This document shows positions 1 through 64,000 of a stretch of 64,000 nucleotides of DNA, in pieces. Numbering within the stretch: the stretch's first letter is position 1; every line of letters starts with the position of its first letter. A program made the translations under genes and the position numbers. Under the pieces are notes generated by a model. The model was not told where the DNA came from. It did not search any database and saw only the letters and a program-made list of their open reading frames with translations. The DNA comes from Bradymonadia bacterium (GTDB taxonomy: Bacteria; Myxococcota_A; Bradymonadia; UBA7976; UBA1532): NCBI GenBank assembly GCA_046290225.1, contig JBKAGE010000041.1, positions 32,001-96,000 of the forward strand, written 5' to 3'.

Positions 1-3000
1 CCGAGGTCGACGCTTTCGCCGGGATTGGGGGTACCGAGTGCACCTGTGCTGTTCGAGCCCCAGCACCTGACGGAGCCATCTTCGAGCAGTGCACACGTGG
101 CGAAGAGACCGGCGGCGACCTGAACCGCTCTGAGGCCGAGGGGTACAATGGGCAGGGCGTCGCCCATCTCGCCTGCTTCGTCCCCCACATGGCCAGAGCC
201 TGCAATCGCATCCGGGTTTCCGAGCTGGCCATAGTCGTTGTTGCCCCAGCATTTGACCGTGCCGTCGTCCAGGATGGCGCAGGTGTGCTTTCCGCCCGCG
301 TCGACCCGGACCGCTGTCCGGCCGGTGCCCAGGTCGACGGTGCCCAGGCGATCACCCATCTCGTTGGGGTTGTCACCTCGATCCTCGGTGTCGCCCAAGC
401 CCAGCTGACCGCTCGTGTTGCGGCCCCAGCACTTCACGCTGCCATCATCGAGCAGTGCGCAGGTGTGATAGTCGCCCGCTTCGATTTGCAGAGCGGTGGT
501 ACACCCAGGATCTTCGTCGATCTGGCCGTCGCAATCATTGTCGATGTTGTCGCCACAGATATCGGTCACGTCAGCGTTGATCACAACACACTCGACGCTG
601 GCGCCGACACACATCAACTGGCCCTGACAGACATTGTTGGCCCCCGTCGTACATGCATTGCCCACGTTGGCCACGTCGTCCACCGTGCCGTTGCAATCGT
701 CATCGAATCCGTTACATGTCTCGGCGCTGGGCGCGCTGGGCTGGCAGGCCAGAGCACCCGCCTCACACACAGTCGAGCCGTTGGCGCAGTTGCCTTCGGC
801 GCCGGCAGAGCAGTCGAGCCCCACATCGGCGACCTCCTCGTCGATCTGGCCGTCGCAGTCATCGTCGATGTTGTTGCACTGCTCTGAGCTGCCGGCGATC
901 CGCAGGGCATCACAGATCACGCCTGTGCCGTCGCCGTTGCACACCAGGGTGCCGTCAGAGGTACAGGCACCCGTGCCCACCGAGCACGGATCTCCGAGTT
1001 CATTGAGGAAGTCCTCGTCGATGGTGCCGTCACAGTCATCGTCCTCGCCATTGCACAGGTCGAGATCGTGCGGATCACACCCAGGGTTGTCGGTCTCTGG
1101 CAGTGGGGCGCCGATGGCCCGCAGCGCGATGCCCAGCTCGCTGTCGGCGCTGCTGCGGGCGCTGAGGTTGATCATGTGGAACTGCTGATCGCCCTGGGTG
1201 GACGCACAGAGTGTGGAGCCTGGGAGATCTCGAGGAGGCTGTACCTGAGGGCAGGCGCCCCAGGTGGGCTGGCCGTCGTGATCATTGAGGCGGCCGAGGT
1301 ATTCCCAGCCGAGAATGACCTCCACGGCGCTCGCGGTGCCGCTGGCCCGCGCCTCGTAGTCAGCGTCGTTGCAGATGAAGGCCACGGCGAGCTCGTCGTT
1401 GTAATCGATGATGCCGGAGAGACGCATGGGGCGGAACTGGCCATCAAAGCCCGTGGAGGTGCACCGCAGATCACCATCTTCACCGGCGAGGGCTGCAGGA
1501 CAGGGACCCCAGGCCTCCGTACCGTCCAGCGCTTCGCCCGCATCGCGTGACGATGCGCCGAGATAGAGCGCACAGTGATTCTGGAACCAGGCCGCCAGGC
1601 CGGGCTGCTCTGCGTCGCTGCAGGTGAAGGCCACGGCGAGGTGATCGCCATCTTGCAGCTCGTCAGTGACACCGAGAGCGCGGAAGCGATCGTCTCGTCG
1701 GGTCGACGTGCACCGTGTCTGGCCTTCGGTGTCGAGTGCGCTGAGCATGCACTCGCCAAACTCAGCCACCGGTCTGACTGCGAAGTCTTGCCCTGTGGCT
1801 TGACCGAGCCAGACCTCACAGTTGCGCGAGACGTACGTGCCGCAGCTGCTGCCCTCGTCGACGAGGCCATCACAGTCATCGTCGAAGTTGTTGCACAGCT
1901 CCTCTGAGGGGGCGCCGGCAACAGCGTTACATGCTGCTTCTCCCTCAGGGGTGCAGGTGATGGTGCCGCCTTGCTGGCAGAGCCCGACACCGGTCATGCA
2001 GAGCTCACCGAGCAGCGGGTAGTCTTCGTCGGTCTGCCCATCGCAGTCGTCGTCTGCGTCGTTGCACAGCTCGGCTTCAGGCCTTACTTCGCCCTCGCAC
2101 CCGCCCCATTGCCCCGCAGCGCATGTGCTGATGCCCTCGCGGCACTGGCCCGCACCTGCAGTGCCCTCAGGGCCGGTGTAGCAGGCTTGCGAGAGGCCCT
2201 CGTCAGTGTTGCCGTCGCAGTCCTCGTCATGGTTGTCGCAGGTCTCGTCGAACGCTCCAGGGGTGGCCTGAGGCACACAGATCATGCCCTGAGCGCCTTC
2301 ACAGCGGGTTCGACCCTGGGCGCAAACGCCGGCAGCGTCCGCGACACAGTCTTCGTCGAGACCGGTCAACGCATCATCAGCGAGGCCATTGCAGTCGTCA
2401 TCGAGGCCGTTGCACACCTCTGCGGCAGGTGCTCGGGGTGTGGCGTCGCAGGCTGATTCGCCTTCTGGCGTACAGGCCACGACCCCAAATGACAGACACT
2501 CACCCTGCCCCGCTTCACACGCCGCACCCAGCCCAAATCCCTCGTCCACACGGGTGTCACAGTCATTGTCCATGTTGTCGCACAGCTCAGGCGTCGGGGT
2601 GCAGATGGGTGTGTCAGGCTCACCGTCCCCGTCGCCATCCACGGGTTGCTCGATGACCTCGTTGGGCACGCCATCTCCGGTCGTGAATCTGAACGCCTCA
2701 GGCGCTTCGAGGACCAGGCCACCGAGAGACTGCAGGCCTGCTGCCAGGGAGATGGTGTAGGTGGTTTGCGGTGACAGTGCCTCAGTGGGGTCGAACGTCA
2801 CTTCGAAGCCAGAGCGTTGAGTCAGCACGAGGCCCTCGACTTGAACACCATCCGGGTCGAGCAGTTGCACATGATCCCGCAACCCATCTTCGCTCACAGG
2901 CCGGTTGAAGCGCGCTGTAATCGTGACATCGAGCGGCACCGCAGTGGCTTCGTGCTGGGGATCGAGGCGGGTGAGCTCGAGGGCCGTTGCGCTCGCATCA

Positions 3001-4076
3001 CCTGTGGGGGTCTCCCCCTCGATCTGGAATGTGGCGTCGAGCGATCTGCCCAGCATCCGCCCCTGATCATCTTCGAGCTCAGCATCGAGCACGAGGGCAT
3101 AGCGGCCCTCATGTCGCAGCGGAATCTGAGGCAAGAACTGCACATGTCGACCGTCATCGAGCAGCTGCACCCACGTCGGCACCTGAGTCTGCTCGTCGAG
3201 ATCCATCACACGCAGGCGCCCTGCGAGGATCGAGGTCGCCGACACCGGGTGTGTCAGCCAGACCTCGGGCACGATCGCCAGTGGCACATCGGTGGCTTCG
3301 GGCTTTGGATGCATCTTAAAGGGGAAGAACGGCAGCGTGTCGCTCTCTGAAGGCAAGGTGTCTTCATCACGCTCGAGGACATCATCGACACCATCACCGT
3401 CTGCATCGGGATCCTCACTGTTGGGGATCCCGTCGAGATCGGAGTCGAGGAGCGCATTGGGGTTGTTCTCCGAATTACAGATGGCGCCATTGGGGAGCAG
3501 GCCGCCGAGGTCGAGGGGCACACCGTCACCCTCGAGGGCGTCAATTTGCCTGCCGAAGACCCGACTCGATGACCCCAACCCAGAGCGAGGCCCTGCAGGA
3601 TCTCGCGACGAAGATCCAAGGCCAGCCCGAGCATCGAGGGGGAGCACCAGCAAAGGAGAGAGGCCCATGGTCTCAAGGGAGACAGGGAACATCAAAGATG
3701 AGACGAAGCTGCCTTCATTGAAGAGATACAGGGTGTAGGTGTGCCCACCAGGGAGCTCCAACGCCACCTGCCCTTCGGCGTCGAAGGGGGTTGAGAGCGG
3801 CTCGATGTCGGCACAGAAGGCCACCAGCTCCATGCCCGGGACGGCCTCTGGCAGCTGGGCCTGGATCACCCAGGGCTCTGGCGTGCCTGCGTCCAAATCA
3901 ACATGTACGCCACCATCGAGGTTGGCCCGTTGAGGCACCCCCTCGTCGTACAGCCCGGCCTCGGGCACCCCGGTTTCGCCGTGTACCCCTACCTCTTTCT
4001 TGCCCAGATCCGTCGCCTCACAGGCGAGAAGGGCGGTGGAGAGGAAGGCGCTCCAGAGCAGTGTCGACGTACGCAT
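1..4076 (-). CDS. Large Cys-rich surface lipoprotein (3' end beyond window): Big_5-type Ig domain, many C-x-G-x-D-x-D-C-D-G metal-binding repeats, C-terminal RCC1-like repeats
   Basis: Not in ORF track (no stop in window). Manual translation: ATG at 4076 gives MRTSTLLWSAFLSTALLAC (lipobox); the same frame at the window edge reads CWGSNSTGALG (RCC1-like); ~2680-2980 reads LDPQHEATAVPLDVTITARFNRPV...FDPTEALSPQTTYTISL (Big_5-like). Frame checked at both ends and sampled internally, not at every codon. Confidence 0.85.
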   Translation of the reverse strand, partial: MRTSTLLWSAFLSTALLACEATDLGKKEVGVHGETGVPEAGLYDEGVPQRANLDGGVHVDLDAGTPEPWVIQAQLPEAVPGMELVAFCADIEPLSTPFDAEGQVALELPGGHTYTLYLFNEGSFVSSLMFPVSLETMGLSPLLVLPLDARAGLGSSSRDPAGPRSGLGSSSRVFGRQIDALEGDGVPLDLGGLLPNGAICNSENNPNALLDSDLDGIPNSEDPDADGDGVDDVLERDEDTLPSESDTLPFFPFKMHPKPEATDVPLAIVPEVWLTHPVSATSILAGRLRVMDLDEQTQVPTWVQLLDDGRHVQFLPQIPLRHEGRYALVLDAELEDDQGRMLGRSLDATFQIEGETPTGDASATALELTRLDPQHEATAVPLDVTITARFNRPVSEDGLRDHVQLLDPDGVQVEGLVLTQRSGFEVTFDPTEALSPQTTYTISLAAGLQSLGGLVLEAPEAFRFTTGDGVPNEVIEQPVDGDGDGEPDTPICTPTPELCDNMDNDCDTRVDEGFGLGAACEAGQGECLSFGVVACTPEGESACDATPRAPAAEVCNGLDDDCNGLADDALTGLDEDCVADAAGVCAQGRTRCEGAQGMICVPQATPGAFDETCDNHDEDCDGNTDEGLSQACYTGPEGTAGAGQCREGISTCAAGQWGGCEGEVRPEAELCNDADDDCDGQTDEDYPLLGELCMTGVGLCQQGGTITCTPEGEAACNAVAGAPSEELCNNFDDDCDGLVDEGSSCGTYVSRNCEVWLGQATGQDFAVRPVAEFGECMLSALDTEGQTRCTSTRRDDRFRALGVTDELQDGDHLAVAFTCSDAEQPGLAAWFQNHCALYLGASSRDAGEALDGTEAWGPCPAALAGEDGDLRCTSTGFDGQFRPMRLSGIIDYNDELAVAFICNDADYEARASGTASAVEVILGWEYLGRLNDHDGQPTWGACPQVQPPRDLPGSTLCASTQGDQQFHMINLSARSSADSELGIALRAIGAPLPETDNPGCDPHDLDLCNGEDDDCDGTIDEDFLNELGDPCSVGTGACTSDGTLVCNGDGTGVICDALRIAGSSEQCNNIDDDCDGQIDEEVADVGLDCSAGAEGNCANGSTVCEAGALACQPSAPSAETCNGFDDDCNGTVDDVANVGNACTTGANNVCQGQLMCVGASVECVVINADVTDICGDNIDNDCDGQIDEDPGCTTALQIEAGDYHTCALLDDGSVKCWGRNTSGQLGLGDTEDRGDNPNEMGDRLGTVDLGTGRTAVRVDAGGKHTCAILDDGTVKCWGNNDYGQLGNPDAIAGSGHVGDEAGEMGDALPIVPLGLRAVQVAAGLFATCALLEDGSVRCWGSNSTGALGTPNPGESVDL

Positions 4077-4334
4077 ATGTCAGAGTCCGAATTCGAGACA
4101 TCGACACAGAGAGCGGGTGGTTCAGACATGCCCTGGAAAGGGTGGGTTTGAGGGATGGGTCAGTTTGACGATGAGCCCTCAAGATGGTCGCTTTCATGTG
4201 AAGCGCGAGAGTGCCCGCAGCTTCTCCCTCATGACGTTCCATGCCAGTGAGGCTCATCGTATTTGAAGAGGAAAGCTGCTCAGCGATGCCCGAGCTACGC
4301 CGCGCATCGAAAGCGCGACAGATAAGAAAAGCAG

Positions 4335-4700
4335 TGGAGGTGCCGGGAATCGAACCCGGGTCCGCAAGTGGTCCACAACGTGGCGTCTACATGCTTAGTT
4401 TCGTGTTTTGAATTCCCCGAAGAGGCGCCCACGATCAGGCTCCTCTCCAAGTAGATCTCTGAAAAATCTCACTCCACCGGCCAGTGACCACACCGGTGAA
4501 GCCAGCCTGCTAATTTTGATGTCCCGAAGCGCCCGCAAGCACTGCTCTTCAGAACAACTCTCACTGCTTAATTAAGCGGCGAGAGCGAGCTCAACGTCGT
4601 CGTTGGCAATTGTGTTTTTCAAGCCTTTACTAACGCGCTGACCTGGAAGCGCGACATGCGACCACGGCTTCAACACCCACGTCGAAACCTTGTCACCCCC
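4335..4700 (-). ncRNA. ssrA: tmRNA; tag peptide ANDDVELALAA* at 4607-4572
   Basis: 5' GGGGGTGACAAGGTTTCGAC, 3' T-arm CCCGGGTTCGATTCCCGGCACCTCCA, internal tag ORF ending ALAA-TAA; adjacent to smpB. Confidence 0.97.
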
Positions 4701-4746
4701 ACATGTCAAAGATCATGAACGCCCACAAAGGGCTGATCTGCAGCGA

Positions 4747-4775
4747 ACCGTAAGGACCCACCCAGACCCTGTCAA
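4747..4775 (-). promoter_or_regulatory. sigma70-type promoter for ssrA
   Basis: TTGACA-17 nt-TACGGT on the minus strand, ~47 nt upstream of the mature tmRNA 5' end. Confidence 0.65.
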
Positions 4776-4794
4776 GCTGCACTCATACCAACAC

Positions 4795-5262
4795 TCAGAA
4801 GCGCTCGCGGATTTGGCGCATCTCACGACGGTCTGTCTTTTCACGTGCAGCCTGGCGTTTGTCATGCAGCTTGCGCCCCTTGCCGAGGCCCAATTCCAGC
4901 TTCACCCGTCCACGCTTGAAGTAGAGCTGCAATGGCACCGCAGTAAAGCCCTTCTCAGCAATGCGGCTTTCAATCCGAGCGATCTCATGCAGGTGAAGCA
5001 ACAGCTTACGCGGCCGCGTCGGCTCATGATTGAAGAACGATCCGTGCTCGTACTCCGGGATGTGCACCCCAAAGAGCCAGATCTCCCCACCCTTCACCTG
5101 GATAAACCCCCCCGTGAGGGTCACTTTCCCCTCACGCAGGGTCTTCACCTCGGTCCCCTGAAGCACCAAACCCGCCTCAAAAGTATCCGAGATCTCGTAC
5201 TCATGACGGGCTTTGCGCCAAGAGGCGATCACCTTCCGCCCGTCACCAGATTGAGTACCCAT
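4795..5262 (-). CDS. smpB: SsrA-binding protein
   Basis: RKARHEY..DTFEAGLVLQGTEVKTLR, RPRKLLLH, GKGRKLHDKR motifs. Confidence 0.97.
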   Translation of the reverse strand: MGTQSGDGRKVIASWRKARHEYEISDTFEAGLVLQGTEVKTLREGKVTLTGGFIQVKGGEIWLFGVHIPEYEHGSFFNHEPTRPRKLLLHLHEIARIESRIAEKGFTAVPLQLYFKRGRVKLELGLGKGRKLHDKRQAAREKTDRREMRQIRERF

Positions 5263-5443
5263 CAAAGCTCTCCCACAGTGTCTTTTCAGAGCCTACCCTT
5301 CGGGCGCTTCTGCGCTCCTCCGGCTTCGCCTCTGTCGACTCCGAAGCGTCTGGCCACAGGCCAGACAGGCTCTCTGCCCAAAAAAACTCTCCACCCAAAC
5401 CCCTCAAAGGTCTTCAGCCCAACGCCAAAGACAGCAGTGCGGA

Positions 5444-5644
5444 GCGAGGTTGGGGGTCAACCGGCCCGGATCGCGCAGGGCAGCGCCGCGAGACGGCGTG
5501 AAAAAAGCGCAGGGATGGCCGGAGGCCCTCTCGAGCATTTTTTCGCGTCGTCTCGTGGTGCTGAGCAAGCGAGGCGGGTCGGTTGACCCCCAACCTCGCG
5601 GAGCGAAAGGCGAGGCGGGTTGGTTTGACCATCACCTCGCGGAG
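5444..5644 (+). repeat. ~155-nt imperfect inverted repeat (5444-5599) plus a degenerate direct copy of its right end (5610-5644)
   Basis: GCGAGGTTGGGGGTCAACCGGCCCG ... CGGGTCGGTTGACCCCCAACCTCGC with inner arms CAGCGCCGCGAGACGGCGTGAAAAAA / TTTTTTCGCGTCGTCTCGTGGTGCTG. Confidence 0.85.
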
Positions 5645-5663
5645 AAAAGAGAAGCAGGCCTGC

Positions 5664-6036
<373 letters not shown>

Positions 6037-6044
<8 letters not shown>

Positions 6045-6792
6045 ACAGACCCACCTCGGGATCTATCTCCACCACCCCGTTGAGGGCGGCAGGGTAGTAC
6101 AGGAGACGCTTGCAGTTGGAGCAGCTCTCCATCGTTTCGAGCTTGTTGAGGCGGATGAACTGCTGAGGGGGCACCGCCATGTTGCAGGCCGTGCACGTGC
6201 CCTCTTCAGTGACCGCCACCAGAGCCAGGCCGTTGCGGCCACGGGCGATGCGATCGTAGCGGGCCATCTCCGGCTTCGGCAGCTTCGCGCGGATCTCCTC
6301 GCGGCGGGTGTTGTGCTCCGCCGCCTGGCCCTTGCGCTCGGTGAGCTCCGCCTCGAGCTTGGCCACCGCCTCGTCCATCTTGGTCTTCAGCGCGTCGCGC
6401 TCCGCCACGCGGCGGTCGTGCTCCGCCTGAGCCTCGGCCACCTGCTCATTGAGCTGCTTGAGCTCTTCCTGGCGCTGCGTGTTGGCGCGGCGCAGGTTGT
6501 CGAGCTCTTTCGTCAGGGCGTTGAGCTCGCGCTGATTGGTCACCGAGGTGATGCGGGACTTCGAGCGGGCGAGGTTGGACTCCGTCTCTTGGAGGTTCTT
6601 CTCGCGCTCCCCGTGAAAGGCTCGGGTCTCTTCTATTTGAGCTTCGGACTTCTGCAACATGACCGCGAAGACCTCGAGGCCTTTGGCGTTGTCCGCCTGC
6701 ACCTTCGTCAGACGGGCCTCTGCCGCCCTCAGCTCGCGCATCGAATCATCGATGGCTTGAAGGTCGACCAGCATGCTCAGAATCTCTCTCAC
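6037..6792 (-). CDS. Coiled-coil protein with C-terminal C4 zinc ribbon (DUF164/CT398-like)
   Basis: LVDLQAID N-terminus, long coiled coil, CTACNM...CSNCKRLLY; GTG start at 6792 with GGAG SD. Confidence 0.9.
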
Positions 6793-6853
6793 GGCTGAAG
6801 CTCCACTCGGTACCGGATTTGTGTGGTGTGGATGCACGATCCACCGCGCTCAG

Positions 6854-6927
6854 TGGGCCCACTAGGACTCGAACCTAGAACCAACGGTGTATGAGACCGC
6901 TGCTCTAACCAATTGAGCTATAGGCCC
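6854..6927 (-). tRNA. tRNA with CAT anticodon, most likely tRNA-Ile2
   Basis: GGGCCTATAGCTCAATTGGTTAGAGCAGCGGT-CTCATAC-ACCGTTGGTTCTAGGTTCGAGTCCTAGTGGGCCCA; Ile-like acceptor stem, no initiator features; CCA not encoded. Confidence 0.9.
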
Positions 6928-6934
6928 AGTGACG

Positions 6935-6965
6935 CCTGCCCTGAGGCAAACACCCTCAGGGCAGG
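6935..6965. other. 12-bp perfect stem-loop between rpoD and the tRNA
   Basis: CCTGCCCTGAGG-7 nt-CCTCAGGGCAGG; no U tract, so more likely a stabilising or processing stem than a terminator. Confidence 0.6.
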
Positions 6966-6983
6966 GACGGCGGTACTCTACAC

Positions 6984-8720
<1,737 letters not shown>

Positions 8721-10796
8721 TCAGCCTGCTCCCTGGGGAGGTGTCTGCGGATCCGAAGCTTCACCGCGAAGGTGGCGGTTGTAAGCGTCGGTGGCCGCTT
8801 TGAGTTCGTCGTATGCTGCTCTGAAGAGGTCAGCGTCTTGTGATGCACGGGCGTCGAGCAACTTCTGGCTGGCCTCTTCTTTCCTTCGCTTCAAGTAACG
8901 AGCTCTGAGTCGTCGCAGGCTGGTGTCGATGGCCGCAGTGATGCTCTCTTCAGTCTGAGTAGGTCCGCGCTCCATGAATCCCGCCAGGGTTCGGGAGAGA
9001 GCACGCTCTTCTATTTGCATCAACAAGCGGTCTTCGTTGGGTACCTGTCCAGATGCCACAGCGTCGTAAAGGCACGAAACAAAACCAGCCAGACCTGAGT
9101 GAGTCAAGCACTCCAAGCCACCATTTGACCTGAAGTGCATGACCACATGTGGGTATTGAAGAATCATATCAACCACATGCAGCTCATCGGCTGGCGGCGG
9201 GGCAGAGCCTTTGTTGGGGTCAATCCACCCGGGACTTCCAGCCCCACCGGGGCCCATGGACCCCGGAGCAGCCATGTCGAAGTGGCCCTCGAAGCCGTCG
9301 GTTTCGGTCTCCTCATAAGGTCCGTCATCGAAAATGTGATGCTCGAAACCATCATGAGGCGTCAACTCGGTGGTCGATTCTGACCCTTCTTGCCCCTCGG
9401 CCTGCTTTCGTCGGCGGGCTGCGGCCTCGCGTTTGGCCTGTCGCTCCGCCTCTTTGCGTTTTTGATCACGATGCCCCTTCAGCGCGAGATCGAGCATGGC
9501 CTCGTCGACGCTGAAGGTGGTGGTGATCTTCTTGAGGTACATCGCCCGGGTGATGGGCTCCGAGAGGGCGTCGAAGGCCGGCACCACCGCCTTGAGGGCC
9601 TCGGCGCGGCCCACAGGATCTTTGGGGTGGCTGGTGTCGAGGTGTTCGATCAGCTGATCGAGCAGAGGGCTCGCCTGCTCGAGCAGGCCGATCAGAATCT
9701 GGCGCCCCTCGCTCTTGAGGAACGTATCCGGGTCGTGCCCCGTGGGCAGCATGACCGCTCGGGGCTGCAGGCCCTCTTCGAGGAAGGTGAGCAGGCTGCC
9801 GAATGCCGCCTTCCGGCCGGCGTCGTCGCCGTCCATCACGACGTACAGCTCGCTGGAGAGCCGCTTGATCTTCCGAGCCTGACTCGCAGTGAGGGCGGTG
9901 CCCAGGGCGGCGCAGGCGTTCTGCAAACCGGCCTGCCAGAGGGCCACCACGTCGAGGTTGCCCTCGCAGACGATGACCCGGCCACTCTGCCGGGCCATCT
10001 GCTTTGCCTGCCAGCCCCCGTAGAGATGATCGCCCTTGGTGTAGACCGGGGTCTCGGGGCTGTTGATGTACTTCGCCGCCTTGGTGTGCTTGTCGATGAT
10101 GCGGCCGCTGAAGCCCACCACCTCGCCGCTGAGGTCGATGACCGGGAACATCACCCGCTCTCGAAAGCGCAGGTAGCCGCCGCCGAGGGGCTGCTCCGGG
10201 TCCCAGCCCTCTTCAGGCTTCACCACGATGCCCAGCAACTCGAGATCGGCCACGCTGGCGTCTTCTTGCTCGTCGAGCCAGGCCTGCATAGCTTTCTTGT
10301 CGCCGGTGGCCCAGCCGAGGCGGAAGGCCTTCACGGCGCTGTTCTTGATGCTCCGGGTGCGCAGGTATTGCCGGCCCCGGGCGCCGCGGGGGCCGTAGAG
10401 GGTGTCGCTGTAGTACAGCGTCAGTCGATCTTGAATCGTCAGCAGCCGCGCCTCGAGGCTCTTCTTCTCTTTGCGGGCGGTCTTCTCTTCTTCGCTGATG
10501 CGCCGGGGCTCCGGCACGGCCACACCGTAGCGGGCCCCGAGGTGGCGCACCGCCTCGGGGAAGCTCATACCCTCGGTTTCCATCACGAACTTGATGCTGT
10601 GGCCGTGAGCGCCGCAGCCGAAGCAGTGATAGGTGTTCTGAGTGGGGTAGACGACGAAGGAGGGCGTGTTCTCGGAATGGAAGGGGCAGCACCCCTTCAT
10701 CAGAGTGCCCGCCTTCTTCACCGTGGTGACTTGGTTCACAAGCTCGACCAGATCGGCCCGTTCGAGCACCTCGGTGATGACTTCGTCTGGGATCAC
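8721..10796 (-). CDS. dnaG: DNA primase
   Basis: CPFH..CFGC zinc finger, KYINSPETP, TOPRIM EGNLD / DGDDAG; directly upstream of rpoD. Confidence 0.97.
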   Translation of the reverse strand: MIPDEVITEVLERADLVELVNQVTTVKKAGTLMKGCCPFHSENTPSFVVYPTQNTYHCFGCGAHGHSIKFVMETEGMSFPEAVRHLGARYGVAVPEPRRISEEEKTARKEKKSLEARLLTIQDRLTLYYSDTLYGPRGARGRQYLRTRSIKNSAVKAFRLGWATGDKKAMQAWLDEQEDASVADLELLGIVVKPEEGWDPEQPLGGGYLRFRERVMFPVIDLSGEVVGFSGRIIDKHTKAAKYINSPETPVYTKGDHLYGGWQAKQMARQSGRVIVCEGNLDVVALWQAGLQNACAALGTALTASQARKIKRLSSELYVVMDGDDAGRKAAFGSLLTFLEEGLQPRAVMLPTGHDPDTFLKSEGRQILIGLLEQASPLLDQLIEHLDTSHPKDPVGRAEALKAVVPAFDALSEPITRAMYLKKITTTFSVDEAMLDLALKGHRDQKRKEAERQAKREAAARRRKQAEGQEGSESTTELTPHDGFEHHIFDDGPYEETETDGFEGHFDMAAPGSMGPGGAGSPGWIDPNKGSAPPPADELHVVDMILQYPHVVMHFRSNGGLECLTHSGLAGFVSCLYDAVASGQVPNEDRLLMQIEERALSRTLAGFMERGPTQTEESITAAIDTSLRRLRARYLKRRKEEASQKLLDARASQDADLFRAAYDELKAATDAYNRHLRGEASDPQTPPQGAG

Positions 10797-10862
10797 GGCG
10801 TCGCGCTTACTGTCGAGAGTGCTGTCGAGCTTGCTCGGAGCAAAGACTGCTGAAGAGTTCTC

Positions 10863-10890
10863 AGCGTAACGGGACAGGTGGGTGAGTCAA
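10863..10890 (-). promoter_or_regulatory. Possible sigma70 promoter for dnaG-rpoD
   Basis: TTGACT-16 nt-TACGCT on the minus strand, ~65 nt upstream of the dnaG start. Confidence 0.45.
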
Positions 10891-10923
10891 GGGCCCACGG
10901 CCCTCGGGGTGAGGTGGCCCGGC

Positions 10924-11847
10924 TCAGGCCTCTTCGCTCTCCGCGAGGTAGTATTCCTGGCGGTCGATGCGGTGGCCCTTGAAGTGACCGCGGAAGCGCT
11001 CCATGAGGGCCTTGCTGGTGCGGTGCAGGGGCAGCTGAATGAAGGGGCGCAGGTTGCGACGCTCCACGCCGACGTAGAACGCCTCGGCATCCTTGCCGTC
11101 CATCTTGCCGGCCCACACCGCCCGCAGGAACACCTGATCGAAGTCCTCGGGCTCGGGGGGCAGCAGGGCGATGAAGCGGCGCACCCAGCCGATGTCGCGA
11201 TCGGCGAAGCGGGCCCGCAGGCCGCTGCGGGTGCGCTCATAGCCTTCTTCCTCGGCGAGCAGCTCGTTGAGGCCGTCGAGAGAAGCAGGGTGGGCGAAGT
11301 TGATCTCCACCTCGAGATCGAGCCGGCTGTCCTCGAGGTTGAGGCTCTTGCGGTCCTGGATGTGGTTGATGTTGTCACCGATCCACTGGAAGGCCCGGAA
11401 GAACAGGTTCCAGACGTCTTCGAGATCCATCACCGGGGGGTAATCGGCCTCTTCGTCGTCATAGAAGTAGTGAAAACCCACCGAGGGCCCCGAGTGGAAC
11501 CGGCAGCCCTTCTGGTTCTGCCAGTTGAAGCCGTAGAGGGCACCAGCGGTGCGGCTGGCCATGCCCACGGCGTCTTTCACCTCTTTGTCTTCGAAGAGGT
11601 CGAGATCATCCGAGAAGACGTACAGGTTGCGATCAGAGTCGCGCAGCTCGACGAGGCCGCCCTCGTCTCCCTCGATGGTGAAGACCACCGAGCGCTCGTC
11701 CCATGCCGCGGCGATGTCATCGCCCTGGTAGTACAACTCGCCGTCTTCTTCGCTGTAGACGAGCCCTTCCTCTTTCAGGAAGGTGCGGACTTTGCCGACC
11801 CACTCGAGGAAGTTGAAATCCTTGGGATCGACGACGTAGAACTCCAT
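10924..11847 (-). CDS. Acidic hypothetical protein
   Basis: GC3-biased ORF; ATG 11847 (MEFYVVDP) with GGGGAG SD; no family recognised. Confidence 0.75.
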   Translation of the reverse strand: MEFYVVDPKDFNFLEWVGKVRTFLKEEGLVYSEEDGELYYQGDDIAAAWDERSVVFTIEGDEGGLVELRDSDRNLYVFSDDLDLFEDKEVKDAVGMASRTAGALYGFNWQNQKGCRFHSGPSVGFHYFYDDEEADYPPVMDLEDVWNLFFRAFQWIGDNINHIQDRKSLNLEDSRLDLEVEINFAHPASLDGLNELLAEEEGYERTRSGLRARFADRDIGWVRRFIALLPPEPEDFDQVFLRAVWAGKMDGKDAEAFYVGVERRNLRPFIQLPLHRTSKALMERFRGHFKGHRIDRQEYYLAESEEA

Positions 11848-11994
11848 GTAGCTCCCCAGGTCTCCGGGCACAAAAGGGAGCGGATATTATGCCATCGCCT
11901 TCCTCAGGGCAACCGGCCCTGGGCTCACCCTTGTAATTCGTGTGTAAAACACGCACCCTCTGCCTCCTCAAAGACATGAAAGTCGGAGCAGATC

Positions 11995-13617
11995 ATGGGT
12001 GCCCTTCGTGTGATGTGGCGGGGTCGTGTGCTGTGGAGCTGTCTCGTGCTCATGGGGTGTACTGATGCTGAAGAGGCGTCGACACCGCCCCCCGAGCAAG
12101 CCCCTGACTGTGCACAGGCCGCCGAGGCCATCGCCCAGTGTTACGGTCAGTCTGCTGCAACAGAATTCTCGGCGATGTGTACCCCCGAGCGCGCTGCAGA
12201 GGTTTTGCCCCTCGACTGCGTCAACGACGACAGCAAGGCCGACCTGGTCCAGAACAACTGGCTGTGTCGGAACCTCGGAGTGCTCTGCGACACTGTGGAG
12301 ACCTTCGAAGACGACGTCGAGCACTTCAAATATGGCACGCTGGGCACCGAAAACCCCGGCCTGCCCCTCGCCCTGATCCGCGCCCTGCCCGAGATTTGCC
12401 CAGATTTGTGGCCCGAAGACGGCTGGGCAGGCTTCGGCATGATCCAGGAGCCCGGCCGCACTCTGCCCATCGGCTGGTCTACCCGGCGCATCGCCGGCAT
12501 CACCCTCGCGTCGGGCAACTGCGCTCGATGTCACGTGTCGACGGTGAGAGAGGCCCCCGATGCTGATCCCATGATCTTCATGGGTGGCCCGGGGCAACAG
12601 ATCGATGCCGTGGGCATGACCGACTTCCAGCTCGCATGTTTGAGTGATCCGCGCTTCACCCGCGGGCGCCTCTACGAGGTCCTGAGCGAGCTGCCCGATG
12701 TGGGCACCGTGGAGCTCGCCGCCATGGTCCTCGCCGCAGGCCTGTTCAACGACAAGGCCCAGGAGACCGCCGAGCAGCTGCGCTATCTGATCACTGGTGA
12801 TCGCACCCCAGGCCCTGGCCGAAGCGACGCCTTCAACGTGGGGGCGGTGCAGTTGTTGGGCTGGGATCTCGAAGATCCGCCCTTCGCCAACGCTGACTTC
12901 GGTGTCTCGTGGCGGGCCGCTGCGGCGCCGGGCGACTTGGTGAACTGGGACGGCAACAGCGACGACATCCACGAGTCCAACATCTCGGTGGTCCTCACCC
13001 TCGGTGCTTCTGAAGAGGGGGTGGATCACCCCGCCCTGGAGCGCGTGGAGGCGATGCTCGACGCCATGGAGGCGCCGAAGTACCCCTTCGAGATCGACAC
13101 CACGCTCGCCGAAGCCGGCGCCGAGGTCTACGCCGAGAAGTGTGCTGAATGCCACGCGCGGAGTGGTGAGCGATTCAACACGGTGATCAGCCTCGACGAG
13201 ATCGGCACCGACGGGGAGCGGGCTCAGATCACCGACGAAACCCTCGTGGAGGCGATGCACGAGATCGGCGCTGGCTTCGACTGGCAGTTCAAGAGCTTCC
13301 GGCCTTCGAAAGGGTACGTGGCCTCACGCATCGACGGCGCGTGGCTGCGAGGGCCTTTCTTGCACAATGGCTCGGTGCCCACCCTCTGGCATCTGCTCAG
13401 CCCCGTCGACGAGCGACCCGAGATCTTCTTCCGCGGTGGCGATGTGTACGATCAAGCGGCCTTGGGTTTCATGTCCGACAGCCCCACTCAGGGCAACCGG
13501 GTGCTCTTCGAGTTCGATACGAAGAAGCCTGGCAACGGGAACGGCGGCCACCTGTTCGGCACCGACCTGCCTGATGAAGATCGCCGAGCCCTGCTGGAAT
13601 ACCTGAAGACAATTTGA
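11995..13617 (+). CDS. Dihaem c-type cytochrome lipoprotein, RoxA-like
   Basis: Lipobox LMGC; two CxxCH motifs (CARCH, CAECH); GY.A..IDGAWLRGPFLHNGSVPTL and FDT.KPGNGNGGHLFG motifs. Confidence 0.8.
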   Translation: MGALRVMWRGRVLWSCLVLMGCTDAEEASTPPPEQAPDCAQAAEAIAQCYGQSAATEFSAMCTPERAAEVLPLDCVNDDSKADLVQNNWLCRNLGVLCDTVETFEDDVEHFKYGTLGTENPGLPLALIRALPEICPDLWPEDGWAGFGMIQEPGRTLPIGWSTRRIAGITLASGNCARCHVSTVREAPDADPMIFMGGPGQQIDAVGMTDFQLACLSDPRFTRGRLYEVLSELPDVGTVELAAMVLAAGLFNDKAQETAEQLRYLITGDRTPGPGRSDAFNVGAVQLLGWDLEDPPFANADFGVSWRAAAAPGDLVNWDGNSDDIHESNISVVLTLGASEEGVDHPALERVEAMLDAMEAPKYPFEIDTTLAEAGAEVYAEKCAECHARSGERFNTVISLDEIGTDGERAQITDETLVEAMHEIGAGFDWQFKSFRPSKGYVASRIDGAWLRGPFLHNGSVPTLWHLLSPVDERPEIFFRGGDVYDQAALGFMSDSPTQGNRVLFEFDTKKPGNGNGGHLFGTDLPDEDRRALLEYLKTI

Positions 13618-13641
13618 GCGGTGTGCTCAGAGGGTGGCCAC

Positions 13642-14838
13642 TCAGCGCTGCTGAATGTAGCCGTTCTGCATGAGGTAGAGCATGTCCTGCCACGTCTCGA
13701 GATCCGAAGCGTCGCTGGCGTTGAGGATCTGAATCACCTGCCCGAAGTTCAAAATCAGCTGCAGCGTGTCGAGGGTCTCTGCAGAGAGATCCGAGAGCCG
13801 CGGGGTGAGCGGGTGAGCCAGCTTGAGGTGTCCGCTGGCGCCGGGCAGGTGTCGGCTGAACTTGCGCAGCTCGTCCCATTGCCGCACGCCCTCGAGCAGG
13901 AGGTTGCGGGTGTTGTCTTCGATGTGACCTTCGAACTGAGGCAGCGCGTCACCCGTGAGGAAGCGGAAGTCGCCCTCTTGCCAGGTCAGGGTGCGATAGA
14001 GCGCCTTCACCGGATCATCTGGGCGATGATCCGTGCCGTCGGTGGCCTGACTGGACAGGGTGGCGTAGTAGAGATGCCCCTCTTTGAAGAAAATGCGGGT
14101 CTCTTGCACCCAGTGATCGTCGTTGGAGACGAGCAGCACCCCATTGCGGCGGCCAGCATGGAACAGCTCCACGAGATCGGCGACGGTGATGTCGTCGTCG
14201 GGGAACCGCCCGCGCATGGCCTCCTTGAGGCCTGGCAAATCAGGGTGATCAGGCGCTGCGCTTTCCTGCGTACCGCCCGGGTTGAACCCTGGCGCCGGCG
14301 TGGCGATCGGCTCGGCCCGCAGCTGCGAGGGCGCAGCCACGGTGGACATCGGCGCCGGGGTGTTCGGATCCATACCCACGGGGATGTTCACCCGGCCACC
14401 GGCGGGGGCCGTAGGCTGTGAGCCAAGGGGGTGATCACCCTGTGGTGGCATCGTCGCCGGAGGCAGCGTCGCCGGAGGGCCAGCAGGAGCGGGCGTCTCT
14501 TCGATGCCCAGGGTCTGCTCTGTGGACTCCATCTCCATGAGCTGCATGAGCGAGGTGCCCACGAGTACACGATCGCCCACCTGCAGGCGCGCCACGGTGA
14601 TCTTCTCGCCGTTGACGAAGGTGCCGTTGGTGCTCTTGAGATCTTGCAACACGATCTTGCCGTGCAGCGTGATGATCTTGGCGTGGCGACGCGACACCAT
14701 GTCCTCGTGGAGGACCATGTCGTACTCGCTGTTGCGACCGATGATGATCTCGCGGTTGGGTCGGAGAGGGAACTCACCACCCTTGTACTTGCCCGCGATG
14801 AAGCGTAGGGCGTAGGACGCCTTCCTGGGATCAGCCAA
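13642..14838 (-). CDS. FHA domain + Pro-rich linker + DUF4388-like domain protein
   Basis: IIIGR..VSRRHA..DLKSTNGTFVNG (FHA); ADLVEL..RRNGVL..IFFKEG..TWQEGDFRF (DUF4388-like). Confidence 0.88.
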   Translation of the reverse strand: MADPRKASYALRFIAGKYKGGEFPLRPNREIIIGRNSEYDMVLHEDMVSRRHAKIITLHGKIVLQDLKSTNGTFVNGEKITVARLQVGDRVLVGTSLMQLMEMESTEQTLGIEETPAPAGPPATLPPATMPPQGDHPLGSQPTAPAGGRVNIPVGMDPNTPAPMSTVAAPSQLRAEPIATPAPGFNPGGTQESAAPDHPDLPGLKEAMRGRFPDDDITVADLVELFHAGRRNGVLLVSNDDHWVQETRIFFKEGHLYYATLSSQATDGTDHRPDDPVKALYRTLTWQEGDFRFLTGDALPQFEGHIEDNTRNLLLEGVRQWDELRKFSRHLPGASGHLKLAHPLTPRLSDLSAETLDTLQLILNFGQVIQILNASDASDLETWQDMLYLMQNGYIQQR

Positions 14839-14945
14839 GGACGCCAGCCTCCGGTCGTCCGATCAATGAAGAATTTGTGGGTATCACGCCGGGCACATCA
14901 GGGCAAGGGTCGATGTCCGAGGCTCGAGGCTCGAGAAGGGGCGTC

Positions 14946-15437
14946 TCAGCTCTCTGGCGCCATGATGAAGGGGAACGAGGCCTTACAGGGCTCGCCCTGA
15001 GGCTTTGGAAACCGCATACGCCCTATGGCGCTCTGGATGCAGGTTTCGACGGCATCGTGGTTGAGCGTGCTGTACTCGACGAGCACGTCAGATGCCTTGC
15101 CGCTCCGCTTGATTTGCCAATTTAAGGCGATCTTGCCCATGAGCGTGGGGGTCTTTTTCAGGTGCTTCTCGTAGCAGCGCTTCACGACACTCGACTTTCG
15201 CTCGAGGACTGCGAGCACCCCCGCTGCGGTGCAGGTCGAGGTGGTGGTGCCTTCCAGGATTTTGAGCCGCCCCTGCACGGGCTTTTTCTTCTGAGGTGGG
15301 CAGACATCGAATGGTTGCAGTGGGTGACAATCCGGGACGCAGGGGCGGAGCGGGTCATGAGGGCACTCTGGCGGGTGTGCTGTGGCCCTGGGGGTCCACA
15401 GAAGGGAAAGCATGAATATGCAGGTCAGTCGAATCAT
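14946..15437 (-). CDS. Secreted AgmX/PglI C-terminal (TonB-C-like) domain protein
   Basis: Signal peptide; VKRCYEKHLKKTPTLMGKI...W.I..SG...STL....VETCI...RMRFPKPQG.....FPF. Confidence 0.8.
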   Translation of the reverse strand: MIRLTCIFMLSLLWTPRATAHPPECPHDPLRPCVPDCHPLQPFDVCPPQKKKPVQGRLKILEGTTTSTCTAAGVLAVLERKSSVVKRCYEKHLKKTPTLMGKIALNWQIKRSGKASDVLVEYSTLNHDAVETCIQSAIGRMRFPKPQGEPCKASFPFIMAPES

Positions 15438-15698
15438 GTTTTTCAAGGCTCGAAAGTGAACAGGGAGTTGACCTGGCAGAGGCCACCCTTGTGGAAGCGC
15501 CAGCGCTTGATGTTGCGCAGCATACAACTCTCTGCTTCCAACAGTGTTTTGGGTCAGAGTTCAGCGTCACCGGCGGATCGATGACTGCGCCCTGCGTTGG
15601 TGGGTGTGACATCGCCTGAGACTGAAAGTTCCGGTAAGAGTCTGTCGTTTCAGACTTTGACGCTTTGTATGTCACCGGCAGGTGAGAGGAGATTGCAC

Positions 15699-17780
15699 AT
15701 GAGAATGCGGATGGGCGTGTGGGCGTGCCTGTTGAGTCTGCCGTTGACCGCTGGGGTGGCCAGGGGCGCCGAGACCGACGAAGAGAAAGCGCTCCGCCTC
15801 GACCTCGCCCGCATCGCCGGCCTCGAGGCGCGGCGCGATCTCGCCTCGGGCTGGCTGGTGAAACAGCTCGAGGACGAGCGCCCGGAGATCAGGCGCCGGG
15901 CTGCGCTCACGCTGGGCCGCATCGAACGGGTAGAGACTCGGAGCGCCCTGGCGAAGGCCCTCGGCGACACCGACGTCGCGGTGCGCAGACATGCAGCCTT
16001 CGCCCTCGGGCAGCTTGGGCTGGGCTCAGCGGACATCATCATCGGGCGCCTCGAGGTCGAGCAGAGTCCCGAGGTCAAGGGGGCCCTGCTGAGGGCTCTG
16101 GGGCAGGTGGCCAACCTGTTGCACGAGAAGCCCTTGAAGGCAGCCCTCACCGACGCCGACGCCGGCGTCAGAGCTCAAGCATTCACGGCGCTGGCGTTGT
16201 TGGCCCGTCGGTTCGACGGGCGCATCGACGAGACCGGCTTGGAAGACATCGCCAAGGGCCTCTCCGATGCCGACGAGAGGGTGAAGCGCGCCGCTGCCTA
16301 TCTGCTCATGCGCCAGAAGGTGCACACCGGAGATGACGCTCTGGGCCATGTGGCCACCTGCGCGAGCAAAGGCCCCGTCGACGGGCGGGTGTGGTGCACC
16401 CAGGCGCTGGCGCACTTCGGCGAGCGGGGCACCGCGGCCTTGAAGGCAGCCATCCTCGATCCAGAGTGGCGGGTGCAGGCTGCAGCAGCCCAGGCCATGG
16501 GTGCCTTGAAGATCGACACTGGCAACAAGGGGGCCCTCATCAACGAGACCTTGTCTGTCTGGGCCACGAAGATCGCCGAGCAAGGTGGCAGATTGCCCGC
16601 GAATCATGGCTTGCCGTTGATGTCACTGCTCGACAGCGGGCTGGCCCTCGATGTCGCCGTCGCGAACAAGCTCGTGCCCGGCGCTCAGGCGGTCTTGAAG
16701 GCCGTGAAGATCCCTGATGGGCCCGAGGGGCGCACCGCCTCGCACGTGCTGTGTCGGGCGGCGGCCCTCGCTGATCGGGCCCGAGGCAAGCTCAAGGCCC
16801 TGCGCAAGTGTGGTCAGCCCGACTTCCCTGAGCAGTTCCGGCAGGTCCTCTCGGTGCGGGTGGCCGACAAAGTGCCCCTCAAGAAGAGGGCCCGAGCGCT
16901 CACGAAGCTCTACAAGAAGGCTTCTCCCCTCGGCCGGGTGGCCATCATGTCGGCCCTCGAAGGTATGGGGGCGATAGCACCTGGCGTGGAGAACCTCGTC
17001 ATCAAGGGTCTCGGCGACGCGGATCCCGGGGTGATCACCGAGGCCGCCCGAGTGGCAGGTGTGCTGGCCCTCGAGGAGGCCGCTCAGCCCCTCGTCAATG
17101 CCTACCAGCGCATGATGCCTGCCGAAGAGCTCGAGGCGGTGCAGGCCATCTTCAAGGCCTTGGGTCAGATCAAGCCGTTGGGCGTGGCGCCGATCCTGGA
17201 GAATCACTTGTCTCACCCCAACCCTGCCTTGAGGCAGTCAGCGGTGCAGGCCCTGCAAGCGGTGAAGGGCCACGAGGGGCGGGCCATGGCGGTGATCCCC
17301 CGAGGGACCGCCGGTGAGCCTGTGCCCGATCTGGCCCAGGTGGAGATCACGCCCTATCGCAAGGCCACGGTGACCACCAGCAGAGGTGACGTGGTCATCG
17401 CCCTGCGGCGAGAGGCCACCCCTGGCACGGTGCGCAACTTCGTGAAGCTGGCGAAGAAGGGGTTTTACAACGGGCTGACGTTCCATCGGGTGGTGCCGGG
17501 CTTCGTCACCCAGGGGGGTGATCCTCGAGGGAACGGATCCGGCGGTCCGGGGTACACCATCCGCTGCGAGCTCGACACCGAGCCCTACGTGCGAGGCGCT
17601 GTGGGCATGGCCCTCGCGGGCCGGGACACCGGGGGTAGCCAGTTCTTCGTCACCCACGGGCCGACCCCGCACTTGGAGGGCGGCTACACCCTCTTTGGCC
17701 ACGTGGTCAAAGGCATGCAGGTGATCGACACCCTCACCCCAGGAGACACGATCGTGCAGATCAGCTTCAGTCGGAACTGA
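15699..17780 (+). CDS. Secreted HEAT-repeat protein with C-terminal cyclophilin PPIase
   Basis: VRRHAAFALG-type HEAT repeats; GFYNGLTFHRVVPGFVTQGGDP...GGSQFF..PHLEGGYTLFG; AGGAGA SD before ATG 15699. Confidence 0.92.
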   Translation: MRMRMGVWACLLSLPLTAGVARGAETDEEKALRLDLARIAGLEARRDLASGWLVKQLEDERPEIRRRAALTLGRIERVETRSALAKALGDTDVAVRRHAAFALGQLGLGSADIIIGRLEVEQSPEVKGALLRALGQVANLLHEKPLKAALTDADAGVRAQAFTALALLARRFDGRIDETGLEDIAKGLSDADERVKRAAAYLLMRQKVHTGDDALGHVATCASKGPVDGRVWCTQALAHFGERGTAALKAAILDPEWRVQAAAAQAMGALKIDTGNKGALINETLSVWATKIAEQGGRLPANHGLPLMSLLDSGLALDVAVANKLVPGAQAVLKAVKIPDGPEGRTASHVLCRAAALADRARGKLKALRKCGQPDFPEQFRQVLSVRVADKVPLKKRARALTKLYKKASPLGRVAIMSALEGMGAIAPGVENLVIKGLGDADPGVITEAARVAGVLALEEAAQPLVNAYQRMMPAEELEAVQAIFKALGQIKPLGVAPILENHLSHPNPALRQSAVQALQAVKGHEGRAMAVIPRGTAGEPVPDLAQVEITPYRKATVTTSRGDVVIALRREATPGTVRNFVKLAKKGFYNGLTFHRVVPGFVTQGGDPRGNGSGGPGYTIRCELDTEPYVRGAVGMALAGRDTGGSQFFVTHGPTPHLEGGYTLFGHVVKGMQVIDTLTPGDTIVQISFSRN

Positions 17781-17840
17781 TCTCCGACTCCGCTTTCGGT
17801 ATACTCTCCGCTTATCGACCTTTTGCGCGGAGTACCGACA

Positions 17841-18128
17841 ATGCAATCCATCACCCACACCGGCGACCTCCTGCAGGCCATCTGGACCCCAGGCCCAGGT
17901 GAGCTGTTGTTGATTCTGGCCATCGTGCTGGTGGTCTTCGGCGCCAACCGCATCCCCCAGCTCGGCGAGTCCCTGGGCAAGGGCATCCGGAACTTCAAGA
18001 AGTCGTTCAGCAGCGACGAGATCGAGACCCAGCCCACTCAGCACAATGTCAAAGAGGTGGCTGACCACACCGTGGAGCCTCTGGAGAGCCGCCTGGGCAA
18101 CACGCAGGAATCGAAGACCAAGATCTGA
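17841..18128 (+). CDS. tatA: Twin-arginine translocase TatA/E
   Basis: ELLLILAIVLVVFGANRIPQLGESLGKGIRNFKKS. Confidence 0.92.
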   Translation: MQSITHTGDLLQAIWTPGPGELLLILAIVLVVFGANRIPQLGESLGKGIRNFKKSFSSDEIETQPTQHNVKEVADHTVEPLESRLGNTQESKTKI

Positions 18129-18149
18129 GGCTTCGCGCCTCATTTCGAT

Positions 18150-18947
18150 TCAGTGCATCTGGCTGTTGCTCAACAGCTCCCGTGCCCGCCTTTGCAGTGC
18201 TTCACTGAGTAGCCCGTCGTACGAGACACCCTTCAAAGTGCGCGTGTCCATGAGGGGCAGTAGATTGATCCCCATATCCACCGGTGAGTAGGGGTTGAGG
18301 AGCAATGCTTTTTGCACCTCACCTCGACGCCCCCAGCGCGGATGCCCGAAGACCACCTCGAGGCAGGTGGCGAGGGTGGGTCGCCGCGCGGCGACCCGGA
18401 TGACGTCCTGCTCCACCATGAGCGGATGATCGAGCACATGACGCAGCACCACCGGATCAGGATCGAAGAGCAGTCGGCCCAACAATGTACGATCAGCTGT
18501 GCGGGCCATCATCCTGCGGTGCCCCAGCGTGATCTCGCGACCCTCACCACCGAGCTGGGGCTCTTTGATGTGGGTGGCCACCGCCGCCGGTGGGGGGGCG
18601 GTGGGCAGCAACAGCCGCATGACGTCGATGTCGCCTCTTTCACGGGCGGCCTCGTAGATCACCCGCCGGCGCTCGTGGTGCGCCTCGGCGGCCCGCCGGC
18701 TGATGCCGTGGGTGTCACGACCCGAGTGTTGTCTGAGCCAGATGACCAGTGAGATGTAGGCGGTCCGGTAGGGCTCTTCGCGGCGTTGCACCCCGGCGAA
18801 GAGCTGAGAGAGCAGCAGGATCAAGTCATCGGTGGGGCAGGTCTCGAACTGCTCGGCCCAGAGCGCTTCTTGCATCTCGGGCTCGGTGATCGCCGCCAGA
18901 CGCCTGACGAAGGCCTGAGCGCGTGACGATGGTTCGGTCAGACTCAC
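18150..18947 (-). CDS. Hypothetical helical-repeat protein
   Basis: TLGHRR..AR...LL.DPDPVV...L.HP....DVIR.AARRP...ALLLNPY pattern; coding-like composition. Confidence 0.75.
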   Translation of the reverse strand: MSLTEPSSRAQAFVRRLAAITEPEMQEALWAEQFETCPTDDLILLLSQLFAGVQRREEPYRTAYISLVIWLRQHSGRDTHGISRRAAEAHHERRRVIYEAARERGDIDVMRLLLPTAPPPAAVATHIKEPQLGGEGREITLGHRRMMARTADRTLLGRLLFDPDPVVLRHVLDHPLMVEQDVIRVAARRPTLATCLEVVFGHPRWGRRGEVQKALLLNPYSPVDMGINLLPLMDTRTLKGVSYDGLLSEALQRRARELLSNSQMH

Positions 18948-18983
18948 CGGCTCTCCCTGGGCTGTGCCCGGTGGGGTGGGTGA

Positions 18984-19907
18984 TCAGGGAGAACGCGTAG
19001 CTTCCGAGTGCTTGATCTCGGCATATGGGGTCAGTTCGCCGAGGGCCGTGCTGCCCTCCTTCAAGAAGACCACATTGAACAGTCGCCGACCCCCTGGGGG
19101 GATTTTGATGTCGGCGAGCTCTGGGAGGAACGTGGCGAAGTGAGGGTGCCCTGGATCAGCAGCCACCTTGGCGGCTTCGGCTTCGTCGAACGTGGTGCAG
19201 CACGGAATCACCCGGCGGTGCAGCGGCAGATTGCCCTGCCTCAGCTGCGCTTCGATGGTGACGGCATGGTGCACCCCCTCGGTGGGGTTGCTGATTTGAC
19301 CCGTGAGCAGCGCGTGGCCTCCGGGGAGGGGTTCGACAGTGACGTCGACCACCTCGAGGCTGCCGATGGGCGCGGTCGGCTTGGGCGCCGGGGGCAATGG
19401 TTTTGCCGGTGCAGGTCGCGGATCGTGACCTGTGAAGGCGATCTGCGCTGCGATCTTGGGGTTCTCCCAGATGATGGGCTGGAAGTTGTTCTTCCACGCG
19501 ATGAAGAGCCCCACGCCGATGATGGCGAGCAGCAAGGTCAGGATGATGAAGCGCCCGATGCGGGGCTGACGGACGACGGTGATGTCGACGCTGTCGTGGG
19601 CATTCGGGCGGTTGGGGTAGTGAACCTTCTCGTCTTCTTCGTCGGTGATGGCGCTCAGCTCGAGGGTCTGATTCGGATCACCTTCTACGAGGTTGAGCTT
19701 GCCCGGCTCGGGTAAGACAGGGGCTGCAGAGAAGTTCACTGCTGGCGTGAGCGGTGAGCTGAAGGCCAGGGCGGCGCTGACCTCGGGGTCGATCTCCACC
19801 TGCTCGTCGCTGTGATCGCCGAGGACCTGCATGTCGACGATGACCTTGGCGTCATCGGCGCTAGGCCCGTCTTCGAGTTGCTTACGTGGTTGATCGACGC
19901 TGCTCAT
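18984..19907 (-). CDS. Single-pass membrane protein with extracytoplasmic beta domain (DUF3426-like)
   Basis: Acidic N-terminus, TM FIILTLLLAIIGVGLFIAW, Pro-rich linker, LLTGQISNPT. Confidence 0.65.
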   Translation of the reverse strand: MSSVDQPRKQLEDGPSADDAKVIVDMQVLGDHSDEQVEIDPEVSAALAFSSPLTPAVNFSAAPVLPEPGKLNLVEGDPNQTLELSAITDEEDEKVHYPNRPNAHDSVDITVVRQPRIGRFIILTLLLAIIGVGLFIAWKNNFQPIIWENPKIAAQIAFTGHDPRPAPAKPLPPAPKPTAPIGSLEVVDVTVEPLPGGHALLTGQISNPTEGVHHAVTIEAQLRQGNLPLHRRVIPCCTTFDEAEAAKVAADPGHPHFATFLPELADIKIPPGGRRLFNVVFLKEGSTALGELTPYAEIKHSEATRSP

Positions 19908-20046
19908 AACAGTGCCAGAGGATCGCACTTCCGAGGCCTCAAAACAACCAGGAACCACCACCAAAGCACCCCGTCGTCAGTGGCTGTAGCTTGCTTTGGA
20001 CCAGTGATGGTGGTGTGCTCCCCTTCTTCTCATTGGAGGTGTGGTC

Positions 20047-21225
20047 GTGACCATCGACGAGCAGATGCAGACGCTGTTGATCCGCGAGGGGCTGACGCGC
20101 TCAGAGTTTCAGGAGACGAGCGCCCCGATCTACATGACCTCGGGCTATGTCTACGACTCCGCCGAAGAGGCCGCCGCGGCCTTCACTGGTGAGCAGGAGC
20201 GGTTCATCTACAGCCGTTACGGCAACCCCACGGTGCAGATGTTCCAGAGTCGCCTGGCGGCCCTCGAGGGCGCCGAGGCCTGCTTCGCCACGGCGAGTGG
20301 GATGGCGGCGGTCTTCGCCGCCCTCGCGTCGCAGGTGAGCGCTGGGGATCGCATCGTGGCGCCGAAGGCTCTCTTTGGCTCGTGTCTGCAGATCCTCACG
20401 GTGATTCTGCCCCGCTTCGGGGTAGAGGCCACCCTGGTGGACGGTACGGATCTCGATGACTGGGCCCGGGCCCTGGAGACGCCGGCGAAGGTGGTATTTC
20501 TGGAGAGCCCTTCGAACCCGGCCCTGGAGCTGGTGGATCTCGAGGCGGTGGTGCCCATGGCCAGAGCTGCGGGAGCACGTGTGGTGGTGGACAACGTCTT
20601 CGCCACGCCGATCCTACAAAAGCCGCTGGCCTTGGGCGCCGACGTGGTCATCTACTCGGCGACGAAGCACATTGATGGTCAGGGTCGGGCCCTCGGTGGC
20701 GCAGTGCTCGGCACCACTGAGTTCATCACCGAGGTGTTGCAGCCCTTCGTGAGACACACGGGGCCGAGCATCAGCCCCTTCAATGCCTGGCTGATGCTCA
20801 AGGGCCTCGAGACCCTGCAGCTGCGGGTACGGGCCCAATGCGACAACGCCCACGGCCTCGCGGATTGGCTTGAGCAGCACCCGAAGGTGAAGTCGGTGCG
20901 CTACCCAGGTCTGCAGAGTCACCCCCAGCACGGGCTGGCAAAGCGTCAGATGACCGGCTTTGGCACCCTGGTGGCGTTCCAGCTCGAAGGCGGACAGCCT
21001 GAGGCCTTCCGCATGATGAACGCTTTGAAGCTGGTGGACATCTCGAACAACCTCGGCGACTCGAAGACGCTGATCACCCACCCACCCACCACGACGCATC
21101 GCCGGGTGAGCGAGGCCGATCGCCTCACGCTGGGCATCACGCCTTCGATGGTGCGTTTGTCGGTGGGTTTGGAGGGGCTCGCCGATCTTCGAGCCGACTT
21201 CGAGCAAGCGCTCGCTGCTGTGTGA
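20047..21225 (+). CDS. metZ: O-succinylhomoserine sulfhydrylase
   Basis: RSEFQETSAPIYMTSGYVY, YSRYGNPTV, YSATKHIDGQGR (PLP Lys), ISNNLGDSKTLITHP. Confidence 0.92.
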   Translation: MTIDEQMQTLLIREGLTRSEFQETSAPIYMTSGYVYDSAEEAAAAFTGEQERFIYSRYGNPTVQMFQSRLAALEGAEACFATASGMAAVFAALASQVSAGDRIVAPKALFGSCLQILTVILPRFGVEATLVDGTDLDDWARALETPAKVVFLESPSNPALELVDLEAVVPMARAAGARVVVDNVFATPILQKPLALGADVVIYSATKHIDGQGRALGGAVLGTTEFITEVLQPFVRHTGPSISPFNAWLMLKGLETLQLRVRAQCDNAHGLADWLEQHPKVKSVRYPGLQSHPQHGLAKRQMTGFGTLVAFQLEGGQPEAFRMMNALKLVDISNNLGDSKTLITHPPTTTHRRVSEADRLTLGITPSMVRLSVGLEGLADLRADFEQALAAV

Positions 21226-21313
21226 TCCCCATCTTGCTGGGACCTCTTGGCGATCTGGGCACCGGGTTTTCGGTATAAGCATTCGTAACGATGGCTCGCT
21301 GGAGCAGCACCTG

Positions 21314-23455
21314 ATGACCGTTCTCTCTCGTCACCTCTTCATCTCCACCCTCGCGCTGGCGCTCGCGGCCTGTGAGGACGACTCACTGCCGTCGCCCTTC
21401 GATGCCGCTGTCCCCGACGCGCGTTTGCCCGACGCCGCCTTCGACGCCGGTGCCGACGACATGATGGTGGAGATCCCTGATGCAGAGCCGCCACGGCCCG
21501 ATGCTCGGCCTGACCTGCGGTGCGAGGAAGCCTGCGCCACGCTGGCGGCATGTGCAGCCTCTTCGGATCGTTGTCCGGGTGTCGGCGCAGAGGATGAGGC
21601 GAGCTACGCCGAAATCTGTGTACCTGCCTGTGAGGTCAACGCCAGCCTGCTCGATCTCGTCGACGGCTCGGCGTGTGACGACACTGTCTCTCGCATTCGC
21701 GCCCTGAGCGACGACTTCGACACCCGTTGCCAGTCCACGTACACCCTCACCGTGCTGCACACTGCAGGTGGAGTGAGCGATTTGCTGCCTCAGCAGGCAG
21801 AGCTCGCTGGAGGTGGCGATGCGTTGGTGGGCGGTGGTGCGCGGGCTGCGGCGTTGATGCGGCAACTACGGGCCAGCGCAGGGACTGATGGCGTAGTGGC
21901 GATCCATACTGGGGATCACCTGATCCCGGGGTGGGCTTACGACGTCACGCAAGATCTGCCTTTGTCGGCCATGGGCCCGGTGCTTCAAGGGGCCACTGTG
22001 GATGTGGCGGCCCTCGGTGAGCAGGACTTCTTCATCGGCCCCGAACACCTCGCTGCCTGGATCACGGCCTGGGGAGACAGCCCCACCGTGGTGGCCAGCA
22101 ACCTCGGCGACAGCGAAAGCGAGGCACTGCAGGCTCTCAGGGACACCGGGGTGATCTCCACTCGGGTCGTGGTCGAAGCTGGCGGCGCGCGCATCGGCAT
22201 CATCTCGGCCCTGCCAGGCGATCTGCCAGAGATCGCCAGCCCGCTCTCCAATGTGCTCGATCCGCTGGCGGCGTTGATCCTCGAGGTGCTTGCCCTTCAA
22301 GAAGAAGGCGTCGACAAGATCGTGATGGTGAGCCACCTCGATCGTTTCGAGGAAGATCGCATCCTCTCCCTCCAGGCCATCGGGGTCGACGCGGTGATCG
22401 CCGCCGGTGGCGGGGTGTACCTCGGCGATATGGAGGACCAGCGCCTGGTCGGCGACACCCTTGATCCGGTGCTGACCTATCCAACCATGGTGGTCGATGG
22501 TGCTGGTGGGGCGCTGCCCGTGGTGGCCGTTCCGGGTGGCTTCCGCTATGTGGGCCGTCTGGGGCTGACGTTCAACGATCAAGGTGATGTGATCGCCATT
22601 GACGAGACCAGTGGCCCTGTGGGCGTGTGGGCCGATGAGCGTGTGCCTGTCGACCAGGGCACGCTCGATGCGCTCCAGACCTCGGTGGAGCAGCCGCTGC
22701 AGATGGCCCTCGAGGCCCCAGGCCCGATCCTCGCCACCACCTCGGTGGAGATCAGCGGGGTCAACTCGACAATGCAGGAGGTCAACGCCGGAGATCTCGT
22801 CGCCGACGCGATGCTCTGGCAGGCCCGGGCATCGGCTGCGGCATACGGCGCTGATCCTGCGGTGCCCATCGTGGCCTTGGTGGACGGCGGTTCGATTCAG
22901 CCAGTGGCCTGGCCCGTCGCCGAAGACGCCCTCACCCTCGACCTGGTCTACGACCTGGTGCCCGAGCAGGCTACGGTGGTCCTGGTGGAGCTGAGCCGCA
23001 CCCAACTCAAAACAGTGTTGGAGCACAGCTTCTCAGAGCCCATGGGCATGGCGGCGGAGTACTTCCCGCAGGTGGCGGGGATGCGGTTGATGCGCGCTCT
23101 GGGTGAGGAAGCCCGGGGCACGGACGAGAACGGCGCAGGCATCCCTGGCAGCCGTGTACGGGATGTACAGATCGAAGGCCCAGTTGATGGCGGCGCCCGG
23201 CTGGTGAGCGAGGGCCGCGTGCAATCACCCTCCGATGGGCAGTCCGCGACGGTCTATCTGGCGACGACGAATCGCCTGGTGGCGGGTCTGTGGGATTACC
23301 CCTTCAATCTGTTCCCCGCTGCGGCGCGCATCCCTGTGGGTGAGACGGTGCAAGGCGCGTTGCGCGCCTACATCGTCGATGCTCTGGAAGGTGAGATCGG
23401 CCTCGACGACTACCCCACCAAGGGGCAGGATCGCATCCTCGACGTGAATCCCTGA
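21314..23455 (+). CDS. 5'-nucleotidase/metallophosphoesterase-fold lipoprotein with degenerate catalytic motifs
   Basis: Lipobox LAAC, Cys-rich domain, LTVLHT..TGD..VVASNL..IGII..GVDKIVMVSHL..YVGRL, EVNAGDLVADAM, FPQVAGMR. Confidence 0.8.
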   Translation: MTVLSRHLFISTLALALAACEDDSLPSPFDAAVPDARLPDAAFDAGADDMMVEIPDAEPPRPDARPDLRCEEACATLAACAASSDRCPGVGAEDEASYAEICVPACEVNASLLDLVDGSACDDTVSRIRALSDDFDTRCQSTYTLTVLHTAGGVSDLLPQQAELAGGGDALVGGGARAAALMRQLRASAGTDGVVAIHTGDHLIPGWAYDVTQDLPLSAMGPVLQGATVDVAALGEQDFFIGPEHLAAWITAWGDSPTVVASNLGDSESEALQALRDTGVISTRVVVEAGGARIGIISALPGDLPEIASPLSNVLDPLAALILEVLALQEEGVDKIVMVSHLDRFEEDRILSLQAIGVDAVIAAGGGVYLGDMEDQRLVGDTLDPVLTYPTMVVDGAGGALPVVAVPGGFRYVGRLGLTFNDQGDVIAIDETSGPVGVWADERVPVDQGTLDALQTSVEQPLQMALEAPGPILATTSVEISGVNSTMQEVNAGDLVADAMLWQARASAAAYGADPAVPIVALVDGGSIQPVAWPVAEDALTLDLVYDLVPEQATVVLVELSRTQLKTVLEHSFSEPMGMAAEYFPQVAGMRLMRALGEEARGTDENGAGIPGSRVRDVQIEGPVDGGARLVSEGRVQSPSDGQSATVYLATTNRLVAGLWDYPFNLFPAAARIPVGETVQGALRAYIVDALEGEIGLDDYPTKGQDRILDVNP

Positions 23456-25282
23456 TCACTCCTCGACGGGCTCGCCAGGAGCCACGTCAGCGCGCAAGTG
23501 CACATAAGGCGCTTCCGGATCGGCCCAGACTGCGGCGTTGGGAAAGCTCAAGGGCAGAGGCAGCACGTCGTCACCAAGGCTGAAGGTGGTGTCGGCGAGC
23601 AAACCGGGCAGCGCGCTGACGAGGGCGCCCAGCTGATCTTCGAGGCGGGCTTTGTCCACGGGGCCACGGGGGGTCTCAGCGACGTCGAGCCAGGCCTCTA
23701 CATCGAGCTCAGGTACGATCTCGATGCCATTCCCTGGGGTGATGCTCACGCTCATATGCACGACGAACTGTGCTGCGATCGTGACCAGAATCTCGTCGTT
23801 CTCAGTGAGTAGATCGATGAACAAGTCACCAGCCTCGATGACGAGGGGGCGAGGGCCATCCTCCACGCGGGACACCAGCGGCAGGGGTGGGCGCAAGCGC
23901 AGCTTGATGTTGCTCGACGGATCGATGCCCTCTGCTGCCTCACCGAGGCCCGCTTGAAACAGGCTGAGGCGCAAGGGGATGGGCAAGTTGATGTCACCGC
24001 CCTCTTCGAGGGTGAGGTCGAGGATGCCGGCGGCCCAGACGGCGTGCAGGATGCGCGAGGTCAGATCGGTGGCCACAGCGAGATCGATGTCCCCTGATCG
24101 GCTGGGATCCATCATGGTCGGGCTGCCGGCCTCAGCGCGGACGGCGAGGCCCATGTTCACCACCTGCTCGGCGAGCACACGGCTGTCGAGCTCGAGGAGC
24201 AGTCCAGTGGGGTCAACCGTGGCCGCCTGCACACCGAGAGTCAGCTCGATGGATTGGCCGAGTAGCTCCACCGAGCGCATGAGGGCGGCGCCGTCGAAGA
24301 GTGCTGGCAAAACCAACTCGTCGACGGCGTCAGCGATGAGCCCATCTGCGAGGTTGGGGATGAAGTCCTCGAACCACTCTTCGATGCTGGAGGGCACGTT
24401 CTCGATGTCGTACATGAAGTTCTCAAAAGACGCCTCTGCGCTCTCAAGGGTGAGCTCAAGGCCACCCTCAGGCGTGCGCCCCACGACGACGCGTGCTACC
24501 AGCGTGGCGGGGTCGACGGAGGCCTCACCGGTGATGCTCAGCTCGGCATCACCGACCGGGGCGATGCCGGTGATCTCCATCTGGAGCCCATAGATTGAGA
24601 ACCTGAGCTCAAGGTACCCATTGCGCGGCAACAATAGCACCTCGAGGGCGGAGTACTCGAAGCGGGTCAACTCCAGATCGCCAGGCATGGCCTCTGCGAG
24701 CAGGGCGGGGAGGTCTTGTGACTCTACATATGCCGCCACCACCTGACCGATGCTCGTGAGCCCCGAGGGCCCCACCATGAGGGTGGCGGCGTCTTTGACA
24801 GGCTCGCTGGGATCGACGTCGGCGTCGAAGAGCACGGCAAAGCGCTCCTCGTCTGCTTGAGCCTCCGGATCGTTGGGGTCACCATCCACGCCTCGGACGG
24901 CGACGATGTTCATGCCGGGCCGGGCAGGTACGGAGACCGAGAACCGGCCGTCTGCTTCTGGCCGCGCCTCGACGCCGTCGACGAGGAGCACAGGCTCACG
25001 GCCGCCGGTGATGCGCCCTTCGACCTGAATCACACCGCCGGTGTCCCGCTGCCCACGAGGCGGGGCGGTGAGCTCGATGGCCACTGGGTCGACCGGGCCG
25101 AGATCGGGCACCATGGCGTCAGGCATGGGCACCGACATGTCTGCTGGAGCAGAGACCATGGCGTCGGAGGCTGGAGGCAGGGCGTCGTTGGCGCCGTCGG
25201 GGCTCTTGCTGTCGTCCCCGCATGCGGTGAGGGAGAGCAGAGCCAGAGCAAGGGTGGCGATACGCAAAGTGGGGGATCTCAT
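23456..25282 (-). CDS. Lipoprotein with Ig-like domain and long acidic/hydrophobic domain (possibly BPI/LBP-like)
   Basis: Lipobox LTAC; IQVEGRI...DGRFSVSVPARPGMNIV Ig-like segment; assignment of the remainder is tentative. Confidence 0.7.
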   Translation of the reverse strand: MRSPTLRIATLALALLSLTACGDDSKSPDGANDALPPASDAMVSAPADMSVPMPDAMVPDLGPVDPVAIELTAPPRGQRDTGGVIQVEGRITGGREPVLLVDGVEARPEADGRFSVSVPARPGMNIVAVRGVDGDPNDPEAQADEERFAVLFDADVDPSEPVKDAATLMVGPSGLTSIGQVVAAYVESQDLPALLAEAMPGDLELTRFEYSALEVLLLPRNGYLELRFSIYGLQMEITGIAPVGDAELSITGEASVDPATLVARVVVGRTPEGGLELTLESAEASFENFMYDIENVPSSIEEWFEDFIPNLADGLIADAVDELVLPALFDGAALMRSVELLGQSIELTLGVQAATVDPTGLLLELDSRVLAEQVVNMGLAVRAEAGSPTMMDPSRSGDIDLAVATDLTSRILHAVWAAGILDLTLEEGGDINLPIPLRLSLFQAGLGEAAEGIDPSSNIKLRLRPPLPLVSRVEDGPRPLVIEAGDLFIDLLTENDEILVTIAAQFVVHMSVSITPGNGIEIVPELDVEAWLDVAETPRGPVDKARLEDQLGALVSALPGLLADTTFSLGDDVLPLPLSFPNAAVWADPEAPYVHLRADVAPGEPVEE

Positions 25283-25444
25283 CAGCAAGCACTCACACGG
25301 ATAACGGCGGGGGGTGTTTGAAAGCATCCTTAGAGCAGTATGCGAAAGGAACTGATGCAGCAGGTCATTTCGTATACTGCTCTAGTTATAGCGAGTACAT
25401 GAGGGCAGATGTAGTCGGAGGGCGCTTCGTGGGTGAGTCTGTTT

Positions 25445-25476
25445 CGGGCACGGGCACGGGCACGGGCACGGGCACG
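25445..25476. repeat. (CGGGCA)5 hexamer tandem repeat
   Basis: Five perfect copies at 25445-25474 plus a partial copy, intergenic. Confidence 0.95.
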
Positions 25477-25488
25477 AGTTTTACGGGC

Positions 25489-25621
25489 GTGGACAGTGCA
25501 GCCTGAGGCTGCATGTCTTGGAGCGAGTGGAGGGGGGCGCAGCCGGCCGGAGGGAGCGGAAAGACACCCAAAGGGCTGTCCACTGTTTGGCCTGACAGTA
25601 CAGCCTGAGGCTGCATGTCTT
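25489..25621. repeat. REP-like palindromic units in alternating orientation
   Basis: GACAGT(G/A)CAGCCTGAGGCTGCATGTCTT at 25492 and 25594; inverted GTGGACAG-CCCTTTGGG-TGTCTT at 25583-25561. Confidence 0.75.
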
Positions 25622-25631
25622 CCAGGCGGGC

Positions 25632-27896
25632 TCAGCGGCAGAATTGCTGTGCGAGATCGTTGTTGGGCACGCAGCCCGAGACCCCGAAGATGCTGCAGCA
25701 GACGTTGTCGCCAGGGCAAACCTGGGCGTCGTTGCAGGACAGCACGCAAATCTGACCGGCCAGGAACACGTCCTGACACTCTTCGTCCGCCGTGCAGGCG
25801 TTCGGATCATCGCCACAGGCAGGCGGGCCGGCGTCGCCCCACTCGCTCATCATGCGATCCGCGCCGCCCACCTCGATGCACTCGCCGTCGATGCAGAGGT
25901 TGCCGTCACCGCAGTCGCCGTCGTCGAAACAGCCGACACATTCGCCGGTGTCCGGATCACAGACACCCTCGTCGCACTCTACGCCGGCACAGCGGCAGGC
26001 GTCGTCGCGACCGCATACCTGAACCCGCTGGCCATTGCGTTGGATCGGGGTGCAGTTCGAGCCGTCGGGGCAGACATCCTCGCCCTCGTCACAGGCCAGA
26101 CCACAGGCGCGGACCTCCTGGTTGAAGCCCAGGCGGTAGCGTACGCAGTACATGTTGTCGGGGCAGTCGGACTCGTCCTCACACGGGGCGCAGATGAGGG
26201 CCAGCGGATCGACACAGGCGTTGTCGCTGCACACCGTGCCGTCGGCGCAGTCGTCATTGCCCAGGCACTGCACGCACTCGCCAGAGGTGGGATCACAGAG
26301 TTGACCGTCGGCGCAGTCCACCGCCTCACAGGGGTCTTCGCAGACACCCGTCGCAGGATCACAGATACCCGAGGGGCATGCTTCGGGGTTGCACACCCCT
26401 GCGTCGCAGGTCTCACAGACACAGCCCGTGTTGCCCTCACAGAGGAGATCGCGGTTCTCGCCGATGACCTGCACTTCGCAGGTGGCCGGGTTGAAGCGGA
26501 AGGCTTCCCAGAGCTGACGCTCGACTCTGTTCGCCGAGTCGAGGACCTGAGGGCCGAAGTTCTGAGGCTCGGCATCGCCGCAGTTGAAGGTCAGCTGTGC
26601 TGCCCCCTGGGCGCGCTCGTCGCCCTGCGTGAACAGATCGACGCCCACCGTGTACCAGCCCGCCTCGGGCTCACCGAGACGGACCTGCTCTTCGAGGGGC
26701 AGGCGGCGTGGGCCGGCGTCACGGGTCAGGCCTGGGGTGCACCAGTCGGGGCTGCGGTTGTTGGCCCAGCAGTCGAAGGGGCTCTCGAAGTAGACGCCTT
26801 CGGGGTGGAGCACGTGTAGATCGAAGTCGAGGGTGTCGTCGCCCCAGGTGAGGGTGATCCAAGCCTGAGGGGTCAACTCGTCACAGGCGTCGCCGCGGCC
26901 GTCATCGTCGCTGTCGAGCTGGTCGAAGTTCGGTACGTCGCGGCAGTTGTCGCAGGCGTCACCGCGGCCGTCGTCGTCGACGTCGGACTGGCGGTTGGGC
27001 ACCTCGGGACAGTTGTCGGCGGCGTCGGGCACGCCGTCACCGTCGCGATCAGACTCCACGCAAGCGTCGCCGATGCCGTCGCCGTCGCTGTCTTCCTGAT
27101 CGGCGTTCACGTCGAGAGGACAGTTGTCGCAGGCATCGCCCACGCCATCTTCGTCGCCGTCGCCCTGGTTGCGGTTGGGCTCGAGGGGGCAGTTGTCGGC
27201 CATGTCGGGCACGCCATCGAGATCGATGTCGTTCTCGCCGATGGCGCAGGCGTCGCCTGTGCCGTCTCCAGCGTCGTCGGCCTGGTCCGGGTTGGCCACG
27301 TTGGGGCAGTTGTCGCAGGCGTCGCCCACACCATCGTCGTCGGCGTCGCGCTGGCTGTTGTTCGCCTGCTCGGGGCAGTTGTCCACCCCGTCGCGGATGC
27401 CGTCGTTGTCGGTGTCGGCTTCGGGATCACCACCACCTGCGCCGCCAACAGGCCCGCCACCGAAGCCGCCTTCACCGCCAACAGGCTCGCCGCCGAATCC
27501 GCCTTCGCCGCCAACAGGCTCGCCACCAAAGCCGCCCTCACCGCCGAAGCCACCTTCGCCGCCAACAGGCTCGCCGCCGAAGCCACCTTCACCACCGACG
27601 GGCTCGCCGCCGAAGCCGCCCTCACCACCGATGGGCTCACCGCCAAAGCCTCCGACAGGCTCACCACCAGCGCCAGCGACCGGGTCGCCACCCACAGGGG
27701 CACCACCGCCACCGGCTTCACCGCCGCGACCACCGGAGCCCATGCCCCCGCCGTCGACAGCAGCACCACCAGCGGCAGCGTCTTCACCCTCGGACTCGGC
27801 GACAGGATCAGACTCTTCGATACAGCCTGAGACCATCAGGGCCAGGGCCAACAGCACGCCGGCCTTTCGACCAGCGCCTTGCAGCTTCCATCGCAT
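25632..27896 (-). CDS. Lipoprotein with Gly-rich repeats, thrombospondin type-3 repeats, a beta domain and Cys-rich C-terminus
   Basis: Lipobox [15 protein letters not shown] repeats; DNCP...N..Q.D.D.DG.GDAC repeats; ITLTW...DFDLHVLHP. Confidence 0.9.
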
Positions 27897-28091
27897 GTAC
27901 AGCTCTCCGCTTCTTGAACCTGCCTTGCGCAGGTCGACGATTCTCCCGAGCATCCTCTCTGGCATACCGGCCAATCGAGTCCCGGATCAACTGCAGAGAC
28001 GTGGTGCTCGCTATGGTGCGTATGCATATGTGGAGATTTAAGCCGAACACCGCATGGGCAGATGCAGGTGTTTGGTACCAGAGGTACTCAA

Positions 28092-28748
28092 ATGACGCAT
28101 ACCCCCGGCCCGCGGGCCAAGATGGTGCCCAAAATCATCCTCGAAGGCACCCGACTCACCCAGAAGACCGACATCGCCTTCGCCCTCAACAGCCACCCGC
28201 GGATCGTGGGTCCACGGAAGTACCAGTATCACTCCCCGCTGATCTCTGCGGAGTGGTGCGGGTTCACGCCTACACCCTGGGGGCGGGGGTTGATCAACTT
28301 TGAGGCTGATGAAGCCGAGCGGGCCATGGAGACCTACGCCACCTGGGCGAGGCTCTTCGAGTTGATGCCCCACTACTCATGGATCATCGACCGGTTCCAC
28401 CTCTCGACCCAGTTGCATCAGCAGATGCACCATCAGCAGCACTACGACTTCGACTGGCTCGAAGCGCGCATGCGCCCCCTGGGCTTCGCCGTGGTGTTCT
28501 GTACGCGGCGTCCCGAGAGCTTTGCCGCCGCCCGTGAGGCGCGGCTGAAGATCTCGGGGAACCCTTCGCAGTACGACGATCTCGACATCTTCGTGCGAGA
28601 GCAGGCGCTGATGCGGCCGCTGGTGGCTCAGAGTACGTTGCCAGTGCTCGAGGTGGACATCTCCGATCGCACCATCGACGAGGTAGCCGACACCATCGCT
28701 GATTGGATGGAAGAGACAGGACTGCTGTGGGGCGAGGTTCAGAGCTGA
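28092..28748 (+). CDS. Hypothetical protein, NMP/thymidylate-kinase-like fold
   Basis: KIILEGTRLTQKT (Walker-A-like position), WIIDRFHLS, VLEVDIS; GAGGT SD. Confidence 0.65.
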   Translation: MTHTPGPRAKMVPKIILEGTRLTQKTDIAFALNSHPRIVGPRKYQYHSPLISAEWCGFTPTPWGRGLINFEADEAERAMETYATWARLFELMPHYSWIIDRFHLSTQLHQQMHHQQHYDFDWLEARMRPLGFAVVFCTRRPESFAAAREARLKISGNPSQYDDLDIFVREQALMRPLVAQSTLPVLEVDISDRTIDEVADTIADWMEETGLLWGEVQS

Positions 28749-28881
28749 GTTCAGGTATGTTGAGTCAAGCGTGACGAGGTGGGTGCTCTACGCCCTCTGG
28801 CGGTGGCCTGAGCTTGACGCTCTGGGCCGTGGGCTGGGGTGATGTACGCGCCGTTGGTGCTCAGATCGAGGGGGGGAGGCT

Positions 28882-29976
28882 ATGAGGTGGGTGGAGGGGC
28901 TGATCTTGGGCTGTGCGTTGTTGCCACTGAGGGCAGAGGCGTGCTCGGCGAATGTGTGGGTTGATGGGCTCATCGAGATACGCCCTCGGCCGTGTGAGAC
29001 GCTGCCTGCAGGCTCGCCGATCCGTGTGATGGGGCGGAGCCTCGAGGCAGATCAGTTCGATCTGCAGGTCGACGGCGCGCCCAGGGCGTTTCGCCTGGAA
29101 GAGGCTCCGGGGTTCACCGAGTCTTTCACAGGGCTCAGTTACGAGCTGATGATCAGCTCGGCGATCTATCCAGACCCGCCCACGGAGCCTGGAGATTGGG
29201 TCACGCTGCGTTGGACAAACACATCGGGCCGAGCTGGTTTTGAGTCACAGCGGCGTCACTGGACAGCCGGCAGAAGGCTGCCCGTGCTCCAAATGGATCG
29301 AGGGCCACTGCTGAGCATCGATCGACTCCAAGTGCCCAACCGGCTGAGCACCTGCGAGCACGATCGGCTGACTGATCTCTATTTCTTCTCGGTGCATGTC
29401 GACACAACCCTCGCAGAGGCTGACAGACCTCTGTATGCCGTGCTCCATCATCTCGACGAGGATGGTCGATGGGTGCCTTCGATGAGCCGTCCGGTCGCAG
29501 GGCTGGAAACCTTGCTTGTGCGCTCGCTTTTTCCTGCAACGCCCTCACCAGAAAATGCCAGGCGATACGGATCTGTTACGCCAGGGCCAACGTGCTGGCG
29601 GGCCGAGGTGGTTGACCCTGCCCTTGGGCACCGCGTGATGGGCGAGCCAGTCTGCGCGCTCTGTCGCGATCGGATCGAACCTCGTGATGAGCGCGCGTTG
29701 TTTGAGGAGACATGGTTCGAAAGTCAGTGGCTCTACAACAACTCAAGCGCTTCAGGGGCGCGCCCCCCATGGTCACCAGAAGACATGGTCGAAGGTGGTC
29801 ACTGCATCGCGCTTGTCGAAGCAGCCGAGAGCGCAGCCAGTACGCCCCCGGAGGTGACCTGCCGCCCATCAGATGAAGGGTGGTGTCAGATTCGACCTCA
29901 GACACCAGCAATGGGGTGGGTGGGGGCGATATTGGTTCTGGTCCTGACGAGAGTCAGACGGTGTAGATCGGGGTGA
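28882..29976 (+). CDS. Secreted hypothetical protein with MYXO-CTERM-like tail
   Basis: Signal peptide ending AEA-C; C-terminus GWCQIRP...WVGAILVLVLTRVRR. Confidence 0.65.
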   Translation: MRWVEGLILGCALLPLRAEACSANVWVDGLIEIRPRPCETLPAGSPIRVMGRSLEADQFDLQVDGAPRAFRLEEAPGFTESFTGLSYELMISSAIYPDPPTEPGDWVTLRWTNTSGRAGFESQRRHWTAGRRLPVLQMDRGPLLSIDRLQVPNRLSTCEHDRLTDLYFFSVHVDTTLAEADRPLYAVLHHLDEDGRWVPSMSRPVAGLETLLVRSLFPATPSPENARRYGSVTPGPTCWRAEVVDPALGHRVMGEPVCALCRDRIEPRDERALFEETWFESQWLYNNSSASGARPPWSPEDMVEGGHCIALVEAAESAASTPPEVTCRPSDEGWCQIRPQTPAMGWVGAILVLVLTRVRRCRSG

Positions 29977-30057
29977 AACGTTGATTCCAGGAGGTTGACG
30001 AAGTGGCGTGCTGACACTCACGATGCTCAACACACCATTCAAGGAGACCTGTAGACG

Positions 30058-30834
30058 ATGAGCATTTTGAGCCATCGAGGCATGTGGGTGGCCCTTTTCG
30101 CCCTCGCTCTGTGTGTGCCTGCTGGAGCATCCGCTCAGGGCAAGGGTCGAGGGAAAGGCAAAGGCAATCCACACGCTCAGGCAGAAGGCGGCGATCACGG
30201 TAAGGGCAAAGGCCACGGGAAGCCTGATGGGAAGGGTCACGGCAAACCTGAGGGCAAAGGGCACGGCAAGCCTGGAGGTCATCCAGGGAAAATGGGCGGG
30301 CCGCCCATGGGCAAGGGTAAGCCCGACGGGGTAGGCAAGCCGGATGGAAAGGGCCGTCCAGAAGGCAAGGGCAGGCCTGATGGAATGGGTCGCCCGGATG
30401 GCAAGGGTCGTCCGGAGGGCAAGGGGCCTGCTGGTGCTCCAGGGAAAATGGGTGGGCCGCCTATGGGCAAGGGCAGGCCTGATGGGATGGGCAAGCCCGG
30501 TGGTATGGGCAAGCCTGGTGGGATGGGGCGGCCAGAAGGCAAAGGGCGCCCGGAAGGTAAGGGCAAGCCAGCCAAGGCTGCGAAGCGCGCCGCCCGCAAA
30601 GATCGGATCAAGAAGAACAAAGACAAGATCAAGGCCGCCAAGGGCAAGCAGAGCGCGTTGGCCAAGGAGCAACGCAAGCACCTGAAGCGCTTGGCCAACA
30701 TCGACCGGCTTGCGGAGATGGGTGCGGAGAAGGGCAACCAGACCCTCGTCGAGAAGGCCAAGATGCTCCGTGAGAAAGAGATGAAGCGCCACGGGCGGAA
30801 GATGGATCAGCTCAACAAGAAGGCAGAGAAGTGA
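30058..30834 (+). CDS. Secreted basic G/K/P repeat protein with helical C-terminus
   Basis: AAGGAG SD, signal peptide, G(K/R)P(D/E)GKG-type repeats. Confidence 0.85.
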   Translation: MSILSHRGMWVALFALALCVPAGASAQGKGRGKGKGNPHAQAEGGDHGKGKGHGKPDGKGHGKPEGKGHGKPGGHPGKMGGPPMGKGKPDGVGKPDGKGRPEGKGRPDGMGRPDGKGRPEGKGPAGAPGKMGGPPMGKGRPDGMGKPGGMGKPGGMGRPEGKGRPEGKGKPAKAAKRAARKDRIKKNKDKIKAAKGKQSALAKEQRKHLKRLANIDRLAEMGAEKGNQTLVEKAKMLREKEMKRHGRKMDQLNKKAEK

Positions 30835-31097
30835 AAGGCGTTAAGATGATGAAGCCCTGGCTGGCGATCGCGTGTGTCTCTCTGCTCTGGGGCTGTGGCG
30901 ACAAGCCCAAGGCGGATGAGAAAAAGCCTGCTGCTTCAGGTGGTGAGGCGGCGGCCAGCGCCGCTGGCTTGACCGATCAGGAGCAGACTGCCCTCAAAGA
31001 CGAGCTCGCTGACGAGGCCGAAGCGGCCATCACGCCGGAGAACGCCGAGCAGATGGCCGAGAAGATCGAGGCCGAGCTGAACGCAGAGCTGAAGTGA
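30831..31097 (+). CDS. Small acidic lipoprotein
   Basis: GTGA overlap with the upstream gene; lipobox LWGC. Confidence 0.8.
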   Translation: MKGVKMMKPWLAIACVSLLWGCGDKPKADEKKPAASGGEAAASAAGLTDQEQTALKDELADEAEAAITPENAEQMAEKIEAELNAELK

Positions 31098-31142
31098 CGC
31101 TCTAAGCACGCTGACGGTCTGCATTTGCTGTAAGACAGTGAT

Positions 31143-32456
31143 CTACTTGAGGCCGAAGCGCTCCATTTTGCTGATGAGCGTAGCCCGGTTGATGCCCAAC
31201 GCCCTCGCACATGCGCTTTGGTTGTTGTTCGCGCGAGCGAGGGCTTCGGTGATGAGACTGCGCTCGTAGATCTCTACCCGCGCTTTGAGCGTGAGCGGCT
31301 CGTCGGTTGTCCCAGAGCCGTCGAAGGGGTCCTCGTCGATGTACGTGCTCGGCGCGAGGGCTACCAATCGCTCGATCGTGTGTTGAAGCTCGCGCACGTT
31401 GCCAGGCCAGGGGGCGCCCACAAGCAGCTCAAGGACTCTGGGGCTCAATGTGATGGGGCCCAGCCCGAAGCGCTCGCCATAGATGCGGGCGAAGTGTCGG
31501 GCCAGGGGGCGGACGTCGGCGCGGCGATCCCGCAGCGGGGGGAGCCGGATCGCCACGACGTTGAGGCGGTAATAGAGATCGCGGCGGAAGGTGGACACTT
31601 GATCGAGAGGGCGCCCGCTCATGGCGATGATGCGCACGTCGATGGGCTCGGCCTGCTCCGAGCCCACGGGGCGGACCTCGCGCTCTTGCAGGACTCGGAG
31701 CACTGAGGCCTGAGCCCGAGGCGCCAGGCTGTCGACTTCGTCGAGCACCAGGGTGCCGCCGTGAGCAGCCCGAAACAGGCCCTTTCGACTGCCTGCTGCG
31801 CCTGTGAATGCGCCCTTTACGTAACCGAACAACTCCGCTTCGGCGAGCTCAGCGGGGAGCGCGGCGCAGTTGAAACAGATGTAGGGCCCCTCACGGCGGG
31901 CGGAACTCTCGAGGATGGCCCGGGCCACGCACTCCTTGCCCGTGCCTGTCTCGCCTTCGATCAACACGGTCACGTCGCGGCCGGCGATGCGTTGCACGCG
32001 CTCGGCCACATGCATCATCTCCTGCGACTCGAAGATCATCGTCTGGCCCAGAGACATGCGCGCTTTGAGCGCCTGGTTCTCTCGGGCGAGGCTGCCGGTG
32101 TGCAAGACACGGCGGGCGACGCGTTCGACCTCGTCGGCGTCGAAGGGCTTCTTGAAGTAGTCCATCGCCCCGCGCTTCATCGCCTCTACAGCGGTGCGTT
32201 CGGAGCCGTGGGCGGTGATCATCACGAAGGGTGGGCTGCTCGGCTTCCCTTTGAGCGCCTCGAGCAGCCCGAAGCCGTCGAGCTTGGGCATGCGCAGATC
32301 GCTGATGATCAGGTCGACGTGCTCGGTCTCGAGCATCTCGAGGGCTTCGGCGCCATGTCTGGCTTCGAGCACTGTGGCAGGGAGATCGGACAAGATGGTT
32401 TTGAGGGTGAAGCGGACCGCCGCTTCGTCATCGACCACCAGCACACGAGGTGTCAT
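31143..32456 (-). CDS. sigma54-dependent response regulator (NtrC family)
   Basis: Receiver domain, GETGTGKE, GAFTGA, WPGNVREL, Fis-type HTH. Confidence 0.95.
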   Translation of the reverse strand: MTPRVLVVDDEAAVRFTLKTILSDLPATVLEARHGAEALEMLETEHVDLIISDLRMPKLDGFGLLEALKGKPSSPPFVMITAHGSERTAVEAMKRGAMDYFKKPFDADEVERVARRVLHTGSLARENQALKARMSLGQTMIFESQEMMHVAERVQRIAGRDVTVLIEGETGTGKECVARAILESSARREGPYICFNCAALPAELAEAELFGYVKGAFTGAAGSRKGLFRAAHGGTLVLDEVDSLAPRAQASVLRVLQEREVRPVGSEQAEPIDVRIIAMSGRPLDQVSTFRRDLYYRLNVVAIRLPPLRDRRADVRPLARHFARIYGERFGLGPITLSPRVLELLVGAPWPGNVRELQHTIERLVALAPSTYIDEDPFDGSGTTDEPLTLKARVEIYERSLITEALARANNNQSACARALGINRATLISKMERFGLK

Positions 32457-33694
32457 GGCGTGTCTCCTGCCTTGGGAAGCGTGAGGGTGCTCACGGCGCC
32501 GCCCTCAGGGCGGTTCGCGAGCTCGAGGTTACCGCCGTGCTGCTGGGCCAGCGCCAGCGAGATGGAGAGCCCGAGGCCGCTGCCCTCGGGCTTGTCGGTG
32601 ACGCCCGCCGTGAAAAGGCGCTGGGGGTCGCCCTCGATGCCAGGGCCGTCGTCTTCCACCCGCATCTGAAGATGTGTGTGGCCATCAATGATGACGATGT
32701 CGATCGAGCGTGCGCCGGCTTGAAAGGCGTTGAGCACGAGGTTGCCCAGGATCTGCTTCACCTTTCGGGGGTCGGCTTGCACGGCCCCAGAGCCGGAATG
32801 TGTGAGCACGGCATCTTGGGCGGTGAGCATGGGGGCGTGGAGCAGCACGACCTCGCTGGCGAGCTGGGTCATGTCCACCCTGTGCAGGTTGAGATCGCTC
32901 AAGGGGCGGGCCACGTCGAGCAGGTGATCCATGATGCCGCCCATACGATGGATCTCACCCACCATCACCGTGAGCTGCTCGCTGAGGGCGGTGCCGGGCT
33001 CTGCCTTTCGGGCCATGTGAGTGGCGAGGCCTTGGATGGCCGCCAGCGGGTTCTTCAGCTCGTGGGCCAGGGCGCCGCTGATGGCCGTCAGCTCGCGGTT
33101 GCGCACACGGAGCCCCTCGGCGAGCTGGGCTTGAAGCTGGACCCCATACTCCTTGGAGGCCTCCAGAGCTGCTCGGGTGTTGGCAGTGATGGTGGCCATG
33201 GCGATGGCGAAGGCGATGAGCACATACGCCCAGATGAAGGGGCCCAGCTGCTTGCCCAGCTCGGTCGTGGAGTCGAGCATGCGTGGGACGTACCCCGGGA
33301 GGCGGGGCAACAGGATGGCCGCGATGATCACGAGGCAGCCGAAGCACACGCGGAGCACCATGGCTCGAGAGGGCCCGGAAACCAGTGCAGAGGCCGCCAT
33401 GGTCACCACCAGCACCGCGATGAAGGGACTCTCCAGGCCACCGGTGAGCAACGTCATCATCGATGGACCCACGACGATGGCGTTGAGTGGTAGAGCCGCA
33501 GGCAGCTGATGCATCTGCCTGTAGAGGAGCTGTGTCACTAAAAGTATCGTGAGCGCGACGAGCAGCGGTACCCATCGCCAGAAGGGTTCGCTCGTGTAGA
33601 TGAGCAGGCCGGCCATAGGGGCCACGGTGGCCAGCGCCACGAAGCGGGCGCGGCCGAGGATCATGTCCGGAGAGTTGTCTTGCATGCCCTGCAT
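32453..33694 (-). CDS. Multi-TM sensor histidine kinase
   Basis: Several TM helices; LAHELKNPL, NLVLNA, DDGPG, GSGLGL; ATGA overlap with the regulator. Confidence 0.93.
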   Translation of the reverse strand: MQGMQDNSPDMILGRARFVALATVAPMAGLLIYTSEPFWRWVPLLVALTILLVTQLLYRQMHQLPAALPLNAIVVGPSMMTLLTGGLESPFIAVLVVTMAASALVSGPSRAMVLRVCFGCLVIIAAILLPRLPGYVPRMLDSTTELGKQLGPFIWAYVLIAFAIAMATITANTRAALEASKEYGVQLQAQLAEGLRVRNRELTAISGALAHELKNPLAAIQGLATHMARKAEPGTALSEQLTVMVGEIHRMGGIMDHLLDVARPLSDLNLHRVDMTQLASEVVLLHAPMLTAQDAVLTHSGSGAVQADPRKVKQILGNLVLNAFQAGARSIDIVIIDGHTHLQMRVEDDGPGIEGDPQRLFTAGVTDKPEGSGLGLSISLALAQQHGGNLELANRPEGGAVSTLTLPKAGDTP

Positions 33695-33740
33695 GGCAGG
33701 GACTGTAGAGGCCGACGCCCCGAGATGTCGAATGACATGA

Positions 33741-34493
33741 TCAGGGATCCTCGAGGAAGGGGTCCACGGGCGGGCGCACGCTCAGCTCGATGACGTGCTC
33801 AGCGTCGCCGCAACGGGGCGCGCCCTCCAAGCCGACCGCTATCGGGGTCGAGATGACGGGTGCATCTGCCCCCACCGTAGGCAGGGTGGGGGCGGTGATG
33901 GTCAGCTGCACTTGATCCTGGTTGGGATCGACCTCCAACAAGCGCGGCACCGACAACAGTGGGGTGTCACAGTCTCTCGGCCCATCACAGCAAGGCGTAA
34001 GCCACACCCGCAGCCCCTCGCTCACCCGGGCTGGTGATCCATCGACCACCAGATCGAGGGTGACGTTCGCAGAGTCGAACCCGTCGGCGGTGAGAGGCCT
34101 CTCTGGTGCGGTGACGACCACCTCGTCGGGCAATCGAGCGCTGAGCATCAACGAATCGTCCAGGGCGGTGTACGGCCCCGCTTTCACCTCCACCAGCACT
34201 GGGCCCGGGATACGCCCGAAGCGAATGGGCACTTGGACGAGGCCGTCTTCTGGTGTTGTCGTCTGATGCTCGGTGTCGTCGCCGATGGTGGCCCCCGTGA
34301 CCTGAATCTCCACCTCGCGGCGGAAGAGGCGGGCGGCTTCGTCCAGCTGCACCTCGACGGTGGCGCGGCCCAGACCATCGGCGTATGCCTGAGCTGCGTC
34401 AGTGACGATAGAGATCTCGATCGCGCCCTCTTCGGGGGGATCGATGCATGCACACAAGGCTAGGCCCAATGTGCAGATCCAGGGTGTCCGCAT
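33741..34493 (-). CDS. Lipoprotein with two invasin/Big_1-like Ig domains
   Basis: Lipobox LCAC; duplicated AYADGLGRATVEVQL / LTADGFDSANVTLDL; SD AAGGAG overlaps the secretin stop codon. Confidence 0.7.
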   Translation of the reverse strand: MRTPWICTLGLALCACIDPPEEGAIEISIVTDAAQAYADGLGRATVEVQLDEAARLFRREVEIQVTGATIGDDTEHQTTTPEDGLVQVPIRFGRIPGPVLVEVKAGPYTALDDSLMLSARLPDEVVVTAPERPLTADGFDSANVTLDLVVDGSPARVSEGLRVWLTPCCDGPRDCDTPLLSVPRLLEVDPNQDQVQLTITAPTLPTVGADAPVISTPIAVGLEGAPRCGDAEHVIELSVRPPVDPFLEDP

Positions 34494-34503
34494 CTTCATC
34501 TCC

Positions 34504-36261
34504 TTAGAAGTAGAGTGTCTCGAGGACATCGCGCAGGAATCGGCGGCCGCGGCGCCCGGCGGCGCTGGGCGTGTCGAGATCTTCTTCGGGCAAATCCACC
34601 CCGGTGAAGGTGAGATCGCCCCGGCGAAACTCTCGGTGGAGCGCGCTCCCCCGGGCGTTCGAGAAAGCTGTGAGGTTGTTCCGTGTGGGCTTTAAGAAGT
34701 CCGAGAAACGATCTTGAAGCTGCCGCGAGAGCGCCACCCCACCCTCCGAGAGCTGCCCTTTGTCGTTCAACTGCAGTGGTCGTCGGGGTGTGAGCAGGAT
34801 GATCAGGGTGGCGTTCTGCTCCGACTCGCTCGTTGTGCTGAACAGGTATTGCAAGATGGGGATGTCCCTCAGGATGGGCACCCCGCTTCGGCTGTTGGAG
34901 CGGCGCTTGGTGTTGCCTGCCGCGAGGGCGATGGTCTGCCCGAAGGCCAGCTCCGCGGTGACCGAGGTGCGGTTCTTCACCGTGGCCACTGCCTGCTCGA
35001 AGGTCCCTGGGGCTGCGGTGGGTAAAAAGGCGCCAAACTCGGTGCGCACGCTGACGCGCAAGCGATCGTCTTCCAAGAAGGTGGGGCGGACGTTCAAGGT
35101 GATGCCCACCTCCTTGTTGTACGAGCTGCCCCCGAGCTGGCCTGGGGCGATGTAGGTCACCTCGCTGCCGATGAAGACCTCCGACTCTTCGTTGTCGTGG
35201 GCCACCACTGAGGGTCGGGCGACGATCTCGTTGTGACTGTCGCTGGCGTTGGCGATGTTCAGCGAATAGGTCACCTCGGGCATGCTGATGCTGACGCTGC
35301 TGGAGCCGCTCTCCTCGAAGGAGGTCACCGCACCTGTGGTGACGTCGCGGTTGGTGCTCCGGGAAGCGTCAAGCAGGGTGGAGCCAAATTGCACCTGCAG
35401 AGCCGACAACAGGTTCACGCCTCGCTGGCTGGAAGTAGAGTTCTCCTGTGACAACACCACGGCGTCGAAGACCACCATCTTTGCCGCTTCCGGTGTTTTG
35501 GGGTTCGAGTCCTCAGCGTGTGGTGACTCTTCTGTGTCCACAGGCACGGCGTGTGAGGTGGCCTGCATCGCCTCATGTACAGTACGCCAGGTGTGTAGTC
35601 GTTGGGCGAGTGCGCCTGGAGCTGCACCGCCAGTATTGCGATAGATCTTCAGGTGGTGCGCCGCGGCGTCGTGATCACCCATCGCTGCAGAGACCAGCCC
35701 ATGGGCGCGTTGGATCTGAGGCTCGGTCGATGCCGCGGGCGGCAGGCGCTCGAGGGCAACCTGAGCGGCTTTGGGATCGCCGGCATTGTAGGCGGCCACC
35801 ACCAGGCCGTAGAGCGGCTCTGGTCGCTCGGGAGCAGAGCGTGCGGCCTGAGCGAAGGCCTCACGGGCTTCAGGCCCACGCCGTTGCCTCCACAACAGGC
35901 GCCCCAGCCGATATGCCGCAGCCCAGTGGTGTGGGTTGAACCGCAGCGCCAGCCGATAGCCCACTTCGGCGAGAGATGCCGACTTCTGAGCGCCCGCCTC
36001 GGCCCGCAGGTCGTAGACATAGGCGTTGAAGAAGTGCAAGTGAGCGTCTTGCGGCGCGGCCTGTAACCCAGCGTTGAAGGCCACACTGGCTGCGTCGAGA
36101 TCCCCATCCCACAGCGCGCCCAGGCCATCGGCGAGGGCAGCGCGTGCCCCAGGGGCCGTCGGCGGTACGCGCTGCTGCAAATCGGATGGTAAACGCTCGA
36201 TGCCCTGAGCTGCGCAGCTCATCAGCCAGAGGGCGAGCGAGAACGTGAGTGTGTATCTCAT
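34504..36261 (-). CDS. Lipoprotein TPR::secretin fusion
   Basis: Lipobox LMSC; TPR-like helices; secretin core IVARPSVVAHDNEESEVFIG, EVGITLNVRP, GQTIAL, GVPILRDIPILQYLFS, LIILLTPR. Confidence 0.9.
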   Translation of the reverse strand: MRYTLTFSLALWLMSCAAQGIERLPSDLQQRVPPTAPGARAALADGLGALWDGDLDAASVAFNAGLQAAPQDAHLHFFNAYVYDLRAEAGAQKSASLAEVGYRLALRFNPHHWAAAYRLGRLLWRQRRGPEAREAFAQAARSAPERPEPLYGLVVAAYNAGDPKAAQVALERLPPAASTEPQIQRAHGLVSAAMGDHDAAAHHLKIYRNTGGAAPGALAQRLHTWRTVHEAMQATSHAVPVDTEESPHAEDSNPKTPEAAKMVVFDAVVLSQENSTSSQRGVNLLSALQVQFGSTLLDASRSTNRDVTTGAVTSFEESGSSSVSISMPEVTYSLNIANASDSHNEIVARPSVVAHDNEESEVFIGSEVTYIAPGQLGGSSYNKEVGITLNVRPTFLEDDRLRVSVRTEFGAFLPTAAPGTFEQAVATVKNRTSVTAELAFGQTIALAAGNTKRRSNSRSGVPILRDIPILQYLFSTTSESEQNATLIILLTPRRPLQLNDKGQLSEGGVALSRQLQDRFSDFLKPTRNNLTAFSNARGSALHREFRRGDLTFTGVDLPEEDLDTPSAAGRRGRRFLRDVLETLYF

Positions 36262-36302
36262 GTGCACACCTGTTGGATCGTTTTTTGATGTGTTTTTGGG
36301 GC

Positions 36303-39300
36303 TCAGTGTGATTCGTCCCAACAGATGTTTGTATTGCATGGCACCCCTTTGCCGGGTGTGCAACGCATACAGTCACACCTGCCGTCGATATAGTCTCGAG
36401 CACTGATGCGCTCTTCTGTGCCAAACACCTGAACACGGCTCAGGTTCAATGGCACTCTGCCCCTCTGGTAGATCCAGACGTATCGAGTTGAGGAGATTGA
36501 ACGGAAATACACGTTCTGAGAGAGATGGGCGAAGGGCTTGTCTTGGGGGCTGATGAGATCGAAGGCAGCCTCAGGCGTGGGTGCGCTGAGTTCTGTTGCA
36601 TCAGAAGGTACGAAGGTCTGGGTGTCAGGGTTGTCGAAGTCGGCTTCCCCCTCCTCGGGCTGGCTCACAGTGGCGAGTAGCTGTGCAGTACAGGCCCCTC
36701 GGGGTGCGATGACGTGATAGTTCCCGGCGCCGAGTTGATGGCGGCGCTGATACTTCATGTCATCGCCGAAATAGACATCGTCTTCGCTGAGCGCTGCTTT
36801 GAGGTCGTCCTGGGTCGACAGCACGACCAGGGCACCTTCGAGGCCACCATGGCGTTGCCCTGTGCCGCTGGCGTTCTGAATGACGACTGCGCTGACCTCA
36901 TAGGGTTTGCCGAGATCCACGCGCCACCAGGCGCCGTCTCGATCCGGGCGAAAACCTACCTCTGGGCACTCGGCGAAGCGTTGGGTGGATTGTATACCAC
37001 CGCTGCTGCGAGTCTTATTGCGGATATAGGGGGTGGCGAGGATGAGATCCTGGCGCTCGCGACCGCCCCACTCCACGTGTGAGCCCTTGCAGCTGATGGG
37101 TTGGTTGGGGTTGCTCTCAAGGCGAGTGGGCGCGCTGGGTCCAGTTTTGAGTCGCCGTGCGCTCTTGAACCAGCTCGATACTTCATCGACCACCTTGTGT
37201 AAGAGTTTGGCGGGCTTATTGGGATCTGCGTAGAACATGCCCGAGGTCGTACCTGTCGGGAACTTGTCTTTGATGTCACTGAAAGGCTTGATCGCGTCTT
37301 TGGCCACGGCGCCGAAGACCTTGTTGTCGTACACCATGGAGTATCCGGTGTGCTTGAGCGCGCCGTGTACCTGGCTGCGGACGCCCTCAGGGTTGAGGTT
37401 GCCGAGGCTGGTCGAGCCATAGGACTTGAGCAGCTGTTCACGCACCTTGGGGAAATAACCACCAAGGCCCTTGGCCATATCGTGGGCGAGCTCTGCGCTG
37501 CTGGCGGCTACACCGAAGGCCACTTCTGCGCCTTCGGCGAAGGCCTCGACGATCGGCCCAAGGGGCCCCAGGCAGTCGAGTGTACTATTTGCATTCCACG
37601 AAACATTAAGGCCACTGCTCAGGTTGAGCGAGTTGGCCCTAAAGCGGACCCCGATCGGGCGGTAGGGGCAGTTGGCGTCGAGCCTGAAGTCGATGTGGCG
37701 CTTGCTGAGCTCGATCTCCACGTCCTCTTCGAAACTGATCGGAGGGATGCTCACCTCGGCCTTGATCGCCATCTTGCCTTGGGTGCTGTTGCCTTTCTTC
37801 ACCGTGGACACCAGCAGCACGCCAGCAGCGTCGAGGTAGTCGGACCACCCGCTCAGGTCCACGTCGGCGTAGATCCCCCGGGCCTGACGACCCTTCTTCT
37901 TCTGCCCTGAGTGCCCCGTCTGCCAGTACTCCACCGTGAGATCGCCCACCGTCTTGCCGAGCACCACCCCAGTGCCGCGGGCCATCACACGCTTGCCTTT
38001 GACGCACTTGTTTGCGCTCTCTCGCACAGCCTTGGATGCCAGGATTTGCTGGTTCTTGCCGATGAAGAACCCCATCATCTGGCTCAGATCAGGGCGACCC
38101 GCCACGTCGAGGTTGGCCTCCGAGTCATAGCTCAGACCTTTCACAGAGACCGCATCCAGCGGCACATTGTTGAAGACGCCCGTCATGTCTTCGAATGTCG
38201 CGCCCAGCACGGCGCGGCCGATGACCTGAACGAGCCGGCGGTAGTCGTCGAGGCTGACCTCGGCGGCGTTGAAGGCGAAGGCGTTGTCCACCTTGCACGT
38301 CTTCAGGGTGCACTGCGCGTAGAGAAAGTAGTCCTTCGACTCGCCCTGGTACGTGACGGTGGTCTTCCTGGCCCAGGCCTTTAACACCTTCTTGACGCCC
38401 CGTGCCCCACCCTGAGTGCTGCGGATCTCCACCACAGGCTCGGTCATGGTCAGGCCGTCGATGGTGAAGATGTTGCTCCACCGCTGACGGCTCAGCCGCA
38501 CCCACCACGTCTTCCGCGGCCTGGGGTTGCAGTCATCTGCTGCGGCCTTGCCATGAGCGGCGTGCACGCGCACGCCGCAGTCTCCATTGCAGAATCCGAT
38601 GCTCGTGAGGGCGCTCCTCAGATCGCCAGCGCCCAGAGACACGCGGCCGAAGACGTTCTGGCCGCCGACCATGGCGAGGGTTTGGCGCGTGTCCACTTGC
38701 TGGATGCGGGTCCGGATGGGAGTGGGGAGCCCGCTCATGGCGACGGCGCTGTGGGCGTTGTCGAAGGGCACCCACAGGAACACCGTGTGCTGCACCTTCA
38801 CGTCTCCGAGCTCGTTGAGGTAGGGCACCTCGGTGAGCAGGGTAGACAAGTCGAACTTCGCATCCTGAGGCAGCAAGGCGATGTTGGGCTGGTTCTTCTT
38901 TTGGCCGTCGAGCGTGGGCCAGTAGAGGACGAGCTGGAAGTTGGCGCCGAGCAGCCTGAGGTTCTTCTGGTACCACGTCACCCCAGCCTCAGTGCGCTTG
39001 TCCAGCGTGGCGTCGGCGAGATTGTCGAGGGCGTTGTGGACCAACCCTTGATTGTTCGAGCCCACAGCTTGGCGGGCCTGTGACACGATCTGCTTGTCCG
39101 GGTTGTTGCCAGTCGCTGGGGGATTGCCGCCCACAGGAGGGCTAGGTTGGCCCACTGAGGGGCTGCCGCCACCGTCGCCTGTAGGGAAGATGACCCCGGT
39201 GAGCGTCAGCCAGGAGGCCACCGTGCCGCCCTCGGCGAAGCTCAGCTGCCCATTGCCCTTGAGCTCGAGCCGGGCAGACTTGCTGTCGCTGTGGCTGCTG

Positions 39301-41078
39301 AAAGTGTGGGCGCTCGCGGGCCCGCTGCCGCGGGGCAAGGTGAGGAAGGTTGCTCTAGGCGCGTTGGTGATGAGGCCGGTGAGTACGGTGAAGGGCCCAA
39401 CGTTGGTGGCTCGGGGCGGGCCAAAGCCGTCCGAGCCATAGGGGACAGCGCCGTTGAGGGCCATGGCGCTGCCTTTCCCCGTGGGGAACGCGATGCCCGC
39501 GAGGCTGATCCAGCCGCCGTGGTCGGGGGTGTGGAGGAAGACCTCACCGTTGGGCTGGATGTCCACTCGGCCTTGTCCATTTTGGATGGCCACCTGAAAC
39601 ATCAGCCGCTCTGCGGGGCGCAAATGGTTGGGCAGAGTGGTGATACGGCCGCGACCGCGTCGGCCACGTACCATGCCGGACAGCACCACTAGATTACGGT
39701 GTTTGTACGCGCGCAAGTCTCCGTAATTCTGGCCGAAGTGGCTGAACCCGGAGGCTGGGGTCAAGCGCTCGGCGTCACGCGTGGAAAAGGTGAGCCCGTC
39801 GAAGCTGATCCGGCCTCGGGTAATGGGGTAGTCCTCACGAGCGACGATGTGTCCGTTGGGTCGTATCTCGAGCTGCACGATGTCAGCGCCTTGGGGCCGG
39901 CTGAAGATCTGTTTCTTGAGCGGACGCATCCCGAGGGGTAGCTGCGCGATGGCGCTCAGGCGTGTTGTACGGGTCATGCCGTGGAGCACGACGATCGGTG
40001 GATCGGCCGTGGCCGAAGGGGTCCCGTAGGGGCGCCCCCATCTTTTGTCCCCGTACAACAGCTCCAGTGGTTTGGTGCCTTCGACCACTGGGGCCTCACC
40101 GCCGGGCAGGAGCACGAGGCCAGAGACGGTGAGCCACGAACCCTCGACGCCACCCTCGGAGAACTGCAGGCCACCCTCAGTAAATAGGTCGAGGCGGGCT
40201 GTTCGATCGCCGCTGTAGCCGTTGAGAATTCGCATACTGGCGGTGCGCAGCTCTCTGGGCAGCGTGAAGAGCGTCTCTTCGGAGTTGGCGTTGGTCACCA
40301 TGCCCGTCAGCACGGCGAAGGGCCCTGCCATGAACACTCGAGGTGGGCCGAAGCCGACGTTACGGTACGGATTTACACCAGGCCCAAGGGGCAGCAACTT
40401 GCCCTGCTTCGTGGGGAACACCACCCCTGACAAGTTGACGCGCCCGCCGTGATCGGCGGTGTGCAAGTGCACCTCGCCGTTGATCTCCACATGCACCCGG
40501 AGCGGGCCATCGACGCCAGCAACCTGGAACATCAGGCGTTCTTTGGGTCGCAACTGAGCCGGCAGTGTCGTGATTCGGCCGCGGCCAGCAGGCGCGTGGA
40601 CCAAGCCCATCAGCACCACGAGGTCTCGATGTTTGTAGGCTCTCAGATCGCCATAGCCGTTCTCCCAATTGCGAAAGCCAGAGCCCAACGAGAGGCGCTC
40701 GGCCTCTCTCGTGGAGAAGGTGATCCCATCGAGGCTGACCCAGTTGCCCAAGGGGGCGCCGCCATCCTTCACCTTGATGTAGCCGGCGTTGTCCACGGCG
40801 ATCTGGAGGGTGCCCTCGCCTTTGTTCTGGCTGAAGACAAGCGTGCGCGAAGGGCGCATGTTTCGAGGCAGGCGGGCGATTTTTCCGCGTTTGGTGGTGT
40901 GCACCACCCCATGCAGCACCACGATGGGATCATCGCGGGTCGCTGCAGGGGTGGCGTAGGGGCTGCCCCAGGCTCGAGCGCCGTTGAGCAGCTCCAGTGG
41001 CGTGGTCGTGTGGGCGTGCGCTTTGACGCCCCACAACACCCAAAATATAACAACGAGATGACGAAGGCCGGTGTGCAC
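36303..41078 (-). CDS. 1591-aa secreted protein: six phage RBP-head-like repeats, central domain, C-terminal fucolectin/discoidin-like domain
   Basis: Signal peptide (..VKAHA); six ~100-aa repeats with V.L.G..I..LP...RP....F...G...W.SL.G..F; WWRVDLGKPYEVSAVVIQN..RYVWI..LNLSRVQVFG. Confidence 0.85.
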   Translation of the reverse strand: MHTGLRHLVVIFWVLWGVKAHAHTTTPLELLNGARAWGSPYATPAATRDDPIVVLHGVVHTTKRGKIARLPRNMRPSRTLVFSQNKGEGTLQIAVDNAGYIKVKDGGAPLGNWVSLDGITFSTREAERLSLGSGFRNWENGYGDLRAYKHRDLVVLMGLVHAPAGRGRITTLPAQLRPKERLMFQVAGVDGPLRVHVEINGEVHLHTADHGGRVNLSGVVFPTKQGKLLPLGPGVNPYRNVGFGPPRVFMAGPFAVLTGMVTNANSEETLFTLPRELRTASMRILNGYSGDRTARLDLFTEGGLQFSEGGVEGSWLTVSGLVLLPGGEAPVVEGTKPLELLYGDKRWGRPYGTPSATADPPIVVLHGMTRTTRLSAIAQLPLGMRPLKKQIFSRPQGADIVQLEIRPNGHIVAREDYPITRGRISFDGLTFSTRDAERLTPASGFSHFGQNYGDLRAYKHRNLVVLSGMVRGRRGRGRITTLPNHLRPAERLMFQVAIQNGQGRVDIQPNGEVFLHTPDHGGWISLAGIAFPTGKGSAMALNGAVPYGSDGFGPPRATNVGPFTVLTGLITNAPRATFLTLPRGSGPASAHTFSSHSDSKSARLELKGNGQLSFAEGGTVASWLTLTGVIFPTGDGGGSPSVGQPSPPVGGNPPATGNNPDKQIVSQARQAVGSNNQGLVHNALDNLADATLDKRTEAGVTWYQKNLRLLGANFQLVLYWPTLDGQKKNQPNIALLPQDAKFDLSTLLTEVPYLNELGDVKVQHTVFLWVPFDNAHSAVAMSGLPTPIRTRIQQVDTRQTLAMVGGQNVFGRVSLGAGDLRSALTSIGFCNGDCGVRVHAAHGKAAADDCNPRPRKTWWVRLSRQRWSNIFTIDGLTMTEPVVEIRSTQGGARGVKKVLKAWARKTTVTYQGESKDYFLYAQCTLKTCKVDNAFAFNAAEVSLDDYRRLVQVIGRAVLGATFEDMTGVFNNVPLDAVSVKGLSYDSEANLDVAGRPDLSQMMGFFIGKNQQILASKAVRESANKCVKGKRVMARGTGVVLGKTVGDLTVEYWQTGHSGQKKKGRQARGIYADVDLSGWSDYLDAAGVLLVSTVKKGNSTQGKMAIKAEVSIPPISFEEDVEIELSKRHIDFRLDANCPYRPIGVRFRANSLNLSSGLNVSWNANSTLDCLGPLGPIVEAFAEGAEVAFGVAASSAELAHDMAKGLGGYFPKVREQLLKSYGSTSLGNLNPEGVRSQVHGALKHTGYSMVYDNKVFGAVAKDAIKPFSDIKDKFPTGTTSGMFYADPNKPAKLLHKVVDEVSSWFKSARRLKTGPSAPTRLESNPNQPISCKGSHVEWGGRERQDLILATPYIRNKTRSSGGIQSTQRFAECPEVGFRPDRDGAWWRVDLGKPYEVSAVVIQNASGTGQRHGGLEGALVVLSTQDDLKAALSEDDVYFGDDMKYQRRHQLGAGNYHVIAPRGACTAQLLATVSQPEEGEADFDNPDTQTFVPSDATELSAPTPEAAFDLISPQDKPFAHLSQNVYFRSISSTRYVWIYQRGRVPLNLSRVQVFGTEERISARDYIDGRCDCMRCTPGKGVPCNTNICWDESH

Positions 41079-41114
41079 GTGCTTCCCTCCTGCGATGTGC
41101 AGAGGGGCGGTTCA

Positions 41115-41208
41115 GCACAGGCTATACCAGCTGAGAATCGGCCTTAAATCGGGCGCTGTCGGTGAAATGTGTTGGCTTGCTCGACAGGGCCTGTCGAAGA
41201 ATTCGACA
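41115..41208 (-). promoter_or_regulatory. sigma54-type promoter with tandem upstream activator-like palindromes
   Basis: Minus strand TGGTATAGCCTGTGC (41129-41115; GG-10 nt-GC); TGTTG-N7-CGACA (41170-41186) and TGTCG-N7-CGACA (41192-41208). Confidence 0.65.
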
Positions 41209-41236
41209 CCCAAGTGTTGCTCAAGCTCAACGCGTC

Positions 41237-43408
41237 TCAGAAGTCGGGGGCCTGAGTGATCTGGCGATGCAGCGCCGGGGTCATCTCTGCCCGCTGATGA
41301 TTCGTCGGTAGGCGGATGGGCAGCTCAAGGCGGAACATCGCCCCGTGGCCCGGGCCGTCGGAGTGGGCCGTGAGCGTACCTTCCATCGACTGCGCGTCGA
41401 GGGCGCTGGCGTGCAAGCCGAAGCCCGTACCATCCGACTTCGTGGTGAAGCCGTACGCGAAGATGCGGGTGAGGTTCTCTTCGGAGATGCCCACCCCCGA
41501 GTCTTTGATCTCGAAGGCGCAGCGGTCGTCTCCGACGCGCTCAAGCGAGATCGTGAGCAGGTGCTCACCCTCCACCTCTCGCATGGCCTGGATGGCGTTG
41601 CGGACGAGGTTGATCAAGATCTGCAGCACCTTGTCCCGTTCGACGAGAATCTCGGGGATATGGGTCACGTTCAGGTCGAGCTTGACCCCGTGGCGCTCCA
41701 TGCTCGAGCGGTTGATCTGCAGGGCGTCTTCGAGCAGCTCGGCCAGGTTGGCCGCCACCATCACCCCGCCCACGCGAGCGTAGGCCCGCTGCATGCCCAC
41801 CACGTGCTTGATGTGATCCACGTCTTTTGACAGGCGCTGCAGCTCTTCGATGAGCGTGGCCTGATCCTGGGTCAGACGCTCGCCGATCTTGCTGAGGTAT
41901 TCGATCAGCTGTGGGCCCTTGCCGCCCACATCGCCGAGCTGGCCGTTGAGCATCTGCGCGGCCTTGGCGATGCCCTCGACTTTGAGCTTTTGCACCTTCT
42001 CGATGGCCACGGTTGCCGAGACATTGACGCTGTTGAGCACATTACCCACGTTGTGGAGCACTTGGGCGGCCACTTCGGATTTACCGGCGCTCCGCGAGGC
42101 CTCGATGAGGCGAGCCTGGGTCTCTTCCAAAGCCTTGGCGGCATCGCGCTCGGCCTGGATGTCGGCCACGGAGCCTGCCATGCGCACCGGGTGTCCCTTC
42201 TCGGACCAGGTGGCCTGCCCTCGAATTCGGAACCAGCGCCAGCTGTCGTCGGGCATCTGGAACCGGAACTCATAGGCGCAGGGGGTGCGATGGAACATGT
42301 GACTGTTGAAGACCTTCATGAAGGGCTTGCGATCTTCGGGGTGCATGTGACCCAGGATCCAGTCCACGTCGGGCGTCACCTGCGACGGATCGAGATCGAA
42401 CATGTCGTAGATGCGGGGGGCCAAGTAGAGCTCGGGCGGCACCATGCCGAACTCCAGTGACCAGATGCCTTCACCGGAGCCTTCGATGGCCAGCTGGAAC
42501 CTCGCCTGGCTGCGGCGCAGTTCATAGGTTCGGGCCCGCACGCGCTGCTCCAGCTCGTCGCGACTGCGGGCCAGGGCCACCTCGGCCTCGCGCTGGTGGG
42601 TGCAGTCTTCCACGAGAGAGAGCAAGAAGGTGGTGCCAGGCCCTCGATCGGCCATCAGGGTGGAGTTGTGCCATCGGCAATGAATTACCGCACCGTCGCG
42701 GGTGTAGTTGCGGTTCTCTACCACTCGGCTCTGCTCAGTGCCCTCCATGAGTCCCTGAAGCTCTCCCCACACACGGGCTTCGTCTTCAGGATGCACCAGG
42801 CCTAAATCTGCAGGGGTGCGACCGAGGGCTTCGCTCGTCTGCCACCCGAAGATGGCCTGAGCGCGCCCTGACCAGCGAACCACCCGCAGCTCTCGATCCC
42901 ACTCGATGACACCGATGGGGCTGTTGTCCATGTGCTGGCGGAGCAGCGTATAGGTGCTGTGCAGCTCGGTGCCCTGCCGGTGTCGCTCGGTGACGTCGTT
43001 GCCATGGGGCACGAGGCAGATCACGTTGCCCGCCTCGTCGAAGTAGGGGAGCACCGAGAAGTCGACGATGAGTGTGTCGCCTTCGGGGCTGCGGATGTCG
43101 ACCTCGAAGCCTACACGCTCACCCTGGGCCGCCCGCTGAACGGCATAGCGAATGCGTTTGCGGATCGCCTTGCTGTGGCTCCACCAGGGCGCATGCCAGA
43201 GAGGGGCGCCGGTGATCGTGGCTTTGGGGATGTCGGTGAAGCGCACCGTGTAGTCATTGCACTCGATGACCCGGCCGTCCGGCGTGAGCAGTCCGGCGAA
43301 GCCCGCCAGAGCGTTCATGTAGCGCCGCAAGATCTGCAACGTCGAGGCGTCGGGGATCTCGCCGGGCTCGAACCCTTTGTCGCTCACCTCTTGGCCCATT
43401 TGAGTCAC
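41237..43408 (-). CDS. Cytoplasmic three-PAS histidine kinase
   Basis: PAS/PAC motifs (VHPED, MHPEDR, WRWFRIRG); VLHNVGNVLNS H-box; DSGVG, FTTK, GTGFGLH. Confidence 0.93.
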   Translation of the reverse strand: MTQMGQEVSDKGFEPGEIPDASTLQILRRYMNALAGFAGLLTPDGRVIECNDYTVRFTDIPKATITGAPLWHAPWWSHSKAIRKRIRYAVQRAAQGERVGFEVDIRSPEGDTLIVDFSVLPYFDEAGNVICLVPHGNDVTERHRQGTELHSTYTLLRQHMDNSPIGVIEWDRELRVVRWSGRAQAIFGWQTSEALGRTPADLGLVHPEDEARVWGELQGLMEGTEQSRVVENRNYTRDGAVIHCRWHNSTLMADRGPGTTFLLSLVEDCTHQREAEVALARSRDELEQRVRARTYELRRSQARFQLAIEGSGEGIWSLEFGMVPPELYLAPRIYDMFDLDPSQVTPDVDWILGHMHPEDRKPFMKVFNSHMFHRTPCAYEFRFQMPDDSWRWFRIRGQATWSEKGHPVRMAGSVADIQAERDAAKALEETQARLIEASRSAGKSEVAAQVLHNVGNVLNSVNVSATVAIEKVQKLKVEGIAKAAQMLNGQLGDVGGKGPQLIEYLSKIGERLTQDQATLIEELQRLSKDVDHIKHVVGMQRAYARVGGVMVAANLAELLEDALQINRSSMERHGVKLDLNVTHIPEILVERDKVLQILINLVRNAIQAMREVEGEHLLTISLERVGDDRCAFEIKDSGVGISEENLTRIFAYGFTTKSDGTGFGLHASALDAQSMEGTLTAHSDGPGHGAMFRLELPIRLPTNHQRAEMTPALHRQITQAPDF

Positions 43409-43566
43409 TCCTCGGCTCAGCTCTGCGCGGTCTCTGCGTTGATGTCTTCACATCGGCACGAGGGCGGGCGAGTCACCAGGGTGGGTGAAGGCGGGTCAGC
43501 GCTGACCCACCTCAACCTGATCCGGCCACTCTGCCGAAAGAACTGAGACAGACGATGGAGGCTCAC

Positions 43567-44139
43567 ATGGCCGAGAACCGGGACGATCGCCCGCACATCT
43601 TGATTGTCGACGACGAAGACAGCGTGCGCTCTGCGCTGCGCCGGACCCTGCGCAAGGAGGGCTACCGCCTCAGCTTCGCCTCATCGGCTCAGGAGGGCCT
43701 CGATCTCATGCGTCGAGATCGGCCCGATGTGCTGGTCACTGACCATCTGATGCCTCAGATGACTGGCCTCGAGCTGGTGAAGAAATGCAGCCTGCTCTAC
43801 CCGCACATGTCACGCATCGTGCTCACGGGTCAGGCGGAGATCGAGACGGTGGTGTCGGCCATCAACGAGGGCCACGTCTACCGATTCCTGTGCAAGCCCT
43901 GGGACGACGACGAGCTCAAGCTCACGCTGTTCCTCGCGGTGGATCGCGTACAGCTCGAGCGGGAGACCGCACGGCTCAAGATCACCGTGGCTCAGCAGAC
44001 ACGACGCATCAAAGAGTTGGAAGCCACCCTCGCTCGCCTGGGTGGAACCGCCGGATCCACGGATGGGTCCAAGAATGGTCCAATGAGGGACGATCATGGC
44101 GCGATCATCATCAGCGACGAAGACCTCGCGGGGCTCTGA
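43567..44139 (+). CDS. Response regulator (receiver + coiled coil)
   Basis: ILIVDDE, TDHLMP, LTG, KPWDD; GGAGG SD. Confidence 0.92.
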   Translation: MAENRDDRPHILIVDDEDSVRSALRRTLRKEGYRLSFASSAQEGLDLMRRDRPDVLVTDHLMPQMTGLELVKKCSLLYPHMSRIVLTGQAEIETVVSAINEGHVYRFLCKPWDDDELKLTLFLAVDRVQLERETARLKITVAQQTRRIKELEATLARLGGTAGSTDGSKNGPMRDDHGAIIISDEDLAGL

Positions 44140-45769
44140 GTCCAAAAAAGTGCACCCCCTCTGGCCGGTGCCCTCGACCCCGGAGCTTGGCCGCGACTGG
44201 CGCCCTCGCATTCTGGTGGTCGACGACGAGCCCCCGATTTGCCGGGCCCTGCGCCGTTTTCTGCGCATGGACGGCTTCGAGGTGCTCGAAGCGCACTCTG
44301 GCCGGGCGGCCCTCAAGCTCCTCGCGGAGCACGAGGAAGAGGTGCAGGTGATCATCTCTGATCTGAACATGCCCGGGGGCATGGACGGGATCGAGTTCCT
44401 GCGCACGGTGCGGGACGAGTACCCCCGCGCCCGACGCATTCTGCTCACCGCCTTCGGTGATCTGAATCTGATGGAGCGGGCCATCAACGAGTCCGGGGTG
44501 CATCGGTTCATGCCCAAGCCCTGGGACTCAGAGGTCATGCGCACCACGATCAAAGAGAGCGTGGAGCAGTGGCAGGCCCTGAACGAGCGTGAGGAGATGG
44601 CGGCCCTCGTGAAGCGCCAACGTGACGCCCTGGAGGGTCTCACCGAGGAGCTCAAGGAGCAGGTCTCCCGACGGACCGAGCTGTTGGAGAACGTCACCCG
44701 TCGCTGGCGGCAGACCCTCGACAGCATCAACGATCCGCTCACGCTCATCGATCGCGACTACCGCATCCAGCGGGCGAACAAAGCAGCGGCCCGATGGGCC
44801 GGCGCCGACATCCGGGCCCTCAACGGTCAGAAGTGCCACCGCGTGCTCTTCGGTCACGAGAGCCCCTGCTCGGGCTGCCCGATGGGCCGCACCGACGAGG
44901 CGCTGCGCGACGCCGAGGAGGCGGTGGAGATCGCCGACGCCCGCACAGGGCAGCTCTGGGCGGTGAGCAGCTGGCCCCTCGACGCGGAGATGGACTCGGA
45001 GATGGGGCAGTACGTCTGCCACTACCGCGACATCACGGCCTCGAAGGCCCTGGAGCGCCGGGTCATCATGTCCGAGAAGATGGCCGCTGTGGGCGAGCTG
45101 TCAGGGTGTGTGGCCCACGAGCTGAACAACCCGCTGACCGGCATCTTGTCGTTCAGCCAGATTCTCGGTCGCAAGGTCCGTGACGACGACAAGCTCGCCG
45201 GCATGACCCGCGACATCGAAGAGCAAGCCCGGCGATGCAAACACATCGTGCAGAGCCTGCTCGACTTTGCCCGGCCTGGGGCGACCCCGGCCTCGAAGAG
45301 CGCCATCGATCTGCACGATCTCATCGAGAACTGTGCCTACATGGCGAACCTGAAAGGCGGGGTGGTCTTCAACTTCGAAGGCCCAGAAGACCTCTGGCCG
45401 GTCTGGGGCAACAGCGACAGCTTGAAGTCGGTGTTCCTCAACCTGTTCAACAACGCAGTGCATGCCATGGAAGGCGCCGGAAAAGTCCAGGGACAGATAC
45501 GGGTGGTGGCCGACAACCACAGCGCCCGCCCTGGAGAAGGCCGCACAGTACATCTGCGGGTCATGGACGACGGACCCGGGATCCCGACGACGCTTCGGGA
45601 GCAGGTGTTTGCGCCGTTCTTCACCACCAAGGCGGAGAACAAGAGTGGGACGGGCCTCGGCTTGTCCATCGTGAAGAACGTCATAGAAGATCACGGCGGA
45701 TCGGTGAACCTGATCGACGGGCCCTCCGGGGGGGCCTGCTTCGACATCAAGTTGCCCACCCGCACGTAG
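44096..45769 (+). CDS. Hybrid receiver-PAS-histidine kinase (start uncertain; GTG 44150 possible)
   Basis: LVVDDE receiver; CHRVLFG..PCSGCP PAS; VAHELNNPL; FFTTK..GTGLGL. Confidence 0.9.
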   Translation: MARSSSATKTSRGSESKKVHPLWPVPSTPELGRDWRPRILVVDDEPPICRALRRFLRMDGFEVLEAHSGRAALKLLAEHEEEVQVIISDLNMPGGMDGIEFLRTVRDEYPRARRILLTAFGDLNLMERAINESGVHRFMPKPWDSEVMRTTIKESVEQWQALNEREEMAALVKRQRDALEGLTEELKEQVSRRTELLENVTRRWRQTLDSINDPLTLIDRDYRIQRANKAAARWAGADIRALNGQKCHRVLFGHESPCSGCPMGRTDEALRDAEEAVEIADARTGQLWAVSSWPLDAEMDSEMGQYVCHYRDITASKALERRVIMSEKMAAVGELSGCVAHELNNPLTGILSFSQILGRKVRDDDKLAGMTRDIEEQARRCKHIVQSLLDFARPGATPASKSAIDLHDLIENCAYMANLKGGVVFNFEGPEDLWPVWGNSDSLKSVFLNLFNNAVHAMEGAGKVQGQIRVVADNHSARPGEGRTVHLRVMDDGPGIPTTLREQVFAPFFTTKAENKSGTGLGLSIVKNVIEDHGGSVNLIDGPSGGACFDIKLPTRT

Positions 45770-45827
45770 CCGAACCATGCAGCCTGTGGGGGCCACTGGC
45801 CCCGAGTCGGGAGAACGAGGAGACGTC

Positions 45828-47285
<1,458 letters not shown>

Positions 47286-47291
47286 GTGGGG

Positions 47292-47434
47292 CTTGGGCGG
47301 ACGGCCGCCCTTCGGGCCGCCTGTAGCGGACGGTCATCGCCTTGCGGCGACAGCCTGTAGCGGACGCCTGAACCAGCTGCGCTGGTCCAGAGCTGTAGCG
47401 GACGCTCATTTGCCTTCGGCAAATTCCCTGTAGC
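47292..47434. repeat. Array of 12-bp direct repeats CTGTAGCGGACG separated by unique hairpins
   Basis: Perfect copies at 47321, 47355, 47393; degenerate at 47292; partial at 47428. Confidence 0.85.
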
Positions 47435-47444
47435 TGTTTGAAGA

Positions 47445-47590
47445 TCACTTTTGGGCGCTGGGCGCGCGTGCCTGGGGGCCGAAGTGCTTCAGCAGCACCT
47501 CTGTGTGCTCTTCGATTCCCTTTGCCATACGTTGACTGTCGCGGGCTGCGAAACGGCGATTCAGGTCGTATTCGTTGGCGATGGATTCAT
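47445..47590 (-). pseudogene. C-terminal remnant of a fourth lipoprotein paralog
   Basis: IEEHTEVLLKHFGP matches IEEHEELLLKHFGP of the neighbouring gene; the ATG at 47590 is out of frame with the remnant. Confidence 0.7.
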
Positions 47591-48429
47591 GGCTGAGTCT
47601 CATGGCTGTACCTGAGCACAGGCACAGAGCGCCGTGGTCCGAAGTGCTTGAGCAGCAACTCTTCGTGCTCTTCGATGAAGACTGCATGTTCGAGGGCTCT
47701 TCGAGCTGCCTTCACATGAGGTGAGTCGTCATCGTCGGCGATGTCGGCGAGTATTTCGTGTGCCGCCGGTTGCCGAGTCCATCCGAGGGCGCGGGTACAG
47801 TTGAGGTTGATGCTCCACAGATGACTGCGTGTATGTCGCGTATCGGAAGAGCGTACGTTGATGCTGGTGGCATCTGCCTGAGACGGATGGCCGCTGCATG
47901 CCATGAGGTACTCAGCGATCAGTCGGCTCTCTTGCGGGTGGCTGTCGGCAAAGCGTCCAGCGAGAACGCCCAATGACCAGATGGCGGTCGTGGTTCTATA
48001 ACGACGCCAGACTTGGCCACTCGATTGAGCAACACTCAGGTACGCCCGGATACCACGGGCGTCTTCGATGTGGCCCGAAAAGGCGATGACCTGCATCGAA
48101 CCGCCGGCACACCCCAGATGATTGTCACGCATCATGGTGAAGGCCGCGGCAACATCCTCTGGTGGGTACGATGCAAACCGTAAGAGATCAGTCGCTCTCG
48201 TGGTGTGCGAGCTGTGCCCACAGCTGGCGTGCCAACATGCATAGTCTTCTACTGCGATGGGTTTTGCCTTGGCGAGTCGCTTCACAGCCCTTTCGATGAT
48301 CTCTTCGAAAGACAAGTGCTCGTCAGGTTTGGGGCCAAACCGGAGGCGTTTCTTTTGAGCACAGCCTGCTGCGAGCACACTCCACACGAGTACCCACGAA
48401 GAGACCATCTGCATCCAGGAGCGCTTCAT
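47587..48429 (-). CDS. Hypothetical lipoprotein, tandem paralog 3
   Basis: Lipobox LAAGC; AC-x4-CG, CAGG, IAFSG, LG.LAGRF motifs shared with neighbours. Confidence 0.8.
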   Translation of the reverse strand: MKRSWMQMVSSWVLVWSVLAAGCAQKKRLRFGPKPDEHLSFEEIIERAVKRLAKAKPIAVEDYACWHASCGHSSHTTRATDLLRFASYPPEDVAAAFTMMRDNHLGCAGGSMQVIAFSGHIEDARGIRAYLSVAQSSGQVWRRYRTTTAIWSLGVLAGRFADSHPQESRLIAEYLMACSGHPSQADATSINVRSSDTRHTRSHLWSINLNCTRALGWTRQPAAHEILADIADDDDSPHVKAARRALEHAVFIEEHEELLLKHFGPRRSVPVLRYSHETQP

Positions 48430-49265
48430 GGGGTGCTCTGATGCGATGTGTCACCTCTTTCGAGGGTGGGCTGAGGACCCAAGTACGCTCGCAGTAGCTC
48501 TTCGTGATCTTCGATGAACTCAAAGGTGTCGAGGCTGGCCTGCGCGGCGCCGCTGCGATGGGCATTGTCTCCGTCGACGGTGGCTTCCAGCGTTTCGCGG
48601 GCGGCCTCACTGCGCGTATAGGCGAGGCCCTGGATGCAGATGATGCCGAGGGCATGGCGGGCGTTGGCGGCGTCTTTTTCGTTGCGGGCTCGGGAGTCGA
48701 GGTGGGGCAAGCGGTCCCAGGCCGTGGGATCACTGCACGTGACGAGATACATAGTGACTGCGCGGCTCGCCTGGGGTTCGGTGTCAGCGAAGCGCCCGGC
48801 GAGTATCCCCAGCGCTCTGATGGCCGCGATGCGGCCGTGGCTGTACCAAAGCTCGTCGTCGGGCCTCGGCGCCTCGATGTATGCCCTGACGTGCGCTGCG
48901 TCGCTGATGTGGCCTGAGAAGGCTGCGATGCGCATTGCTCCGCCTGCGCATCCCTTTCGCCGCTCAGTGTCGAGGAGCGGCCAGAGGGTGGCGACCTCTG
49001 ATGCCGAGAAGGATGCGTCGCCGAGCACGTGGGCCCAATGCTCGGTGTAAGCCCCGTGGCCACATCCTTCTGCGCAGCACGCCTGGATCTTGATGCTCAC
49101 TTTCGACCGTCGGGCGTGCATATGAACCGCACCTTCCAACAACTCGTCGAGCGGCCAATCTTCGTCGTACACCGGCAACGCGCCAGGAGGCCTCTGTCGA
49201 GCGCAGCCGGCCGCGAGCATGGCCACGAGCCACATACACGAGATGCTGATGCTCTGCCGCTTCAG
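48426..49265 (-). CDS. Hypothetical lipoprotein, tandem paralog 2 (probable CTG start; first ATG at 49235)
   Basis: Lipobox LAAGC; same motifs; in-frame CTG-AAG-CGG overlapping the upstream stop codon. Confidence 0.8.
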   Translation of the reverse strand: MKRQSISISCMWLVAMLAAGCARQRPPGALPVYDEDWPLDELLEGAVHMHARRSKVSIKIQACCAEGCGHGAYTEHWAHVLGDASFSASEVATLWPLLDTERRKGCAGGAMRIAAFSGHISDAAHVRAYIEAPRPDDELWYSHGRIAAIRALGILAGRFADTEPQASRAVTMYLVTCSDPTAWDRLPHLDSRARNEKDAANARHALGIICIQGLAYTRSEAARETLEATVDGDNAHRSGAAQASLDTFEFIEDHEELLRAYLGPQPTLERGDTSHQSTP

Positions 49266-50062
49266 GGTTGCCCCCGATCTTCAACGGCGCTTTGTTCACG
49301 GGAGCCTAAGTGTTCGAGAACCAAGGCTTCGTTGTCGTCGATGAACTTCACGAGGCGCAGCGCCCGTTGGGCGGTGAAGCTACGTACATCATCAGCCTCT
49401 CGCGAGATCTCGCGCAGTACCTCGTGTGCCCTCGCATTGCGGGTGTAAGCGAGGGCGCTGATGCAAGGCTCGGTCAGGCTGTTGTTGATGAGCGCCCCAG
49501 AGGATCTCGCGGAGGTGTGTTGCGCGAACTCGGGTTGTGCCAGCCAGTGATCATCCCGAGTGCACGTGATGAGATCATCTGTAATTCGAGCGTTCACGTC
49601 GGGTGCAATGTCCACAAATCGCCCAGCGATAACCCCCAACGCCTGCACCGCTGGGGTGTGCACGAATCGATATGAACGCTCACCGCGGGCTTTGATGAGG
49701 GCCATGAACGCTCTCGTCCGTTCGATGTCACTGAGATCGCCAGAGAAAGCGATGGCCTGAAGCACGCCGGGGGCGCAGCGCGCCCCGTCGTACGTATGGA
49801 GCAGTGCCCAGGCATCATCGAGTTCACGGCGTGTGTGAGAGGCAGCCCAGAGCAAATCGGCGACGAGCTCATGCGCAATGTGGTTGCCACAGCCCCTCAA
49901 GTCACACGCATAGTGTTCGATCGTGTAGTCAGGCTGATGTCGGAGCGCTGATGTGAAGAGCGCTTCGACAGAGGCGTCGGCGTTTGGGGGCGTGACACGT
50001 TCGGGGGTGCATCCACAGGTGAGCATGCCCAGCAGCAAAAGCTTGATGTGCATACATCTCAT
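49262..50062 (-). CDS. Hypothetical lipoprotein, tandem paralog 1
   Basis: Lipobox LTCGC; YACDLRGCG, CAPG, IAFSG, ALGVIAGRF, CISALAYTR. Confidence 0.8.
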   Translation of the reverse strand: MRCMHIKLLLLGMLTCGCTPERVTPPNADASVEALFTSALRHQPDYTIEHYACDLRGCGNHIAHELVADLLWAASHTRRELDDAWALLHTYDGARCAPGVLQAIAFSGDLSDIERTRAFMALIKARGERSYRFVHTPAVQALGVIAGRFVDIAPDVNARITDDLITCTRDDHWLAQPEFAQHTSARSSGALINNSLTEPCISALAYTRNARAHEVLREISREADDVRSFTAQRALRLVKFIDDNEALVLEHLGSREQSAVEDRGQP

Positions 50063-50116
50063 GTCTGCCCTCGGGTCATCTCTATGCCCATCATCGCCCC
50101 ACTTGACGGTGACCGG

Positions 50117-51358
50117 TCACCGCCCCTTGCGACACTCTTCGAGTGTCTTCGTATCTCGCCTGCTGATGGGCAAAGCGCAGTCGAGTTGCTTGCCCAAGGC
50201 CCGCAGCGCGTCATTGAGTCCGGCAGATTGCCCCGTGGCGCGGCCTTCATGTGCGCGATACAGCTGCGGATATAACGGCGCCCCCTTCACGTTCATTCTC
50301 CGAGCCGGGATCAGATACCGCGGGGACTCACCCCACTCGGGCTCGAGCACCATCTGATAGGCCTCGTCGGAGGCCAGGAACTCGATGAACGCCCGGGCCA
50401 CTGCGAGCTTGCGCCCCTTCAAACCAGCATCCAATGCCAGACCATCCACCCAGCCAATGCCTGTGGCTGCGTCATCGATGGTGGCCTGAGGCAGGGCACG
50501 CACTGCGAGCTCTTCAGGGCGAAGGCAAGCATCCGTAGGACCGCAGCTCTGCTGCACTTCACTCATCGCCGCATGCAGGGTCTCGGAGTAGCCCACATAT
50601 GCATCCGCTTCACCACGCACGAAGGCTCGGGCGTAGTAACCCACTCGATCGTGGAGCGCGTCGTTTCGGCAATGACCTGCAGGGCAGCTCTGGAGAATCT
50701 GCGACATCAGCTCGACGACCCGTGAATCGAGAGGGGCGCCGGACATGATTTTTGCCTCGGCCGCTTTGGCGCCTTCGAATTGAGAGAGCAGCGTGAGGTA
50801 CCACTCGCCGAGGGTGGACTTCCCCTTGAAGTCTACGAACATCGCCCGCTTCCGCCCTGCGAGCACCGCGTTCACTTCAGCCCAGGTCCGGGCCTGGGCC
50901 AGCTCGGTGTCATGGGCGCGGTGAAACAGGAAGTTCCCGCACATCCAGTGGGGCACCGCCCAGGTCTGGCCGTCGCGCTGCACCGCTTGCAGGGCCATCT
51001 CGGCGTAAGGCCCCACCGGGGGCTTCGCGTAGGGCTGCAGCTTCTTGGCGGCGATCATGTCGCTGAGCATCACCGTGTCGATCTCGTAGACGTCGGCCTG
51101 CACTTTCGACAGCCCGCCGGAGTAGTAGTGCCACGTGAGAGCTGGGGTTTCGACCAGCTCGACGTTCACCCCGGGGTGGGCTTTCTCGAAGGCCGCTTCG
51201 AGTTCGAAGAACAGTCCGCGTGCATCAGGTACGTAAGGGTAGAGGGCCACCCTCAGCGTGAGGGGCTCAGCAGCCTTGAGGCGAGTGTGGCCACAGCCAG
51301 CGAGCACGAGCAGCGTGAGCACGTGGGTGAGCAGCCTGATATGACCCGGGGCCGGCAT
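50117..51358 (-). CDS. Thiaminase I (thiamine pyridinylase)-like lipoprotein
   Basis: Lipobox LAGC; VALYPYVPD, DVYEID, VPHWMCGNFLF (catalytic Cys position), VGYSE (catalytic Glu position). Confidence 0.82.
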   Translation of the reverse strand: MPAPGHIRLLTHVLTLLVLAGCGHTRLKAAEPLTLRVALYPYVPDARGLFFELEAAFEKAHPGVNVELVETPALTWHYYSGGLSKVQADVYEIDTVMLSDMIAAKKLQPYAKPPVGPYAEMALQAVQRDGQTWAVPHWMCGNFLFHRAHDTELAQARTWAEVNAVLAGRKRAMFVDFKGKSTLGEWYLTLLSQFEGAKAAEAKIMSGAPLDSRVVELMSQILQSCPAGHCRNDALHDRVGYYARAFVRGEADAYVGYSETLHAAMSEVQQSCGPTDACLRPEELAVRALPQATIDDAATGIGWVDGLALDAGLKGRKLAVARAFIEFLASDEAYQMVLEPEWGESPRYLIPARRMNVKGAPLYPQLYRAHEGRATGQSAGLNDALRALGKQLDCALPISRRDTKTLEECRKGR

Positions 51359-51369
51359 GGGGGCTCCGA

Positions 51370-52374
51370 TCAGCGATCGCAGATCGACTCGCAGTTCGAC
51401 GTGCTGTCTTCGTTCGCGGCACATACCGCCCAGCATGCTGTGCGGCCCTCGGGGGTGTCGAAGTTACATGCTTGCTTGCAGTTGGAGGTGCTTTCACCAC
51501 GGGCGATGCAGACCTGGGCACAGGCGGCTTGCCCCAGCCCAGTGTCGATGTCGCAATCCTGTCTGCAGTTGCGAGGCGTGTCGTTACGGTTGAGACAGAG
51601 TTGGACACAGGCGGCTTCACCTGCGGGGGTGTCGATGTCGCAGTCCTGCCTGCAGTTGCGAGGGGTGTCGTTGCGGTCGATACAGACCTGGACACAGCCT
51701 GCCTGCCCCAGTCCAGTGTCGATGTCGCAGTCCTGTCTGCAGTTGCGGGCGGTGTCCCCACGGAGGAGGCAGATCTGAGCACAGCCTGCTTCCCCACATG
51801 CCGTGTCGATGTTGCAGTCTTGCCTGCAGTTGCGAGCTGTTTGGCCGCTCTCGATACAGGCTTGGGTGCAGCCGAACTGATCTTCTGGTGTGTCGAGCCC
51901 ACACGTGCTCCGACAGGAAGACAAGGAGTTGCCTTCGTCAATGCAGCTGATCCAGCAGGGGTCGGCGCCGTCACAAACCTCTGCGGGCATGGGAGCAGGC
52001 CCGGGGTCTGGATCCGCGCCCCCAGAGCCTCCGACGGGCCCGGCGCCACCGTCAGCCCCCGGGATGCCGCCGCACGAATCGCAAAGCACCCAACACGAAA
52101 GTGGATCGTCATCGCCACAGATGTCGGGGTCGCAACACGTCTCCCTGGTGTCGGTGCAGGTGCAATCACCAGCCGTGCAGTCGTAGCGCGCCTCGCAATT
52201 GGGGGCGCCCACCCCAGAGTCTTCGGCGGTCATGCCGCCATCTCCCCGGTTGACGACCCTGACCTCACCGTCGTCGTCATCTTCCGAGCAGCCCGTGAGC
52301 GAACACGTGAGCAGACCCATCAAGAAGATTCGAGTGATGGTGTATCGGCGTCTATGTGTATGCACATGTGTCAT
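51370..52374 (-). CDS. Cys-rich repeat lipoprotein (seven 29-aa units)
   Basis: Lipobox LTGC; CRQDCDIDT...CVQVCIDRNDTPRN units with 87-bp DNA periodicity. Confidence 0.85.
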   Translation of the reverse strand: MTHVHTHRRRYTITRIFLMGLLTCSLTGCSEDDDDGEVRVVNRGDGGMTAEDSGVGAPNCEARYDCTAGDCTCTDTRETCCDPDICGDDDPLSCWVLCDSCGGIPGADGGAGPVGGSGGADPDPGPAPMPAEVCDGADPCWISCIDEGNSLSSCRSTCGLDTPEDQFGCTQACIESGQTARNCRQDCNIDTACGEAGCAQICLLRGDTARNCRQDCDIDTGLGQAGCVQVCIDRNDTPRNCRQDCDIDTPAGEAACVQLCLNRNDTPRNCRQDCDIDTGLGQAACAQVCIARGESTSNCKQACNFDTPEGRTACWAVCAANEDSTSNCESICDR

Positions 52375-52442
52375 GAACGAGCCTCGGTGATGAATGAACC
52401 GGCGCTCTACTAACACACCCAGAATGGGCCAATAAAGATAGA

Positions 52443-53612
52443 TCAGAGACGCTGACCGCGGATTAACTCTCGGACCTTCGGCACCGCTGCCACCACCTGC
52501 TCGATGGCTTGATCCACCTCGGCCTCAGTGGTCTTGCGCCCCAACCCGAAGCGCAGGCTGGCATGGGCACGCTCGTCGGCCATGCCCACCGCCCGCAAGA
52601 CATGGCTCGGAGCCAGCGTCGCCGAGGAGCATGCCGAGCCACTGCTGATGGCCAGACCCCGCAGGTTGCTCATCATCACGTCGGCGGCGATGTCGTCGAT
52701 GCTGATGTGCAGGCAGTGGGGCAGACAATGATCTGGATCACCATTGCGCACCACACCATCGACCCCACCTGAGATGCCGCGCCACAGTCGATCTCGCAGG
52801 CCCGCCAGGCGCGTCGCTTCGTCGGCCATCACCTGTTGCCCCAGCTTCGCCGCTGCGCCGAGGGCCACCAGCAGCGGCACCGCCAGCGTACCCGAGCGAA
52901 ACCCGCGCTCCTGACTGCCGCCGTGCATCTGGGCGTCGAGCTTCACTCGGGGGCTGCGGCGCCGCACGTACAGCGCCCCGACACCCTTGGGGGCGTAGAG
53001 TTTGTGCCCCGACATCGAGAGCAGATCGATGCCCATGGCTTCGACGTCGATGGGCAGCTTGCCCGAGGTCTGAGCGGCGTCAGTGTGGAACAGCACGCCG
53101 CGGTCTTTGCACAGGGCGCCGATCTCGGCGATGGGGTTCACCGTGCCCAGCTCGTTGTTGGCGTGCATCACGCTGACGATGACTGTATTGGGTCGAATCG
53201 CCGCCGCCACGTCATCGACCGAGACACGCCCACCCTCAGACACAGGCAGCCAGGTCACCTCGACCCCCTGGGTCTCGAGCCACTTCACCGTGTCGAGCAC
53301 CGCCTTGTGCTCCGTGGGCTGGGAGATGATGTGGTTGCCCTTGCTCGCGTAAGCTGACATCGCCCCTTTGATGGCGAGGTTGTTCCCCTCGGAGGCCCCG
53401 CTCAGGAACACGATCTCCCTCGGTGTGGCGCCGATGAGAGCCGCCACCTGCTCCCGGGCGAGCTTGACCGCTTCTTCTGCAGCCCAGCCATATGCGTGGC
53501 TCTTGCTCGAGGCGTTGCCGAAGTGCTCGACGAAGAAGGGGGCCATGACGTCGAAGACCCGCTGATCACAGGGGGTGGTGGCCATGTGGTCGAGATAGAT
53601 GGGGCGTAGCAT
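52443..53612 (-). CDS. iscS: Cysteine desulfurase, IscS/NifS group I
   Basis: IYLDHMATTP, HTDAAQ, SGHKLYAPKG, SSGSAC; no other isc genes adjacent. Confidence 0.9.
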   Translation of the reverse strand: MLRPIYLDHMATTPCDQRVFDVMAPFFVEHFGNASSKSHAYGWAAEEAVKLAREQVAALIGATPREIVFLSGASEGNNLAIKGAMSAYASKGNHIISQPTEHKAVLDTVKWLETQGVEVTWLPVSEGGRVSVDDVAAAIRPNTVIVSVMHANNELGTVNPIAEIGALCKDRGVLFHTDAAQTSGKLPIDVEAMGIDLLSMSGHKLYAPKGVGALYVRRRSPRVKLDAQMHGGSQERGFRSGTLAVPLLVALGAAAKLGQQVMADEATRLAGLRDRLWRGISGGVDGVVRNGDPDHCLPHCLHISIDDIAADVMMSNLRGLAISSGSACSSATLAPSHVLRAVGMADERAHASLRFGLGRKTTEAEVDQAIEQVVAAVPKVRELIRGQRL

Positions 53613-54349
53613 CAGGGTTGCTCGTCGCCCTCTTCGGGCATCACGTCGACGTAATCGCGGACCTCACGGCCGTCGGGCTTGACCACGGTGAGGCCCACGA
53701 TGTGTTGCGCGGGCTCTTCGAGGCGCAACACGAGGCGGTTGTAGCCCTCGCGATCGTCCACCATGGAGTCGCCGATCTCTCGGAGCACGTCGTTGGGGCC
53801 GATGTTCAGGTCGTGCATGACGTCTTCGCTGAGCACGTCGGCGGCCTTGATGGCCCGGGGGAGCTGCCCGCTGGCGGGCAGGTTGTCGCGGTACGATTTG
53901 ATGTCGGCGAGCAGCGCGGCGCGGCCCACGCGGTTCATGTTGGTCCGCGTCTGCCCAGGCTTGAGCGGGGGCAGCTTGAAGGTGCGGTAGCCGTCGGCGG
54001 GGATGCCCGACTCTCCAGGTTTGAGCATGGGGTTCGAGGGCTGGGCGAACTCGGCCTTGCGGGCGGCGATCTCTGCGGGCGTGGGCGGCGGAGGCTTGGG
54101 GGCGTCGAGGTTGGGCTTGGGTCCGTCGACGGGGGTGGGATCGCCCTTGCTCTCGGCCTGATTGACGGCTGTACGTGGATCAGCCGGAGTGGGATCAGGC
54201 TCGGGGGCCTTCTTGGGCTTCGCCTGGTTGTCCTTGGCGGCTGTGGTGTCGGCCTTGGGTTTATCTTTCGCGGGGTTCTTGCTCCCAGGCCACAAGGCCC
54301 AGGTGACGGCACCGGCGACGACGAGGATCAAAGGCAGAATGAGCTTCAC
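53612..54349 (-). CDS. N-terminally anchored protein with Pro-rich linker and possible PDZ-like C-terminus
   Basis: GTG start with GGAG SD; TM LILPLILVVAGAVTWALW; LNIGPNDVLREIG..GLTVVKPDG. Confidence 0.65.
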   Translation of the reverse strand: MKLILPLILVVAGAVTWALWPGSKNPAKDKPKADTTAAKDNQAKPKKAPEPDPTPADPRTAVNQAESKGDPTPVDGPKPNLDAPKPPPPTPAEIAARKAEFAQPSNPMLKPGESGIPADGYRTFKLPPLKPGQTRTNMNRVGRAALLADIKSYRDNLPASGQLPRAIKAADVLSEDVMHDLNIGPNDVLREIGDSMVDDREGYNRLVLRLEEPAQHIVGLTVVKPDGREVRDYVDVMPEEGDEQP

Positions 54350-54450
54350 AGCATGCTCCGAGTGATCATGGGTGCAGGATAGCAGAGGGTTTCGCTGCTG
54401 TCGCAGCAGCGCTCGCCTCACTTAAACTCGCACCACCACAACACCCCATG

Positions 54451-54480
54451 TTGACAACCTGAATCCCTGAACCTCATGCT
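54451..54480 (+). promoter_or_regulatory. sigma70-type promoter of the his operon
   Basis: TTGACA-18 nt-CATGCT; predicted start site falls at about the leader ATG. Confidence 0.55.
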
Positions 54481-54487
54481 GGCCGAC

Positions 54488-54547
54488 ATGAACTGCTGCA
54501 CCCACCATGCCCACCATCATGCCCATCATCATGGGACAGGTCGGTAG
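54488..54547 (+). CDS. hisL: his operon leader peptide MNCCTHHAHHHAHHHGTGR
   Basis: 8 His codons in 19, directly upstream of a strong hairpin and hisG. Confidence 0.9.
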   Translation: MNCCTHHAHHHAHHHGTGR

Positions 54548-54568
54548 GGTGTAAGCACAGACACGAAA

Positions 54569-54606
54569 CACCACGCCGGCCTCTGAGGCCGGCGTTGGTG
54601 CTTTCT
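54569..54606 (+). terminator. Attenuator hairpin
   Basis: CACCACGCCGGCCT-CTG-AGGCCGGCGTTGGTG followed by CTTTCT (weak U tract). Confidence 0.75.
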
Positions 54607-54670
54607 GGGCACTTTCTCCGCATCTTCAGGGGTTGGCTCATCAGGCGAAACAGCCCTGGAGAGCGACACC

Positions 54671-55561
54671 ATGAGCCCCGCCAGAAACTTCTCTGAGAAC
54701 ACCAGCGACACCTTGCGCATCGGCTTGCCCAAAGGCCGAATGCGCGAAGGCATCTTCGACCTGCTCAAGAGCGCCGGCGTCAGCGTTCAGGTTGGCGCCC
54801 GGGGCTATCGCCCCAGCCTTTCCCTCCCCGACACCGAGACCAAGCTGCTCAAACCCCAGAACGTCATCGAGATGCTGCACGTCGGATCCCGCGATGTAGG
54901 CTTCGCGGGCGCAGATTGGGTCGCCGAGTTCGGCGCAGAGCTCGTCGAGATCATGGACACGGGGCTCGATCCCGTGCGGCTCGTCGCCGCTGCGCCCGTG
55001 GCTCTGCTCGTCGACGGCAAGCTGCCTCGTCAGCCCCTCGTCGTCGCCTCGGAGTACGAGCAGCTCACCCGACGGTGGATCAGAGATCAGGGCCTCGAAG
55101 CCCGCTTCGTGCGGAGTTATGGCGCCACCGAGGTGTTCCCCCCCGAAGACGCTGATTGCATCGTCGACAACACCGCCACCGGGGCCACCCTCGCCGCCAA
55201 TCAGCTCGAGATCGTCGACGAGCTCATGCGCTCGTCCACCCGGCTGTACGCCAACCCACGGGCCCTGGAGAACCCCAGCAAGCGAGCGCGGATCGAAGAT
55301 CTCGCCCTGCTGCTGCGATCCGTGCTCGACGCTCGCAGCCGGGTCATGATCGAGGTGAACGTGAGCGCCGAGCGGCTCTCCGCCCTCGTCGACGTCGTGC
55401 CCTGCATGCGAGAGCCCACCCTGGCGCCGCTGCACAATCAGTCCGGGTTCGCGCTGAAGGCCGCCGTGCCCCGGAAGGCGCTGGCCACCCTCATCCCGCG
55501 CATCAAGGCTGTGGGCGGCACCGACATCGTGGTGTCCACCCCCAGCCAGATCGTGATGTGA
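54671..55561 (+). CDS. hisG: ATP phosphoribosyltransferase, long form
   Basis: LRIGLPKGR, GFAGADW, SYGATE, ADCIVDNTATGATL, MREPTLAPL C-terminal domain. Confidence 0.95.
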   Translation: MSPARNFSENTSDTLRIGLPKGRMREGIFDLLKSAGVSVQVGARGYRPSLSLPDTETKLLKPQNVIEMLHVGSRDVGFAGADWVAEFGAELVEIMDTGLDPVRLVAAAPVALLVDGKLPRQPLVVASEYEQLTRRWIRDQGLEARFVRSYGATEVFPPEDADCIVDNTATGATLAANQLEIVDELMRSSTRLYANPRALENPSKRARIEDLALLLRSVLDARSRVMIEVNVSAERLSALVDVVPCMREPTLAPLHNQSGFALKAAVPRKALATLIPRIKAVGGTDIVVSTPSQIVM

Positions 55562-55564
55562 GCC

Positions 55565-57331
55565 ATGTGGGATGCACAGGCTGAGCAAAAGCGCGTTGTG
55601 CCCGGGCCTGCCCTGGGGCGTATCTCCCGATATCGGGTGCCCGGGCACCCAGCCCCTATCGATCTCGATTTGCGGGGGAACGAGGGCCCCGCACCGGAGC
55701 CTGAGTTGCTGAGGGCGCTCAACGGCCCTGAGGGCACTGAGCTGCTCAGGCGCTACCCCAGCGCGGTGTCGTTGGAGCGCCGGCTCGCCGAGGGTTGGGG
55801 GCTGAGCCCCGAGCAGGTGGCGGTGACCGCTGGGGCCGATGACGGCCTCGATCGCATCTGTAGAGCCATGATGGGCCCGGGCCGGCGGATGATCTGCCCC
55901 ACGCCGGGTTTTGTGATGACCCCCCGGGCTGCCCGGCTGGCAGGTGGCGAGGTCGTCGAGCTGCCATGGCGTGAAGCTCTGCCTGTGGAGGCCATTCTGC
56001 AAGCCGCCGAAGATGAGCAGGTCTGTGTGCTCGTCCTCACCTCACCCAACAACCCCACAGGGGCGGTGATCACAGAAGCACAGCTGCGTCGCCTGGCGGC
56101 AGAGCTGCCTGCGAGGGTGCTCATCGTGCTCGACGTGGCCTATGGGGAGTTCGCGGATATCGAGCTGCGCCCTGTGGCCCTGAGCCTGCCCCGAGTGCTC
56201 GTGGTGGGCACTTTCTCCAAGGCGTGGGGCCTCGCCGGCTTGCGCGTGGGTCACGTGGCCGGGCCCGCGGAGTATGTGGGGTGGGTGAAGGATGTGGGCC
56301 TGCCCTACGCCGTCTCGGGCCCGGCACTGGCCCTCGCCGAGGCTGCCCTCGATCGCGGTGACGAGCCTGTTCGAGCCCACGCCGCTGCGGTGAAGATCGC
56401 CCGAGGGCGCATCGAGGCCGCCTTCGAGTCTGTGGGCGCCGCGGTCACCCGAGGCGAGGGCAACTTCGTCTTCGCCCGGACCCCGAAGGCGGCGTGGATC
56501 GCTGATGCCATGGCAGGGCTGGGCATCGGTGTGCGGGCGTTCCCTGGCCGCTCGGGCCTCGAAGATGCCCTGCGGATCGCTTGCCCCACCGAAGCCGGCG
56601 ACATCGATCGAGTCTGCGACGGGATCCGCACCGCGGTGCGCCCCGAGGCCATCCTCTTCGATCTCGACGGAGTGCTCGCTGACGTCTCCGCGTCATATCG
56701 AGTGGCCATCGTGGAGACCGCGGCGCACTTCGGCGTGCACGTCACCGCCGCCGACGTCGCCGAGGTGAAGGCTGCTGGTGACGCCAACAATGACTGGAAG
56801 GTGACTCAGCGATTGCTCCAGCGAGCCGGAGTACAGGTCGACCTCGACGCCATCATCGAGGTCTTCGAAGGGCTCTATCAGGGCACCCCTCAAGCCCCTG
56901 GGCTACGGCGACACGAGGCGCTCACTGTGTCGCGTACTGCGCTCGCCGGGCTCGCGGAGCGCGTCCCACTCGCCGTGGTCACCGGCCGGCCACGGGACGA
57001 CGCACGCGCGTTCCTCGAAGGCATGGAGATCGCTCAATACTTCCAGGCCGTCGTCTGTATGGAGGATGGCCCGGCGAAGCCTGACCCGGCCCCCGTCCGG
57101 GTGGCCCTCGAGGCTCTCGGTGTGCGTCGCGCCTGGATGCTCGGCGACACCCCCGACGATGTAAGGGCCGCCCGAGGGGCTGGTGTGGTGCCCGTGGGGG
57201 TCGTGGCCCCTGGTGAGGGCGATCCCGAAGGGGCGCGGCAGGCCCTGCTCGGCTCAGGGGCCGCTCGGGTCATCGACGAGGCTGCGGCGGTGGTCGACAC
57301 CCTGAGCCGATGGCTGGAGGAGACGCCATGA
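55565..57331 (+). CDS. hisC: Histidinol-phosphate aminotransferase fused to a HAD phosphatase
   Basis: [21 protein letters not shown]; then FDLDGVL, VVTGRP, KPDP, GDTPDD. Confidence 0.92.
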
Positions 57332-57915
57332 GCGTGCGTACGGGTCAACTTCGCCGAGCCACCGCAGAGACCACCATCGAGGCCAGCGTGACACTCGACG
57401 ACCAGGGCGTGAGCGTGGTGCGCACCGGCATCGGGTTCCTCGATCACATGATCACCGCCCTGTCGCGCCACAGCGGGGTGTCCATCGAGCTGACGTGCAG
57501 CGGCGACCTGCACATCGACGATCACCACACGGCGGAAGACTGCGCCCTCACGCTGGGGGGCGCCTTCGACGCTGCCCTCGGCGAGCGCCGGGGCATCGTG
57601 CGCTTCGGTCACGCCTACGCCCCCCTCGACGAGGCCCTGGCCCGGGCCGTGGTCGATCTCTCCGGGCGCCCGTGGCCCTGTGTCGATCTGGGCTTGCGGC
57701 GAGAGATGCTCGGGCAGATCGCCTGCGAGAACCTCACCCACTTCATCAACAGCTTCGCCATCGCCGCTCGAGCCTCGATCCACGTCGACGTGCTCAAGGG
57801 CGACAACGATCACCACCGCGCCGAGGCGGCCTTCAAGGCTCTAGCCCTCGCGCTCCGCGCCGCAGTGGCGCTTCGAGGGGATGACCGCGTCCCCAGCACC
57901 AAGGAGGTGTTGTGA
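57328..57915 (+). CDS. hisB: Imidazoleglycerol-phosphate dehydratase (monofunctional)
   Basis: [34 protein letters not shown]. Confidence 0.96.
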
Positions 57916-59318
57916 TGCCTCTCGACACATCTGTCCCGGTCGTGGTCGTAGGCACTGGCCTCGCCAACACCGCCAGCGTCATGGCGGCATTGCGCCGGGC
58001 CGGCGCTGCGCCCTCACTGGTCCGTGCACCACAGGAGATCGCCGACGCGCCTCGGGTGGTGCTGCCTGGTGTAGGCGCCTTTGCGCCCGCCATGGAGATC
58101 CTGCGTCAGAAGGGTTACGTGGAGCCGCTGAGGGCGCGCCTCACCGCTGGGCGCCCTACCTTGGGCATCTGCCTCGGCTTTCAGCTGATGTGCGCCGCCA
58201 GCGAAGAGAGCCCCGGAGTGGAAGGCCTCGGGGTGATCCCAGGTGTAGTGCGCCGATTCGGTGACGAGGCGCCTCAAGTGCCTCAGCTCGCCTGGAACAG
58301 CGTACGGCCTCAGGGAGAATGTCTCTGGCTCGAAGCCGGAGCCGCGTACTTCGCCCACAGCTACCGCCTGCCCGGTCTGCCCGAGGGGTGGGCCGGGGTG
58401 GTGGCCACTCACGGGGCCTCGTTCGTCGCCGCTGCAGAGCGCGGTGACGTGCTGGGTTGCCAGTTCCACCCCGAGCTCAGCGGCCCTTGGGGTCAGGCCC
58501 TCGTGGCGCGATGGGTTCAGGGGCGCCCCGTCGGGCAGACAGTCGAAGGCGCGCCGCGCGCAGGGGCATGTCGGCGCATCATCCCGTGCCTCGACGTTCG
58601 AGATGGCCGCGTGGTGAAGGGCGTGAAGTTTCAGGGTCTGCGCGACGCCGGAGATCCTGTCGAGCGCGCTCGAGCATATGCGGCTCAAGGCGCCGACGAG
58701 CTGGTCATGCTCGACGTAAGCGCTACGCCTGAGGGTCGGGCCACCGCCGTGGAGACCGTGAGGGCGCTGCGGGCTGTCCTCGACATCCCGCTCACCGTGG
58801 GCGGTGGGGTGCGCTCTGTTGAAGCCGCGGCGAAGCTGCTTGCTGCCGGCGCAGACAAAGTGGCGGTGAACACCGCCGCGGTAGAGCGCCCGGCGCTGCT
58901 CACCGAGCTGGCCGAGCAGTTTGGCCGTCAGTGCGTGGTCCTCGCCGCCGACGCCGCACGTCGAGAGGGTGGTGGCTGGGAGGTGGTCACCCGATCGGGC
59001 AAGCACCGTACTGGCATCGACGCGGTGTCCTGGGCTGAGCAGGCCGTAGAGGCCGGGGCAGGGGAGATTCTGCTCACCAGTTGGGATCGAGATGGCACCG
59101 GCGCCGGCTATGACCTGTCCTTGCTGCAGACCATCACCGGCAAGGTGCCTGTGCCCGTCATCGCCAGTGGTGGCGCCAAGACCCCCGAGCACTTGCTTCA
59201 GGCCCTCGACGCCGGCGCCCAGGCCGTGCTCGCCGCCACCATCTTTCACGACGACCACTTCACCGTAGGTGACATCAAGCAGGCCCTCATCGAGGCCGGC
59301 GCGCAGGTGAGACCATGA
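57915..59318 (+). CDS. hisHF: Fused IGP synthase HisH::HisF
   Basis: LPGVG, GICLG, QFHPE, then [27 protein letters not shown] in one ORF. Confidence 0.93.
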
Positions 59319-60595
59319 TCATCCCCAGCATCGACTTGATGGGCGGCGAGGCCGTCCAGCTCATCGGCGGCAAGGCCGAGAAGAAGGCCTTGAGCGCTGG
59401 AGATCCCCGGCCGCTCGCCGCCCGATTCGCCCCTGTGGGCGAGGTGGCGGTCATCGATCTCGATGCCGCCCTGGGCCGTGGAGACAACACCGAGGCCATC
59501 ACCGACATGCTCGCCATGGCCCGCTGTCGCGTAGGCGGTGGGATCCGATCCGTCGAAGCCGCGCGCCGATGGCTCGACGCCGGCGCCGTGAAGGTGATCC
59601 TGGGCACCGCCGCTGTGCCCGAGGTGTTGTCGCAGCTGCCCCGTGAGCGGGTCATCGCCGCCCTCGACGCCGTAGACGGTGAGGTGGTGGTCGACGGCTG
59701 GCGCACGAAGACCGGGGCGTCGATCATCGAGCGCATGCAGGCCCTGAGGCCTTATGTGAGCGGGTTCCTGATCACCTTCGTGGAGCGAGAGGGCCGCCTC
59801 GGCGGGACGGATCTTGCCCGGGCAGAGGCGCTTCGGGCGGCTGCGGGCGATACTGAGCTGACCGTCGCCGGCGGCATCACCACCGCCGACGAGATCGCCA
59901 CCCTCGATCGCATGGGCATCGACGCTCAGGTGGGCATGGCGCTGTATACCGGGCGGATCTCCCTCGCGGAGGCCTTCGCGGCGCCGTTGAAGAGCGATCG
60001 GGTCGACGGCCTGTGGCCCACCATCATCTGCGATCCCCATGATCGAGCGCTGGGGCTGGCGTATTCGAACCTCGAAAGCATCGAGGCCGCCTTGGAGCAG
60101 GGCGTGGGGGCGTATCACTCCCGCCGTCGGGGTTTGTGGGTGAAGGGGGCCACCTCTGGGGCCACCCAGCGATTGCACCGCATCGACGTCGACTGTGATC
60201 GAGACACGCTGCGTTTCGTGGTGGAGCAGGCGGAGCCCGGCTTCTGTCACCTCGACACCTGGACGTGCTTCGGCGAGGATCGCGGCATCCCCGCCCTCGC
60301 CCGCAGGCTCATCGAGCGGGCCGCCGAGGCCCCTGAGGGCTCCTACACCCGGAGGCTGCTCGACGATCCAGCTTTGCTCCGGGCAAAGCTCTTGGAGGAG
60401 GCCGCCGAGCTTGCCGAGGCCGTGGACCCCGGACACGTGGCCCGCGAAGCCGCCGACGTGATGTACTTTACCCTCACGGCCCTGGCCCGAGCTGGGGTAA
60501 AGCTCGACGCCGTGGCCCGTGTGCTCGACGACCGGGCCCTCAAGATCACCCGCCGCCCCGGCAACGCCAAGCCTGCTCGGGGAGGTGACCGATGA
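59315..60595 (+). CDS. hisIE: Fused HisA::HisI::HisE
   Basis: IIPSIDL, VGGGIRS (HisA barrel); LWVKGATSG, DCDRD, FCH..TCF (HisI); SYTRRL, EEAAE, EAAD (HisE). Confidence 0.9.
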   Translation: MIIPSIDLMGGEAVQLIGGKAEKKALSAGDPRPLAARFAPVGEVAVIDLDAALGRGDNTEAITDMLAMARCRVGGGIRSVEAARRWLDAGAVKVILGTAAVPEVLSQLPRERVIAALDAVDGEVVVDGWRTKTGASIIERMQALRPYVSGFLITFVEREGRLGGTDLARAEALRAAAGDTELTVAGGITTADEIATLDRMGIDAQVGMALYTGRISLAEAFAAPLKSDRVDGLWPTIICDPHDRALGLAYSNLESIEAALEQGVGAYHSRRRGLWVKGATSGATQRLHRIDVDCDRDTLRFVVEQAEPGFCHLDTWTCFGEDRGIPALARRLIERAAEAPEGSYTRRLLDDPALLRAKLLEEAAELAEAVDPGHVAREAADVMYFTLTALARAGVKLDAVARVLDDRALKITRRPGNAKPARGGDR

Positions 60596-61875
60596 GCGGA
60601 GTGCAAGACATGCGTCTACGTCGCCTCAGCCCCCGACAGGTGCCCCAGTTGCGCCGTGACCCCGTCGACGGCCCCACGCTGTCGAAGGCCCGGGAGATCG
60701 TCGACACGGTGCGGGCAGAGGGTTTGTCCGCGCTGCAGGACTATGCTCAACGCTATGGCGACTGGTCCCCAGGTGATCCGCTGTGGTTCGGCCCTGAAGA
60801 CATGGCCAGTGCCTTCTTCGCGTTGCCCGTTGAGAAGCAACAGGTGCTCACCCGGACCGCCGACCGGATCAAGGCCTTCGCCGAGGCCCAGCACGCCGGG
60901 CTGAAAGCCATCGAGGCGCCGATCCCCGGTGGGGTGGCTGGGGTCCGCTTCGATCCAGTGGAGCGGGCGGGCTGCTACGCCCCCGGCGGGCGGTTTCCGT
61001 TGCCCAGCTCGGTGCTGATGACCGCGATCCCCGCTCGGGTGGCCGGGGTCGACACGGTGTGGGTGGCCTCTCCGCGGCCTGCACCAGAGACCCTCGCTGC
61101 GGCCCACGCTGCGGGTGCGGACGCCTTGCTCGCCGTAGGTGGCGCCCAGGCCATTGCTGCCCTGGCCTTTGGTGCGGGGCCGGTCCCCGCCTGTGATGCC
61201 GTCGTGGGTCCTGGGAACATCTGGGTCACTGCGGCGAAGCAGATCGCCGCAGGCCGGGTGGCCATCGACATGCTCGCCGGGCCCTCCGAGCTCGTGGTGC
61301 TCGCCGACGCCGGCGCCGATCCAGATCGGGTGGCGGCAGATCTGCTCGCCCAGGCGGAGCACGACCCCGACGCGTTGCCAGTGCTCATCGCCCTCGATCC
61401 GATGTTGCTCTCCCAGGTGGATCGAGCGCTGTCGCAGCAACTCGCCGATCTGTCCACGGCGGACATCGCCCGTCAGGCCCTCGACAAGGGCTTCGCTGTG
61501 GCGGTGGGTGATCTCGCCGAGGGTGTAGCGCTCTGTGATCGCATGGCGCCAGAGCATCTCGCTCTGCACCTCGACGAGCCGGTGTTGACCGAGGCGGCGA
61601 ACACATTGAGTCACTATGGTGCGCTCTTCGTCGGTGGAGACGCCGCCGAGGCCCTCGGCGACTATGGGATTGGCCCCAATCACGTGTTGCCGACCGGTGG
61701 TACGGCACGCTCTTACGGGGGCTTGTCGGTCATGACCTTCCTCCGAGCCCGCACCTGGATGCGGGTGGATGATGTCTCCGCAGCACAAGGGGCCGTCTCT
61801 GATGCGGTGGCCCTCGCCCGCATGGAAGGCCTCGAGGCCCACGCCCGCTCTGCAGCCTTGCGTCTCAAAGGATAG
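60592..61875 (+). CDS. hisD: Histidinol dehydrogenase
   Basis: GCYAPGG, VGPGN, IDMLAGPSE, QAEHD, APEHL, GDY..GPNHVLPT. Confidence 0.96.
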   Translation: MSGVQDMRLRRLSPRQVPQLRRDPVDGPTLSKAREIVDTVRAEGLSALQDYAQRYGDWSPGDPLWFGPEDMASAFFALPVEKQQVLTRTADRIKAFAEAQHAGLKAIEAPIPGGVAGVRFDPVERAGCYAPGGRFPLPSSVLMTAIPARVAGVDTVWVASPRPAPETLAAAHAAGADALLAVGGAQAIAALAFGAGPVPACDAVVGPGNIWVTAAKQIAAGRVAIDMLAGPSELVVLADAGADPDRVAADLLAQAEHDPDALPVLIALDPMLLSQVDRALSQQLADLSTADIARQALDKGFAVAVGDLAEGVALCDRMAPEHLALHLDEPVLTEAANTLSHYGALFVGGDAAEALGDYGIGPNHVLPTGGTARSYGGLSVMTFLRARTWMRVDDVSAAQGAVSDAVALARMEGLEAHARSAALRLKG

Positions 61876-62030
61876 GCGGAGCAGCCATGTCCATCTGTTG
61901 CGCGGTTGTCTGTTGACACCATGTAGTGGCCCTATGCCAATGTTTGATGTCATACATGTAATTTGGTGTGGTTTGCTCTGGGGGTAACACATATAATCCT
62001 GCACATCACTCCATCTGTGCAGGGCTCGCC

Positions 62031-64000
62031 ATGCCATTCTCCACTCGCAAAACACTCTCCTGGCTCGCTGCGTTGGGCATCCTCGGCACCGCCGGGGCCG
62101 CCCATGCCGTACATGCTTTTCACACCTGCGTCCTCTTTGATGATGGGCGCGTGAAGTGCTGGGGCTACAATGCCAATGGTCAGCTCGGCCAGGGCAATAC
62201 CACTGAGCGGGGCTCCGGCGCTGGCCAGATGGGTGACAGCATGCCCTTCGTGGATCTCGGCACCGGCCGCACGGCTGTGCAGCTCTCCACGAGCAAGCGC
62301 AACAGCTGCGCCATCCTCAACGATGGCGGGCTTAAGTGCTGGGGTGGCAACGATTACGGCATCTTCCCTTCGAGCAGCGGGTATCTCGGCAACCAGGCCG
62401 GTGAGATGGGCGACAACTTGCCCTACGTCAGCCTCGGCGCCGGTCGCACCGTCTCCGATGTCAGCATGGGCGCCGATCATGCCTGCGTGATCCTCGACAA
62501 TGGCGGAGTGAAATGCTGGGGCCGCAATGACTATGGTCAGCTGGGCCTCGGCGACACCAACAACCGCGGTGACAGCGCTGCGGAGATGGGCGACAGCCTG
62601 CCCTACGTCGATCTGGGCACCGGTCGCACCGCCACCGCCATCGCTGCGAGCCATCTGCACTCATGCGCAGTCCTCGACAATGGTCGGTTGAAGTGTTGGG
62701 GCTACAGTGCCAATGGCCAGCTCGGCCTCGGTGTCAACGAGTACCGCGGCAACCAGGCCGGTGAGATGGGCGACAACCTGCCCTATGTCGATCTGGGCAC
62801 CGACGGCAACGGGGATCCCTTGCTGGTCCGCGACGTGAGCATCGGGTGGGGCCTCACCTGCGCCTTGATGAACAGCGGTGACGTGAAGTGCTGGGGCGCC
62901 AACAGCCATGGCAAGCAAGGCCGGGGCGACACCACCGAGCGGGGCAACAACCCCGCCGATATGGGCAACAACCTGCCTGTCGTCGACCTGGGCACCGATG
63001 CTCAGGGCCAGCCCCACACCGCCACTCAGGTGCACGCCGACGTCAACAACGTGTGCGTGATCCTGAACGATGGTCGGGTGAAGTGCTGGGGCTACAATGT
63101 CTACGGCAACCTCGGCCTCGGCGACACCAGCGCCCGGGGCGACAACGCCAACGAGATGGGCGACAGCCTGCCCTACACCGAGCTCGGCACCGGCCGCACC
63201 GCCGTGACTCTGGCCCGCGGGATCAACCACAGCTGCGCGCTGCTCGACAACGGTGACGTGAAGTGCTGGGGCTACGATGGCAACGGTCGACTCGGCTATG
63301 GCACCAACGGATCACACCAGGGCAACGAGCCCAACGAGATGGGCGACAACCTCGCCACCGTGAGCCTCGGCACGGGGCTCACCGCTGTGGCGCTGAGCGG
63401 CAGGGCTGCGCCGTGTGCTGATCCTGATGGTGACGGCCTGTGTGGCGACGCCGACAACTGTCCGGCCACGGCAAACGCTGATCAAGCCGACGGCGACGCC
63501 GACGGTGTGGGTGATGCCTGTGATGTCTGCCCTGCTGATGGCACCAACGATGCTGATGGTGATGGTGTCTGCCAGGACGTGGACAACTGCCCCACCGTCG
63601 CCAATGCCGATCAGGCGGACAACAACGGCGATGGTTACGGCGATGCCTGTGTGAGCACCAGCGCCGACATCGATCCCACCGCCACCCTCGGCGACAACGT
63701 GATCATCGGCGCCGACGCGGTCATCGGCAGCTACGCCGACATCGGCGACGGCGCCACCATCAACGGCACCGTGGGCAACAGCGCGGTCATCGGCGCTGGC
63801 TCCGTGGTCCCTGCAGGGGTCACCGTGGGCAACGCTGCTCGTCTCGGTAGCAACGTGGGTCTCAGCGCTGGCTGCTCAGTGGAGGTGCTGGCGCGGCTGG
63901 GTGACAACATCACCGCTGGCGTCAATTGTGTCTTTGGCAGCAAGGCCGAGGTGGGCACCGGCAGCAGCTTTGGCGACAACACCAGCGTCGGCGTGCTGGC
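62031..64000 (+). CDS. Secreted RCC1-repeat / TSP3 / hexapeptide beta-helix protein (3' end beyond window)
   Basis: Not in ORF track. ATG 62031 MPFSTRKTLSWLAALGILGTAGAAHA; seven (V/L)KCWG..EMGD.LPYVDLG-type repeats; DNCP..ANADQAD; IDPTATLGDNVIIG hexapeptides in the same frame. Confidence 0.88.
   Translation, partial: MPFSTRKTLSWLAALGILGTAGAAHAVHAFHTCVLFDDGRVKCWGYNANGQLGQGNTTERGSGAGQMGDSMPFVDLGTGRTAVQLSTSKRNSCAILNDGGLKCWGGNDYGIFPSSSGYLGNQAGEMGDNLPYVSLGAGRTVSDVSMGADHACVILDNGGVKCWGRNDYGQLGLGDTNNRGDSAAEMGDSLPYVDLGTGRTATAIAASHLHSCAVLDNGRLKCWGYSANGQLGLGVNEYRGNQAGEMGDNLPYVDLGTDGNGDPLLVRDVSIGWGLTCALMNSGDVKCWGANSHGKQGRGDTTERGNNPADMGNNLPVVDLGTDAQGQPHTATQVHADVNNVCVILNDGRVKCWGYNVYGNLGLGDTSARGDNANEMGDSLPYTELGTGRTAVTLARGINHSCALLDNGDVKCWGYDGNGRLGYGTNGSHQGNEPNEMGDNLATVSLGTGLTAVALSGRAAPCADPDGDGLCGDADNCPATANADQADGDADGVGDACDVCPADGTNDADGDGVCQDVDNCPTVANADQADNNGDGYGDACVSTSADIDPTATLGDNVIIGADAVIGSYADIGDGATINGTVGNSAVIGAGSVVPAGVTVGNAARLGSNVGLSAGCSVEVLARLGDNITAGVNCVFGSKAEVGTGSSFGDNTSVGVL

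Follow-up and report, generated by a model that had tools for sequence, protein, structure and literature searches.

How a secretin might function in an operon that encodes a very large secreted protein and no secretion machine is the question raised by this locus. Secretins are gated rings of 12 to 16 subunits in the outer membrane. They have been described as the gates of motor-driven machines, namely T2SS, T3SS, type IV pili and filamentous phage extrusion (PMC12475490; papers given by PMC number are drawn on for the available parts of their text). A literature search, mostly of freely readable papers without supplements, found no description of the TPR-fused secretin family to which this locus belongs. 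The cluster is a real and conserved stand-alone secretin system, apparently undescribed, for which we infer a function in export.

A five-gene cluster and its proposed control

The window, by which we mean the whole 64-kb stretch of DNA analysed, contains five tightly packed minus-strand genes, and a re-check of open reading frames and Pfam matches bore out the gene order, the intergenic gaps (41, 10 and 46 bp) and the GAFTGA activator of the original prediction. The kinase and activator genes overlap by 4 bp, and the base composition of the cluster is that of the genome, whose gene content suggests a myxobacterial host. The features are as follows.

31143-32456, minus strand: sigma54-dependent response regulator with receiver, Sigma54_activat (GAFTGA) and HTH_8 domains (Pfam)
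32453-33694, minus strand: membrane histidine kinase with HisKA and HATPase domains (Pfam)
33741-34493, minus strand: 250-aa lipoprotein with two ADG-type repeats, putative accessory part (lipobox)
34504-36261, minus strand: lipoprotein TPR::secretin, 585 aa from the ATG, lipobox at Cys16 (Pfam, alignment, model)
36303-41078, minus strand: 1591-aa predicted Sec-exported protein, putative cargo (signal peptide by eye; homologues adjoin family secretins)
36816-36956, minus strand: F5/8 type C (discoidin/fucolectin-like) motif (Pfam E 4.5e-5, below cut-off; PDB E 0.2)
37359-39056, minus strand: conserved core of about 560 aa, a long beta-sheet followed by helices (profile and model)
39174-40997, minus strand: six repeats of about 97 aa in two sets of three, like a phage minor tail protein C-terminal domain (PHROG)
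41114-41129, minus strand: weak sigma54-type -24/-12 motif, GG-N10-GC (8/12 consensus positions)
41181-41208, no strand assigned: overlapping inverted repeats made up of three alternating TGTCGA/TCGACA half-sites, putative binding site of the activator (position)

The T2SS and Tad queries (GspC/E/F/H/I/J/K, TadA/B/C and CpaB, 11 in all) had no tblastn match in the window, consistent with the earlier observation that no secretion machinery lies near the secretin. Other lipoprotein-like genes are found in the window. A small one, seen by eye at about 30850-31095 on the plus strand, converges on the activator gene; a 780-aa lipoprotein with a Gly-rich spacer, thrombospondin type 3 repeats and Cys-rich repeats lies at 25632-27974; and three tandem lipoprotein-like genes of similar size at 47587-50062 are followed by a thiaminase-I-like lipoprotein at 50117-51436.

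Sigma54 control of the operon had been proposed from a -24/-12 motif with palindromic sites upstream. The palindromes were confirmed as an inverted repeat at 41192-41208, of which the genome has four exact sites. The TGTCGA/TCGACA half-sites lie approximately 50-80 bp above the -24 element, a position that would suit the binding of an activator. A terminator reading of the inverted repeats was set aside because no T-run follows them. The GG-N10-GC motif at 41129-41114 is by itself weak evidence because 75 sites in the window score as high. In locus L006, which carries a gene homologous to that of the large protein, a perfect 12/12 motif lies upstream of this gene and a kinase and a sigma54 activator adjoin it, and in L086 a near-consensus motif was seen by eye before the homologous gene, together with a homologous kinase. 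As a prediction, sigma54 control is supported mainly by these relatives and not by the window motif alone. Neither the kinase nor the activator of the window is closely orthologous to its L006 counterpart (36% for the activator).

The 250-aa lipoprotein had been labelled invasin-Ig-like (Big_1), a label that found no support, as the protein has no match in Pfam at E 0.1, in NCBIfam, in PHROG or among PDB sequences. Nor does such a lipoprotein recur as a regular neighbour: in 158 loci of the secretin family, a single homologue was found, which immediately follows the L085 secretin (32% over 167 aa), and a further homologue search brought no others. Because the L085 secretin is the closest to the window secretin in the tree, the lipoprotein is specific to this subclade and is not a general part of the family loci.

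The TPR::secretin and the machines of known secretins

The description of the 585-aa protein as a lipoprotein TPR::secretin proved correct. It has a lipobox, and both the PF00263 match (93.9 bits against a cut-off of 27.5) and the TPR match lie above their cut-offs, while Pfam gave no match to a Secretin_N or STN domain. In the model of the monomer (mean pLDDT 77), helices at residues 37-236 are followed by a disordered linker, a beta-domain at 262-493 and further helices at 506-584, the TPR part thus passing to the barrel through the linker with no N0-N3 domains. The best 40 Foldseek matches of the model are all secretins (E 4e-13); a VIA search with the whole model was uninformative, returning only TPR proteins.

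A homologue search with the secretin retrieved 283 proteins at E 0.001 among 8,000 candidates, and an alignment of 50 rows shows a common layout of lipobox, TPR block, variable linker, barrel and conserved tail, with the gate glycines G365 and G386 invariant. The lipobox, by a pattern of our own, is present in 39 of 61 family rows and absent in the other 22. The tail is helical, carries EFRxGD and terminates in L-Y, a motif conserved in part (57-58%). Short gate loops were rejected as a hallmark of the family, since their median length of 24 lies slightly below the 28 of other secretins and is not distinctive, and co-variation between TPR and tail on 263 rows was dominated by noise and gave no clear signal. 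In RcpA, the last four residues are required for TadD binding, according to the available text of PMC10499894. Because the C-terminus of RcpA binds TadD and the family tail ends in the partly conserved L-Y, it is plausible that the secretin's own TPR acts as its pilotin, that is, that the protein is self-piloting. A lipid-anchored self-piloting secretin, HxcQ of a T2SS, is cited in PMC12475490.

The comparison with GspD, PilQ, RcpA, SctC and pIV proposed earlier places the family on a branch of its own. In an unrooted tree built on 174 barrel columns, the 61 family rows, which were picked with the family profile, are separated by a 100/100 branch from 36 other secretins (GspD, PilQ, RcpA, MshL, pIV, SctC and Amuc_1098-type), and a mixture model applied to 53 rows, with long branches removed, supports the family branch at 100/99. 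The class models of NCBIfam agree: those for PilQ, GspD and MshL score 75.5, 72.3 and 45.1 bits against cut-offs of 284, 351 and 250, and that for SctC 47.9 against 238, all far below threshold. With GspD the family shares the secretin fold, the gate glycines and Sec-exported proteins as likely passengers, but it forms a separate clade and has no GspE or GspF in its loci; the window secretin reaches only 72 bits against the 351-bit cut-off of TIGR02517, and the N0-N3 domains required of T2SS and type IV pilus secretins (GspD, PilQ, MshL) are absent from the window secretin.

The nearest rows in the tree are of the RcpA type, with weak support (96/75, and 86/97 in the mixture model). RcpA with TadD (PDB 8odn, PMC10499894) likewise combines a secretin barrel with a TPR lipoprotein, and an RcpA-TadD-like origin would fit the tree position, which does not demonstrate it. 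In contrast to that pair, the window family is a single polypeptide with no N-domain and a long conserved helical tail, and its 158 loci contain no TadA/B/C, CpaB or pilin. Another paper, PMC10305379, which by its available text concerns a Tad secretin, was set aside as irrelevant.

These 158 loci (2.53 Mb; 78 from genomes and 80 from metagenomes) belong mostly to marine Alphaproteobacteria, with beta-proteobacteria, Thermodesulfobacteriota and one verrucomicrobium. The 11 queries gave no match in them at E 1e-4, a search that does recover the host genome's own paralogues, although the minor components diverge too quickly for it to reach across phyla, and no prepilin motif was found in the called genes. 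Two family secretins stand in tandem at L020:1777-5703, and secretin matches number three in genome G005 and four in G042. No family member was found in phage records, and one plasmid carries one. On an Asticcacaulis plasmid (L209:7557-12969), a divergent family member lies among unannotated secreted-looking proteins.

Given that the host genome (99% complete) encodes T2SS, T4P and Tad systems, the window secretin could be a swap-in part that uses one of these motors from elsewhere, an alternative raised with the original prediction. In keeping with it, a platform protein is present in 32 of 50 carrier genomes. However, the N-domains that contact a platform are absent from the model, and the reading is disfavoured because each of the three host systems has its own secretin; beyond the window, the genome has one secretin in a tad cluster, another in a gsp cluster and, where a contig ends, a fragment that lies before aroK/aroB-like genes and was read as a probable pilQ. 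Among the same 50 genomes, drawn from the 78 loci, 14 lack PF00437, 18 lack PF00482 and 13 lack both ATPase and platform, counts that are not independent because most of the platform-less genomes are related Thalassospira/Rhodospirillales, and that include many MAGs of unreported completeness. A single secretin is present in 12 of the 18 genomes without PF00482. We consider the swap-in explanation highly improbable. The notion of a stand-alone secretin/adhesin module, with which it had been paired, gains from the recurrence of the neighbourhood across phyla and from the genomes that have no pilus or T2SS machinery. In a separate case, L191 (genome G034) has a GspD-like secretin and no ATPase or platform was found in the genome, possibly because the assembly is incomplete.

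Five Thalassospira genomes allowed other machines to be considered. None has a prepilin domain; FHIPEP has one match in each, read as flagellar FlhA; and Zot occurs in one, on a contig other than that of the secretin. In G036, a Thalassospira chromosome titled complete, the family member is the only secretin, with one FHIPEP match and neither prepilin nor Zot. A type III assignment, for which a non-flagellar export apparatus would be expected, thus seems not to apply in the five genomes tested, and the near absence of Zot, together with pIV rows that branch apart from the family, would likewise argue against a filamentous-phage pIV. The clade, as the only secretin in cultured, harmless marine bacteria that have none of those machines, makes motor-free protein passage testable.

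The large protein and the neighbours of family secretins

The 1591-aa protein consists of parts with different relationships. Its six repeats resemble PHROG 3639, 3285 and 13362 (best E 4e-5 in the window and 1.3e-9 for a repeat in L006), with matches for four of the six window repeats and none for the other two, and they resemble unnamed ESM Atlas clusters at 0.94-0.95. Trimeric receptor-binding heads are familiar from phage structures, and the two sets of three repeats may mimic such a head within one chain. The F5/8 motif of the window is below cut-off, and full F5/8 matches were found in the relative L087.

The core could be followed only with a profile, as a direct search found nothing but itself. 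The profile finds 143 representatives, and the first ~160 aa of the core repeat in tandem in proteins of 2,000-5,800 aa. Because the core or its repeat unit was detected in 20 proteins of other family loci, the large protein can be tied to the giant neighbours of other secretins. In 78 genomes of one order, a sample whose centre genome was chosen as a carrier, the core is found in five, the secretin in 14, and both in four of the five core carriers; G504 is a core carrier without the secretin, and some core genes are far from the secretin. In 400 other genomes of the host phylum, neither the secretin nor the core was found, and because both are missing there, the pair is suggested to be a mobile module.

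Around the family secretins, the pairing with large secreted proteins recurs across phyla, as the original prediction would have it. Of the 78 genome loci, 37 have a tectonin/Cys-rich lectin group, 31 have AraC regulators, 17 have pentapeptide proteins and nine have giant proteins. Domains of the tectonin, ricin-B, F5/8, jacalin, DM9, SUEL or crystallin type are present in many of 53 hand-picked neighbours. Signal peptides, called with a home-made heuristic, were assigned to 52 of 77 adjacent same-strand genes (three of the 52 being FAD-monooxygenase false positives) versus 30 of 158 genes more than 5 kb away in 62 clusters. One of five cargo profiles matches within 1.5 kb of the secretin in 24 of 41 long-flanked clusters and none in the other 17; there is no universal cargo signal. 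In three close relatives, an FAD monooxygenase gene lies between cargo and secretin (L006:8698-9822, L087:3433-4587, L089:2597-3715). Pentapeptide-repeat proteins, several with signal peptides, often lie directly after the secretin (L019:11726-12802 and 16 other loci). In the upstream neighbours at L151:7340-9889 and L036:4532-6847, Cys-rich repeats and a C-terminal lectin flank a hydrophobic helical middle, a layout that by eye resembles membrane-inserting proteins.

These neighbours could also serve an uptake pore for glycans or solutes, with the lectin proteins capturing substrate at the surface or plugging the pore after arriving by another route. Diffusion would require no motor, TAXI-type solute-binding proteins adjoin the secretin in eight of the 78 loci, sometimes with an MFS protein, and AraC or two-component regulators are frequent. 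Uptake would nevertheless leave lectin-headed neighbours of 800 to >3,000 aa in need of an exit, with 13 of 50 genomes lacking T2SS parts; glycoside hydrolases are rare beside the secretin (one of 53 scanned neighbours), and the window operon has no transporter. We regard an uptake function as rather unlikely.

The core model (pLDDT 83.5, pTM 0.83) bears on another question, namely whether anything large crosses the pore at all. Its long sheet ends in a helix-grip-like part with weak START-type matches (Z 5.9 or less), and together with the tandem copies of its first part in giant proteins, this would suit a bridge or scaffold, possibly for lipids, in which the neighbours are periplasmic-face partners that replace the N-domains. 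The pentapeptide proteins could play such a role, as the lower ring of PilQ in a cyanobacterium is made of a pentapeptide protein (PMC12475490). In that nozzle, as described in the available part of the paper, PilQ retains its N-domains. The window has no pentapeptide gene. Tail-tip-like repeats and ricin-B, jacalin and tectonin heads are, by contrast, characteristic of proteins that bind ligands outside the cell, and around the core they vary freely. The fold matches of the core all lie in the background range: Foldseek gave no match at E 0.001 and the best VIA Z was 7.6. No PDB sequence match to the core or repeat profiles had an E below 0.19. The lack of a clear match does not in itself prove a new fold. 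ESM Atlas searches returned clusters without names and, at 0.78, a weak lead to DUF6603, which was not used. Overall, a purely periplasmic role is decidedly unlikely.

A possible motor-less route for export or display

The explanation towards which we lean slightly is that the TPR-fused secretin without N-domains acts as a motor-less outer-membrane pore that exports or displays the adjoining large protein. The activator would turn the operon on through the sigma54 promoter, and Sec would deliver the secretin and the large protein to the periplasm. The lipid anchor would then bring the secretin to the outer membrane, where the ring would form with its own TPR as pilotin, comparable to TadD for RcpA. 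The beta-sheet core of the cargo would engage the pore and either pass through or lodge there; as in Slam/type XI secretion, folding and binding would provide the drive in place of an ATPase. The binding heads would come to lie outside, where they would serve adhesion or the recognition of other cells. Energy and gating are the weak point of this motor-less reading.

Slam offers an analogy of operation: a periplasmic TPR part is joined to an outer-membrane barrel, the cargo is encoded nearby, and the system is sufficient alone for export, according to the available text of PMC8406197. The barrel of the family is, however, a secretin (PF00263) and not the DUF560 barrel of Slam, and the neighbours scanned showed no barrel of the TbpB type. 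Synthase-dependent polysaccharide export shares the layout of TPR plus barrel (PMC8406197), as in PgaA or BcsC, and slime secretion depends on secretins (PMC12475490), raising the thought that the pore is an exit for polysaccharide. With no glycosyltransferase or synthase among the recurrent neighbour families scanned, this is the explanation to which we give the least credence.

Extended beyond the window, motor-less export might amount to a new class of secretion system. Its self-piloting secretin would need no ATPase, platform or pilus to move or anchor Sec-exported adhesins, which can reach several thousand residues; an unclassified beta-sheet domain would engage the pore, and lectin or phage-tail-tip heads would be interchangeable. 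We advance this tentatively, at somewhat less than an even chance. If true, marine Alphaproteobacteria and scattered other phyla would have one more route for surface adhesins, and structural work would gain a minimal two-gene pore. Elsewhere in the host genome, on a contig without a family secretin, an 852-aa protein (G000:C39:78574-81132) ends in three tail-tip-like repeats and is a possible second substrate.

Follow-up and report, generated by a model that had tools for sequence, protein, structure and literature searches.

Phage receptor-binding protein (RBP) heads are the best-studied determinants of the host attacked, and all those with solved structures are built from three chains. In siphophages (PSA gp15, p2, bIL170 and TP901-1; PF08931), the head is C-terminal, after shoulder and neck domains. 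The available sections of a review describe the solved heads as homotrimers of three identical, separate chains with saccharidic receptors, and report that adenovirus and reovirus fibre heads resemble them without sequence similarity (PMC7291167). The accessible part of a preprint likewise presents the fibre head as a common receptor-recognition fold of various viruses (bioRxiv 10.1101/2023.01.23.525297). Among cellular proteins, the mosaic adhesive trimer (MAT) fibres of Bdellovibrio carry signal peptides and reuse phage-like adhesin parts, with lectin-type tips, for cell recognition. According to the portion of the report available, MAT fibres are homotrimers over their full length with S74, TNF-like and C-type lectin tips, and no RBP-head triad is described there (PMC10769870).

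In this study, a 64,000-nt stretch of DNA (the window) was analyzed, in which an ORF at 36303..41078 on the minus strand encodes a 1591-aa protein. One of its ~100-residue units, as modeled, has the same β-barrel fold as the siphophage RBP heads (89-95 of about 100 residues superposed at an rmsd of 1.6-2.6 Å), sequence profiles also link the two, and there are three heads per module in both. In contrast to the phage heads, the three units here are diverged and lie in one chain, their place is at the N-terminus behind a signal-like sequence, the gene is in a chromosomal setting, and the protein falls short of the PF08931 threshold. Microbacterium phages Truong and Pumpernickel likewise have minor tail proteins with three tandem units per chain (residues 146-253, 266-369, and 378-487 of Pumpernickel gp98), and no description of these triads was found in the literature. 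Each of these virion proteins has one C-terminal triad, whereas the 1591-aa protein, which would be an exported cellular protein, has two N-terminal ones, at 20-23% identity. The Truong model alone matched the triad over its full length (TMq 0.84, rmsd 2.9 Å, E 7.8e-18), both sides of the comparison being predictions. A tblastn search against 50,697 phage records (E 1e-3) returned one phage, Pumpernickel (two records), and triads near those of the 1591-aa protein in sequence are rare among isolated phages.

Architecture of the 1591-aa protein

The reading frame begins with a GTG codon at 41078, and a Shine-Dalgarno sequence, GGAGGG, was read directly 6 nt 5' of it (41085..41090); this and all features below are on the minus strand. 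Residues 1-23 (41010..41078) form a signal-peptide-like N-terminus with a basic start, a hydrophobic core and A-H-A before residue 24, assigned by eye from the translation, and relatives carry classic signal peptides immediately ahead of the N-terminal triad. The protein records contain a 1591-aa entry beside a 1577-aa entry. Scans for σ70 promoters and terminators gave matches at chance level only. A candidate σ54-type promoter upstream, TGGTATAGCCTGTGCT at 41114-41129, with three mismatches to the σ54 consensus, was rejected; there are 223 such matches in the window versus 290 expected by chance.

After the signal-like N-terminus, residues 27-635 comprise six homologous units of ~100 aa in the order ABC-ABC. 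The first triad consists of A1 (residues 27-127; 40698..41000), B1 (residues 128-227; 40398..40697), and C1 (residues 228-327; 40098..40397), and a 9-aa inter-triad linker (residues 328-336; 40071..40097) leads to A2 (residues 337-437; 39768..40070), B2 (residues 438-537; 39468..39767), and C2 (residues 538-635; 39174..39467). In the self-alignment, residues 27-328 and 337-635 were 51% identical (E 1.6e-95), and the register shifted by one unit (32-226 versus 443-636) still gave 29% identity (E 1.2e-14). The counterparts A1/A2, B1/B2, and C1/C2 shared 46%, 61%, and 44% identity, respectively, compared with 20-33% for all other pairs, and the ABC-ABC repeat is far above chance. In the unit tree, A1 and A2 were sisters (99/89), as were B1 and B2 (100/99), and C2 was placed in a clade of position-3 units only (100/98).

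These results bear out the proposal of an earlier note on this DNA, which covered 39170..41010 (residues 24-636), that units 1, 2, and 3 resemble units 4, 5, and 6 through duplication of a three-domain unit, and all the motifs that it quoted were found in the translation. Two further claims in it gained support: a putative export signal from the signal-like N-terminus and the Shine-Dalgarno site, and a lectin-like C-terminus from structural and weak sequence matches, which are given below.

A Gly/Pro-rich linker (residues 636-665; 39084..39173) separates the repeats from a central β-rich module of ~450 aa (about residues 695-1150; 37629..38996; pLDDT mostly 70-90). This module is common to nine family members, P0041 (E 6.8e-104), P0030, P0026, P0058, P0098, P0024, P0127, P0061, and P0070. 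The ESM Atlas search of the module gave scores of 0.83 or below and no families, and Foldseek gave no credible structural match. Porin/Tom40-type barrels, the sole VIA matches, had rmsd values of 7-23 Å and were not credible. These failed fold searches are no evidence of a new fold. The next region (residues 1151-1378; 36945..37628) was partly helical in the model and of low confidence (pLDDT < 50 for model residues 487-715), and the Cys-rich C-terminal tail (residues 1559-1591 plus the stop codon; 36303..36404) also had low pLDDT.

Between these two regions lies a putative F-type-lectin/CBM32 (galactose-binding-like) domain (about residues 1380-1558; 36405..36944). Its model, which is of moderate confidence, matched 3cqo_A (Z 8.6, rmsd 2.5 Å over 99 residues, 26% identity), CBM62 (Z 8.2), 1k12 (Z 7.6), and many CBM32 structures (Z 6-6.5), and Foldseek returned 2j22, 3lek, and 3lei at probability 1.00. 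The Pfam scores were under the cut-offs (PF22633, 24.4 versus 27.8 bits; PF00754, 19.3 versus 28.2 bits), and the Pfam sequence match spanned about 30 residues (1381-1409). The domain shares its fold (Z 8.6-7.5) and a WWRVDL core motif with F-type lectins/CBM32, namely FBP32, eel agglutinin, S. pneumoniae SpX-3, and the lectin domain of lectinolysin, but differs from them in a long insert that splits the domain, in the sub-cut-off Pfam score, and in an Ala in place of an FBP32 Arg. In the alignment, '..VIQNASG' of the domain faces '..ITNRGD' of FBP32, with one of three motif positions aligned; the replaced Arg is that of 'NR', presumably one of the His/Arg/Arg residues that bind fucose in F-type lectins. 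As modeled, the C-terminal domain has a galactose-binding-domain-like β-sandwich fold.

With two N-terminal triads, a central β-module, and an F-type-lectin/CBM32-like C-terminal domain, the whole protein would most likely be exported and bind glycans multivalently, as an adhesin or a targeting protein. The same architecture could also be that of a lectin-guided toxin (chimerolectin), in which the triads and the C-terminal domain direct the protein to a target cell and the central β-module acts as the effector, perhaps on membranes. In line with such a toxin, lectin-like modules lie on either side of the β-rich module, which is conserved, ~450 aa in size, and made of long strands. Relatives retain this central module but differ in their C-terminal lectin (ricin-B in P0024), and lectinolysin, a cytolysin that bears a lectin domain, is among the matches of the C-terminal domain through that lectin part. 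However, neither Foldseek nor VIA gave a toxin or pore-former match for the central module, the model of which was built on 10 sequences and is only moderately confident, and we consider a toxin rather unlikely and the adhesin or targeting protein the better description.

Fold of one unit and packing of a triad

The AlphaFold2 model of one ABC triad had a pLDDT of 94.2 and a pTM of 0.92 over 313 residues, and only the inter-triad linker was low (pLDDT < 50 at model residues 306-309; the last blocks averaged 63 and 42). The best structural matches came from B1 (model residues 102-202), which superposed on 6r5w_A, gp15 of Listeria phage PSA, with a Z score of 14.4 and an rmsd of 1.6 Å over 95 residues. 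Further matches were the Pa223 tail needle (Z 12.9), the bIL170 head 2fsd_B (Z 11.0), p2 2wzp_A (Z 9.9), and the TP901-1 heads 3da0, 2f0c, and 4ios (Z 9.5-9.7), and the RBP-head scores were well above those of unrelated entries (about 4-5). The fibre heads of adenovirus, reovirus sigma1, virophage Zav_19, and marseillevirus NMV_189 ranked lower, with the same general fold but weaker similarity (Z 8.4-5.0). In the Foldseek search of the PDB, PSA gp15 and the p2 RBP were the best matches, none of them at E ≤ 0.001, and the BFVD search gave 33 matches at E ≤ 0.001, mostly phage tail/RBP proteins over about 100 residues.

In the PHROGs search, single units matched families of minor tail proteins, in every case over the C-terminal end of the profile (best match, phrog_3639 positions 388-453 of 474, E 1.1e-9). 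PF08931 (Caudo_bapla_RBP) gave no match to the 1591-aa protein even at E ≤ 1. It was listed in six of the 25 homologs scanned, and three reached the cut-off of 26.7 bits (P0010, 41.8; P0021, 29.0; P0004, 26.7), these scores being sums over repeats in which no single stretch passes alone. Taken as modeled, one unit has the β-barrel fold of the siphophage RBP head. Unlike RBP heads, the units are not C-terminal in a protein of a phage cluster but occupy residues 27-635 of 1591, right after the signal-like sequence.

One ABC triad is predicted to pack as a single rigid body, the pTM of 0.92 being a measure of the fixed packing of the three units and not of symmetry. The packing may be a closed pseudo-threefold arrangement that copies the phage homotrimer. 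In such an arrangement, the divergence of A, B, and C would have made its three inter-unit faces different from one another.

Unit counts and evolution of the family

A HMMER search with the triad as the query yielded a family of 591 related protein clusters at 50% identity, and units were counted in the best 150 representatives. The results showed that 136 of these 150 carry 3, 6, 9, 12, 15, 18, 24, 27, or 33 units. Multiples of three were also found in 163 of 208 contiguous arrays and in 44 of the 53 proteins with more than three units, and at least five of the 14 exceptions were records cut inside a unit. The triad query biases the best 150 towards three or more units; this bias cannot account for 6, 9, and 15 over 4, 5, and 7. 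P0007 has six arrays of three units, and the gap between successive units had a median of 2 residues. Within proteins, unit identity peaked at distances 3, 6, 9, and 12, and the best inter-protein match occupied the same triad position for 490 of 729 units. In the trees, one set of clades held position-1 units only and another position-3 units only, and the triad of P0024 was duplicated independently; the family-wide positional signal was weak (56 label changes versus 66.9 with shuffled labels). The sequences indicate that whole triads have been duplicated. Because of the rule of three and the trees with whole-triad duplication, the triad, and not the unit, is the module, and the rule of three is the strongest independent evidence for it.

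The family has no name. Modules of the ricin-B, tectonin, F5/8-C, laminin-G, and pentraxin types accompany the triads of its members; in many relatives, the triad is right behind the signal peptide and is followed by modules such as ricin-B, tectonin, or lipase, and in a paralog it is placed after a collagen-like segment. None of the six units of the 1591-aa protein has the Cys pair that occurs in 478 of the 729 units of the family. The word-index homolog search found only the protein's own record and one other protein with the repeats, and only its own record with the C-terminal part; these blanks are a limit of the method, since HMMER finds many relatives. The single-protein scan of genome contigs confirmed no relative, and the ESM Atlas gave only uncharacterised clusters from mixed, poorly known taxa. 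In the literature outside subscription journals, no description of a single-chain RBP-head triad was found; the sole 'pseudo-trimeric' passage, in the available part of PMC13252515, concerns a different protein.

The unit counts and the triad model bear on how the chains are arranged. The 1591-aa protein could be homotrimeric and resemble a phage fibre that bears tandem knobs, with parallel chains forming layers A-A-A, B-B-B, and C-C-C in six stacked trimeric heads. Phage tail proteins are usually trimeric, and Pumpernickel gp98 has three units ending a tail protein. The collagen-like segment ahead of the triad in the paralog must trimerise, and a trimerising C-terminal head would fit the homotrimer better in that protein. 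Every solved relative is homotrimeric, as seen in the structural matches and in the available part of the review (PMC7291167). However, stacked layers leave the multiples of three (136 of the 150 proteins, 163 of the 208 arrays) unexplained, a single chain modeled alone forms a confident, compact body (pTM 0.92), and many relatives have the triad straight after the signal peptide and then ricin-B, tectonin, or lipase. We regard the homotrimer as unlikely.

Still less probable are independent domains on a string or a rigid open rod, in which ABC-ABC would be a mere trace of segmental duplication. Bacterial surface proteins often contain β-sandwich domains in tandem, and the median gap of 2 residues is compatible with such an array. 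The pTM of 0.92 over three units is nevertheless unlike that of flexibly linked domains, the unit counts follow the rule of three, linkers lie between triads and not within them (the six arrays of three in P0007; linker 328-336), and the trees show that whole triads were duplicated repeatedly.

The single-chain triad is the reading that we prefer. The likeness to phage RBP heads drawn in the earlier note was upheld by the PHROGs matches, by PF08931 in some homologs, and by the structural Z scores of 14.4-9.5. Neither of the outcomes contrary to it was seen: the pTM of 0.92 and the unit counts in threes do not fit beads on a string, and the best structural matches were phage RBP heads and not a non-phage fold. 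The domestication from phage that the note proposes is no more than one possible direction, since two Microbacterium phages have single-chain triads as well.

Genomic context and proposed role

Directly downstream of the gene is a TPR and secretin gene (34504..36363, minus strand; PF00263 Secretin, E 1.2e-26; TPR_19 and TPR_16), the longest ORF of which overlaps the 3' end of the gene by about 60 nt. The neighbouring ORFs include the his operon, Cys/Met metabolism, and two-component systems besides the secretin, so the surroundings of the gene are those of a chromosome rather than of a phage. That the gene is a structural tail-fibre gene of a prophage, tailocin, or contractile injection system is highly improbable: although the solved and annotated relatives of the domain are phage tail or RBP proteins, the protein has a signal-peptide-like N-terminus, no phage structural Pfam family was matched in the 34 neighbouring ORFs (12-62 kb of the window), the triads are N-terminal whereas the unit is at the C-terminal end in PHROG families, and base composition is even along the window.

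Taken together, the ~610 N-terminal residues are six homologous domains with, as modeled, the RBP-head fold, and each ABC triad probably forms one compact single-chain pseudo-trimer, likely binding cell-surface glycans. The homotrimeric phage heads have cell-wall saccharides as ligands, and by analogy the triads would serve as carbohydrate-binding modules. The lectin-type modules found alongside triads in homologs and the lectin-like C-terminus agree with this likely role. The secretin encoded directly downstream possibly carries the 1591-aa protein across the outer membrane. A broader reading, which we put forward tentatively, is that the triad represents a naturally occurring trimer of viral fibre heads in which all three heads belong to one chain, and whose diverged A, B, and C clefts would be free to evolve different specificities. 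The family would then be a large one of secreted 'poly-triad' lectins with up to 11 triads per protein, the module may pass between phage tail and cellular proteins, and the protein studied here would be exported via its own secretin for recognising other cells.

If a natural one-chain head is confirmed, an obligate homotrimer would have become a monomeric module with three faces free to diverge, and it would provide a ready-made monomeric scaffold for binder engineering in which trimerisation is unneeded. Such a head would likewise bring to light a large family of secreted bacterial proteins that lacks annotation. This family (591 clusters at 50% identity) likely reads cell-surface sugars, some of its members reach 33 units, and the rule of three would offer a simple sequence-level signature for annotating them.

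Repeat structure and fold of the N-terminal units

The earlier note had read 39170..41010, which corresponds to residues 24-636 of the 1591-aa protein, as six repeats arising from a duplicated three-domain set, and the unit identities bear this out. In the self-alignment, residues 27-328 matched residues 337-635 with 51% identity (E 1.6e-95). With the register moved by one unit, 29% identity was still aligned (E 1.2e-14), indicating that all six units of ~100 residues are homologous. The same-position identities were 46% (A1/A2), 61% (B1/B2), and 44% (C1/C2), every other unit pair fell at 20-33%, and the unit order is ABC-ABC. Across the family, two alignment columns hold Cys in 66-68% of the units and both do so in 478 of 729 units, suggesting that these paired residues probably form a disulfide; in the 1591-aa protein, all six units (39174..41000 (-)) carry hydrophobic or small residues at these columns.

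No Pfam or NCBIfam model reached the N-terminal 640 residues. PHROGs minor-tail-protein profiles matched single units, the matched stretch lying in every case at the very C-terminus of the profile (phrog_3639, positions 388-453 of 474, E 1.1e-9; phrog_13362, positions 758-818 of 820; phrog_13022, positions 835-930 of 933). PF08931, the head domain of lactococcal-phage receptor-binding proteins (RBPs), was listed by Pfam in 6 of the 25 homologs scanned and reached its cut-off in 3 of the 25, where the scores are sums over repeats. An AlphaFold2 model of one triad was built from an alignment of both triads, the triad of a paralog in the same genome, and 42 short relatives (mean pLDDT 94.2, pTM 0.92), and it was compared with 48,161 PDB representatives using VIA-align. 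Unit B superposed best on Listeria phage PSA gp15 (Z 14.4, rmsd 1.6 Å over 95 residues), followed by the Pseudomonas phage Pa223 tail needle (Z 12.9, 1.9 Å over 96), the bIL170 head (Z 11.0, 2.6 Å over 95), the p2 RBP (Z 9.9, 2.4 Å over 92), and the TP901-1 RBP (Z 9.5-9.7, 2.2-2.4 Å over 89-90), and the virophage, adenovirus, and reovirus fibre heads ranked under the phage heads. Foldseek against the PDB also ranked PSA gp15 and the p2 RBP at the top, with no match of the triad model at E <= 0.001. The proposed likeness to phage RBP heads is thus correct, by profile and by the modelling and structure search that the note had advised. The available text of the review PMC7291167 describes such heads as β-barrels of 7-9 strands that recognise cell-wall saccharides and resemble reovirus and adenovirus heads.

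The triad as a module

Model packing, unit counts, linkers, and evolution all say that the triad is a unit in its own right. The pTM across the three domains indicates a fixed mutual arrangement, and low confidence was confined to the 9-residue linker toward the second triad. A full HMMER scan of 1.84 billion representatives gave 591 related clusters, 264 of them at E <= 1e-10. Among the best 150 of the 591, which include the protein's own record, the unit count from our single-unit HMM was a multiple of three in 136: 3 (92 proteins), 6 (22), 9 (4), 12 (2), and 15 (9), with further sizes of 18, 24, 27 (4), and 33 units. The query was a triad and favours proteins with at least three units, but it cannot favour 6, 9, or 15 over 4, 5, or 7; of the 53 proteins whose count exceeded three, 44 kept the rule (binomial P = 1.3e-13 at p = 1/3, for representatives that are not fully independent). 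Contiguous arrays in the same 150 followed it in 163 of 208 cases, and at least 5 of the 14 exceptional proteins are records ending inside a unit. The median gap from one unit to the next was 2 residues; linkers, where present, separate triads, as in P0007 (3265 aa), a family protein with six triads and linkers of about 45 aa in between. Five giant members (P0004, P0005, P0006, P0008, and P0009) have 4000-6500 aa and 27-33 units each, the arrays of P0004 being of 3, 3, 3, 9, and 15 units.

In long arrays, identity peaked at unit distances 3, 6, 9, and 12 (0.35, 0.33, 0.33, and 0.32) and was 0.27-0.30 at other distances, and for 490 of 729 units the best match in another protein sat at the same triad position. 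A tree built carefully on 39 units (10 proteins) recovered A1/A2 (99/89) and B1/B2 (100/99) as sister pairs, a pure position-3 clade (100/98), a pure position-1 clade (97/91), and an independent duplication of the whole triad in the family protein P0024. Taken over all family members, the signal of position is weak, though not random: position labels changed 56 times versus 66.9 when shuffled, and none of 200 shuffles came as low.

The solved phage RBPs of this kind are all homotrimers according to the available text of PMC7291167, and the main rival reading is a homotrimer stacking A-A-A, B-B-B, and C-C-C layers. The rule of three speaks strongly against such layers, whereas the paralog (at least 803 aa; contig 39, L003 1486..3897 (-)) mildly favours them, as its collagen-like segment, which must trimerise, is followed by Cys-rich repeats and a C-terminal triad. 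Its Gly-X-Y region matches Scl/Lcl collagen-like adhesin models, and the acidic Cys-rich repeats match TIGR02232 weakly, under that model's cut-off; the trimerising segment would show three triads on each fibre. We infer a pseudo-threefold symmetry of the triad from its fixed packing, from the rule of three, and from the homotrimers among its relatives. Both N-terminal modules would be copies, each on one chain, of the trimeric phage RBP head. The triad is compact in the model, and the earlier interpretation is supported overall.

Export signal, partner modules, and a downstream secretin

The protein is encoded in one open frame of 1591 codons (36303..41078 (-)) that starts with GTG, with a Shine-Dalgarno GGAGGG ending 6 nt before. 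By eye, residues 1-23 look like a putative Sec signal, which opens with basic residues, continues in a hydrophobic core of 11 residues, and closes with A-H-A ahead of residue 24. One public record (1577 aa) begins 14 codons after this GTG (41037..41078 (-)) and would therefore lose the signal-like N-terminus; a second record has the 1591-aa form. Classic signal peptides stand immediately ahead of the N-terminal triads in close relatives, consistent with the exported protein that had been proposed.

A Gly/Pro linker precedes a β-rich module at about residues 695-1150 (pLDDT mostly 70-90), which is common to nine family members, in each downstream of N-terminal triads, and for which ESM Atlas, Foldseek, and VIA searches gave no credible structural match. 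The predicted lectin-like C-terminus was recovered in the model: residues about 1380-1558 would adopt the fold of F-type lectins and CBM32 modules, with matches to fucolectin 3cqo at Z 8.6 (26% identity) and to SpX-3 and the lectin domain of lectinolysin at Foldseek probability 1.00. This domain shows a WWRVDL core and Ala at the position of the FBP32 Arg, and it stayed under Pfam cut-offs. In relatives, triads are joined to ricin-B, tectonin, F5/8-C, laminin-G, pentraxin, EGF, and lipase modules, the company of secreted carbohydrate-binding proteins.

Directly 3' lies a TPR and secretin gene (34504..36363 (-), 619 aa; PF00263, E 1.2e-26), whose longest ORF overlaps the 3' end by about 60 nt, suggesting that the two genes are probably co-transcribed. 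The TPR-secretin may serve the 1591-aa protein as a dedicated route out through the outer membrane.

Phage or cellular origin and biological role

The protein is encoded at a chromosomal locus. Among the 34 ORFs around it (12-62 kb of the window) are a histidine operon, genes of Cys/Met metabolism, PAS kinases, NtrC-type activators, and a protein with thrombospondin type 3 (TSP3) repeats, and none matches a phage structural family. The TSP3 ORF (25632..27974 (-), 780 aa; PF02412, E 2.2e-34) likely encodes another secreted calcium-binding repeat protein. Two-component genes flank the protein on both sides (31143..33694 (-) and 41237..47285), two NtrC-type σ54 activators among them; a σ54-like site upstream was at chance level and was rejected.

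The source genome has three triads in total. Among 40 related genomes, one (G023) has a triad, at the C-terminus of a non-orthologous protein of 2057 aa that shows no obvious signal peptide (contig 84, L009 18..10425 (+)); its gene is preceded by one for DUF6603 and another, of 703 aa, without a Pfam match, and both architecture and gene context are unlike those of the 1591-aa protein. A sample of 301 genomes from the phylum gave a match in 9, with the source genome counted and six candidates scored per genome. The distribution is patchy.

The BFVD model for the minor tail protein of Microbacterium phage Truong matches the triad over all three units (TMq 0.84, E 7.8e-18), and gp98 of Microbacterium phage Pumpernickel (L004 3566..5032 (+)), a 488-aa minor tail protein, has three units in tandem at its C-terminal end (146-253, 266-369, and 378-487). 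Single-chain triads are thus present in virion proteins too, and domestication from phage would be one possible direction between phage and cell.

The family is without a name in public sources (one 'hypothetical protein', the others unnamed, likewise in the ESM Atlas), and no description of such triads was found in full-text searches of a library with few subscription journals. Among cellular proteins described so far, the Bdellovibrio MAT fibres come closest, but they are true homotrimers with other tip folds, as far as the available text goes. Most likely, the 1591-aa protein is an exported, multivalent glycan-binding protein; whether it is an adhesin only or a lectin-guided effector depends on its central module. 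The triad combines a head fold known from viruses with a one-chain, three-unit form that had not been described before and is widespread in secreted bacterial proteins.
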